Source of the DNA: Squalus acanthias
Lineage: Eukaryota
Assembly: GCA_030390025.1 (NCBI GenBank)
Contig: CM059432.1
Coordinates: forward strand, 7,440,001-7,504,000
Reading direction: 5' to 3'
Length of the DNA stretch: 64,000 nt
Part shown: one piece after another, positions 1 to 64,000 of the stretch
How the letters are laid out: each line of letters opens with the position of its first letter
How positions within the stretch are numbered: position 1 is the first letter of the stretch
Notes under the pieces: model-generated
What the model was told of the DNA's origin: nothing
Seen by the model: only the letters and a program-made list of their open reading frames with translations
Database searches by the model: none
Made by a program: the position numbers and the translations under genes

Positions 1-667
1 CCCCCACCATCAACATCCTGGGGGTCACCATTGACCAGAAACTTAACTGGACCAGCCACATAAATACTGTGGCAACAAGAGCAGGTCAGAGGCTAGGTAT
101 TCTGTGGTGAGTGTCTCACCTCCAGACTCCCCAAAGCCTTTCTACCGTCTACAAGGCACAAGTAAGGAGTGTGATGAGTGCAGCTCCAACAACACTCAAG
201 AAGCTCGACACCATCCAGGACAAAGCAGCCCGCTTGATTGGCACCCCCTCTACCACCTTAAACATCCACTCCCTCCACCACCGGCGTACCGTGGCTGCAA
301 TGTGTACCATCTACAAGATGCACTGCAGCAACTCGCCAAGGCTTCTTCGGCAGCACCTCCCAAACCCGCGACCTGTTCCACCTAGAAGGACGAGGGCAGC
401 AGGCGCCATGGGAACACCACCACCTCCAAGTTCCCCTCCAAGTCGCACACCATCCTGACTTGGAAATATATCGCCGATCCTTCATCGTCGCTGGGTCAAA
501 ATCCTGGAACTCCCTCCCTAACAGCACTGTGGGAGCACCTTCACCACACGGACTGCAGCGGTTCAAGAAGGCAGCTCACCACCACCTTCTCGAGGGCAAT
601 TAGGGATGGGCAATAAATGTTGGCTTTGCCAGCGACGCCCACATCCCATAAATGAATAAGAAAAAAA
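1..667 (+). mobile_element. 3' fragment of a CR1/L2-group non-LTR retrotransposon ('family X', tail ...GGGCAATAAATGCTGGCC...CCCACATCCC-polyA)
   Basis: Encodes a LINE ORF2 C-terminal region (QSLSTVYKAQVRSVM..LDTIQDKAARLIG), then a 3' UTR and A-rich tail. Near-identical copies at 24920-25350(-), 31376-31935(-) and 38675-39231(+). Confidence 0.8.
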
Positions 668-669
668 GT

Positions 670-1133
670 AGTGGGGAAACTTTCACAGAGACAATAATCC
701 AAGACAAAATTACTTGTCACTTGGAAAAATATGAGTTAATAAATGACAGGCAGCGCAGATTAGTTAAAGGCAAATCGTGTTTGACTAACTCGATTTGAGT
801 TCTTTGATAAAGTAACGGAGAGGGTGGATGAGTGTAGTGCGGTTGATGTTGTGTATATGGACTTTCAAAAGGCGCTTCATAAAGTTCCACATAATAAGTT
901 AGCAAAATTAAAGCCCATGGGATTAAAGTGGATACGTAATTAGCTAAGGGACAGAAAGCAGAGAGGAGTGGAGAACGGTTGTTTTTCAGACTGGAGGGAA
1001 GAATACAATGGTGTCCCCCAGGGGTCGGTATTAGGATCACTGCTCTTTTTGATATATATTAATGACCTGGACTTGGGTATACAGGGTATAATTTCAAAGT
1101 TTGCAGATGACACAAAACGAGGAAATGTAGTAA
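670..1133 (+). mobile_element. Degenerate CR1 RT fragment, interrupted by the next CR1
   Basis: Broken RT motifs [30 protein letters not shown]. Confidence 0.85.
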
Positions 1134-3190
1134 ACATAGAAACATAGAAGATAGGAGCAGGAGTAGGCCATTCAATGATCTTCCAAATTCAGAACCCTGT
1201 CCCTGCTTTCTCCCCATATCCTTTGATCCCTTTAGCCTTAAGAAATATATCCAACTCCTTCTTGAATATATTTAATGAATTGGCCTCTACTGCCTTCTGT
1301 GGTAGAGAATTCCAAAGGTTCACCACTCTCTGTCCTAAATGGCTTACCCCTTATCCTTAGACTGTGACCCCTGGTTCTGGACTCCCCGACCATCGGGAAC
1401 ATCCTTCCTGTATCTAGTCTGTCCAGTCCTTTCAGAATTTTATAAGTTTCAATGAGATCCCCTCTCATTCTTCGAAACTCCAGCGAGTATAAGCCCAATT
1501 GACCCAATCTCTCCTCATACGTCATTCCTGCCATCCCAGGTATCAGCCTGGTGAATCTTCGCTAAACTTCTTCCATGGCAAGAACATCCTTCCTCAGATA
1601 AGGCGACCAAAACTGCACACAATACTCAAGGTGTGGTCTCACCAAGGCCCTGTACAACTGCAGCAAGACATCCTTGTTCCTGTACTCAAACCCTCTCGCT
1701 ACGAAGGCCAACATACCATTTGCCTTCTTAACCGCCTGCTGCAACTGCATGCTTACCTTCAGCGACTGGTGCACAAGGACACCCAGGTCTTGTTGCACTT
1801 CCCCTTCTCCCAATCTATTGCCATTCAGATAATAATCTGCCTTCCTGTTTTTGACACCAAAGTGGATAACCTCGCATTTATCCACGTTATATTGCATCTG
1901 CCATGCTTCTGCCCAATCACCCAACCTGTCCAAATCATACTGGAGTTTCTCGGCATCCTCCTCACAGCACACACGCCCACCCAGCTTTGTGTCATCTGCA
2001 AACTTGGAGATATTACATCTAGTTCCCTTGTCTAGATCATTAATATATATTGTGAATAGCTGGGGTCCAAGGACCGATCCCTGCGGTACCCCACTAGTCA
2101 CCGCCTGCCACTCGGAAAAAGACCCGTTTATTCCAACTCTTTGCTTTCTGTCTGCCAACCAGTTCTCTATCCAAGTCAATACCTTGCCCCCAATCCCATG
2201 TGCCTTAACTTTACACGCTAATCTCTTATGCGGGACCTTATCGTAAGCCTTTTGAAAGTCCAAATACACCACATCCACTGGTTCTCCCTTATCTATTTTA
2301 CCAGTTACATCCTCAAAAAATTCCAGTAGATTAGTCAAGCACGATTTACCTTTTGTAAATCCATGTTGACTTTGTCCAATCCTGTCACTGTTTTCCAAGT
2401 GCTCTGCTATTACATCTTTTATAATGGACTCTAGCATTTTCCCCACTACCGATGTCAGGCTTACCGGTCTGTAATTCCCCATTTTCTCTCTACCACCTTT
2501 TTTGAATAGTAGGGTAACATTAGCTACCCTCCAATCCATGGGCATTGTTCCAGATTCCATCGAATGTTGGAAGATGACCAGCAATGCATCTACTATTTCT
2601 AGGGCCACTTCCTTAAGTACCCTAGGATGTAGATTATCAGGCCCTGGAGATTTATCAGCCTTCAATCCCATCAATTTCCCTAACACCATTTCCCTACAAA
2701 TACTGATTTCTTTCAGTTCCTCCCTTTCATCAGACCCTATGTTCCCCGACATCTCTGGGAGGTTATTTGTGTCCTCCTTTGTGAAGACAGAACCAAAATA
2801 TGTATTTAATTGGTCTGCCATTTCTTTGTTCCCCATTATAAGTTCCCCTGATTCTGACTGCAAGGGACCTACGCTTGACTTCACCAATCTTTTTCTCTTC
2901 ACATATCTATAAAAGCTTTTACAGTCAGTTTTTATGTTCCCTGCAAGCTTCCTCTCATATTCTATTTTCCCCTTCTTAATTAATCCCTTTGTCCTCCTTT
3001 GTTGAATCCTAAACTGCTCCCAATCCTCAGGTTTACTGCTTTTTCTGGCCAATTTATATGCCCTCTCCTTGGATCTTATGCTATCCCTAATTTCCCTTGT
3101 TAGCCACGGTTGAGTCACCTTTCCTGTTTTATTCTTATGCCAAACTGGGATGAACAAATTCTGTAGTTCATCCATGCGGTCTTTGAATGT
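1134..3190 (-). mobile_element. 5'-truncated CR1 LINE (RT domain, 3' UTR, (TATGTTTC)n tail)
   Basis: ORF 1562-3229(-) has [34 protein letters not shown] and FADD; the tail reads (catagaaa)n on + at about 1134-1150. Confidence 0.93.
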
Positions 3191-3514
3191 AAACAGTGAG
3201 GAAGTGTTGAGTTTCTGGGTCCGTGCCAATTAACCCTTTCCGAAAGATTCGACTAGACCTGTATTGGTGTCAGTAATTATATTTTATTCAGTGAAAGTGA
3301 GACTTGATACATTACAGCATCTGAGCCGTAGTTAAACAAGGCAGAATCTAGGTTTATATTACCCGTTGGGCTCTGGGTAGAAGACGCGATCTCCATGGGT
3401 CAACCCCCGTCGGACCTTGCCTCGTTCGCCCGGTGTGACAAGTGTGGGTCCTCCGCCAACCTGAGACCCTCCTCGGCTCGTCTGCTGGATGTTCCCAAGT
3501 TTCTTGCCCAATAT

Positions 3515-4128
3515 GGGGGCAAAAATTCGGTGGTGACCCCTTTGGGGTGCTAACTTCACCGGGGTGCTAACTTTAGCTTCCCGAAAAAGTTAGCGCCCCC
3601 GTGCCCGAAATTCACTGATAGCGTCCCAAGAGGGAGGCGGGGCGCTACTGGAAGCGCTCCCCCTTCCCTCTTGGGGCGCTACCAGGGAATATCGCGGCGC
3701 TACGTGCCGCCACGCATTGCGGCACGATACTACAGACCTTCCTCCCCTTATTAAAGTGGGGGAGCCTAGCACAGCGCGACCCGGGGCCCTGCTGGGCCAC
3801 CAGTGATCGGAGTGCCGGCAAAAGAACCCGGCGCTCAAGTGAAGTGCAGAGGGGGCCGCGGACGGCAGAGGGGCCAGCAACAAAAGTGGCCGCCCGGCAC
3901 CTCCCCTTTAATTAGCGCCGCCCCGGCCTGACCCTGTCGGACATGGCATCCGGCGGTAAGTCAGGGGGTGCTACCGAAGTTTGAGGCCGGTGCGCGAGCG
4001 GGGCGCTGCCGGTTACCGCCGCCGCTAACCTCCCACTGAATTTCACGGGAGGCGTTAGCGGTGCCGTGCCCGGGCGTTAGTTGCTTAGCGCCCTAACGGG
4101 AGGCGCAAAGCAACCGAATTTTACCCCC
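3515..4128. mobile_element. Non-autonomous DNA transposon (PIF/Harbinger-like MITE, GC-rich)
   Basis: Imperfect TIRs GGGGGCAAAAATTCGGT / ACCGAATTTTACCCCC; subterminal sequence shared with 50297-51189. Confidence 0.7.
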
Positions 4129-4797
4129 ATATCTCTACACATGGAGACATGTTCCATTTGTGTTGCCATAACTACCCCAAATATGAGTCTTGATGGTCAA
4201 AACAGATGATGTCAGCGTGTCGTGAGATGAGGGCCTGACAGGGTTGGGCGGGATCATTAGGTACGTGGCATCCCTGTAATTGGACAGAGGGGGGTTTCAG
4301 GTGTAAGCCAATGATTGGGTTAAACGGTCCCCATGGGCTTTGCTGGGAAGAAGAAGTATAAGAAGGGGTCTCTCAAACACTTAGGTTGTAGAGGCATTGG
4401 TGTCCTTGCTGCAGGCCTATGTTTTAAATTCCCTGCAGATATCATAACATTCCATCCAGTGGCAGCCACACATGACCTTGCTAGTCCTGTTCCCACAGAC
4501 ACGCTGTCTGTTTTTATTAATATGTTTGCTGAGAAGCACTTTTAAAATGTTGGTCAAGAGAGGCCCAATGCTATTTTAAAATCTAAGCGCTTTTACCCAG
4601 GGCATATAAACACTAGTTTTAAAAGCATGATTATTCAAGCGTCATTGTGCATTGCGTATTAGTTACATAATAAAAACAATGCAAACTTAAGACTATAACT
4701 AATGATACTGACTTTATTTAGTCCAGTTAGTTGGTAGGGAGACTCAGAAATGAAGATTTCCCTCTTTTATTGCAGAGGATGGTAACAGACTTCAGGA

Positions 4798-7790
4798 GGA
4801 CATAGAAATTCATGTACTCACCGCCACTCCGTAGCGCCATGAAATGGCGATAAAATGGCGGCCGTTGCTCTTTTGCCAGCTGGTGGCGGGTCCCGCAGCG
4901 GTCGCTATTTTCATCTCCCACTTTGCACTGCTGGTAACCGACAGCGCTGTAGGTGGTTTGCCTTGGTGGTTCGAATCACCTCTCCTACTTAGTTCTAGAC
5001 GACAGGAATTACGGTGAACAGGATTGGAACACAGACAAGCTTTTCAGACTCAACCGCACGGTGTTTAATAAGGTTAACACACACACCCGCCTCCAGTACG
5101 TAAAATGCCTGGTGGCGTAAAACAAACAGTACAACAATACAACTTGGCCCGTCGAACAGGCCCCTGTCTCGTATTAAGATGCCTAAAATCACACTGTGTT
5201 GCAGTACAGAGTATAACATGGACTTGTCCCACAAACCCCAGAACATACACTATATAATACACACAGAACCTCCCCACTAAACCCCTCTGGATTGGTTGGG
5301 ACACACAACACCCCCTCACACAGTACCGGTGGTCTTAAGGATGCCTGGGCTTGGACAATGCTCACCCCGATTGTCCGTTTTCTTGCTCGCTGCTTCCCTG
5401 TGTAGAGCGTGTCTCCTGGTTCCGTATCGCCGATGCAGTATCCAAGTCCCAGTTTCGAGGTTCGTTCCTACAGTCGAAGAGCAAGGCGAGGCTCTTGTCG
5501 CTCGTGGTGGTTTCTTCTCTCCGTCCCGGACGGTGTGCTCGGTTCTTGGTTCAGAGATGAGGGCACGCGAAGGCGAGAGCAAACGAGAGAGAGCGAGAAT
5601 GGCCAAAGCTGCCTTCTCTGTATACCCTAAAAGTTCATTAAGGTCTGTGTATTGCAGTGATGTCTTTTAAATCACCCTACTTTGTCTGGTTCCCGCCTTT
5701 TCGAGTCTGGGCCTTCCCCCAACTCTTGTATTCCAATCCACACCCAGTAATCCAAACCACAGGACATGTACAGGGCTGGGGGATGGAAGACAATTCCTTA
5801 TCTTGTCTCCCCCTCCCTGTGGTACATATTTGATGTGATTTAGTCTTACTGCTGATGTGTTTTGCCCAAGGTTAAAGTGTTTTCATTGAGGCCAGGAAGT
5901 CCATTGTTCCAGCGAAACTGGCATCGTTGTCTTATCCAATTGAAGATCCATCGAACGCCATTAAAACACGAAGTCTCATTGTCCAAAGTTAAATCACCTA
6001 TTCACAGTTAAATCACCTATCGAGACGCTCATTGTCCAAAGTAAATGTCTTTTCCATAGTTAAATTGAAACTCACAGGTATGTCTGTGCTTCTAGGTCCA
6101 ACTGCACCACGCCCCTACCACTGGGCCAAACAGACTGCTGGTCGATCGGCAGTAACAATCAGACAAAATGTCGCCCTGTAAAACAAATGGCGGCATGGTG
6201 ACCTCAATTGGCGTGCAACGCCGACTTAACGTCACCAACGTGAACTTCGACCTGGCGCTGGGTCCTAAGCAGGCCAGGTTAACCAGGCGTGCAAGCAGGC
6301 TGACAGACTCAGGCGATGGCTGCAGCTCTTAAAGGGACACGCACATCATTCAGCTAACTTTGAATTTAAGGGTTTGGACTGGGTTTTTTTGGTGATTTTA
6401 TTGAAGTGGTGGTTTGCTGCAATAGATGTGAAAACGTTTTTTAAGTGTGTAGGGAGTGCTGCTGGATGCTTGCAAGGGCTCGGATGGTAAATGAAGGCCT
6501 TTGAGAAGACAGAACATGCTGCGAATACGCAGCAGGTCACGAAATATCCGTGGAGAGAAAAACAGAGTTCACATCTCAGGTCGACATGCTATAATTTCAC
6601 ATTTACAGCATCCGCTTTCAGCGGGAAAGGCAAGACGCAGAAGAGGAAGGCGCAGAAGAGGAATAAGCTGAAGAGGAGGAATCAGATAGAAGGATGCATC
6701 CCAGACAGCTCCTTTGTGGCCGGGATATCCGGGATGGAATCATCCGCCTGCAGTCCCACTGGCTGGGCAGGCTGCCTCTTCTTGTTGACCCACTGGCTGG
6801 GCAGGCTGCATTTCTTGGGTGTGTGAAATGAGGAAGGCACAAGGGTGGAGTTGTGCTGACGGGAGGATAGGAAGCCTAGAAGTGCGTGCCAGAAGGAGGA
6901 TAACGTATGAGGATACCAGCATCTTGTATCCTTTCAGCCCCGCCACTGGCCAAGGGCTCAACCGTGCCCCTGCCAAGAATGGCCTGCACCGTCTCCTCCA
7001 AGGGGGTGAGGTGATGCTAGGAATGGGAGATGTGCCTCGTGATTGGTGCAGATTGTTGGTAGGTGAGTGATTGGGGGTCGTGCATTGAGCAGTGTGTGAG
7101 GCTAGTGGTGCAGTTGGTAGGAGATGGCTTTTGAAGATGCATTCACTGACCTTGACCAGTGGTCTGAGATCATGAAGCTTTTTAGGGCACTGGAACCAGG
7201 TGGTGGGGGCGACACTGCTGGCAGTGATGTACTCCCATATCGTTCTTTCTGGAGGGCCTCCTGACCCCCTGCACAAAGCTGGAGTGCTGCGTGCGAGACC
7301 CTCGGTACCCCTTCCATAGCTTGTTGAGCCATTTGTGTTAGTGCTGAGGCAGTTTTCCCATTTGTTGAGGTGAGGAAGGTAATTCAGCTTTCACAGCTGA
7401 ATATTCACATTTGGAACTTCTTTTAAATGCTGAATATTTTTTAAAAGGCAGAAAGGGCTGAAAAATGTTTTGATTCACTGCATTTTATTTTGTATTGCTT
7501 CAGTGTGCATGGCCCCTTTAACTCTCAGACTTCTTCATTACCCACAATTCCTTGTGAGCTCCAGAGCTTCGCTCCCAGAGGCTGGGAGAACCTGGACAGG
7601 AACTTCATCCCAGATCCCTCCAGCAACGCCACCAGGGCGGCGTTGCACGGAAGGCGAGTGCTGCACCACCAGTGTCTCTGTGCCTCCCGACCAATTTCAC
7701 TCGATTAGCGTTGCGGCCATTTCCAGCGGCCATTAACTGCAGTTGCCGGTGACACCGGCAACTTTGTTGGCGAACACAAATTTTCCCCCC
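4798..7790 (-). mobile_element. Degenerate Harbinger-derived element with a Myb/SANT-like remnant, apparently interrupted by the LTR-like insert
   Basis: 7140-7330(-) encodes a frameshifted Myb/SANT-like motif (IWEYITASSVAPTTWFQCPKKLHDL). TIR-like right end AAATTTTCCCCC near 7790; left boundary tentative. Confidence 0.5.
4950..6075 (-). mobile_element. Putative solo LTR
   Basis: About 1.1 kb with TG...CA-compatible ends, short direct repeats at 5975-6045 (U3-like), a TATA-like motif near 5620 and ATTAAA near 5065 on the minus strand. No clean TSD found. Confidence 0.45.
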
Positions 7791-8697
7791 AGACAGACTG
7801 GTGAAATGGGCGGACACATGGCAGATGCAATTTAACGCAGAGATGTGTGAAGTGATACATATTGGTAGGAAGAGTGAGGAGAGGCAATATGAACTAAATG
7901 GTACAATTTTAAAGGGGGTGCAGGAACAGAGAGACCTGGGGCTGTATGTATACAAACCTTTGAAGGTGGCAGGACAGGTTGAGAAGGGCTGTTAAAAAAG
8001 CTAATGGGATCCTTGGCTTTATAAAAAGAGACATTCGCGCGATCCTTGCACCCCCGGGAAGCCAGGGAGCCGAATTTCTGGCCCATGGAGTACAAAAGCA
8101 AGGAAGTTCTGCTGAACCTTTATAAATCATTGGTTGTGCCCCAGCTGGAGTATTGGGTCCAATTCTGGGCACCGCACTTTAGAAAAGACGGCAAGGCCTT
8201 GGAGAGGGTGCAGAGGAGATTTCCTAGAATGGCACCAGGGATGAGGGACTTCAGTTACGTGGAGAGACTGGAGAAGCTGGGGTTGTTCTCCTTAGAGCAG
8301 GGAAGGTTAAGGGGAGATTTAATAGAGATCTTCAAAATCATGAATGGTTTTGATAGAGTAAATAAGGAGAAACTGTTCCCAGTGACAGAAGGGTCGGTAA
8401 GCAAAGGACACAGATTTAAAATAATTGGCCAAAAAAACCAGAGGGGACCTGAGGAGAATTCTTTTTTACGCAGCGAGCTGTTGTGATCTGGAACGCGCTG
8501 CCTGAAAGGGCGGAGGAAGCAGTTTCAATAATAACTTTCAAAAGGGAATTGAATAAAAACTTGAAGGGGAAAAATTTGCAGGGTAGTTTGGAAGGTCAGG
8601 GGAATGGAATAATTGGTTACTCTTTCAAAGAGCCGGCAAAGGCACGCTGGGCCGAATGGCCTCTTTCTGTGCTGTATCATTCTATGATTCTATGATT
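7791..8697 (+). mobile_element. CR1 3' fragment with (TATGATTC)n tail and a small Harbinger-end remnant at about 8035-8085
   Basis: WADTWQMQFN and LEYWVQFWAPH motifs; foreign segment ending GAATTTCTGGCCC. Confidence 0.85.
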
Positions 8698-8861
8698 ATA
8701 CAAGTTGTCTGTTCATTGTCTAGGATCTGACTGCACTTATTTGATCAATAGTCATCATTATGGGGAAGTATCTTATTTTTCCTGATATTTTTGTGAGGTT
8801 CTAGATTCGTATTTGGACCGTCAAGAATATATATGAATCTAAAAACACAAATTACGTGGAT

Positions 8862-11180
8862 TACATAGGATATACGGCACAGAAACAGGCCATTCGGCCC
8901 AACCAGTCCATGCCGGTGTTTATGCTCCACTCGAGCCTCCTCCCGTCTTTCCTCATCTAACTCTATCAGCATAACAAATTTTTGAATGATAAGGGAGTCA
9001 AGGGCTATGGGGAGCGGGCAGGGAAGTGGGGTTGAGGCCAAGATCAGATCAGCCACGATGTTATTGAATGGCGGAGCAGGCTCGAGGGGCCGAATGACCT
9101 ACTCCTGCTCCTACGTTTTATGTTCTTATGTTCTCTACTCCCTTCTCCCTCATATGCTTGTCCAGCCTCCCCTGAAATGCATCTATACTATTTGTTTCAA
9201 CCACTCCCTGTGGTAGTGAGTTCCACATTCTCACCACTCTCTGGGTAAAGAAATTTCTTCTGAATTCCCTATTTAATTTCTTGGTGACTATCTTATATTG
9301 ATGGCCTCTAGTTAAGCTCTTCCCCACATGTGGAAACACTCTCTCTGTATCTACTCTACCTACCTTTCATAATTTTAAAGACCACTATTAGGTCACCCCT
9401 CAGCCTTCTTTTTTCAAGAGAAAAGAGACGCAGCCTGTTCATCCTTTCCTGATAGGTATACCCTCGCATTTCTGGTATCATCCTTGTAAATCTTCTCTGC
9501 ACCCTCTCCAGTGCCTCTATATCCTTTTTATAATATGGCGACCAGAACTGTACGCAGTACTCCAAGTGTGATCTAACCAAGTTTCGTTACAAGTTTAGCA
9601 TAACTTCACTACTTTTCAATTCTATACCTCTAGAAATAAACCTTAGTTCTTGGTTTGCTTTTTTTATGGCCTTGTTAACCTGTGTCGCTACTTTTAGTGA
9701 TTTGTGTATTTGTACTCCGAGATTCCTTTGCACCCCTACCCCACCCAGACTCACACCCTCCAAGTAATAAGTGACCTCCTTATTCTTCCTACCAAAATGT
9801 AATACCTCACATTTATCTGTGTTGAAATTCATTTACCAATTATATGCCCATTCTGCAAGTTTATTAATGTCCTCCTGTAATTTGTTGCAGTCCTCCTCAA
9901 TATTGACTCACCCAATTTGTGGTCATCCACAAATTTAGAAATTGTGTTTTTGATTTCAAAGTCTAAATCGTTAATATAAATTGTGAACAACAGTGGTCCC
10001 AGCACTGATCCTTGTGGAACACCACTACCCAACTTCTGCCACTCTGAATAGCTACCCTTTACCCCTACTCTCTGCTTTCTGTCTTGAAGCCAGCTAGCTA
10101 TCCATTCTGCTACTTGTCCCCTGACTCCGCATTCTCTGACCTTGTTCATTAGTCTATTATGGTGTACCTTATCGAAGGCCTTTTGAAAATCTAGATAAAT
10201 TATATCTACTGCATTACCCTTGTCTACTCTCGCTGTTACCTCTTCAAAAAATTCAATGAGGTTGGTCAAGCAAGACTTTCCCTTTTGAAATCTATACTGA
10301 CTATTCATTGTTATATTTTTGGTTTCTAGATGTTCTTCTATTTTTTCCTTTAGTAGGGATTCCATTATTTCTCCTACCACCAATGTTAAGCTAGCTGGTC
10401 TATAGTTCCCTGACATGTTCTATCTCCCTTCTTAAATATAAGTTATCCACCAGTCCTCTGGCACTACACCTTTTTCTAACAAATTATTAAATATGTGCAG
10501 TAATGCCTCTGCTATCTCTTCCCTAGATTCTTTTAAAATGCATGGATGTAATCCATCCAGACCAGGGGTTTTATCCTCTTTGAGTTTGATTAGTTTATTT
10601 AATATATCTCCTCTTTTTATTTTAAATGCAGTTATCTCATTACTAATCTCATCATCCAATGTCATATCCACCTGTTCTATTTCCCTGGTAAATACTGAAG
10701 CAAAGTAATTATTTAATATTTCTGCCATCTCCCTATCGGTGCCTGTGGTATTATCCTGTTCATCCCTTAGTGGCCCTATTCCCATCCCAACCTTTTTTTA
10801 ATTGATGTGCTTGTAAAATATTTTACTATTTTGTTTTATGTTCCTTGATAATGTAATTTCATAGTTCCTCTTTGCCTTCCTAATTGTTTTTTTTGATTTC
10901 TCTCCTAATCTCTTTGTATTCTCCCTTATCATGCTCTCCCCTGCTGTCCATGTACTTAGTGTATGTCTCTTTCCTTACCCTCAATTTTTCCCTTATGGTT
11001 TTATTCATCCATGGTGTCTCATTAGTGTTTAGTTTGTTCTTTTTTTTAGCGGAATATATTTTTCCTGCACTCTGTTGAACACCGTTTTAAATGTTTCCCA
11101 TTGCTGTTCTACTTCATTGTTTGCCAATATTGTTGTCCATTTTATTTTCCCAAGTTCTATTCTCAGCCCCTCAAAATCAA
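8862..11180 (-). mobile_element. Degenerate CR1 LINE (distinct subfamily) with a short + strand CR1 3' end inserted at about 8978-9131
   Basis: Frameshifted RT ORFs 10432-10785, 9829-10416, 9587-9832 and 9356-9580 on the minus strand. Confidence 0.88.
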
Positions 11181-11214
11181 TATCTGGAAAATAAGCCGCA
11201 CTGCTCTCATTTAG

Positions 11215-12005
11215 TGTTCCTAGAGGTCAATAACTAGTGGGCACAGATTTAAAGTAATTGGTACATAGACATAGACATAGAAGATAGGAGCAGGAGTAGG
11301 CCATTCAGCCCCTCGAGCCTGCTCCGCCATTCAATGAGATCATGGCTGATCATCCAAATTCAGTACCCTGTCCCTGCCTTCTCCCCATATCCCTTGATAC
11401 CTTTAGCTTCAAGAAATATATCTAACTCCTTCTTGAATATATTTAATGAATTGGCCTCTACTGCCTTCTGTGGTAGAGAATTCCACAGGTTCACCACTCT
11501 CTGGGTGAAGAAATTCCTCCTCATCTCAGTCCTAAATGGCTTACCCCTTATCCTTAGACTGTGACCCCTGGTTCTGGACTCCCCCGCCATCGGGAACATC
11601 CTTCCTGCATCTAGTCTGTCTAGTCCTGTTAGAATTTTATAAGTTTCAATGAGATCCCCTCTCATTCTTCTAAACTCCAGCGAGTATAAGCCCAATCGAC
11701 CCAATCTCTCCTCATACGTCATTCCTGCCATCCCAGGTAGAAGGATTAGAGGGGAGTTGAGAACTTTCTTCACTCTGAGGGTTGTGGGGGTCTGGAACTC
11801 ACTGCCTGAAAGGGTGGGAGAGGCAGAGACCCTCATCACATTTAAAAAGTACTTGGATATTCACTTGAGATGCCGTAACCTACAGGGCTACGGACCAAGA
11901 GCTGGAAAGTGGGATTAGGCTGGGTAGCTCTTTTTATGGCCGGCACAGACACGATGGGCCAAATGGCCTCCTTCTGTGCCGTATATTTCTATGATTCTAT
12001 GATTC
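11215..12005 (+). mobile_element. CR1 3' end (+) with a nested CR1 3' end (-) at about 11263-11735
   Basis: Host sequence ...GTAATTGGTA|GAAGG... is split by the minus copy, with GGTA at both junctions; both tails visible. Confidence 0.85.
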
Positions 12006-12669
12006 TACAATGACAGTGCACTTATCCCTGGTCGTGGTACGGGCATTTGCCAAGATAAAGTGACTGGAGATTGCTGAGTGCTATTGTTATTAAAGTACTC
12101 CTTATCCACAGTGCAATTAGCTGTGTTACTAATGCCAATAAACTCCCAATCTCAAAGAATTGCATCATTGTTCTTCTATCACAGATTATTACTTGGCTAA
12201 ACAGCTTGTCTTGTATATTGAACAATACCATAGCCAAGGCTTAGATTTAATTACATGGCAGTCATGGCTGTATTGTAGTTTGAGATCTGGCTTCCTTTCA
12301 ATGTCTAAACTACATTCAGTTAATGCCCTTGGTCATCTAATTGCAAACCCGTGGACTTGCTACAAATGTTGTATTAATTATTAATTTCCCTTGAAGAATA
12401 TTTCTGGTACGAGGCGGTTTGGTTCATGCCCCAAACATTTTTCAGCCATGTATATTTATAGTATCATTAATACCTTGACTGATCAAATTCAAATTTCATA
12501 TTCTCCAAAGAAAGTTGATTAAATATTCACCATAGTTACTATTTATTTGTCTTCTGAGCTCATTTGACCAATGCCCCCTCTTGCCTCCAGCAGCATCAAC
12601 AACAACAACTTGCATTTATATCGCACCTTTAATGTAGTAAAACATCCCAAAGCGCTTCACAGGAGCGTT

Positions 12670-13598
12670 ATAGAATCATTGAATCGTAGAAGTTTACAGC
12701 ACAGAAGGAGGCCATTCAGCCTGTCGTGCCTGGTCCGTTTTTTTGACAGAGCTATCCAATTTAGACCTGCACTCCAGCTTTCTCCCCCCATAACCCTGCA
12801 AATGAGTCCTCTTCAAGGGCATGTCCAATTGACTTTTGAAAGTTCCTGCGGAATCTGCTTCCACCACCCTTTCAGGTAGTGCGTTCCAGATCTTCACAAC
12901 CCTCTGGGTGAAGAAACTTCTCCTCATTTCCCTTCTAGTTCTTTTGCCAATTATTTGAGTGATCCATTTGCCAGAGGAAACAGTTTCTCCCTACTTGCGC
13001 TATCATTATTTCGAACACCTCTATTAGGTCTCCCCTTAACCTTCTCTGCTCTAAGGAGAACAATCCCAGCTTCTCCAATCTCTCCACACAACAGAAGTCC
13101 CTCATCCCCGGTATCATCCTGGTAAAGCTCCTCTGCACCCTCTCCAAGGCTTTGACATCCTTCCTAAAGTGTGGTGCCCAGAATTGGACGCAATACTCCA
13201 GCTGAGGCCTAACCAGGGATTTGTAAAGGTTTAGCGTGACTTCCTTGTTTTTCTATTCAATGCCTCTACTTGCAAAGCCTATATCCCACACACTTTCTTA
13301 ATCACCTTGTCAACTTACCCTGCCACCTTCAAAGATTTGTGAATATGCACCCCTAGGTCCCTCTGCTCTTGCACCCCCCTCAAAATAGTACCAATTAGAT
13401 TATACTGTCTCTCCATGTTGTTCCTCCCAAAGTGCATCACTTCACACTTATCTGCATCTGCCGTGTGTCTGCCCATTTCACCAGCCTGTCTATGCCCTCC
13501 TGAAGTCTGCTGCTATCCTCCTCACTATTTACTATGATGCCAAGTTTTGTATCATCACCGCAAACTTCAAAATTATTCTCCCTATACCCAAGTCCAAG
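12670..13598 (-). mobile_element. CR1 3' fragment
   Basis: ERVQRSFTRMIPG and FFTQRVVKIWNALP motifs. Confidence 0.85.
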
Positions 13599-13602
13599 AT
13601 GT

Positions 13603-14135
13603 ATAAAGAAAGGCTTGCATTTATATAGCGCCTTTCACGACCACCGGGCGTCTCAAAGCGTTTTACAGCCAATCTGCACACAGCAAGCTTCCACAAACAG
13701 CAATGTGATAATGACCAGATAAACTGTTTTTGTTATGTTGATTGAGGGATAAATATTGGCCAGTACACCAGGGATAACTCCCCTATTTCTGACGAAAGGT
13801 CTTCGACCTGAAACGTTAACTCAGTTTCTCTCTCCACGGATGCTGCCTGGCCTGCTGAGTTTTTCCAGCATTTTCTGTTGTTATTTCATAACTCCCCTAC
13901 TCCTCTTTTGAAATAGTGGCCTCGGGATCTTTTACGTTCACCTGAGAGGGCAGACTGGGCCTCGGTTTAACAACTTGCCCGAAAGGCAACACCTCTGACA
14001 GTGCAGCACTCCCTCAGCACAGCACTGCACTGGAGTGTCAGCCTGGATTTATATGCTGAAGTCCCTGGGAGTGGGACTTGAACCCACAACCTTCTGACTC
14101 AGAGGCGAGTGTGCTACCCACTGAGCCACAGCTGA
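13603..14135 (-). mobile_element. Deu-domain tRNA-derived SINE (SacSINE1/AmnSINE-like), interrupted at 13786-13887
   Basis: Head with A box TGGCTCAGTGGG and B box GGTTCAAGTCC, Deu-like core, L2-like tail. Confidence 0.8.
13786..13887 (+). mobile_element. 102-bp Penelope-like end fragment with a minimal hammerhead ribozyme motif; 12-bp TSD
   Basis: CTGACGA-AGGTC ttc GACCT-GAAAC-GTT-AACT at 13789-13821; ATAACTCCCCTA duplicated at 13774-13785 and 13888-13899. Confidence 0.75.
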
Positions 14136-14487
14136 CAGCTGATGAGGACAGCAATGGTCCTTATACTCATCCCTGGGGGACCCCACTGCACACTTCCCTC
14201 CAGTCAGAAAAACATCCCTTCACCACTACTCTCTGCCTCCTATCCGTAACCAATTACGTACCCAAGTTATCACCATCCCTTTAATCCCATGTACATGTAT
14301 TTTCCAAATAGGTCTGTTATATGTTACTTTATCAAATGCCTTTTGTATGTCAACATATACAACATGTACTGCACTACTTTCATCAACCCTCTCTGTTACT
14401 TCATCAAAGAACTCAATCAGATTCGTCAGACACGATTTGCCTTGAACAAATCCATGCTGGCTGTTCCTTATTAACCCATATCAATTA

Positions 14488-15045
14488 CATTTGACACTGA
14501 GCCACATAAGGAGATATTGGGATAGGTGACCAAAAGCTTGGTCAAAGAGGTAGGTTTTAAAGGAGTGTCTTAAAGGAGAAGAGAGAGGCGGAGAGCAACG
14601 TTCCCGCTAAGCTGCGGTCTGGAGGTCCCGCGCAGGCCGCTCACCGGCTTCTACAGGGAAGAAACTGCGCACGCGTGAAAATTTGAATGGGCTGCGCAGC
14701 CACTTAAAGAGACCAGGCAGGAAAAAAAAAATTAGAGAGAACATTGGTAGAGAGGCAAAGAGATCTAGGGAGGGGAATTCCAGAGCTCGGGGCCCAGGTA
14801 GCTGAAGGCATGGCCGCCAATGGTGGAGCGATGAAAATCGGGGATGCTCCAGAGGCCAAAATTGGAGGAGTGCAGAGATCTCGGAGGGTTGTGGAGCTGG
14901 AGGATATTACAAAGATAGGGAGGGGCGCGAGGCCATGGAGGGAATTGAAAACAAGGATGAGAATTTTAAAATCGAGACGTTGCCAGACCGGGAGACAATG
15001 TAGGTCAGCGAGCACAGCGGGGTGATGGGTGAGCGGGACTTGTTG
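14488..15045 (-). mobile_element. L2-clade LINE 3' fragment
   Basis: LADLHCLPVWQRLDFKILILVFNSLHGLAP motif; same 3' UTR as the other L2 copies. Confidence 0.8.
14596..14746. mobile_element. hAT-like MITE inserted in L2
   Basis: TIRs CAACGTTCC / GAGAACATTG; imperfect 8-bp TSD GCGGAGAG/GTAGAGAG; related copy at 60653-60823. Confidence 0.65.
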
Positions 15046-15451
15046 CGTTCCTACTCAGTATTTGATCATTGTTCTTCTATCACAGAATATTATTCTTTGG
15101 CTATGATCTGGAATGCACTACATGAATGTGTGGTGGTAGCAGATTCAATAGTAACTTTCAAAGGGGTATTGGATAAATACTTGAAAAGGGAAAATTTGCA
15201 GGGCTATGGGGGAAAGAGCAGGGGGAGTGGGACTCATTGGAGAGCTCATTCACAGGCACGATGGTCTCCACCATTGGCAACCGTACCTTCAGCTGCCTCG
15301 GCCCCAAGCTCTGGCACGATGGCCCTCTTCTGTGCTGTGTGATTCTACGATTCTAGTCGAATCTGAATTGCCTGGAAATGAATGGTTGTACGAGAATGCA
15401 ATAAATCCTTGGTGCCTGATGAACAATGAACAAGTAGGAACACTGCTTCTA

Positions 15452-15925
15452 AGAACATAAGAAATAGGAGCAGGAGTAGGCCATCTGGCCCCTCGTGCCT
15501 GCTCCGCCATTCAATAAGATCATGGCTGATCATCGACCTCAACTCCACTTTCCCGCCCGATTCCCATATCCCTTGATTCCCTTAATATTCAAAAATCTAT
15601 CGATCTCAGTCTTGAATATACTCAACGACTGAGCCTCCACAGCCCTCTGGGGTAAAGAATTCCAAAGATTCACCACCCTCTGAGTGAAGAAATTCCTTCT
15701 CATCTCGGTCTTAAATGGCTGACCCCTTATCCTGAGACTATGTCCCATAGTTCTAGACAGGGGGAAACCACCTCTCAGCATCTACCCTGTCAATCCCCCT
15801 CAGAATCTTATATGTTTCAATGAGATCACCTCTCATTCTTCTAAACTCCAGAGAGTATAGGCCCATTCTACACAATCTCTCACATTAGGACAGCCCTCTC
15901 ATCCCAGGAATCAATCCAGTGAATC
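15452..15925 (-). mobile_element. CR1 3' end
   Basis: RNFFTQRVVNLWNSLPQRAV, 3' UTR hairpin, (TTATGTTC) tail. Confidence 0.85.
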
Positions 15926-16794
15926 TAAAAGAGACCAAGAATAGCCAAGGCAGCCATTCCCACTTTCTTCCGTCTGTCAGTTTGTCCAAAAGGAAAACAG
16001 TCAGACATAAAAATTAACTTAAGAGAGGTAAAAATAATTACTGGTAACGTCAAGCAATTAACTAAAAGAAAATCCATACGAGCTATAAAGTCCTTTTTTA
16101 AGTCTTGGGAACCTTCAGCGATTGTTGGAAAGGCCGAGCCTTAAATCTATTCTTCACTTTCAGTCCCAAAGGTCCATAATTCAGGACTTGTTTGCATTCA
16201 TTTCTCCAGCAATTATGCTGCATGAGCGCTTCCCAATACTGCAACAACCAAGTGTAAAAATAATGACCACGCTTTAACCGTTCCCGTGTCAACCAGCTGG
16301 GTATTTGATGGATCTGTAGCACAACCGAAACAGCTGCCAGAATGTTGGCAGCCATGATGCATCTCCTTGACATCGTGTACAGCACTCTAGGGCTGCGTCT
16401 GTGCAGCAAGATTAATATCGCTGCTTTGCTAAAGTAGCAGCACAAACCTGGATTTGGACAGGGAGGGGGAGGGTGGGTGGTGTAGAGGGCCTGACGTGAC
16501 TCCGGAGAGAAGCAGAGTGCGACCCCTGGGGAAAGGTGTCTCGCTCCACTTGTATTTCAGGAGTAACTCTACTGTGGGGTCCCACGAGATTTCATATAAT
16601 GCTCAGCGGCTCCCTTGGACCTGCTGGAACACTTCTTAATTGGAACTGGAGTTAACTTAAATGCTTCGAGGCACTACCCGCCTACAATCTCTAAACACTT
16701 CAATATTGGTTAGTGGGAGAGGAGTTCTGCACATGAGTGCGAGGGCTAACGGTCCAGGCAGTCGCACTTCACGCCAGGCAGAGTAAACTGAATC

Positions 16795-17120
16795 TACGCC
16801 TTTCGGATGAGATGTTAAAGCGAGGTCTGCCTTCTCAGGGGGATGTAAAAGATCCCGTGGCACTATTTCGAAGAAGAGCAGGGGAGTTCTCCCCGGTGTC
16901 CTGGGGCCAATATTTATCCCTCAATCAACATCACTAAAAACAGGTTATCTGGCCATTGTCACATTGCTGTTTGTGGGAGCTTGCTGTGCGCAAATTGGGG
17001 TTTCCTACACATTACGACAGCGACTCCACTTCAAAAAGTACATCATTGGCTGTAAAGAGCTTTGGGACTTCCAGAGGTCGTGGAAAGCACTTTATAAATG
17101 CAAGTTCTTTCTTTCTTTCT
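16795..17120 (+). mobile_element. Deu-domain SINE, 5'-truncated
   Basis: Deu core (GATCCCGTGGCACTATTTCGAAGAAGAGCAGGGGAG) and tail. Confidence 0.8.
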
Positions 17121-17191
17121 ACGTGGTTGGAACCCATACTATAGCTGTTAATCTCTGAACAGCAAATGAAGATTAAAAGCAATGTGTGGCG

Positions 17192-17604
17192 TAGAAGAAT
17201 GAGAGGTGATCTTATTGAAACATATAAATACTGAGGGGGCTCGACAGGGTAGATGGAGAGAGGATGTTTCCCCTCGTGGGGGAATCTAGAACTCGGGGGC
17301 ATAGTTTCAGAATAAAGGGTCGCCCATTTAGAACTGAGGTGAGGAGGAATTTCTTCTCTCAGAGGGTCGTAAATCTGTGGAATTCTCTGCTCCAGAGAGC
17401 CGTGGAGGCTGGGTCATTAAATACATTTAAGGTGGAGATAGACAGATTTTTGAACAATAAGGGAGTGAAGGGTTATGGGGAGCGGGCAAGGAAATGGAGC
17501 TGAGCCCAAGATCAGATCAGCCATGATCTCATTGAATGGCGGAGCAGGCTCGAGGGGCCAAATCGCCAACTCCTGCTCCTATTTCTTATGTTCTTATGTT
17601 CTTA
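17192..17604 (+). mobile_element. CR1 3' end
   Basis: ORF2 C-terminus plus (TTATGTTC)n tail. Confidence 0.85.
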
Positions 17605-17709
17605 TAACACAGCATTATTCCTGTGAGCTTCAGTCAGTCTCGTCATTGTTTTACTGTCATCTTATTTTTGCGTGTGCAAGCTGAAAGGCTTCAACGTTGA
17701 ATTGCCTTA

Positions 17710-17953
17710 CAGTGTCGGGAGCGGAGAGAGCAGCAGCACAGTGAGTAGTTAAACTCACTTTCGCGGGCTTTTTTTGCAGAGGCCAGTGTCGGGAGCGGAG
17801 AGAGCAGCAGCACAGTGAGTATTTAAATTCACTTTCGCGGGCTTTTTTTGCAGAGGCCAGTGTCGGGAGCGGAGAGAGCAGCAGCACAGTGAGTATTTAA
17901 ATTCACTTTCGCGGGCTTTTTTTTGCAGAGGCCAGTGTCGGGAGCGGAGAGAC
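17710..17953 (+). repeat. Tandem 74-75 bp monomers (about 3.3 copies) at the CR1 5' end
   Basis: Units starting CAGTGTCGGGAGCGGAGAG at 17710, 17784, 17858 and 17933. Confidence 0.92.
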
Positions 17954-18397
17954 CAGAAGCGGACCAGGTGGGAAGCACCCAGGTGAACAGCATTTAAGGA
18001 GGGTGGTGGCTTAAACCCGAGTTCCTACAGAGTAGGAACCCCCACCCGCCCTCCTCCTCTAACCTACTAGTCTTTTAGCAGTCTAAAAACAGAGGTCACA
18101 AATTTTTTGGTCTCAGTTTCTTTTCAGCAGGGCAGGAACCGGGAGGAGCGGGAAGTCGGCGTAGGACCAAGGGGACACAAGACCGGGAAGTCAGCGAAAG
18201 ACCAGGGAGGTAAGACTAACTGGTAAGTACTTTCCTCAAACCTTCCTAGAAAGTAAAACTAAAACTAGTGGGATTTGGTTAGTTTAAAAAGGAATAAGAG
18301 GAGTACAGTATACATTGGTCTAAGTAAGCTTCGGGAAAACAAAAGTCAATAAATAAACTAAAACTAGAAAATTAAAAAGTAATATAAGGGTTAAGTC

Positions 18398-19321
18398 ATG
18401 GCAGTAGAGCTCGGACCTGTGTCATGCTCCTCCTGTAACATGTGGGAAATCAGGGACGCTTCCTGTGTCCCTGACAACCATGTGTGCGGGAAGTGTGTCC
18501 AGCTGCAGCTCATGTGGGACCGCATGACGGCCCTTGAGCTGCGGATGGACTCACTTTGGAGCATCCACGATTCTGAGAGGGTTGTGGATAACACATTTAG
18601 TGAGTTGGTCACACCGCAGGTTAAGGCCAGAGTAGATAGTACATGGGTGACCAAAAGGCAGAGCAAGGGCAGGAAGGTAGTGCAGAAATCCCCTGGGGTT
18701 GTCTCCCTTAGCAACAGGTTCACCGCCTTAGGTGCTGTTGTCGGGGGGGATGACTCATCGGGGGAAGGCACCAGCAGCCAGGCTCATGGCACCATGACTG
18801 GCTCTGTTGCAAAGAAGGGAGGGAAAAAGAGTGGCAGGGCTATAGTAATAGGGGATTCGATTGTAAGGGGAATAGATAGGGGTTTCTGTGGTCGCGACCG
18901 AGACTCCAGGATGGTATGTTGCCTCCCTGGTGCAAGGGTCAAGGATGTCTCGGCGCGGGTGCAGAACATTCTGGAGGGGGAGGGGGAACAGCCAGTTGTC
19001 GTGATACATGTTGGTACCAACGACGTAGCTAAAAAAAGGGAAGAGGTCCTACAAGTAGAATTTAGGGAGTTAGGAGCCAAGCTAAAAAGTAGGACCTCGA
19101 AGGTAGTAATCTCTGGATTACTACCAGTGCCACGTGCTAGTAAGAGTACAGAGAACAGGATAGTTAGGCTAAATACGTGGCTTGAGCAGTGGTGTAAGAG
19201 GGAGGGTTTTAAATTTTTGAGGCATTGGAACCAGTTTTGTGGTAGGTGTGACCTGTGCAAAGATGGAACTGATGTTCTCGGGGTAATTTTTGATAAAGCA
19301 GTTCGGGAGCATTTAAACTAG
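18398..19321 (+). CDS. CR1 ORF1 protein (N-terminal zinc finger/leucine zipper, C-terminal SGNH esterase-like domain)
   Basis: 307 aa; CSSC...CGKC then a heptad Leu run; SGNH blocks VIGDSIVRG, CLPGA, HVGTND. Confidence 0.9.
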   Translation: MAVELGPVSCSSCNMWEIRDASCVPDNHVCGKCVQLQLMWDRMTALELRMDSLWSIHDSERVVDNTFSELVTPQVKARVDSTWVTKRQSKGRKVVQKSPGVVSLSNRFTALGAVVGGDDSSGEGTSSQAHGTMTGSVAKKGGKKSGRAIVIGDSIVRGIDRGFCGRDRDSRMVCCLPGARVKDVSARVQNILEGEGEQPVVVIHVGTNDVAKKREEVLQVEFRELGAKLKSRTSKVVISGLLPVPRASKSTENRIVRLNTWLEQWCKREGFKFLRHWNQFCGRCDLCKDGTDVLGVIFDKAVREHLN

Positions 19322-22263
19322 TATGGCAGGGGGTTAGAAACCTATGTAGTGAAATAGAGGAAAGTGAAAGGCAGACAGAAATAAATGGTAAAAGGGTGAG
19401 GAACAAAAAACAAAGGGCCAAACCAATTCATAAAAAATGTGAGCATAAAAAAAGCCTGAGGGTTTTGTACCTTAATGCGAGAAGCATCAGGAACAAGGTA
19501 GATGAATTAGCTGTGGAAATAGAGGTTAATAATTATGATCTAATTGGGATTACGGAAACATGGTTGCAGGGTGAGCAGGGCTGGGAGCTTAACATACAAG
19601 GGTATTCAGTATTTAGGAAGGATCGACAAAAAAGAAAGGGAGGAGGGGTAGCATTGCTGGTAAAAGAAGGGATAAATGCAATTGAAAGGAAGGATATTAA
19701 CTCAGTTAATACAGAATCTATATGGGTGGAGCTAAGAAATAGCGAGGGGCGAAAAACATTAATAGGAGTGGTATATAGGCCTCCAAATAGTAAAATAGAG
19801 GTTGGGGAGGGCATCACGAGGGAAATTAGAGAAGCGTGCAATAAGAGCACAGCTGTCATCATAGGTGACTTTAACTTACATATAGATTGGAATAGCCTAA
19901 TCAGTAAAAATAATGAGGAGGAGGAATTCCTTGAGTGTTTAAGGGATGGTTATCTGGATCAATATGTCGAGGAACCAACTCGGGAACAGGCTATATTGGA
20001 CTGGGTACTGTGCAATGAGAAGGGACTAATTAGTAATCTTGTTGTACGGGGACCCTTGGGTCAGAGCGATCATAACATGATCGATTTCTCACTCGAAATG
20101 GAGAGCGAAGAAATTGACTCAGATACTAAGGTCCTGAATTTAAACAAGGGGAATTATGATGCCATTAGACGGGAACTGAGTAGGTCTGATTGGACAACGT
20201 TCCTGGGAGGACTGGAGGTAGATAAACAATGGCAAGCATTTAAAGGTAGAATGACAAAATTGCAAAAATTGTTTATACCAATCTGGCATAAAAGGAAATC
20301 TAAAAAGGTGACTCAACCGTGGATAACAGGGGAAATTAGAGACAGCATAAAATCCAAAGATAGGGCGTATAAATTAGCCAAAAAAAGCGCCAGAGCGGAA
20401 GATTGGGAACAGTTTAAGATAGAGCAAAGGAGGACAAAGGGCTTAATCAAGAGGGGCAAAATAGCTTACGAAAGCAAGCTGGCGGAAAATATAAAAACTA
20501 ACTCCAAAAGCTTTTATAAGTATATCAAGAGGAAAAGACTGGTGAAAACCAAAGTTGGCCCATTGCAGTCAGATACGGGGGAATATATAACGGGAAATAA
20601 AGAAATGGCAGACCAACTAAATGCATACTTTGGGTCAGTCTTTACGAAGGAAGACACAAAAAACCTCCCTGGGATATCGGGAAAAATAGGGACATTTGCA
20701 AAGGAGGAACTGACGCAAGTCAATATCTCTAAGGATATGGTGTTAAGGAAGCTAAAGGGATTGAAGGCGGACAAATCCCCAGGGCCTGATAACATGCATC
20801 CTAGGGTGCTGAAGGAGGTGGCCCTTGAGATAGCGGATGCACTAAGTATGATTTTTCAGAATTCATTAGACTCGGGAACAGTGCCCATGGATTGGAGGGT
20901 AGCTAACGTTACCCCACTATTCAAAAAGGGGGGTAGGGAAAAAGCAGGTAATTACAGACCTGTAAGCCTTACATCAGTTGTGGGCAAAATGCTGGAGTCC
21001 ATCATTAAGGATGAAATAGCGGAGCACTTAGCAAATGGGGACAGGATAGGACAGAGTCAACATGGATTTACAAAGGGTAAATCGTGCTTGACTAATCTAT
21101 TGGAATTTTTTGAGGGAGTAACTGGTAAAATAGATGGGGGAGAGCCAGTAGATGTGGTGTACCTGGACTTCCAAAAGGCCTTCGATAAGGTCCCACATAA
21201 AAGATTAGCAGGGAAAATTGAAGCTCATGGGATAAAGGGGAAAGTATTGACGTGGATAGAGAACTGGCTGTCAGATAGAAAACAGAGAGTTGGAATAAAC
21301 GGCTCATTTTCTGAATGGCTGGCAGTAACAAGTGGGGTACCACAGGGATCTGTCCTGGGTCCCCAGCTGTTCACAATTTACATTAATGACCTGGATCAGG
21401 GAGTCGGATGCAGCATTTCCAAATTTGCAGACGACACTAAACTAGGAGGAGGGGTGGGCTCAGAGGAGGAGACCAGGAAGCTCCAGAGCGATTTGGACAG
21501 ACTGGGTGATTGGGCGGATAAATGGCAGATGCACTATAATGTGGACAAGTGCGAAGTTATCCACCTTGGGTGCAGGAACGGGAGGGCAAATTATTATTTA
21601 AATGGCAATAAATTGGGAGAGGGGGAAGTACAGAGAGACCTGGGTGTTCTTGTACACCAGTCACTGAAGGCGAGCATGCAGGTGCAACAGGCGATCAAGA
21701 AGGCAAACGGTATGCTGGCCTTCATAGCAAAAGGGTTGGAATACAGGAACAGGGATACCTTGCTGCAGCTGTACAGGGCACTGGTGAGACCACAGCTCGA
21801 GTACTGTGTACAGTTTTGGTCGCCTCATCTGAGGAAAGATGTTCTTGCCATGGAGGGGGTGCAGCGGCGATTCACCAGGCTGATACCAGGAATGGCGGGA
21901 TTGACCTATGAGGAGAGACTATGTAGTTTAGGGATGTACACACTGGAGTTTAGAAGATTGAGAGGGGACCTCATAGAAGTGTATAAAATTCTGACAGGTC
22001 TAGACAGACTAGATGCAGAAGGAATGTTTCCCTTGGCGGGTGAGAACAGAACTAGAGGACATAATTTAAGGATAAGGGCTAAACCATTTAGGACAGAAAT
22101 GAGGGGGAATTTCTTCACTCAGAGGGTGGTGAACCTGTGGAACTCATTGCCACAGAGGGCAGTGTACGCCAGCTCATTAAATATATTTAAGAGGGAATTA
22201 GATATATTTCTACAGGCAAAAGGGGTTAAGGGTTACGGAGAGAAGGCGGGGACGGGATACTGA
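19297..22263 (+). CDS. CR1 ORF2 protein (AP-like endonuclease + reverse transcriptase); start not defined by an AUG
   Basis: Frame open from 19297 to the stop at 22263. APE motifs YLNARS, ITETW, VYRPP, GDFN, SDH; RT motifs [27 protein letters not shown]. The ORF-track start at 19396 is GTG. Confidence 0.93.
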   Translation, partial: SSSGAFKLVWQGVRNLCSEIEESERQTEINGKRVRNKKQRAKPIHKKCEHKKSLRVLYLNARSIRNKVDELAVEIEVNNYDLIGITETWLQGEQGWELNIQGYSVFRKDRQKRKGGGVALLVKEGINAIERKDINSVNTESIWVELRNSEGRKTLIGVVYRPPNSKIEVGEGITREIREACNKSTAVIIGDFNLHIDWNSLISKNNEEEEFLECLRDGYLDQYVEEPTREQAILDWVLCNEKGLISNLVVRGPLGQSDHNMIDFSLEMESEEIDSDTKVLNLNKGNYDAIRRELSRSDWTTFLGGLEVDKQWQAFKGRMTKLQKLFIPIWHKRKSKKVTQPWITGEIRDSIKSKDRAYKLAKKSARAEDWEQFKIEQRRTKGLIKRGKIAYESKLAENIKTNSKSFYKYIKRKRLVKTKVGPLQSDTGEYITGNKEMADQLNAYFGSVFTKEDTKNLPGISGKIGTFAKEELTQVNISKDMVLRKLKGLKADKSPGPDNMHPRVLKEVALEIADALSMIFQNSLDSGTVPMDWRVANVTPLFKKGGREKAGNYRPVSLTSVVGKMLESIIKDEIAEHLANGDRIGQSQHGFTKGKSCLTNLLEFFEGVTGKIDGGEPVDVVYLDFQKAFDKVPHKRLAGKIEAHGIKGKVLTWIENWLSDRKQRVGINGSFSEWLAVTSGVPQGSVLGPQLFTIYINDLDQGVGCSISKFADDTKLGGGVGSEEETRKLQSDLDRLGDWADKWQMHYNVDKCEVIHLGCRNGRANYYLNGNKLGEGEVQRDLGVLVHQSLKASMQVQQAIKKANGMLAFIAKGLEYRNRDTLLQLYRALVRPQLEYCVQFWSPHLRKDVLAMEGVQRRFTRLIPGMAGLTYEERLCSLGMYTLEFRRLRGDLIEVYKILTGLDRLDAEGMFPLAGENRTRGHNLRIRAKPFRTEMRGNFFTQRVVNLWNSLPQRAVYASSLNIFKRELDIFLQAKGVKGYGEKAGTGY

Positions 22264-22529
22264 ATTGGAGGATCAGCCATGATCTCATTAAATGGCGGAG
22301 CAGGCTCGAAGGGCCGGATGGCCTACTCCTGCTCCTATCTTCTATGTATCTATGTATGTATCTATGTTGGCAATGGTATCTTTTTGTCCTGTGACATTTT
22401 TTAGTGGTGTTCGAAAGAGGAACCGGAAAGCAAGCAGAGCTTTGGCCGGGAGTGTGCCTCCATGCAGCCTGAAATGATAAGTAAAAATATACATGGATTT
22501 GATGTCCGTCCCAAAGCTATTCCTGAACT

Positions 22530-22932
22530 ACAGAGACTTGAGCACAAAGTTCTAGGCTGACACTCCAGTGCAATACTGAGGGAGTGCTGCACTGTCAGAG
22601 GTGCCGTCTTTCGGATGAGACGTTAAAACCGAGGCCCCGTCTGCTCTCTCAGGTGGACGTAAAGGATCCCATAGCGCTATTTCGAAGAAGAGCAAGGGAG
22701 CTCTCCCTGGTGTCCTGGCCAATATTTATCCCTCAACCAACATCACAAAAAAACAGATTATCTGGTCATTATCACATTGCTGTTTGTGGGAGCTTGCTGT
22801 GCGCAAATTGTCTGCCGCGTTTCCTACATTATAACAGTCACTACACTTCAGAAAGTACTTCATTGGCTGTAAAGCACTTTGGGACATCTTGAGGTCAAGG
22901 AAGGCGCTATAGAAATGCAAGTCTTTCTTTTA
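22530..22932 (+). mobile_element. Deu-domain SINE
   Basis: Deu core and L2-like tail. Confidence 0.8.
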
Positions 22933-23609
22933 TTCCTGAACTTGACGACTATTATATACGAACATATGAGAAAGGACAAGAGAAGACCAGCTGATCAATG
23001 CAGCCCATCCCATCCGGACACTGTGCAGCCTACGTGCACTGTCAACCCCACCAACCCCCTTTGCCCTGCCTACCCCAAGTCGTACGATCTCCTATGAGAG
23101 GCAAAGAAGCAGAAAAAAAAAACACCGACTGTGGCCAATTTAGGAAATAAATCTCTCGGGAAAATTTGTCTCTGATCCACAAAGGCAATCGAGTAAACTC
23201 CAGGAGACTACAGTCACAGGACAGCACCAGCGACTCCCAGCTCCACCTACCTTCCGTAACTCGCAGAAACCTCATCCAGCCTCCCTTTGTAAATCCTGCG
23301 GTGAATCCGTGCTCACTGCACATTCTGGCAATCAATTCCACGGGGGTCGATAACACTCTGCAAAAGAAGCACGTATGTCCCTCAGTCTGATTTCTTATTT
23401 TTATACTGATGCCCCACTATTCCTTTCTCCTCAGTGTGCTTGTAGATACAGATTAATCTATCTTGTGGCAAAAGTCCAAAACGATTCACACAAGAATACC
23501 AGCAGCCCCGTAACAAACATCACTGTGCTGCTCAGAGAGGCAATTCTGATTTCATCTAAGGTGGGTTCATTAGGGAAGTGCAATAAAATAATTTGTAAGG
23601 CTTATTTAG

Positions 23610-24050
23610 AAAGAAAGACTTGCATTTTATACAGCGCCTTCCACGACCTCAGTACATCCCAAAGCGCTTTGCAGCCAATGAAGTACTTTTTGAAGTGGAG
23701 TCAGTGTTGTAATGTAGGAAACGGGGCAGCCAATTTGCGCACAGCAAGCTCCCGCAAACAGCAACATGATAACGAGCAGATAATCTGTTTTTAGGCGTTG
23801 GTTGAGGGTTGAATATTGGCGCAGGACACTGGGGATAACTCCCCTGCTCTTCTTCAGAATAGCGCTGTGGGATCTTTTACGCCCAGCTGAGAGAGAGAGC
23901 AGACGGGGCCTCGGTTTAACATCTCAACCTCAGCACTGCACTGGAACGTCAAGCCTAGATGTTTGTGCTCAAGTCTCTGGAGTGGGACTATGAACCCACG
24001 ACCTTCTGACCCGGAGGAGAGCGTGCTACCCACTGAGCCACGGCTGACAC
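23610..24050 (-). mobile_element. Deu-domain SINE
   Basis: tRNA-like head, core and tail on the minus strand. Confidence 0.8.
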
Positions 24051-24889
24051 CTTAGAGGAACAAAATATGACAGTACCTTCTAGTAATTCCTTCTTTGCAA
24101 AAAAAGAGAAAATTTGAAGGGCTATGGGGAAAGAGCGGAGGGGGAGTGGGACTAATTGGAGAGCTCTTTCAAAGAGCCGGCACAGGCACGATGGGCCGAA
24201 AGGCCTCTATCTGTGCTGTCTGATTCTATGATTAAATATCATAACGAACCCTCGATCAGACGATATGAATTGCTTCTTGGTGTACAGATGGGTACGAAGA
24301 GAGTTAACTATCCCTGTGGGCAGCTATTTAATACGGTTCTGGATTGATGTTGTGCTCCGTGGGCTGTGGGGCTTGGATTGTACAGTCGCCGCGCCTGCTG
24401 CTCTCCCTCCTGCTCCTCTCAGTTGGCTGTAGAAAGCCAAATCCAACTAAAAGCAGAGGATTCTGGAAAGGCAGCATCTGAGAAAGCAGGATAATATAAC
24501 ATTTCAGACAGGACCCGGCATCAGAAGCACAGGAATTCTTTCCGCAGCTGTGCGCACAGCATCAGAGAAATTTCAGCACTGATGGAGGCCATTCGGACCA
24601 TCCTGCCTATTCCCATATTCCATATTGCAGGTATTAAAGAAGACAGAACTTGTAGTTATAGCGCGCCTTTCGATAGATTTTTGGATTTTTGGATATTAAG
24701 GGAATCAAGGGATATGGGGATAGTGCAGGAAAGTGGAGATGAGGTAGAAGATCAGCCATGATCTTATTGAATGGCGGAGCAGGCTCGAGCGGCCAATTGG
24801 CCTACTCCTGCTACTATTTCTTATGTTCTTATGTTCTTTCATGACCTCAGGACGCCTCAAAGTGCTTACAGCCAATGAAGTAACTTTTT

Positions 24890-26145
24890 ATTTTTTTATT
24901 TGTTCATTCATGGTTCGCGGGATTTGGGAGGTGCTGTCGAAGAAGCCTTGGTGAATTGCTGCAGTGCATCTTGTAGATGGTACACACTGCAGCCACGGTA
25001 CGCCGGTGGTGGAGGGAGTGAATGTTTAAGGTGGTGGATTGGGTGCCGATCAAGCGGGCTGCTTTGTCTTGGATGGTGTCGAGCTTCTTAAGTGTTGCTG
25101 GAGCTTCACTCATCCAGGCAAGTGGAGAGTGTTCCATCACACTCCTGACTTGTGCCTTGTAGATGGTGGAAAGGCTTTGGGGAGTCAGGAGGTGAGTCAC
25201 TCGCTGCAGAATACCCAGCCTCTGACCTGCTCTTGTAGCCACAGTATTTATGTGGCTGGTCCAGTTAAGTGATGATGATGGTGGGAGATTCGATGATGGT
25301 AACGCTGTTGAATGTCAAGGGGCGGTGTTTAGACATTCTCTTGGAGATGGTATTTTCCTAGCACTTGTAGGAACAGGAGTAGGCCATTCAACCCCTCGAG
25401 CCTGCTCTGCCATTCCAAGAGATCATGGCTGATCTGTGACCTAACTCCATAAACCCGCCTGTGCCCCATATCCCTTAATATCTTAGGTTAACAAAAATCT
25501 ATCAATCTCAGATTTAAAATTAACAATTGACCGAGCATCAACTGCCATTTGCGGAAGAGTTCCAAACTTCTACCACCCTTTGCGTGTTTCCTAACTTCAC
25601 TCCTGAAAGGTCTGGCTCTAATTTTTCAGCTGCCCCCCTAGTCCTAGACTCCCCAACCAGCGGAAATAGTTTCTCTCTCTCTACCCTATCTGTTCCCCTT
25701 AATATCTTGAAAATTTCGATCAAATCACGCCTTAACATTCTAAATTCCAGGGAATATATGCTGATTACAGCCTGCGGAACCACATGTATGAGTAAAGGTT
25801 TCTGTGAATACAGTCTGCACCACTTAGAATGCCTGCGTTTAGACAGCTTATATCGGCTAAAGAGCGATAACCATTTGCATTAGCGTCAACTTCAAAGTTG
25901 CCGTTTGCGGAAGAGAGTTCCAAACTTCTACCACCCTTTGTGTGTAGAAGTGTTTCCTAATTCCACTTCTGAAAGGTCTGGCTCTAATTTTTAGACTATG
26001 TTCCCTAGTCCTAGACTCCCAAACCAGCGGAGTGGCGCGAATGTTACCTGCCACTCATCAGCCCAAGCCTGAATGTCGGTCCCGGTCTTGCTGCATGCGG
26101 GCACGGACTGCTTCATTAGCTGAGGAGTTGCGAATGGAACTGAAC
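24890..26145 (-). mobile_element. Fragments of family-X LINE (24920-25350, 26030-26145) interleaved with CR1 3' ends
   Basis: ATRAGQRLGILQRVTHLL... and DIQAWADEWQVTFAP motifs; CR1 3' ends at about 25365-25755 and 25890-26030. Confidence 0.75.
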
Positions 26146-26764
26146 AGAAGGGAGAGTACAAGAACAGGAAGGAGATGATCACCGACAGAGAAAGGACATT
26201 GCAGCATTAAATCTGGCCAGGCTGCAGGCCACACGCACAGGCTCAGCAGCAGTGGATGAGTGGCAGCACAATACAGCCCCCAACTTGGTGTGCTGAGTGC
26301 ATCGGTGAGAGGGTTATGCAGGAAGAGAAGAGGAAGGGAAGGTGCGCTGCTGTGTGTGATAATCCAGCAGGCCTGGACTAATAAGCCAGTGTCAGCCGCG
26401 GCTCAGTGGGCAGCACACTTGCCTCTGAGTCAGAAGGTTGTGGGTTCAAATCCCACTCCAGAGACTTGAGCACAAAAATCTCGGCTGACACTCCCAGTGC
26501 AACACTGAGCGAGTGCTGCACTGTCGGAGGTGCCGTCTTTCAGATCAGGTGTTAAACTGCTCTCTCAGGTGGACGCGAAAGATCCCATGGCACTATTTTC
26601 CTATCTTCTATGTTTCTATATTTCTTAAAGCTAAATGTATCAAGGGATATGGGGAGAAGGCAGGGACAGGGTACTGAGTTTGGATGATCAGCCATGATCT
26701 CATCGAATGGCGGAGCAGGCTCGAGGGGCCGAATGGCCTACTCCTGCTCCTATCTTCTATGTTT

Positions 26765-27580
26765 CTAGAACATGAGTTCAAATCCCACCACAGGAGTTTG
26801 AGAATTTGAATTCAGTTTCGAAAATAATCCAGGATGTTGCCGGGAGTAGAGAATCTTAGCTATGAGGAAAGACTGGATAGGCTGGGTTTGTTTTCCTTGG
26901 AACAGAGGAGGCTGAGGGGAGACCTTATTGAGGTGTATAAAATTATGAGGGGCATAGATAAAGTGGATAGAAAGGACCTATTTCCCTTAGCAGAGGGGTC
27001 AAAAACCAGGGGGCACAGATTTAAAGTAATTGGGGGAAGGTTCAGAGGGGATTTGAGGGGAAGTTTCTTCACCCAGAGGGTTGTGGGGGTCTGGAACTCA
27101 CTGCCTGAAAGGGTGGTAGAGGCAGGAACCCTAGCCACATTTAAAAAGTACTTGGATGTGCACTTGGGATGCTCTAACCTGCAGGGCTACGGGCCAAGAG
27201 CTGGGAAGTGGGATTCGGCTGGATAGCTCTTTGTTGGCCGGCGCGGACACGATGGGCCGAATGGCCTCCTTCCATGCTGTAACTTTCTATGATTCTATGA
27301 AACAAAAAGCTGGGTTGAGTAGAAGTGACCAGGAGGCTGTCGGAGGGTTGTAAAAACCCAACTGGTCCTTTAGGGAAGGAACCCTGCTGTCCTTACCCGC
27401 TCTGGCCGATTTGTGACTCTACACCAACAAGGTTGATTCTTAACTGACCTCTGAAGTCACTCAGCTGGACAAGACTCACCACCCCCCCCCCCCCCTTTCT
27501 CAAGGGCAATTCGGGATGGGCAATAAATGCTGGCCTTGCCAGCGACGTCCACATCCTGCGAATGGAAAAGAAAAAAAAAT
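26765..27580 (+). mobile_element. tRNA-headed SINE with family-X tail, interrupted by a CR1 3' end (26830-27300)
   Basis: GAGTTCAAATCCCACC head remnant; body TAAAAACCCAACTGG...TAGGGAAGG; tail AAGGGCAATT...CCACATCC-polyA. Confidence 0.7.
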
Positions 27581-28624
27581 GATGGAAGAATTGCTGTGGT
27601 CAAAGGCTGAATGGGATTTCAGAACATTGCGGCAATAGAGCGAACAGCGAAGGACAGAGGAGCACAAAAAGAAAACAAAAATGATGTCCTAAAAATCGAC
27701 TTCATTCGTTAATTAACCACTAAAAGAAAAAATATGAAGGGTTTTGATCGAATAAATAAGGAGAAACTATTTCCACCGGCAGGAGGGTCGGTCACCAGAG
27801 GACACAGATTGAAGATAATTGGTAAAAGAACCAGAGAGGGAGCTGAGGAGAATTTTGTTTTTTACGCAGTGAGTTGTTGTGATCTGGAACGCGCTGCCTG
27901 AAAGGGCGGTGGAAGCAGATTCAGTAATAGCTTGCAAAAGGTAATTGGATAAATACTTGAAAAGGACAAACTTGTGTGGCTTTGGGGAAAGAGCAGGGGG
28001 GAGCGGGACTAATTGGAGAGCTCTTTCAAAGAGCCGGCACAGGCACGATGGGCCGAATGGCCTCCTTCTGTGCCGTGAGAGTCTATGATAAATAAAATAA
28101 AATCATATTGTTTCCCAGCGCCTTTTTTTTTTCAGTCTAAAGATCACTATCATCGTTATTAAGATCTTTTGTCATGTCAGCCAGACAGATATGTGGACTT
28201 GCTACAAATTAAACTTATCTTCAGGTGTCCCAGTGATCAATCTTCCCTCAATCGTCTCCATGGCAACGTGACTGATCCTTCAAACGAGATGCAGCTCAGT
28301 GATGTTGCAGAGAATGTCCAGCACCAGAGTAGCGGGGCTCCGTAAGAAATCAATTGACTGAAAGCTTGACCTCGGTGGAAGTAATAATATAAAAATGTTA
28401 TGAGGTGGTTTGTAGTTGACTGAAAAGAAAACACCAAAACTGTTCACTGAAACATCAAAGCAGTTACCCCTTAAAGGCAAAATGCATACTCTGAACTGAT
28501 CCTTATATGGATTAAACCTGATAATTGTCATATGCAAAAGCAGCAATATGGGTATTTGCACTTTGATGTCTGGCTGTATCTTCTACTAGTTACTTATATT
28601 TTATTTGGAATGAGCTGGAGATTC

Positions 28625-29340
28625 TGCAGCTGCTGAAACCCTCATCCATGCCTTTGTTACTTCCAGACCTGATTATTCCAATGCTCTCTTGGCTGGACCC
28701 CCCGCCTTCCATCCTCCGTAAACTTCGGCTCGTCCAAAACTCTGCTGCCCGTCTCCTAACTTGCACCAAGTCCCGTTCACCCGTTCACCCATCACCTCCC
28801 CCGTGCTCGCTGACCTACCTTGGCTCCCATCCAGCAACGTCTCAATTTTAAACTTCTCATCCTTGTTTTCAAATCCCTCCGTGGCCTCGCCCCTCCCTAT
28901 CTCTATAACCTCCTCCAGCCTCACAACCGCACCCCCCCTCCCCCCCGAGATCTCTGCAAAAATGATCAACCCGGTGTTCAAATCCCTCCATGGCCTCGCC
29001 CCACGCTATCACTCTAACTGCCTCCAGCCCTACCTTCTGACATTTCTGTGCACTTCCAACTCTCGCCTCTTGCGCGGGCCCGATTTCCATAGCCCCACCA
29101 TTGGAGACCTGGGCCCTAAGTTCTGGAATTCCCTCCCTAACCTTCTCCGCCTCGCTACCTCAATCTCCTCCTTTAAGACACTCCTTAAAACCTACCTCTT
29201 TGACCAAGCTTTTGGTCACCTGCCCTGATATCTCTTTATGTGGCTCGGTGTCAAATTTTGTTTGATAATCGCTCCTGTGAGGCACCTTGGGACGTTTTAC
29301 TACGTTAAAGGCACCATGTAAATGCAAGTTGTTGTTGTTG
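28625..29340 (+). mobile_element. L2 LINE 3' fragment with internal duplication
   Basis: LVQNSAARLLT motif; FKSLHGLAP segment present twice; (GTT)n tail. Confidence 0.82.
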
Positions 29341-29449
29341 CTTAATAAAGTGACACATAATAGATGTCAGCAAGTTTGAAGGGGCAGTGGCAGCATGGAT
29401 GCAAACTGGATGGAAGAGACAGACCCGCGCCTTCAACGCTGAAAGCACT

Positions 29450-29832
29450 ACACAACAACAACAACTTGTATTTGTATAGCGCCTTTAGTGTAGTAAAACG
29501 TCCCAAGGCGCTTCACAGGAATGTTATCAAACAGAACTTGACACCGAGCCACATAAGGAGATGTGAGGACAGGTGACCAAAAGCTTGGTCAAAGAGGTCG
29601 GTTTTAAGGAGCGTCTTAAAGGAGGAGGGTGAGAGAGAGAGGTTTAGGGAGGGAGTTCCAGAGCCTAGCGCCTTGGCAGCTGAAGGCACGGCCGCCAATG
29701 GTGGCGCGATTTAAAATCAGGGATGCTCAAGAGGCCAGAATTGGAGGAGCGCAGAGATTTGGAGGAAAACTAGGGCTGGAGGAGATTACAGAGACAGGGA
29801 GGGGCGAGGCCGTGGAGGGATTTGAACACAAG
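29450..29832 (-). mobile_element. L2 LINE 3' end
   Basis: FKTLLKTDLFDQAF plus 3' UTR; (CAA)n on +. Confidence 0.8.
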
Positions 29833-30204
29833 GGTATAAATGCAAGTTATTCATTTTGCATCTGCGGTTAATTCTTCTGGGCAGCTCCGTCTGGTCTCCA
29901 GTGCTTTTGACCATCCAGAAGGTGTGAAATAAAGTTATTTTAATCTTCACGGAGGCAACCCATGCAGAAGCGTGACAACTACAAGTCAGCACTGACAGTG
30001 AAACCAAATTAAAATGCACTGTTGATGTGTGATAACCAGGGGATGCTAATATCTTCTGGTCATGTATGCGCTTGCTTATGAATTCAAACAGCGATGCTTA
30101 ACAGGCAACTCGGGCAGTACTAAAATAAGTCAAGTGGAACAATTCGGATTGTTTTGCACTGAAGCAATGATATTCACAATTTTGCTCTTTTCTCCCATTG
30201 AATC

Positions 30205-31302
30205 GAAAACTGGTTGGCAGACAGGAAACAAAGAGTTGGAATAAACGGGTCTTTTTCCGAGTGGCAGGCAGTGACTAGTGGGGTACCGCAGGGATCGGTG
30301 CTAGGACCCCAGCTATTCACAATATATGTTAATGATCTAGACGAGGGAACTAGATGTAATATCTCCAAGTTTGCAGATGACACAAAGCTGGGTGGGCATG
30401 TGTGCTGTGAGGAGGATGCAGAGAAACTCCAGTATGATTTGGACAGGTTGGGTGATTGGGCAGAAGCGTGGCAGATGCAATATAACGTGGATAAATGCGA
30501 GGTTATCCACTTTGGTGGCAAAAAACAGGAAGGCAGATTATTATCTGAACGGCAATAGATTGGGAAAAGGGGAAGTGCAACGAGACCTGGGTGTCCTTGT
30601 GCACCAGTCGCTGAAGGTAAGCATGCAGGTGCAGCAGGCGGTTAAGAAGGCAAATGGTATGTTGGCCTTCATAGCGAGAAGATTCGAGTACAGGAGCAAG
30701 GATGTCTTGCTGCAGTTGTACAGGGCCTTGGTGAGACCACACCTTGAGTATTGTGTGCAGTTTTGGTCGCCTTATCTGAGGAAGGATGTTCTTGCCATGG
30801 AGGGAGTGCAGCGAAGATTCACCAGGCTGATACCTGGGATGGCAGGAATGACGTATGAAGAGAGATTGGGTCGATTAGGCTTATATTCGCTAGAGTTTAG
30901 AAGAATGAGAGGGGATCTCATTGAAACTTAGAATATTCTAACAGGACTAGACAGACTAGATGCAGGAAGGATGTTCCTGATGGCGGGGGAGTCCAGAACC
31001 AGGGGTCACAGTCTAAGGATAAGGGCTAAGCCATTTAGGACTGAGATGAGGAGGAATTTCTTCACCCAGAGAGTGGTGAACCTGTGGAATTCTCTACCAC
31101 AGAAGGCAGTTGAGGCCAATTCATTAAATATATTCAAGAAGGAGTTAGATATAGTTCTTAAGGCTAAGGGGATCAAGGGATATGGGGAGAAAGCAGGGAC
31201 AGGGTACAGAATTTGGATGATCAGCCATGATCTCATCGAATGGCGGAGCAGGCTCGAGGGGCCGAATGGCCTACTCCTGCTCCTATCTTCTATGTTTCTA
31301 TG
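30205..31302 (+). mobile_element. CR1 3' fragment (RT C-terminal part, frameshifted)
   Basis: Nearly identical to the 1134-3190 subfamily; (TATGTTTC) tail. Confidence 0.9.
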
Positions 31303-31375
31303 AAACAACCCGAGGGATCCCTTTTTAGACGAGATTTCAATTTCAAAATGCAAAATTGGACGTGAGAATCATTTA

Positions 31376-31935
31376 AAAAAATTTGTTTCTGGGATGTGGG
31401 CGTCGCTGGCAAGGCCAGCATTTATTGCCCACCCCTAATTGCCCTTGAGCAGGTGGTGGTGAGCCGCCTTCTTGAACCGCTCCAATCCGTGTGGTGAAGG
31501 TACTCCCACAGTGCTGTTAGGTAGAGAGTTCCAGGATTTTGACCCAGCGACGATGAAGGATCGGCGATATACTTCCAAGTCAGGATGGTGTGTGACTGGG
31601 AGGGGAACTTGGAGGTGGTAGTGTTCCCATGCGCCCGCTGCCCTTGTCCTTCTAGGTGGAAGAGGTCGCGGGTTTGGGAGGTGCTGCCGAAGAAGCCTTG
31701 GCGAGTTGCTGCAGTGCATCTTGTAGATGGTACACACTGCAGCCACGGTGCGCCGGTGGTGGAGGGAGTGAATGTTTAAGGTGGTGGATGGGGTGCCAAT
31801 CAAGCGGGCTGCTTTGTCCTGGATGGTGTCGAGCTTCTTGAGTGTTGTTGTTGGAGCTGCACTCATCCAGGCAAGTGGAGAGTATTCCATCACACTCCTG
31901 ACTTGTGTCTTGTGGATGGTGGAAAGGCTTTGGGG
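31376..31935 (-). mobile_element. Family-X LINE 3' fragment
   Basis: Reverse complement of the 1-667 family. Confidence 0.82.
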
Positions 31936-33142
31936 AAAAGCTAGATAAGCGCATGAGGGAGAAAGGAATGGAAGGGCATGCTGATCGGGTGAGATGAAGA
32001 GGGGTGGGAGGGGGCTCGTGTGGAGCATAAACACCGACATGGACCAGTTGGGCAGAATGGCCTGTTTCTGTGCCGTAATCTCGACGTAACTCTTTGCAAG
32101 CCCTTTTGGAGTTCCAGTTTTCATGGACTACATTGTAATAACTGTAATTGGATGTACCGAGATCAGTGGAACAGCTCTCTCCGCTCTGCACTTGTGCTCC
32201 ATGTTGAGAAAGTGTCAATGTAATATCGGAGTTTGGCTTTATTTGAAGCCTGCAATTTATCATTTTATCATCATTTCTGCGAAGAATACCCGTGAGGGTT
32301 CCTCTATAGGGGAATGGGACAGGACATTATTAAAACCCGTTCGAACAACTAGATTTTACCGACGTTGAGGAATGAGTTTTTTTTTTCCTTTTCTTTGTCG
32401 AGTTGATCCTGTGGGCTTTTGCAAAATTGGTGCAAACAAGAATCGAAATGTTAATGTATTCCAGGAAAATGCTCAGATGGCAAGCGGTGCTGGGGAAGTG
32501 AAGCACTAATTCCGCCAATTAGGTTGGGAGAAAATTGTTGCCATCTGGTAGGGGGGATGGATTATGCCAAGACATTAAGAACTAATAAATCATAATGGTC
32601 TGGAGGGATCCAGAGGACAACGATTTGAAGAGGCCATTAATCTTTTATAAAGTAGATGGTACGAGACGTATGCAAAACGGCGCAATATTTGACTTTAAGA
32701 CGCCTACGTTTGGCTAATTTCAGGGTGGTGCATTATTTAAGGCTGGTTTTTTATTTTAAATAACTAAAGTTTACCTCACGCTTAAGCTGAAAGGCCATGG
32801 ATTAACCTCAAGATCCATTTTGCCATTTTGTCATTGATCTTGATGCTCGAGGATGTGTCATTATTTTCCTGGTTGTGAATGATGAGTTCCTTCATTTTAT
32901 TTTAGACGTCATATGTTACAGGCCTTTGCTGGAAGATCAGTGTAACATTTCTTCCCAGCGTGCATTCTAAAAGACTTACCCTGTAAAGAAAATAATTCCT
33001 CATCTGTCGCAGTGCGTTTAAAAGTTTGGATTTCAAACAAATTGTGCATATTTCTGCCTGAAATATTATGCAAATGTCGGTATCAGGCACTGGAAAACAT
33101 TTTCAATCCAGAGCTTACTTCGTGCGCTGAATTTCGGGAACA

Positions 33143-33972
33143 TTAGCATCGTGGTTATGTCACTGGACTAGTAGCACCCCTGTGCTCGCTGACCTACATT
33201 GGCTCCCGGTTAAACAGCACCTTGTTTTCCAATCCCTCCATGGCCTCGCCCCTCCCTATCTCTATAATCTCTTCCAGCCCCACAACCACCCGCACCCCCC
33301 CACCGTGTTAACTGCGCTCCTCTAATTCTGGCCTCTTGAGCATCCCTGATTATAATCGCTCAACCATTGGTGGCCGTGCCTTCTGTTGCCTAGGCCCTAA
33401 GCTGCGGAATTCCCTCCTTAAACCTCTCCGCCTCCTCCTTTAAGACGCTCCTTAAAACCTACCTCTTTGACCAAGCTTTTGGTCACCTGCCCTAATTTCT
33501 CCTTATGTGGCTCGGTGTCAAATTTTTTGTCTTAAAACGCTCCTGTGCATCGCCTTGGGACGGTTTACTATAGTAATCCAGAGGCCTGGACTAATGATCC
33601 GGAGACGTGAGTTTAAATCCCAACCACGGTAGCTGGGGAATTTAAATTTAGTTAATTAAATAAGAATCCGAAATAAAAAGCTAGTATCAGCTATAGTGAC
33701 CATGAAACTATCGGATTATCGTAAAAACCCATCTGGTTCACTAATGTCCTTTAGGGAAGGAAATCTGCCGTCCTTACCTGGTCTGGCCTACCTGTGACGC
33801 CAGACCCACAGCAAGGTGGTTGACTCTTAACAGACCCTCTGAAATGGCCCAGCCAGCCACTCAGCTGTTCAAGAAGGTGGCTCACCACCGCCTTCTCGAG
33901 GGCAATTAGGAATGGCCAATAAATGCTGGCCTTACCGGCGACGCCCACATCCCGTGAACGAATGAAAAAAAG
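33143..33972 (+). mobile_element. tRNA-headed SINE with family-X LINE tail, with an L2 3' end (33175-33571) inserted in the head
   Basis: GTGGTTATGTCACTGGACTAGTA|...|TAGTAATCCAGAGGCC..GAGTTTAAATCCC, conserved body, tail TCAAGAAGG..GGGCAATTAGG..CCCACATCCC. Confidence 0.75.
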
Positions 33973-34448
33973 CCCAGAAAGTCTCATAATTCCACTGACT
34001 GTATATTTTTTTTTCGATACCCGGAAACCACCCTCAGAGCTTACTGTTCGGACCACTCTCCATCAAATAGGAGCCAAATATATTAGTCACACTGAATGAT
34101 TACATAATCATTTGCAATGTTGCTCACTTTGATGACCGCTGACCTGGGAAGTTTTAGGGCCTTGGGTGAAGCAGACGGATGTAAATTCAAAGCCTTCTAC
34201 CTGTAAGCTGATTAAACAATCTGGTCATTAGAAGGGGCTGAAGAGCCGTGCCTATTTGGTAAGTGCATACTCTTTGGTGCCATTTATAAAATTTTGTGCG
34301 AAGTACGTCAAAAAAAAAATAGAAGAATCTGACATCAAACCTAGGCCAATCCTTCTGGGCTGCTTACTTTGTCACGTATTCGAAAACCCGCCTCTCATTT
34401 TGTGACTTCAAGGAATATTCTTGATTATGAGGACAATGCATGCAATAA

Positions 34449-34905
34449 GTGTCAGCTGTGGGTCAGTTGGTAGCACTCTCGCCTTCTGAGTCGGAAGGAT
34501 TGTGGGTTCTAAGACCCACTCCAGGGACTTGAGCACATAAATCTAGGCTGACACTGCAGTGCAGTGCTGAGCGAGTGCTGCACTGTCGGAGGTGCCGTCT
34601 TTCAGATGCGATGTAAAACCGAGGCCCCGTCTGCTCTTTCAGGTGGACGTAAAAGATCCCATGGCATTATTTGGAAGAAGAGGAGGGGAGTTATCCCTGG
34701 TGTCCTGGGCCAATATTTATCCCTCAACCAACATCACAAAAATAGATTATTTGGTCATTATCACATTTGCTGTTTGTGGGAGCTTGCTGTGCGCAAATTG
34801 GTTGCTGCGTTTCCCACATTACAACAGTGACTACACTCCAAAAGTGCTTCATTGGCTGTAAAGCACTTTGAAATGTCCGGTGGTCGTGCAAGCCTTTCTT
34901 TCTTT
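34449..34905 (+). mobile_element. Near full-length Deu-domain SINE
   Basis: tRNA-like head, Deu core, tail. Confidence 0.82.
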
Positions 34906-35059
34906 CTAATTGGATCATTTAACTCTTCAAGTGATGCAGTTTTCCCTGCATTTATTCCGAACAAATATGCTTACGTTCCAAGAGTTGTGACATGCTGAGT
35001 AAGTCCCTCAGTGCGATGGTTTGAAGAGGATTTGACTCCTTGTGTGCCATCAAAGTGAT

Positions 35060-35835
35060 GAAAAGACTTGTATTTCTATCGCACCTTTCACAACCACCGG
35101 ATGTCTCAAAGCGCTTTACAACCAATGAACTACTTTTGAAGTGTAGTCACTGTTGTAATGTGGGAAACGCCACAGCCAATTTGCACACAGCAAGCTCCCA
35201 CAAACAGCAACGTGATAATGACCAGATCATCTGTTTTAGTGATGTTGATTGAGGGATAAATATTGGCCAGAACACCGGGGATAACTCCCCTGCTCTTCAT
35301 CGAGATAATGCCTTGGGATCTTTTACGTCCTCCTGAAAGAGCAGACGGGGCCTCGGTTTAACTTCTCATCTGAATGACAGCACCTCTGACAGTGCAGCAC
35401 TCCCTCAGCACAGCACTGGTGTGTCACAGAATCACAGAATCCCCACAGTGCAGATAGAGGCCATTTCCGCCCATCGAGCCTGCACCGACACATATCCCAC
35501 CCTATCCCCGTAACCCCACGTATTTAATCCCCCCCCCTAGCACTAAGGGTCAATTTATCATAGCCAAATCAACCTAACCCGCACATTTTTGGACTGTGGG
35601 AGGAAACCGGAGCACACCCACGCAGACACGGGGAGAATGTGCAAACTCCACACAGACAATCACCCGAGGCCAGATTCGAACCCAGGTCCCTGGTGCTGTG
35701 AGGCAACAGTGCTAACCACTATGCCACCGTGTCAGCCTAGCTTTATGTGCTCAAGTCTCTGGAGTGAGGATTTGAAGCCACAACCTTCTAGACTCAGAAG
35801 GCAAGTGTGCTACCCACTGAGCCACGGCTGACACT
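35060..35835 (-). mobile_element. Deu-domain SINE interrupted by a V-SINE
   Basis: SINE halves at 35060-35426 and 35728-35835, with GTGTCA at both junctions. Confidence 0.8.
35427..35730 (-). mobile_element. V-SINE (HE1-like)
   Basis: Head GGTGGCATAGTGGTTAGCAC..GGTTCGAAT, V-domain GTGTGGAGTTTGCACATTCTCCCCGTGTCTGCGTGGG, CR1-like tail. Confidence 0.8.
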
Positions 35836-35861
35836 GACACTATAGAACATATTCAAATACA

Positions 35862-36460
35862 CCAACAACAATAACTTGTGTTTATATAGCGCCTTTAACG
35901 TAGTAAAATGTCCCAAGGTGTTTCACAGGAATGTTATCAAACAAAAATTGACACCGAGCCTCAAAAGGAGATATTGGAACAGATAGGTGGATTTTAAAGA
36001 GCGTCTTAAAGAAGGAAAACGAGGCAGAGAGGCTGAGAAGTTTGACACCGAGTCACATAAGGGGATATTAGGGCAGGTGGCCAAAAGCTTGGTCAAAGAA
36101 GTAGGTTTTAAAGAGCATCTTAAAGGAGGAAAGAGAAGCAGCGAGGCTAAGGGTGGGAATTCCAGAGCTGAGGGGCCCAGGCAGCTGAAGGCACGGCCGC
36201 CAATGGTGGAGCGATTAAAATCGGGGATGCGCAAGAGGCCAGAATGAAGGAACGCAGATATCTCGGAGGGTTGTGGGGCTGGAGGAGGTTCCAGAGATGG
36301 GGAGGGGGCGAGGCCACGGAGGGATTTGAAAACAAGGATGAGAAATTTTAAAAATCGGGGTGTTGCCGGACCGGGAGCCAGTGTAGTTTAGCGAGCGCAG
36401 GGGTGATGGGTGATGGGACGTGGTGTGAGTTAGGACACGGGCAGCAGAGTTTTGGATGAC
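35862..36460 (-). mobile_element. L2 LINE 3' fragment(s)
   Basis: IQNSAARVLT motif; 3' UTR partly duplicated. Confidence 0.8.
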
Positions 36461-37299
36461 CGACATACACGAGAAAATCTCGAGTCGGTAAGTGGTCTGG
36501 AATGCAGGCCTGGGGTCTAGTGGTACTTGTGAGAAGTCCGGGTGCCTAGGAGCACTCAGAGGAAAAGTTGAAAGAATATTTCAGTTTGTTTTTCCAAATG
36601 ATTTAAAACCTACTTAGAAGATGAATTTGAATCATTGGCTTCCGTCCCTTTGGCTGCTGTCTGTGTAATTGCACCTTGACCCTATCCAATTTCATTTTGC
36701 TCCAAATTCTGAGAAAAATAATGAACAATTTTTGGGGTTTAAAGGTGATTTTTTTTTTGTACAAAATACTAGAAAATTACATAAACAATGAGCTTTTGAT
36801 CATTTTGGAAGTAATTTTTATCTGTTTATGTAAATTTAGGTTTATTAAAGACTGTATATGTCATCACCATACCAACGGTGCACTAAATGTTGTAGGGCAG
36901 GAAATGGCCGATGATGGGGAAAGCCCGGTGGCCTAAAAATAGCCGTGGAATGTGGGTGACGGGTGTGAATATTATGGTGTGGACACCTGATGGATCAAAA
37001 AGGACTTAATGATACTTTGGACCCCATTCTTTTTTGTCTCCTTCCCCTTCCCCTACCGTCAAACCCTGGCAACAACCCCCCCACCCCACCCATACCATCA
37101 GATGCTGGCACCTTCAATCCAACCCAATGCTCTGGCAATCCAGAATCCCCCTCTTTAAGATTTCCCCCTCCAGATAACAGATCTATGGACCCCGCACTCA
37201 CCAAACCCCCTACAGCACCTTTCAATGTTCCATGATCCTCGACCATCCCTAATTCTGCTAGGATGTAAGTTCCTCACTTTCAGTGATCACAAATCCAAT

Positions 37300-37748
37300 G
37301 ACAAAAGCAAAATACTGCGGATGCTGGAAATCTGAAATAAAAACAGAAAATGCTGGAAATACTCAGCGGGTCAGGCAGCATCTGTGGAGAGAGAAACAGA
37401 GTCAACGTTTCAGGTCAGAACTGGAAAAAGCTGGAGATGGAATAGGTTTTTAAGCAAGTGTATGGGGCAGGGAAAGGGGGGAGGGGAGGAAAGAACCAAA
37501 GGGAAGGTCTGTGATAGGATGGAAGGCAGGAGAGATTAAGAGACAAAAGGGATGATGGTGCGAGGCAAAAGGAGATGGTAATGGACAAGTTAAGAAATAA
37601 AAGATGGCTCTAGATGAAGTGTAAATGGCAATGGCTGAATGAAAGACAGCTGCCATGTGAGAGAGAGAGAAAAAAATAATGGAAAAATAAAGATAGGGGC
37701 AGAGGTTATGGTCTGAAATTGTTGAACTCGATGTTGAGTCCAGAAGGC
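37300..37748 (-). mobile_element. Penelope-like element end (hammerhead region deleted)
   Basis: Reverse complement of the GATGCTGCCTGACC.GCTGAGT.TTTCCAGCATTTTCTG end; hammerhead reduced to CTGACCTGAAACGTTG. Confidence 0.65.
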
Positions 37749-38674
37749 CAAATCCAATGACCCCAGATTCCAGACCCCCCCCTGAGTGCTCCTCGGCCCC
37801 AGGACTGCTTCCAAGTGCCTCTAGACCCCAGGCATGCCTTCTAGCGCGCGCTGATCCATCATTGAGTACCACGGCAGTTTTGAATCTATCCAGTGAATTT
37901 GCTATCACTTCTCATGAATCTTAATTTTTTTTTTAACATATACATGTTTAATAATTCCCTTATCAAAATCCATGCTAATTATAGCTACTGAATGGCACGC
38001 GCCCATAAATTTAGTTACGTCTTCAAAGGGTTTCGGTAAATTGTCGAGCATGATCTACTTCTAAAACATAAGCTGACCTTATGGCCTCTGTGAATTTTAC
38101 ATGAATATTGATGGTGCTGTCGAATGCTCTCGCACGCTTTGATCACAGGGATGGTGGGGCAAGCTGATCTATAAATTTCTGTTTCAAGGTCTCATTCCTT
38201 TTTAGTTTAACATTCAGAAAACTTTCATTATCTTGCAGTCACAGCTGTAACCTTCTGTGTTTAAGGAGTTGCTAAAGAAAATGATCAGTTTCTTCTTACT
38301 GCTGTCTGCAAGAAACCTTTCTATTGTACTTTTACATCCTCTAAAACTCCCTTTAGTTAGCGTTAACTGACTTTTGTGAGAGTATGCGAAGAGATTTTCA
38401 ATATGTACTGCCACTTGAGAAGATCTGTCAGCACAATAACCTCCGCCTCTATGTTACATTGGAGACTGATCGCTACTGATTTAGTTGCAATCTAATCCCT
38501 ATGCTATTTATTATTAATAGTGAGGATTTTTGCTAGGTCTTTGAAAGTCACTAATGATTGATACACTTGCCCTTAGCTATTATAATCTCTAATATACCAT
38601 GACTTCTGATATAATGCATCCTGCTCTACTAGAAATAACCATACAAGTACTTTCACTACATTAAAAGAGTGACT

Positions 38675-39231
38675 ACCCTTCCACCATCCACAAGGCACAA
38701 GTCAGGAGTGTGATGGAATACTCTCCACTTGCCTGGATGAGTTGCAGCTCCAACAGCACTCAAGAAGCTCGACACCATCCAGGACAAAGCAGCCCGCTTG
38801 ATTGGCACCCCATCCAACCACCTTAAACATTCACTCCCTCCACCACCGGCGCACCTTGGCTGCAGTGTGTACCATCTACAAGATGCACTGCAGCAACTCG
38901 CCAAGACTTCTTCGGCAGCACCTCCCAAACCCGCGACCTCTTCCACCTAGAAGGACAAGGGCAGCAGGCTCATGGGAACACCACCACCTGCAAGTTCCCC
39001 TCCAAGTCACACACCATCCTGACTTAGAAGTATATTGCCGATCCTTCATCGTCGCTGGGTCAAAATCCTGGAACTCCCTACCTAACAGCACTGTGGGAGT
39101 ACCTTCACCACACCGACTGCGGCGGTTCAAGAAGGCGGCTCACCACCACCTTCTCAAGGGCAACTAGGGATGGGCAATAAATTCTGGCCTTGCCAGCGAC
39201 ACCCACATCCCAGGAACGAATAAAAAAAAAA
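38675..39231 (+). mobile_element. Family-X LINE 3' fragment
   Basis: Same family as 1-667, polyA tail. Confidence 0.82.
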
Positions 39232-39426
39232 GTACTTAATTGGTTGTAATGTACTTTGGGATGTCCTGAGGTTGTGAAAGACGCTATAGAAATGCAAGTC
39301 TTTTTCTTTCCTTGCCTTTCCTTTGTAACATAGGGGCCGATTTTACCCTTACCCACCCAGGCGGGTGGGCAGTTAAAATTGCCCAGGTTACTTACCCGCC
39401 CTGGAGCCGACGGGAACTGACATAAT

Positions 39427-40189
39427 GGCCTAGAAATTCGCGTGGCCGGCTTGCCGCGGGGGTAAGGATCGCGCGCGCTCTTACCCACCGCGCCTGCCGT
39501 TGTGTTTTGGGCCCACAGGAACTTCGGGTCCTGGGCCTCTCCCAAGTGCCGGCACGCAGTGCTTGCGTGTTCCAGGGGCGCAGTTAGTGCGATGCGACCC
39601 CTGGGATCACGTGGGCCATGGAGAGCCAATGGCAGCAGACCATCTTTCATTCATAGATTTGACAGGAGACCTGTGAATCTGTGAATTGAAATTGGCCCCA
39701 AAAGAACAGCTAAACTGCAAATAAATTTAAAAAAAAACATCACATTTATAAAATAATTATAGTTAAATAAATTAACCACTTTAAACAAAAATTTAAATTT
39801 TTGAAAAAATTAAAATACTTTTTAAAAGTTATAAAAATAAACTTATCTTTCTTTAAAGTATCTAAAAAAGATAAACCTGTTGAAAAAAATTTAAAATTAT
39901 AATTAATTAACCACTTACCTTGTTCAAAAGGGGTCCTTACGCCTCCTTTTTATTAGCGTAGAATCTTCAATACTTACCCTCGCGTAGAAACCTGAAAAAA
40001 AATCTAAGTGTGCTGCGTGCGCGCAGCCTCTACCGCGCACGCGGTTCACCTAGGAACTGCCCCCTTCACCATACCGGAAGTTCCGGTTTCCCGCGCATGC
40101 GCAGTGCATGCAGGAAACCGGCACTTCGGGAATGAATACGAGTGAGTACGGACTGTGTACTCACCCGGGAACGGCTGAATTTTTGGGCC
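39427..40189. mobile_element. PIF/Harbinger-like MITE, copy 1
   Basis: TIRs GGCCTAGAAATTC / GAATTTTTGGGCC; highly similar to 51521-52284; AT-rich core. Confidence 0.8.
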
Positions 40190-40610
40190 ATTAGACTTTT
40201 CACTTGCTCACTTTGGAGGTCTTTGTACACGAATCACAGAAAGTTAACATGCAGGTACAGCAAGGGGTCGGCCATTCAGGACTGAGATGAGGGGAAACTT
40301 CTTCACTCAGAGGGTTGTGAATCGTTGCGTATATTCCCACATTACAACAGTGACTCCACTTCAAAAAGTACTTCATTGGCTGTAAAGCACTTTGAGACGT
40401 CCGGTGGTCATGAAAGACGCTATATAAATGCAAGTCTTTCTTTATTATATTCAACGATATTCAAAAGGTGCCAGAGGAGTAGGTAAAGGTCAAGGTGTGA
40501 ATTTGTGATAAGGGCTTTGTGATTTATGCTGGTTACTAACAATGGTGGCTGTATATTTGTTCCCTATATCGCAGTGAGGGATAATGTAGATGGTATCATT
40601 GATATTTAAA

Positions 40611-40950
40611 TCTTCTTCTTCTTCTTAGGCAGTCCCTCGGAACTGAGGATGACTTGCTTCCACATTAAAAATGAGTTCTCAGGTGACTGATGAGTCCAAT
40701 GCGGGACCTACAGTCTCTGTCACAGGTGGGGCAGACGGTGGTTGAAGGGGCAGGTGGGTGGGGTGCTTGGGTTGGCGTGCGCTCCTTCCGCTGTTTGCGC
40801 TTGGCTTCCCGCTTGCTGCCGGCGAAGAGACTCGAGGTGTTCGGCGCCTTCCCGGATGCTTCTCCTCCACTTTGTGCGGTCTTGGGCCAGGGATTCCCAG
40901 GTGTCGGTGGGGATGTTGCATGTTTTCAAGGAGGCTTTGAGGGTGTCCTT
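40611..40950 (-). mobile_element. RTE-clade LINE 3' end
   Basis: KDTLKASLKTCNIPTDTWESLAQDRTKWRRSIREG motif, (AAG)n tail. Confidence 0.78.
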
Positions 40951-41199
40951 GAAATTTAAATACAGTTCACTTGACGCACGTGCACATTGAGTGCAGGAAG
41001 GGGGTTATAGGTCACGGCTATCTTACCTTTGCTGTTCTGCTGAGGCCATTGAAATTTCTTTCTACACTGGGGAGGAGTCCTGGGTATCACCAATGAGGCA
41101 CTGACTTTCATCTGAAATCTCCCTCCCTGTCACATGGTCATAGCGGTTTCCTGCCCACGACCCCACGCAGTCAGTCCATCCAGCTTCTCTTCACTTCCA

Positions 41200-41580
41200 A
41201 TAACAACAGTAACAACTTGCATTTATACAGCGCCTTTAAAGTGGTAAAATGTCCCACGGCGCTTCACAGGAGCGTTATCAAACTGAATTTGACACCGATC
41301 CACAAAAGGAGTTATTGGTCAAAGAGGTAGGTTTTAAGGAGCGTCTTAAAGGAGGAGAGAGAGGTCGAGGTGCGGAGAGGTTTAGGGAGGGAATTCCAGA
41401 GCTTGGGGCCTAGGCAGCTGAGGGCACGGCCGCCAATGGTGGGGCGATGAAAATCGGGGGAGGCACAAGAGGCCAGAATTGGAGAAGTGCAGATATCTCG
41501 GAGGATTGCAGGGTTGGAGGAGGTTACAGAGATAGGGAGCGGCGAGGCCATGGATGGAGGGACTTGAAAACAAGGATGGG
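41200..41580 (-). mobile_element. L2 LINE 3' end
   Basis: IGGRALSCLGPKLWNSLP..FKTLLKTYLFDQ. Confidence 0.8.
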
Positions 41581-41689
41581 AATTCCAGCAAAACCTCGAC
41601 TCCAGGCTCCTGAAGTTGAATGCTCACTTCTTTGCTTTCACTTCCATGCCTGCTGCTCCCAGTTGTGCTCCTTCTTCCAGTACTGCCAT

Positions 41690-42808
41690 ACCGGGGCTAA
41701 AAGGGTTAAATTATGAGGTCAGGTTGCATAGACTAGGCTTGTATTCCCCTGAGTATAGAAGATTAAGGGGTGATCAAATTGAGGTGTTTTATATGGTTAA
41801 AGGAGTTGATAGGGTAGACAGAGAGAAACTATTTCCTCTGGTGGGGGGGGGGAGTCCAGAACAAGGGGGCGTAACCTTAAAATTAGAGCCAGGCTGTTCA
41901 GGGGTGACGTCAGCAAGTACTTCTTCACACATAGGGTAGTGGAAGTATGGAACGCTCCCCCTCAAAGAGCTGCTGAGGCTGAGGGTCAATTGAGAATTTC
42001 AGGATTGACATTGGTGGATTTTGGTTAGACAAGAGTATTAAAGGTTATGGAACCAAAGCGGGTAGATGGAGTTGAGATACAGATCAGCCGTGATCTAATT
42101 GAATAGCAGAACAGGCTGGAGGGGCTGAATGGCCCACTCCTCTTCCTATGTTCCGAACCCCTTTAAGGAGAAGGTTTTACATCTTGTTGCTGCACCAGAT
42201 CTCTGCTATTTTCACCGCCTGCCCCCATGGATTCTAGTCACGATACTTCTTCTTGGGTCGGGATCCTGCCTCAGCCTGAGATTTCACCCCACCCCCCCAC
42301 ATCCCCCGCCCACATATCTGTGGCATGGCAGGTTAGATATTCAAAGTAGTTGACCCCCCCCCGCGACCCCAGGTTGGGCCTATACTCATTGGAATTTAGA
42401 AGAATGAGAGGTGGTCTTATTGAAACATATAAGATACCGAGGGGGCTCGACAAGGTAGATGCAAAGAGGATGTTTCCCCTCGTGGGGAAATCTAGAACGC
42501 GGGGGCACAGTCTCAGAATAAAGGGTCGCCCTTTTAGAACTGAGATGAGGAGGAATTTATTCTCTCAGCGGGTCGTAAATCTGTGGAATTCTCTGCCCCA
42601 GAGAGCCGTGGAGGCTGGGTCATTGAATACATTTAAGGTGGAGATAGACAGATTTTTGCAAGATAAGGGAGTGAAGGGTTATGGGGAGCGGGCAGGGAAG
42701 TGGCTTTGAGCCCAAGATCAGATCAGCCATGATCTTATTGAATGGCGGAGCAGGCTCGAGGGGCCAAGTGGCCGACTCCTGCTCCTGTTTCTTATGTTCT
42801 TATGTTCT
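41690..42808 (+). mobile_element. Two CR1 3' ends (41690-42152, 42372-42808)
   Basis: ORF2 C-terminal motifs and 3' tails. Confidence 0.82.
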
Positions 42809-43315
42809 ATTAGTGTCAACACTACAGCGAAACGGTGGAATAAAGCCCCACCCTGTCACGCTTCCCGGAGTGCAACAGCGTCCTTGGAAGTTCTAGGCTG
42901 TGGTGTACAGATTGCCAGTACGTGCACCTTTTTTTTTAAAGGCTAGCTGACTGAACTTAGCATGTGCTGACATAGAATGCACCCAGTGATGCTCTCGGTA
43001 TGTCAACGTGAGGTTTTTAATGAACATGTCAAAACCTTGAATCAGGTTTAGATATGATCGCTCCAGGGTTGCCTGAGGCATCGGCTTTCATGCGGTGAGG
43101 AGCTGCATGTGATGACTCGCCGTGCTCCGTGACAGGGAAGTCATTTAGCTGACGCCAGCCAAGAAAACCAGTTGCAAGCCTACCACTTGTTAAACCTTCT
43201 CTCCGATAAAGTGAGATATTTCCTGTGTCATTTTCTTTTATTTTTATCATGATACAAATTTTTTAAGTGTCGGGTTGGATTAAATTCTCTGAGTTGTGGG
43301 AGTTTGGAGAACGTT

Positions 43316-43790
43316 GGGCTGGATTTTCAATGACCCGTGGAGTCGGGTTTGGAGGCGTGTGGGGGGTTAAATTTGCAGATTCAGGGGTCCCGACCCCATC
43401 CCGACTCCAACACGCCTCCACGCAATTTTGACAAAATCGGTCGCGGGGTTCCCGACTCCGTCCCGCCTCCAAGAGGCGGGGGACGCCATTAAAGCCCTTA
43501 ACAAGCCCTAAATTGGCTCTGTAATGCCATTTTGAAACGTTTTAGCTAGTTTAACCCTTTTCCGATGTGAGTACGCCTGATGTGAAACACTCCAGTGAAA
43601 CCTGGCGGGAGCACAAGTGGATAGCTGACTATCAGCTGCAGGTCCACTATTACAATGGAGATGTGATGAAGGTAGTAGTAGTATTGTGATGAAGGTAGTA
43701 GTAGTATTAGGTCTGAAAGTCACCTCTGATGCTGCTGCATTGAATGTCTTCAGAGACTGCCTGGCCTTGCTGTGAGAGGACCTGGATGGA

Positions 43791-43826
<36 letters not shown>

Positions 43827-44101
43827 AGCTGCTCATTTTGCATCCAGGTCCACTCACAGCAAAGGCCAAGCAGTTTCTGAGACCAGGCACTCAGTCTCCG
43901 ACCTGCAATGATGACATCATCAGAGGCGACTTTCAGACTGAAACCACTAATTGGTTCATGGGTTCCCACATGCTGGAACTCAATTGCCCAATTAAGTTAA
44001 AATTGCATCATTCATCCACATCACTCTGGAGTCGGGGGGGGGGGGGAACACGAAATGCGGGTAACACGACCCCAACCCGACCCCAAGACAAAATCCAGCC
44101 C
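43316..44101. mobile_element. Harbinger-like MITE containing a (TC)n microsatellite
   Basis: Perfect TIRs GGGCTGGATTTT / AAAATCCAGCCC, the same TIR as 47342-48186. Confidence 0.75.
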
Positions 44102-44634
44102 AAAGTCTATTACGATACGGTAATAACTGTTGCTGGTGAATGCTCAGGCACAAACGTGGCACACTGGCCGTAGCAATTTATTCAGTTCTCTGTGTAAACC
44201 CAACTTGCTGCAACGAGCGGGGCAAATGTTCAACTTTTGTTGTCTTTTGGACTTAAAGGAGCAGTGGTGGGGCCGTGCCAAGGGGAATGACCGGGGTGGG
44301 AGAGAGGTCGGGATTTACTGGGGGCAAAGACATTAAAAAGCGGAGGTGAGGGAATGATTGAGCAGACCGACAGCTGCAGAAGTATCGTAGCAAATGGAGG
44401 AGCAAAGGCTACATCGTTGGGAGTTTGAAAGTGCCGTTGTCAATGGCTTATGGGGAGAGTTTTATCCTGGGGTGGGCACAGAAGGAAGTGGGCTTGGCAG
44501 CGGGATGTGAGTGGAGAGCGACACATGGAAGTCCACTGATAGACAGTTTTGAGAAAAAAATAAATTCCAGAAAAACATCCAATAAAAACACCATTTCACT
44601 AAGTTATTGTAAATGAATTGGTCCAATAGTAATA

Positions 44635-45420
44635 AGAACATAAGAAATAGGAGCAGGAGTAGGCCATTCGGCCCTGCGAGCCTGCTCCGCCATTCAATGA
44701 GATCATGGCTGATCCTCTATCTCAATACCATATTCCCGCTCTCTCCCCATACCACTTTCCTGCACTATTCCCATATCCCTTGATTCCCCTAGTATCCAAA
44801 AATCTATTGATCTCTATCTTGAATATACTCAACGACTGAGCATCTACAGCCATATAGGCCTATTCTCCTCAATCTCTCCTCATAGGACAATCCCCCCATC
44901 CCAGGGATCAGTCTGGTGAACCTTTGTTGCACTCCCTCTAAGGAAAGTATATCCTTCCTTAGGTAAGGAGACCAAATCTGTACACAATACTCCAGGTGCG
45001 GCCGTTCACCTTTGTGCAGTAACGTTTCGTGATCTACTGAGATCATTGAAAGGTTTGCAGCACTGCAGCCTGGTCCTCCTGACCACATCCCTGCTTCTGT
45101 CCTCCTGTGCAATGTGCAACCAGGTTGTGTTGGTCTCCTGGGGAGGTCTCTTCCACCCATTGGAAGGGAAGAGAACGTCCCTGCATGCTGTGACTCCCTC
45201 CATAAGCACCTATACTCCAATCCCTTTGTAACTAAAGCTAATATACCATTTGCTTTCCTAATTGCTTGCTGTACCTGCATGTTAACTTTCTGTGATTCAT
45301 GTACAAGGACACCCAGGTCCCTCTAAATACCCAGTCTCTCACCATTTAAAAAATATTCTGTTTTTCTATTTTTCCTACCAAAGTGGATAACTTCACATTT
45401 CCCCACATTATACTCCATCT
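44635..45420 (-). mobile_element. CR1 3' fragment carrying an inverted templated insert (45004-45208)
   Basis: MQVQQAIRKANG and HLEYCVQIWSPYL separated by foreign sequence. Confidence 0.85.
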
Positions 45421-45424
45421 GACA

Positions 45425-46900
45425 CCTTGGCTGCGGTTTCGCCTACCGAGGCGGGCTAAGTGCGGCCGAGGTAGGTGGCGGACTGCGACCCCGCTCCTGG
45501 TTCCATCGCGCTCTGTTGAAGGGATTTTGCCCTGATTGGGCTTGTTAAGCCTGCCCTGCGAGGTTCCCAGCCAATTGAAAGGAAGCGGGTCTGATGATGT
45601 CATTTGATGACACGTCATCAGCCGGTTTCCTTAAAGCGACCATGGCCACATTGATTTTGACATTTGTGCTGTCAGTGTTCTACAGCATTGAGGTGCTGCA
45701 AACTCTGACAAGCACTGCACAAAGGTGAACGGCTGCACCCAGGCTCTCCCATGACTCCCTCCGTATGCTTATGGAGGGAGTCACAGCATGCAGGGAGGTT
45801 CTCTTCCCTTCCAATGGGTGGAAGAGACCTCCCCAGGAGACCAACACAATCTGGTTGCACATTGCACAGGAGGGCAGAAGCAGGGATGTGGTCAGGAGGA
45901 CCAGGCTGCAGTGCTGCAAACCTTTCAATGATCTCAGTAGATCACGAAACGTTACTGCAAATCCACACCCAACCTCATCCTGCTGTGCTACTCATCACAT
46001 CCCCATCACTCTACCTTCCCTACCCTACTCCTGCACATCCTTACTCACACCAACTTACCTTGCACCTCCACCCATCCCTCTCTATCTACATTATCACTTC
46101 CCCATCTCACTAGCCACCCCTCACACTCACCCTCATCCTAGTCCAATCACACCAACTAACAACACACAAGGGTAGGCACTTGGGTCTTTTAGCCAATGTT
46201 CATGTAGAGTTTCTGTTAATGTGGTGTCATACATTGAAATCTTTATTTTGAACACTTTGCCTTCTTGGACAGATTTGTGTGCACCTTTGGAAGTGTCTTA
46301 GTGAGTTCCAGTGAATGGTGAGACATAACGGCACCCCCCACAATGCTGATGAGTGTGAAAGGAATGGCTTGGGCATTGTAGGGGTGCTTTATGGTGCTGG
46401 TGTGGGATGGTGCCAACCTGGCGCATCATCTGGCAGCCAGGATGTGCAGCGCCAAGTGAAGTAAATCTGGCCATGGTGAGGCCATCCCTGGCGTCCCGGG
46501 CAGCAATGTTGTCGGGTGCTGATGCCCTGTGTCCTGTGCAGCATCAGTTGATTGTGGAGAAGGTTGGTGTTGTTGTTGGTGCTGCTGGTGTTGCAGTTGA
46601 TCGTGGTGGGATTCAGAGGACCAAGATGAGATTTTTTCAAGAGCACCGATGTTGCTGGAATAGATGACAGCTGAAGTTGAGATGACAGAAGCGATCTGTC
46701 AATGATGAAAGAGCTTGCTCCAAGGCGGTGACAGTGGATAGAGAGTTCGCTCCAAACACTTCCAAACTGCATAAAGCTCAAAAGTGTCTTCCAAATCCTG
46801 AAGGCTCAAGCTTCTAACGCTGGGAAGTGAACAGCTGTGAAATGGTAGCTTTTATACCACTTTTGCAGCTGTCACCTATTCACAGCAATGGAGAGTCATT
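45425..46900 (+). mobile_element. Harbinger-derived remnant with a Myb/SANT-like DNA-binding ORF fragment
   Basis: 45725-45950 reads AAPRLSHDSLRMLMEGVTACREVLFP...WLHIAQE...RTRLQCCKPFNDL, typical of the Harbinger accessory Myb-like protein. Boundaries approximate. Confidence 0.65.
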
Positions 46901-46907
46901 GAAAACT

Positions 46908-47010
46908 CAGTTCTGACGAAAAGTCATCGACCTGAAACGTGAACTCTGTTTCTCTCTTCACAGATGCTGCCTGACCTGCTGAGTATCTCCAGCATTTTCT
47001 GTTTTTACTT
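46908..47010 (+). mobile_element. Penelope-like end fragment with a degenerate hammerhead motif
   Basis: AGTT-CTGACGA-AAGTC atc GACCT-GAAAC-GTG-AACT. Confidence 0.7.
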
Positions 47011-47212
47011 GTGAGTACCGATTTGTGTTCGCTGTCTAATAGCCCGGCTTCCCTCCGTTGCTCGTCTTCGTCCGAAAGGCACAATTACACAGCTGTACCC
47101 AATAGAAAACCCATCGCGGCCTCATTAGAACGGGGGGGGGTTGGTTTAGGGAGGGAATTCCAGAGCTTAGGCCCTAGGCAGCTGAAGGCACGGCCGCCAA
47201 TGGTGGGGCAAA

Positions 47213-49090
47213 GCGGTTATGTTACTGGACTAGTACTCCAGAGGCCTGGACTAATGATCTGAGAGATGCGAGTTCAAATCCCACCGCGACAGCCGTGGAA
47301 TTTAAATTCAGTTAATTAAATAAATCGGGAATAAAAAGCTAGGGCTGGATTTTCTCAGCCCCGAGGAGGCAGGCATGGAGGCGGGACTGCCGGTAAAGTA
47401 GCAGAAAGTGGGGGCGGATGGCAAACCCACCCCCATCCCGCCTCCGTGCCCTTTTGCCAGGAGGCGGGAAGATGTGCTGCTTCGGGTCCCGTCTCCTGGA
47501 GGCGGGAAAGGGATTAAATCCTTTTAACTGCCTGTTAACAGGTAGTTAACAGGCAGAAAAAAGGATTAGTGCAATTTTACCTTCTCAGGTGAAGGCTTCC
47601 CGACCTCGGAGAACCCCGTCGGGTTGGAGGAGATGTGAAGGAGGTCTGCGGCGGTCGGAGGAACCTGGAAGTAAGGTGTAGAGGTGAGTGATGGGTGCAA
47701 GTGTGGAGTGGTAAGTATGCAAGGTGAGTGATAAGTGTTTAAAAATGTTCATTTACCTTGTTTTCTTCCTACAGCCGTCATCCACCCTGGATCGGGAGAC
47801 CCGACATCTTTCTTGTCAATTTCACAGACTGGCTGTTGGATCCTCTGAACCAACAGCCATCTGAAATTGACAAAGTTGAAAGGTTTGATGAGTCCTGAAC
47901 ACAAGGGCTCATCAAACTACAGAGAATGTCAGCGTTTGACAGCTTCACAGAGCTGTCAAACGCTGACATTTCTTCTTTCAAGAAGTCTTGACAGATAGCA
48001 CGTCTGACGTTGACGTGCTCTGTCAGTGACTTCCCCCTAAATGGCCTGCTGAGCCCGCAGGGCGGGCTTAACAAGGTCAATCAGGGGAAAATCCCTCTGG
48101 TTGGTCAGAAGATGATGGAGGCGGGACATTGACCCGACAAGCAGCAGTCCTGCCTCCAACTCGTCTCCATTGAGAAAATCCAGCCCCTAGTTTCAGTAAT
48201 GGTGGTCATGAAACTACCGGATTGTCGTAAAAACCCATCTGGTTCACTAATGCCCTTTGGGAAGAAAACATGCCGTCCTTACCCAGTCTGGGCCTATATG
48301 TGACCCCAGACCCACAGCAATGTGGTTGACTCTTAATTGCCCTCCGAAATGGCCCAGCAAGCCATTCAGTTGTACACAACTGCTACGAAAAACAATAATA
48401 AGAATAAAACCGGACGGACCACCCGGCATCGACCTCAGCACCGGCTTCGGATACAATAAAGGCCCACCCAGCCCAGTCGACCCTGCAAAGTCCTCCTCAC
48501 TAACACCTGAGGACTTGTGCCAAAATTGGCAGAGCTGTCCCACAGACTAGTCAAGCAACGGCTTGACATAGTCATACTCACAGAATCATACCTTTCAGCC
48601 ACTGTCCCAGATTCCTCCATCACCATCCCTGGATATGTCCTGTCCCACCGGCAGGACAGACCCACCAGGGGTGGTGGCACAGTGGTATACAGTCGGGAGG
48701 GTGTGGCCTTGGGAGTCCTTAACATTGACTCCGGACCCCCATGAAGTCTCATGGCTTCAGGTCAAACATGGGCAAGGAAACCTCCTGCTGATTACCACCT
48801 ACCGACCTCCCTCAGCTGATGAATCAGTACTCCTCCGTGTTGAACACCACTTGGAAGAAGCACTGAGGGAAACAAGGGCACAGAATGTACTCTGGGTGGG
48901 GGACTTCAATGTCCATCGCCAAGAGTGGCTCGGTAGCACCACTACCGACCGAGCTGGCCGAGTCCTGAAGGACATAGCTGCCAGACTGGGCCTGTGGTGA
49001 AAGAACCAACACGAGGGAAAAACCTACTTGACCTCGTCCTCACCAATTTACCTGTCGCAGATGCATCTGTCCATGACAGCATTGGTAGGA
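47213..49090 (+). mobile_element. 5' part of a LINE with a tRNA-derived head and AP endonuclease ORF, interrupted by a MITE
   Basis: Head 47213-47341, body 48187-48372, then a frameshifted APE (DIVILTESYL, RGGGTVVY, TYRPP, GDFN, EPTRGKNLLDLVL) from about 48490. Confidence 0.78.
47342..48186. mobile_element. PIF/Harbinger-like MITE with 3-bp TSD CTA
   Basis: TIRs GGGCTGGATTTTCTCA / TGAGAAAATCCAGCCC; CTA at 47339-47341 and 48187-48189. Confidence 0.85.
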
Positions 49091-49854
49091 AATGCGGCAA
49101 CCAATATACTCACAGCAAGCTCCCACAAACAGCAATATCACTGTGCTATTTTTAGTGATGTTGGTTGAGGGATAAATATTGGCCAGGAGAACTCCTCTGC
49201 TGTTCCTCAAAATAGTGCCTTGGGATCTTTTATGTCCACCTGAGAGGGCAGACGGGGGCCTCGGTTTAACGTTGCATTCAAAGGACAGCACCTCCGACAG
49301 TGCAGCGCTCCCCTGAGGGTTTCAGCATGGTGTTATGTACTCAAGTCTCTGGAGTAGGGAATTGAAGCCACAGATCTTCTGACTCAGAGGGGGGGAGTGC
49401 TGCCCACTGAGCCGCAGGTGACACTTGCATTTCTCGGCAGAAACGTAGGTGATACTACAATAGCAACACTTGATTATGTGGTTAATATGTTGAACAATTT
49501 CTCCTTGCCTTAATAAAAAAAAATCAAAGTGTCACCAGCAGTCTTTCCTCAGGCCTTTCGCTCTCAGTGGGGAATCCACTCAGTCTAGAGTTTACCTTTA
49601 ACTGCAGGAAACACATATTCTCATCTCTCTGAGGTATTTTTTAAAACGGCTCCTACTGTGCTGGTTGAGATCACACCATAAGCCGGATGGCCTTGTCCTC
49701 CTTCCTCCCCTGTGGTTTGCTGGCTGTGCAATGGAGTGATTTCTAACCTGAAAGGCTGCCCAGCGAGCAGTGGCGAACAACATAATCAAATGCGAGTCAA
49801 AGAGAAACCAACAATATGCACAAGAGAAATACATTCGAGAGAAACCTTGTGAAA

Positions 49855-62978: not shown

Positions 62979-63527
62979 ATTTTAACACCTGGTTGCCAGT
63001 GAAGTATAAATGAAAACATTCAACATTTTTGCAGAGCAGGTGAAAGTATCTGATTTTCAACACATGCTCCCCCTTTTCAACTTTGGCACAGTTGGAAGCC
63101 AGTGAACCAGCCAGGCCCCTGCACCTTGAATGGACGTGCCAATTACTTCAAGTTGCCAATCAAAATATTATTTTGCACTTGCTGCGTGAAATATGCAGCT
63201 GGGGCTGTCATTTGGTTGAATGTCAAAGGAATGACTTCACCTATATTTAAACAGCTGTCCATCCCGGTCTGTCAAGACATTTCATCTGAGGAATGCTCTC
63301 CATTTCAGCTTTTTATTATTACTATTAGGTTCAATCTTCCTGAGGTTATTGGAGATGAATTCCAAATATCTACAGTGAGGCCACGGCGCTCTTTAGCTGA
63401 TCACTATTTTACAGTTCGAAATAGTTCCCATTTTAGCATTAAACGGTATTTGTGGTGGGCGGGGGGAGGGGGGGGGCTTTAGGTATTTTATTATTTTCTC
63501 GGTTTGTATTTCTGATATTCTTTCACT

Positions 63528-63782
63528 CCGCCACTGGCGGCTGCGCCTTCAGCTGCCTGGGCCCGAAGCTCTGGAGTCCCCTCCCTAAACCTCTCCGCCT
63601 CTCTCTCCTCCTTTAAATCTCTCCCTAAAACCCACCTCTTTGACCAAGCTTTAAGGCAGCCTGTCCTAATAGCTACTTATGTGACTCGGTGTCAGGTTTT
63701 GTCTGATAATCGCTCCCGTGCAGCGCCTTGGGACGTTTTACTACGTTAAAGGCGCTATATAAATACAAGTTGTTGCTGTTGC
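63528..63782 (+). mobile_element. L2 LINE 3' end
   Basis: Same 3' UTR as the other L2 copies, (GTT)n tail. Confidence 0.8.
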
Positions 63783-64000
63783 TCCGAGTGTAAGCTCCAC
63801 TGTGTATTACATATGCAAAAAATATTCTTGCCCCAAGTAATTTCAAGAAGAATACCGGGACTTGCGAATCACTAGAACATTCTTTTATTCATAATATATT
63901 CTGAATAAACATAAATGTTTTCTCTTACTTTGAACAAAAAAGTAAAGTACTATCCTTTTCAATGATTTCTTTGAATGGAATAGGCTATGGAGCCTCTCAA

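What the first reader, a model, noticed from the sequence alone, without database searches (positions are those of the whole stretch)
19297..19350. Candidate programmed -1 ribosomal frameshift joining CR1 ORF1 and ORF2
Seen: ORF1 ends CAT TTA AAC TAG, so T_TTA_AAC (19312-19318) is an X_XXY_YYZ heptamer correctly phased in the ORF1 frame, immediately before the stop. The ORF2 frame is -1 relative to ORF1 and is open from 19297, across the heptamer. The first in-frame ATG of ORF2 is at 20077, after the whole endonuclease domain (SDHNM). A weak stem-loop (GCAGGGGGTT-AGA-AACCTATGT) starts about 7 nt downstream. Known: U_UUA_AAC is the coronavirus ORF1a/1b slippery site, and mammalian L1 makes ORF2p by termination/re-initiation instead. 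Inference: this LINE may make an ORF1-ORF2 fusion in gag-pol fashion. I cannot verify whether this has been shown before for CR1.
Basis: partly seen in the sequence, partly recalled or inferred. Interest (0 to 1): 0.85.

Follow-up and report, generated by a model that had tools for sequence, protein, structure and literature searches.

The report
CR1 LINE ribosomal frameshift site
This abundant jumping gene (a CR1 LINE) ends its first gene with a seven-letter 'slippery' sequence and a stop codon, a junction kept from sharks to reptiles and distant relatives, and its second gene has no start codon ahead of its first enzyme domain, so ribosomes likely slip back one base to make a single fused protein, as retroviruses do.

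Summary
Observation confirmed. A young, near-full-length CR1 LINE (17710-22367) ends ORF1 with T_TTA_AAC TAG. ORF2 is in the -1 frame, open for 988 codons, and its first ATG lies past the endonuclease. The heptamer plus stop is present in 14 of 14 family representatives from this genome (36-94% ORF1 identity). It also appears in published CR1 consensus sequences of crocodilians, a lizard, a frog, coelacanth and bowfin. Distant relatives switch to G_GGA_AAC or G_TTA_AAC and keep the -1 phase. ORF1 proteins end LN, GN or KN in 70 of 107 cases, with the preceding residue covarying as slippage predicts. What is conserved instead is the adjacent stop and a G-run 7-12 nt downstream. Best reading: programmed -1 frameshifting giving a ~1,290-aa ORF1-ORF2 fusion (0.82; inferred, no translation data). 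Ten literature searches found no such report for CR1, but the classic CR1 papers were not available. The scan noted the same feature earlier at another place in this genome (e1-8041403).

The parts
17710..22367 (+). Near-full-length young CR1 LINE copy
   Evidence: 5' end shared with 13 sibling loci; (TATG)n tail; 5-15 mismatches plus gaps to 29 siblings over about 1.9-2.5 kb; no target-site duplication found
17710..17960 (+). 3.4 copies of a 74-nt tandem repeat at the start of the 5' UTR
18398..19321 (+). ORF1, 307 aa: CX2CX16CX2C finger and SGNH esterase, ending EHLN*; this copy lacks 24 nt near 19254 that hold the DGLHL motif in siblings
19291..19296 (+). Two stops (TGA TAA) in the -1 frame, the 5' limit of any -1 shift
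   Evidence: sequence; -1 frame closed 3-15 nt before the heptamer in 13 of 14 families
19312..19318 (+). Slippery heptamer T_TTA_AAC (X_XXY_YYZ), predicted -1 shift site
   Evidence: variants G_GGA_AAC and G_TTA_AAC in distant relatives
19319..19321 (+). ORF1 stop codon directly 3' of the heptamer; candidate stimulator
   Evidence: TAG/TAA in 14 of 14 families; TGA in one lizard consensus
19329..19333 (+). G-run 10 nt after the heptamer; conserved candidate cis-element, function not shown
   Evidence: run of 4 or more G starts 7-12 nt after the heptamer in 16 of 17 junctions; background 2-8%
19318..19467 (+). AUG-less, stop-free 50-codon linker in the -1 frame between shift site and endonuclease
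19297..22263 (+). ORF2 frame (988 codons): APE endonuclease from 19468 (YLNARS) to about 20073, first ATG 20077, reverse transcriptase (FADD at 21424)
22264..22367 (+). 3' UTR ending in a (TATG)n microsatellite tail (22343-22367)

Best explanation
CR1 ORF2 is likely made by programmed -1 ribosomal frameshifting at the conserved U_UUA_AAC heptamer just before the ORF1 stop, which would give an ORF1-ORF2 fusion protein. Shown: heptamer, phase, adjacent stop, open AUG-less linker and their conservation. Inferred steps: most ribosomes stop at UAG and release ORF1p. A minority, with tRNA-Leu and tRNA-Asn on UUA AAC, re-pair one base back on UUU AAA and continue …EHLN-LVWQG… through endonuclease and RT. 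The product would be 1,288 aa in this copy. CR1 encodes no protease (recalled; only esterase, endonuclease and RT matched Pfam), so the fusion would stay whole, and the ORF1 part would tie the RT into the ORF1p particle at a fixed low ratio. The stimulator is likely not a classical stem-loop or pseudoknot. The best candidates are the adjacent stop codon and the G-run 7-12 nt downstream (protein binding or a G-quadruplex; untested).
For: (1) Young families have an open -1 frame from the heptamer into the endonuclease with no Met before it: 58 of 58 matched loci in family A, 18 of 20 in B, 7 of 8 in F. (2) Heptamer plus stop in 14 of 14 family representatives. All 3 heptamer third-codon positions are invariant, against 3 of 23 other third positions, while the first two bases of the preceding codon vary. 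(3) Linker length varies from 128 to 254 nt in whole codons and is stop-free in 13 of 14, while the other two frames hold stops in all 14. (4) The -1 frame is closed 3-15 nt upstream in 13 of 14, which pins any shift to the heptamer. (5) Distant metagenome CR1s (23-48% ORF1 identity to the shark families) have G_GGA_AAC (L203), G_TTA_AAC (L207) or T_TTA_AAC (L208), each with stop, G-run and -1 ORF2 open into the endonuclease. L205 has G_GGA_AAC one codon before the stop. (6) 70 of 107 ORF1 representatives end in a slip-compatible dipeptide (58 LN, 10 GN, 2 KN; background 5-9%). Gln, which cannot end in T, precedes GN in 9 of 10 and LN in 0 of 58. (7) U_UUA_AAC, G_GGA_AAC and A_AAA_AAC are three of the four shiftiest heptamers named in PMC5009743 (passage). 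(8) RNA reads of a related organism show no indel at 5% or more and no splice joint at the junction (weak).
Against: No translation-level data. No local RNA structure: only 2 of 17 junctions have z below -2, with no shared fold, and no consistent long-range partner. The window's family has no predicted G-quadruplex (6 of 17 junctions do). 8 of 14 representatives have an in-frame Met in the linker. I chose the 14 representatives among in-phase copies: over the 74 phased rows, 44 are -1, 16 are +1 and 14 are 0, mostly through G-run indels. In old family E the 0 phase was commonest (6 of 12), so its phase is unresolved. Of 6 metagenome loci with a visible endonuclease, 3 do not fit: L209 (+1, no heptamer, no Met), L210 (+1, Met present) and L206 (0 frame). 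28 of 107 proteins have no compatible dipeptide near the end, and the search profile was built from LN-ending proteins, which biases that count. Lineages are related, so the p-values overstate independence.
Confidence: 0.82

Rival explanations
1. AUG-independent termination-reinitiation, as proposed for mammalian L1: ribosomes stop at the ORF1 UAG and restart in the -1 frame nearby, giving a separate ORF2p. The conserved motif would be a reinitiation or termination signal.
For: L1 ORF2 is thought to start independently of its AUG (PMC5009743 passage). The stop is as conserved as the heptamer. No frameshift-type RNA structure was found. SART1 uses stop-start coupling (PMC3708506 passage).
Against: It does not predict the X_XXY_YYZ form or the concerted UUU to GGG change. 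In L205 the heptamer is one codon away from the stop. The only ATG next to the stop in this family (19323) is in the wrong frame and closes after 4 codons. It is absent from other families.
Confidence: 0.11
2. ORF2 starts at a near-cognate or downstream codon in the linker (for example GTG 19396 or CTG 19456), by leaky scanning, internal entry or a subgenomic or spliced RNA. The LN* ending is kept for protein reasons.
For: Near-cognate codons exist in frame. 8 of 14 families have a linker Met.
Against: It does not explain why the -1 frame stays open right back to the heptamer in families with unrelated linkers, nor the synonymous invariance. RNA reads list no splice joint or start pile-up at the junction (not all rows shown, reads may come from embedded copies).
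Confidence: 0.04
3. The motif acts at the RNA or DNA level (transcriptional slippage, or a replication or packaging signal) and the frame relation is a by-product.
For: Single fused copies exist (L182-L186, one with a 1,290-codon open frame).
Against: Those fusions come from indels in a G-run upstream of the heptamer, not in it. The heptamer has no long homopolymer. No indel at 5% or more in RNA reads.
Confidence: 0.03

Closest known systems
Tandem-slippage -1 frameshift of retroviral gag-pol and coronavirus ORF1a/1b (U_UUA_AAC)
   Same: X_XXY_YYZ heptamer phased in the upstream ORF; abundant structural-type ORF1 upstream of a polymerase ORF in the -1 frame without its own AUG; heptamer variants match the shiftiest known set (PMC5009743 passage)
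   Different: No stem-loop or pseudoknot 3' of the site; a stop codon follows directly and a G-run lies 7-12 nt on; the host is a non-LTR element with no protease domain seen
Dictyostelium TRE5-A / TRE3-A non-LTR retrotransposons
   Same: APE-type LINEs stated to need a -1 frameshift for ORF2 (figure legend of PMC5911963)
   Different: Different clade and host; the passage I saw gives no shift site or assay; here the site is defined and conserved across vertebrate classes
Mammalian L1 and silkworm SART1 ORF2 translation
   Same: Bicistronic LINE RNA with ORF2 needed at a low level
   Different: L1 ORFs are separated and ORF2 is thought to start by an unconventional initiation; SART1 uses a UAAUG stop-start. 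CR1 overlaps in -1 through a slippery heptamer, with no in-frame AUG in the young families
Pea enation mosaic virus -1 site with a nearby stop codon
   Same: A stop codon just 3' of the heptamer strongly affects shifting independently of structure (PMC5009743 passage)
   Different: That stop is one codon away and the heptamer differs; the role of the CR1 stop is untested

Membership tests
CR1 clade LINE | ORF2 with APE endonuclease and RT | tested here: met
   Pfam PF03372, PF14529, PF00078
CR1 clade LINE | Esterase-type ORF1 | tested here: met
   PF13472; esterase is the ORF1 type of CR1 and L2 (PMC13343379 passage)
CR1 clade LINE | Placement in CR1 rather than L2/Crack by RT phylogeny | not tested
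   No tree built; junctions closely resemble shark consensus sequences labelled LINE/CR1 in the supplement of PMC13343379 (by eye)
Programmed -1 ribosomal frameshift (tandem slippage) | X_XXY_YYZ heptamer phased in the 0 frame inside the ORF overlap | tested here: met
Programmed -1 ribosomal frameshift (tandem slippage) | Heptamer conserved at nucleotide level and replaced only by other slippery forms | tested here: met
   exceptions L206, L209, L210 lack it and also lack the -1 phase
Programmed -1 ribosomal frameshift (tandem slippage) | Downstream ORF in -1 frame, open from the site, lacking its own start | tested here: met
   Families A, B, F; 8 of 14 families have a linker Met
Programmed -1 ribosomal frameshift (tandem slippage) | Stimulatory stem-loop or pseudoknot 5-9 nt downstream (usual, not universal) | tested here: not met
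   pseudoknots not modelled explicitly, but the region is purine-rich with little pairing capacity
Programmed -1 ribosomal frameshift (tandem slippage) | Trans-frame product and heptamer-dependent shift measured | not testable with these tools
   needs reporter, mass spectrometry or ribosome profiling
Stop-start (UAAUG/AUGA) termination-reinitiation | AUG overlapping or next to the ORF1 stop, in the ORF2 frame | tested here: not met
   ATG 19323 is out of frame; not conserved across families

The most novel reading that the evidence does not exclude
-1 frameshifting is the ancestral way CR1 LINEs, the dominant retrotransposon of most vertebrates, make their reverse transcriptase. The product is an uncleaved esterase-endonuclease-RT fusion, and the shift is driven by a structure-free signal (heptamer, adjacent stop, G-run). 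This would be a natural G-tract-stimulated frameshift, a class so far known only from synthetic constructs.
Probability: 0.45. Interest if true: 0.9.

Novelty: new variant of a known kind. Interest (0 to 1): 0.78.

Why it matters
How LINEs translate ORF2 is an open question, and the working model from L1 and SART1 is reinitiation. A conserved gag-pol-style frameshift would change the predicted product of CR1 elements: ORF2p would be an ORF1-fused protein, and AUG-based annotation would cut off the endonuclease. It would explain how RT is dosed and recruited to the particle, and tell anyone building CR1 assays which protein to express. It would also add one of very few deeply conserved -1 frameshift signals in animal genomes, with an apparently structure-free stimulator. 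A 100-nt reporter tests it directly.

Tried and rejected
Shared local fold: none in 17 junctions. Long-range pairing of the G-run with the C-rich 5' UTR or elsewhere: no consistent partner in 14 loci. G-quadruplex as a universal stimulator: predicted in 6 of 17 only, not in this family. Fused copies as a separate fused family: they are G-run indels in single copies. Searches for CR1 DNA outside this genome: viral contigs gave no CR1, plasmids no match, and prokaryote genome contigs weak hits that look like bacterial esterases (1 of 19 loci inspected). L2-type readthrough side idea: no L2-type element recovered from this genome and no supporting junction in the supplement; left open. Four look-ups of classic papers failed because they are not held. 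17 of the 33 metagenome loci (weak hits L219-L235) were not examined.
Full report
What is there. The finding lies in a near-full-length LINE at 17710-22367 (+). It has a 74-nt tandem repeat at the 5' end and a (TATG)n tail, a 307-aa ORF1 with an SGNH esterase, and a 988-codon ORF2 frame with APE endonuclease and RT. The genome is 3.7 Gb, and the best named ORF1 homologues are from sharks and rays, so the host is most likely a shark. The copy belongs to a very young family: 5-15 mismatches to 29 siblings over about 1.9-2.5 kb, and at least 150 places match a 130-aa ORF1 piece at 100%. It has a private 24-nt in-frame loss that removes the esterase DGLHL motif.

Observation. ORF1 ends CAT TTA AAC TAG, with the heptamer at 19312-18. 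ORF2 is in the -1 frame and opens at 19297 after two stops. Its first ATG (20077, codon 261) lies past the endonuclease match at codons 60-259. The one ATG beside the stop (19323) is in the +1 frame and closes after four codons.

Within the genome. I reached other families by searching with diverged ORF1 homologues and fetching 40 further places. At a position fixed only by distance from DGLHL, 67 of 70 loci have TTTAAAC plus stop. Over all 192 own-genome loci, some fetched twice, 178 are exact, 9 differ by one base and 5 were not called (this tally looked for the motif allowing one mismatch). In 14 family representatives, chosen by me among in-phase copies and 36-94% identical over the last 90 aa of ORF1, the heptamer is invariant. 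All 3 of its third-codon positions are fixed, against 3 of 23 other third positions. The linker to the endonuclease is 128-254 nt, differs by whole codons, and is stop-free in 13 of 14. The -1 frame is shut 3-15 nt upstream of the heptamer in 13 of 14, so any shift must happen there. Six of 14 have no Met in the linker. In the three young families examined copy by copy, the frame runs from the heptamer into the endonuclease without Met in 58 of 58, 18 of 20 and 7 of 8 matched loci. Against this: among the 74 phased rows, 30 are out of phase, mostly through G-run indels, and in old family E the 0 phase is commonest (6 of 12), so its phase is unresolved.

Beyond the genome. ORF1 homologues end in LN exactly 21 residues after DGLHL in sharks, rays and alligator, and LN-ending proteins include a sea turtle, Komodo dragon and swallow. 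Of the 150 best 50%-identity representatives, 107 reach the C-terminal helix. Seventy of these end in one of the 16 dipeptides that an X_XXY_YYZ heptamer can encode (58 LN, 10 GN, 2 KN), against a 5-9% background, and 28 have none in the last four residues. The residue before LN can end in T in 57 of 58, while Gln precedes GN in 9 of 10 and LN in 0 of 58 (Fisher p 2e-10, not corrected for relatedness). The profile was built from LN-ending proteins, which inflates the LN count but does not produce the Gln-GN covariation. DNA confirms the reading in metagenome contigs (16 of 33 loci examined). L203 has CA G_GGA_AAC TAG, L207 G_TTA_AAC TAG and L208 T_TTA_AAC TAA, each with a -1 ORF2 open into the endonuclease. 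L205 has G_GGA_AAC one codon before the stop, and its contig ends there. L209, L210 and L206 do not fit (+1, +1 and 0 phase, no heptamer). In the consensus table of PMC13343379 (supplement, motif search) I saw 21 of 23 hits for heptamer plus stop. By eye 18 are ORF1/ORF2 junctions, from labels I read as alligator, crocodile, bearded dragon, bullfrog, coelacanth, bowfin, elephant shark, rays and sharks. This search counts hits only, and the phase could not be computed.

Stimulator. No shared stem-loop was found (17 junctions, only 2 with z below -2), nor a consistent long-range partner. A run of four or more G begins 7-12 nt after the heptamer in 16 of 17 junctions, usually followed 1-4 nt later by GGG; the background for such a run in a 6-nt window is 2-8%. 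The G tracts fall in different codon phases in L203, L207 and L208, which points to a nucleotide-level signal. A G-quadruplex is predicted in 6 of 17 junctions and not in this family. PMC5009743 (passages) notes that G-quadruplexes stimulate shifting in synthetic constructs with no natural case known, and that a nearby stop strongly affects one plant-virus site. Which of stop, G-run or neither drives the shift here is untested.

RNA. Raw RNA reads from two runs of a related organism and contigs from two more runs cover the junction. No indel at 5% or more, no splice joint and no start pile-up is listed there. This is weak evidence: reads fall on both strands, may come from embedded copies, and not all rows were shown.

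Mechanism. Shown: the anatomy and its conservation. Inferred: most ribosomes terminate and release ORF1p; a minority slip -1 on UUA AAC and make a 1,288-aa fusion (…EHLN-LVWQG…), which fixes a low RT:ORF1p ratio and ties RT to the particle. I put this at 0.82, L1-like AUG-independent reinitiation at 0.11, internal or near-cognate starts at 0.04, and RNA/DNA-level explanations at 0.03.

Known or new. Ten full-text searches returned no paper proposing frameshifting for CR1; for most papers I saw listings only. Passages read: PMC5009743 (no 'CR1' in the held 300,000 of 449,034 characters; L1 ORF2 by unconventional initiation), PMC13343379 (no 'frameshift' in text or supplement), PMC5911963 (TRE5-A/TRE3-A need a -1 frameshift), PMC3708506 and PMC10275272 (SART1), and PMC3905857, PMC4255032, PMC11835228 and PMC4700185 (nothing on this). 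Haas 1997, Kapitonov & Jurka 2003 and Kojima 2005 were not held, and Kajikawa 1997 (recalled) was not looked up, so an old remark on the overlap cannot be excluded. I saw it after forming my reading, and it is not independent evidence. Verdict: real and deeply conserved; a known mechanism in an apparently unreported and major host, with an unusual signal. Interest 0.78.

Noticed in passing
window 19251-19255: This copy lacks 24 nt between two ACCT repeats, removing the esterase DGLHL motif in frame, while ORF2 is uninterrupted.
   Followed up: yes
L182-L186 (G000, e.g. C10:954600-959300): Single copies with ORF1 and ORF2 fused in frame through indels in the G-run just upstream of the heptamer; one has a 1,290-codon open frame. 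They could be copying slips or assembly errors.
   Followed up: partly
L206:1306-1330: Fish L2-type element with junction ATA TGA CTA G: either an AUGA stop-start or a UGA-CUA readthrough context. ORF2 is in the 0 frame with no Met before the endonuclease in this copy. Cyprinid ORF1 proteins mostly end in Thr, and P0109 runs through the stop position.
   Followed up: partly
L209:960-1150: CR1-like element whose ORF2 is in the +1 (-2) frame, with no heptamer and no Met before the endonuclease; a different signal or a damaged copy.
   Followed up: partly
proteins P0162, P0182, P0201, P0224: ORF1 endings FFH, FFR and FFN would fit a U-rich heptamer (U_UUU_UUY) one codon before the stop; no DNA obtained.
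   Followed up: no
window 17710-17960 and about 18040-18065: 74-nt tandem repeat at the 5' end and a C-rich box in the 5' UTR that resembles CACCC/GC promoter boxes (label recalled, not tested).
   Followed up: partly
window 1176-3163, 9208-11739, 30199-31302, 57498-58394 and others: At least 20 further 5'-truncated CR1-like fragments at 64-97% identity; none reaches the ORF1/ORF2 junction.
   Followed up: no
P0009: A shark-type CR1 ORF1 protein deposited under a Pseudomonas aeruginosa label, likely host contamination of that assembly.
   Followed up: no

Follow-up and report, generated by a model that had tools for sequence, protein, structure and literature searches.

By working definition, SINEs are non-coding elements transcribed by Pol III, and LINEs are coding elements transcribed by Pol II. 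The closest described system to the locus reported here is Zenon, a family of CR1-group LINEs that, in the account of Stuart et al. 2026 (PMC13343379), is without ORF1 in all of its elements. Its elasmobranch members are represented there by seven consensuses of 2886–3314 nt (SquAca_Zenon-1, -2 and -3, and the Zenon-1 consensuses of CarCar, ScyCan, RhiTyp and HypSab) from white shark, whale shark, catshark, spiny dogfish (three) and stingray. To build these consensuses, RT domains served as seeds for outward extension, and for this reason a head found at their 5’ ends is tied to the RT. Long copies number in the thousands, with denominators of 59–2313 in Table S3 of the same paper, and the words “tRNA”, “promoter” and “polymerase” do not occur in its main text. 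Composite elements provide two further points of comparison. In Lepidoptera, the SIDE Persaeus joins a LINE 5’ UTR and ORF start to the ORF end and 3’ UTR and ends in poly(A) (PMC6740152), and the SINEs Bov-tA and SINE2-1_ACar consist of a tRNA head followed by a LINE 5’ part and a LINE 3’ part (Kojima 2018, PMC5786205).

Here we describe a locus in a window of 64,000 nucleotides from Squalus acanthias (GCA_030390025.1, contig CM059432.1, positions 7,440,001 to 7,504,000). A sequence-only reading of this window had proposed that a LINE endonuclease frame directly behind a tRNA-derived head belongs to an autonomous retrotransposon with a tRNA-type internal promoter. The structural part of this proposal stands, in that an autonomous LINE family without ORF1 regularly begins with head, body and endonuclease, but the support drawn from runs of four Ts (T4) is not significant. 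The Zenon family and its loss of ORF1 are already known; a tRNA head on the autonomous element is undescribed in the literature searched. The head-body-endonuclease unit of Zenon is real and recurrent, and for its transcription we propose a mechanism: full-length Zenon RNA may be made by Pol III from the tRNA-like head, to which we assign a probability of roughly 0.5.

A Zenon copy interrupted by a MITE

On the evidence of its sequence, 47214–49089 is a decayed, 3’-truncated copy of the elasmobranch Zenon LINE, interrupted by an 845-bp MITE. The copy begins on the forward strand with a 5’-clipped tRNA-like head (47214–47341) made up of a D-arm end, an anticodon-like arm, a near-copy of that arm, a B box and an AT-rich spacer. 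Beyond the MITE, the conserved body that is the remaining 5’ UTR (48187–48375, forward strand), which contains an ATG at 48349 and is also present in short elements, is followed on the same strand by a LINE-only leader (48376–48489), Arg/Lys-rich in the endonuclease frame with a single stop at 48457, and by a decayed APE endonuclease domain (48490–49089; Pfam PF14529) that is broken off at 49089. An unrelated SINE piece on the reverse strand (49085–49425), which we take to be Deu-SINE/SacSINE1, stands in place of the remaining LINE; at the joint near 49085–49089, 5–6 nt are common to both, and a contig has a loose end at 49085. Since the 3’ two-thirds of the copy are missing, no target-site duplication is readable. 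With the MITE removed, about 430 nt lead from the head to the endonuclease motif, leaving no space for an ORF1, and the motif begins at 48490, 114 nt past the end of the shared body; both observations agree with the sequence-only reading, which had put the latter gap at about 120 nt. Lack of ORF1 is shared by all Zenon elements, as was already known, and is not a consequence of the head.

The MITE (47342–48186) is a later insertion with perfect 15-bp terminal inverted repeats and a 3-bp CTA duplication, CTA standing on either side as previously claimed, and is presumably PIF/Harbinger-like. Contigs that omit it were seen in 4/4 runs aligned (47100–49200, 82% likeness), and run X9, from coded organism C, had zero depth in nine bins within the MITE with head, body and ORF covered. 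The MITE reached high depth in three runs and none in X9, and is therefore a lineage-restricted family. It contains several internal palindromes (~47517–47567, ~47813–47873 and ~47925–47970), and a diverged relative begins at 43316.

The endonuclease domain scored above the cut-off for PF14529 (E 1.7e-08 at 48737–48994) and below it for PF03372 (E 0.0036). Its frame is damaged by a stop at 48508, which with the leader stop at 48457 makes two stops in the copy, and by frame breaks near 48736 and 48995. At both stops and at 48994 most contigs of other copies differ from the window, and at 48736 about half differ; since most contigs carry other letters at both stops, the damage is largely this copy’s own.

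The window as a whole is repeat-rich DNA, and its named homologues point to a cartilaginous fish. It also holds a full-length CR1 at 18395–22263, a candidate young copy whose ORF1 (308 codons) and ORF2 (988 codons) are both open and overlap by 25 nt, and an inverted repeat pair (45015–45208 and 45766–45959; 194 nt, 98%, 557 nt between) whose first arm lies within a CR1 fragment.

Assignment to the Zenon family

All seven elasmobranch Zenon consensuses, from five species, start with the head, the body and the endonuclease leader (first 400 letters each; PMC13343379 Table S2), and over these 400 letters SquAca_Zenon-1 is, by eye, nearly letter-identical to the head, body and leader of the window. 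This match to the consensuses, judged by eye, is accompanied by the two further marks of the family, namely the lack of ORF1 and the APE domain. The RT is carried by the homologue P0110; the window copy stops ahead of it. In the first 400 letters of the two hagfish consensuses and the single coelacanth Zenon consensus there was no such head. Consensus lengths agree with the longest genomic insertions in six of the seven elasmobranch cases, and an element of ~3.3 kb less its UTRs accommodates one ORF of ~975 codons, comparable to the 983 aa of P0110, a protein composed of APE, RT and an end like that of the 3’ fragments termed family X below.

A tRNA-headed autonomous LINE was not described in the literature searched, to which Dfam, Repbase, SINEBase and subscription journals were out of reach. 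Ingi elements in Repbase are said to have SINE-like 5’ ends and are a possible precedent.

Recurrence of the head-body-endonuclease unit

Is the junction of head, body and endonuclease a property of the family, or an accident of one locus? The window contains a single head-endonuclease junction, which might represent a local SINE-LINE chimera or a LINE that targets this SINE, and the junction in the consensuses might be an artefact of their construction, since a body common to SINE and LINE may mislead automatic extension. Such an accidental join has become very improbable and is already largely refuted. The order of parts is identical in the seven consensuses from five species, each species with its own specific head, and the junction recurs in a contig of another organism and in five gene models of two sharks. 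The contig (run X9 contig 25; 328 nt, 52 differences) spans 48312–48644 from body through leader into endonuclease, and was the one piece among the 32 listed that bridged body and leader by at least 31 letters on both sides; no contig among those listed covers the stretch from end to end. The 904-nt stretch of body and ORF was present in 20 of 24 listed runs (nine studies, eight coded organisms; two rows at small share).

Among the gene models, the whale-shark model P0006 begins at the equivalent of ATG 48349 and aligned over 112 residues at 59%, and body-derived residues lie beside endonuclease residues in P0015, P0005 and P0003 of whale shark and P0001 of horn shark, for P0003 and P0005 by eye; a comparison of P0003 in one frame gave no alignment. 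These bridging models are spurious calls over decayed copies and serve as evidence for adjacency only. The shark gene models P0001, P0002, P0165, P0166 and P0168 contain pieces of the Zenon LINE as exons, which are probably annotation artefacts. A body motif had no match in contigs from viruses, metagenomes and prokaryotic genomes, and a first protein search yielded 0 of 232 candidates. The head-APE junction is thus not confined to this locus, and no ORF1 stands upstream of it in the head-first consensuses of 2886–3314 nt; the opposite of either would have counted against the sequence-only reading.

Promoter boxes in the tRNA-like head

As that reading had noted, the head of the window copy contains an anticodon-like arm (47225–47241) and a B box (47271–47281), with the second near-copy of the arm at 47246–47262; however, its 5’ end is clipped. 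Contigs of an upstream repeat match up to 47213 and diverge beyond; the copy has therefore lost ~13–17 nt at the start of the head, and with them most of its A box. The resemblance to tRNA is weak: Rfam aligned 47206–47284 to tRNA positions 9–63 (12.6 bits, E 3.6), over the model’s D-, anticodon and T-arms and with an insert of 22 nt, no tRNA match was among the 20 weak Rfam hits over 47100–48500, and ARAGORN reported no tRNA in the head. The head is 85% identical to 33571–33684. An isolated 5’ head fragment of the family, at 56890–56955, has the A-box region and no body after it.

The consensuses provide the part that the window copy has lost. By eye, the first base is G in all seven and the A box begins at position 6–11 in all seven, so that the 5’ end lies a few bases ahead of the A box, as in a Pol III type 2 promoter. 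A tRNA-type start has this geometry, with an A box a few bases after a 5’ G. Both the A and the B box are retained, by eye, over five orders represented by five species with an inter-box spacer that varies, although the B box of the stingray consensus deviates. Two B-box 10-mers occur six times in the consensus table (1,004 rows, first 400 letters each), every time in an elasmobranch Zenon row. No acceptor stem was seen by eye in the seven consensus heads, and for this reason the feature that has been kept would appear to be the promoter boxes, not the full tRNA fold.

The insert between the anticodon arm and the B box (47246–47262) nearly duplicates the anticodon arm. At the equivalent position the white shark, whale shark and catshark consensuses have, by eye, a hairpin with another stem sequence; a changed stem within the same hairpin hints at possible selection on RNA shape.

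One hypothesis that gives weight to RNA structure is that the head is a processing signal, such that an RNase P-like activity trims longer transcripts, of the host or from Pol II read-through, to the tRNA-like 5’ end, and the structured 5’ end then assists cap-independent translation, in parallel to the self-cleaving ribozymes of R2, RTE and Ingi. Cleavage of this kind would set the 5’ end where the tRNA begins with no need for a 3.3-kb Pol III transcript, and the A and B boxes would double as D- and T-loop structure. Ribozymes at the 5’ end have been described in six LINE clades (PMC5786205), and the endonuclease domain has no methionine. The lack of a visible acceptor stem and the ARAGORN result nevertheless argue against it, and folding of the window’s head plus body was no better than that of shuffled sequences (z -1.2, -1.0 and -0.3). 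We consider processing of this kind unlikely.

The translation start

There is no in-frame ATG in the endonuclease domain of the window copy. The ATG at 48349 in the body is in the endonuclease frame in this copy and in whale-shark model P0006 and, judged by eye from spacing, in the white shark, catshark and stingray consensuses; by the same measure it is out of frame in the whale shark and SquAca-1 consensuses. In six of the seven consensuses, its equivalent meets a stop at the third codon. As a conserved start codon this ATG is weakened by the codon-3 stop (6/7) and by being out of frame in the main consensuses of two of five species. A second ATG, which lies in the leader, is present by eye in six of seven consensuses and replaced by ATA at 48404 in the window; the short frame behind it runs across the start of the endonuclease in a different frame. 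Read in the endonuclease frame the leader is rich in Arg, a feature shared by the N-terminus of P0110. The codon-3 stops, the frame mismatch and the absence of an endonuclease ATG indicate that translation likely starts unconventionally, by reinitiation or at a non-AUG codon, or that active copies deviate from the consensuses at codon 3.

Short elements and the candidate 3’ end

The ~190-nt body (48187–48376) is 85% identical to 33681–33871 and 67% identical to 27310–27465, which belong to two short derivatives on the forward strand. The first (33143–33972) consists of head, body, the last ~110 nt of family X and poly(A), and is split by another repeat at ~33175–33570, without which it measures ~435 nt. 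The older one (26774–27580) is split by a CR1 piece at ~26829–27299 and retains the B-box part of the head, the body and the family-X tail. The claim that the same head and body join the family-X tail therefore holds for 33143–33972, but in 26765–27580 only the B-box part of the head is present and it is more diverged (72%). Both elements pass from body to tail at one common junction, their tails are 85–87% identical to family-X 3’ ends over ~110 nt, and they retain the 5’ part to ~25 nt beyond ATG 48349 plus the last codons and 3’ UTR. Like tRNA-derived SINEs they are non-coding, shorter than 500 nt and carry a LINE-derived 3’ tail; their A/B-box head is assigned via the Zenon consensuses, the window copies being clipped or decayed with an Rfam tRNA E value of 3.6.

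Family X itself is represented by four fragments. The fragment at 1–667 (forward strand) holds the ORF end, a 3’ UTR with AATAAA ~45 nt ahead of the A-tail, and poly(A). Neither head nor body stands in front of the 5’-truncated 3’ fragments at 38675–39231 (forward) and 31376–31935 (reverse), nor of the internal fragment with C-terminal ORF at 24915–25270 (reverse). All three fragments with a visible 5’ junction are thus without the body ahead, which argues against the notion, raised above as one form of accidental join, that the LINE targets the SINE.

Family X is likely the 3’ end of the same Zenon family, because P0110 matches both parts, because of its poly(A) tail and because the short elements are shared. 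The family-X C-terminus matched P0110 at 34% and 83 bits, with the next protein at 41 bits and CR1 giving no match, in a ranking of 11 proteins of at least 600 aa plus the CR1 frames of the window, and P0110 is also the best of these proteins for both halves of the window endonuclease. A family-X tail motif had no match in the Zenon consensus table, whose first 400 letters per row stop short of the 3’ ends. The link that the sequence-only reading had drawn through the shared SINE is strengthened by these matches, across what are separate pieces of DNA. Poly(A) is present on family-X fragments and short elements, and we infer their tie to this 5’ part. Head, RT and tail would accordingly form one unit, as pieced together from separate molecules and consensuses.

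Derivation of the SINE from the LINE is a plausible direction. In an alternative order, the head could have been added to a bipartite element first, as in the model of Kojima (PMC5786205), and the LINE could have gained it later by exchange via the shared body.

Which polymerase makes the full-length RNA?

Pol III transcription is inferred because the boxes are conserved and located at the 5’ end. Under this proposal, Pol III would start at the first G of the head, read through the ORF and the templated A-tail to give a ~3.3-kb RNA, and, in the manner of SINEs, stop at a flanking T-run. Translation of this RNA would do without a normal cap, the conserved body helping to load ribosomes either at a non-AUG codon or by reinitiation once a very short upstream frame has been read, and the RNA would be reverse-transcribed into new DNA copies. 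The short elements would, on the simplest view, be the head-to-tail unit minus the ORF, transcribed and mobilised like the LINE. Exchange with the abundant short partner could, against this proposal, maintain the boxes by itself, and the weak tRNA match (Rfam E 3.6) and the deviant stingray B box also speak against it.

Pol III terminates at four or more Ts, and the sequence-only reading had taken the lack of TTTT on the sense strand as support. This lack is true of the Zenon segment, but one T-run lies inside 31376–31935, at its extreme 3’ end. Over a pooled, non-redundant 1691 nt, about half of a Zenon element, 0 TTTT were found against 2.19 expected (P 0.098), which is not beyond chance, and synonymous resampling of 286 codons gave 0.3–1.4 expected (P 0.22–0.73), again not significant. 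The contrast drawn with CR1 is correct in that CR1 ORF2 has six TTTT in 2967 nt, but this is about what its composition predicts. TTT codons number 0/286 here versus 22/988 in CR1, but the homologous regions of P0110 are Phe-poor as well (3/284). The scarcity of T4 is compatible with Pol III and is not significant.

An alternative hypothesis, possible though less probable than the Pol III proposal, is that Pol II makes the translated full-length RNA and that the head is either a captured passenger or a dual-use promoter, with Pol III serving the short elements only. In the dual-use variant, TFIIIC would keep the head open and Pol II would initiate there, at the same base or close to it. Pol III RNAs have no cap, and this hypothesis would account for translation with no need of new biology; transcription of LINEs by Pol II is established, the AATAAA lies ~45 nt before the A-tail, and the T4 scarcity that might have favored Pol III is not significant. 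Bipartite LINEs have been argued to be Pol II units (PMC5786205), and lepidopteran Zenon and its deletion derivative Persaeus function without a tRNA head (PMC6740152). Pol III RNAs are regarded as doubtful templates for translation in PMC6023835, a paper that also cites Gunnery and Mathews 1995 for a functional Pol III-made mRNA. According to the same paper, Pol II can initiate where Pol III does on the 7SK and U6 (type 3) promoters, and the position of the 5’ end therefore does not name the polymerase. However, this known dual activity concerns gene-external type 3 promoters and not internal type 2 boxes. Moreover, the Pol II hypothesis must account for tRNA-gene box geometry in five species despite spacer drift, and it leaves the absence of a clean start codon unexplained.

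Comparison with known systems

A tRNA-like head on a coding LINE implies either a natural Pol III-made mRNA or a tRNA promoter co-opted by Pol II. If the former is correct, the translatability of Pol III RNA would become testable in a native system. Under either reading, deletion of the ORF would provide a one-step route to a SINE, and the conserved body of a SINE would be traced to a LINE 5’ UTR in the CR1 group.

The tRNA-headed SINEs of cartilaginous fishes and hagfish, namely SacSINE1, the CmiSINEs and the UCON3 SINEs, come from the same animal group, but they are built with Deu, CORE or UCON3 bodies and with L2, RTE or CR1 tails (PMC5499810, PMC7245038). None of five head and body motifs was found in the supplements of the hagfish SINE paper, and a UCON3-domain SINE was rejected as an identity for the short elements, as the motifs were not found in the supplements and the printed UCON3 rows are unlike the body.

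Persaeus is a described deletion derivative from the same LINE superfamily (PMC6740152). It is without tRNA homology or a Pol III promoter, whereas in the sharks both the short and the long forms carry the tRNA-like head. Bov-tA and SINE2-1_ACar resemble the short shark elements in combining a tRNA head with both ends of a LINE; however, the head is there on the non-autonomous form only, and the donors found were RTE and Vingi only (PMC5786205). In Zenon the head is on the autonomous LINE itself, and the LINE belongs to the CR1 group. The elasmobranch Zenon elements of Stuart et al. 2026 agree with the window copy in head, body, leader, APE and lack of ORF1, and the likeness in poly(A) rests on the family-X fragments; the head stands in the consensus table of that paper (PMC13343379) and is undescribed in its main text.
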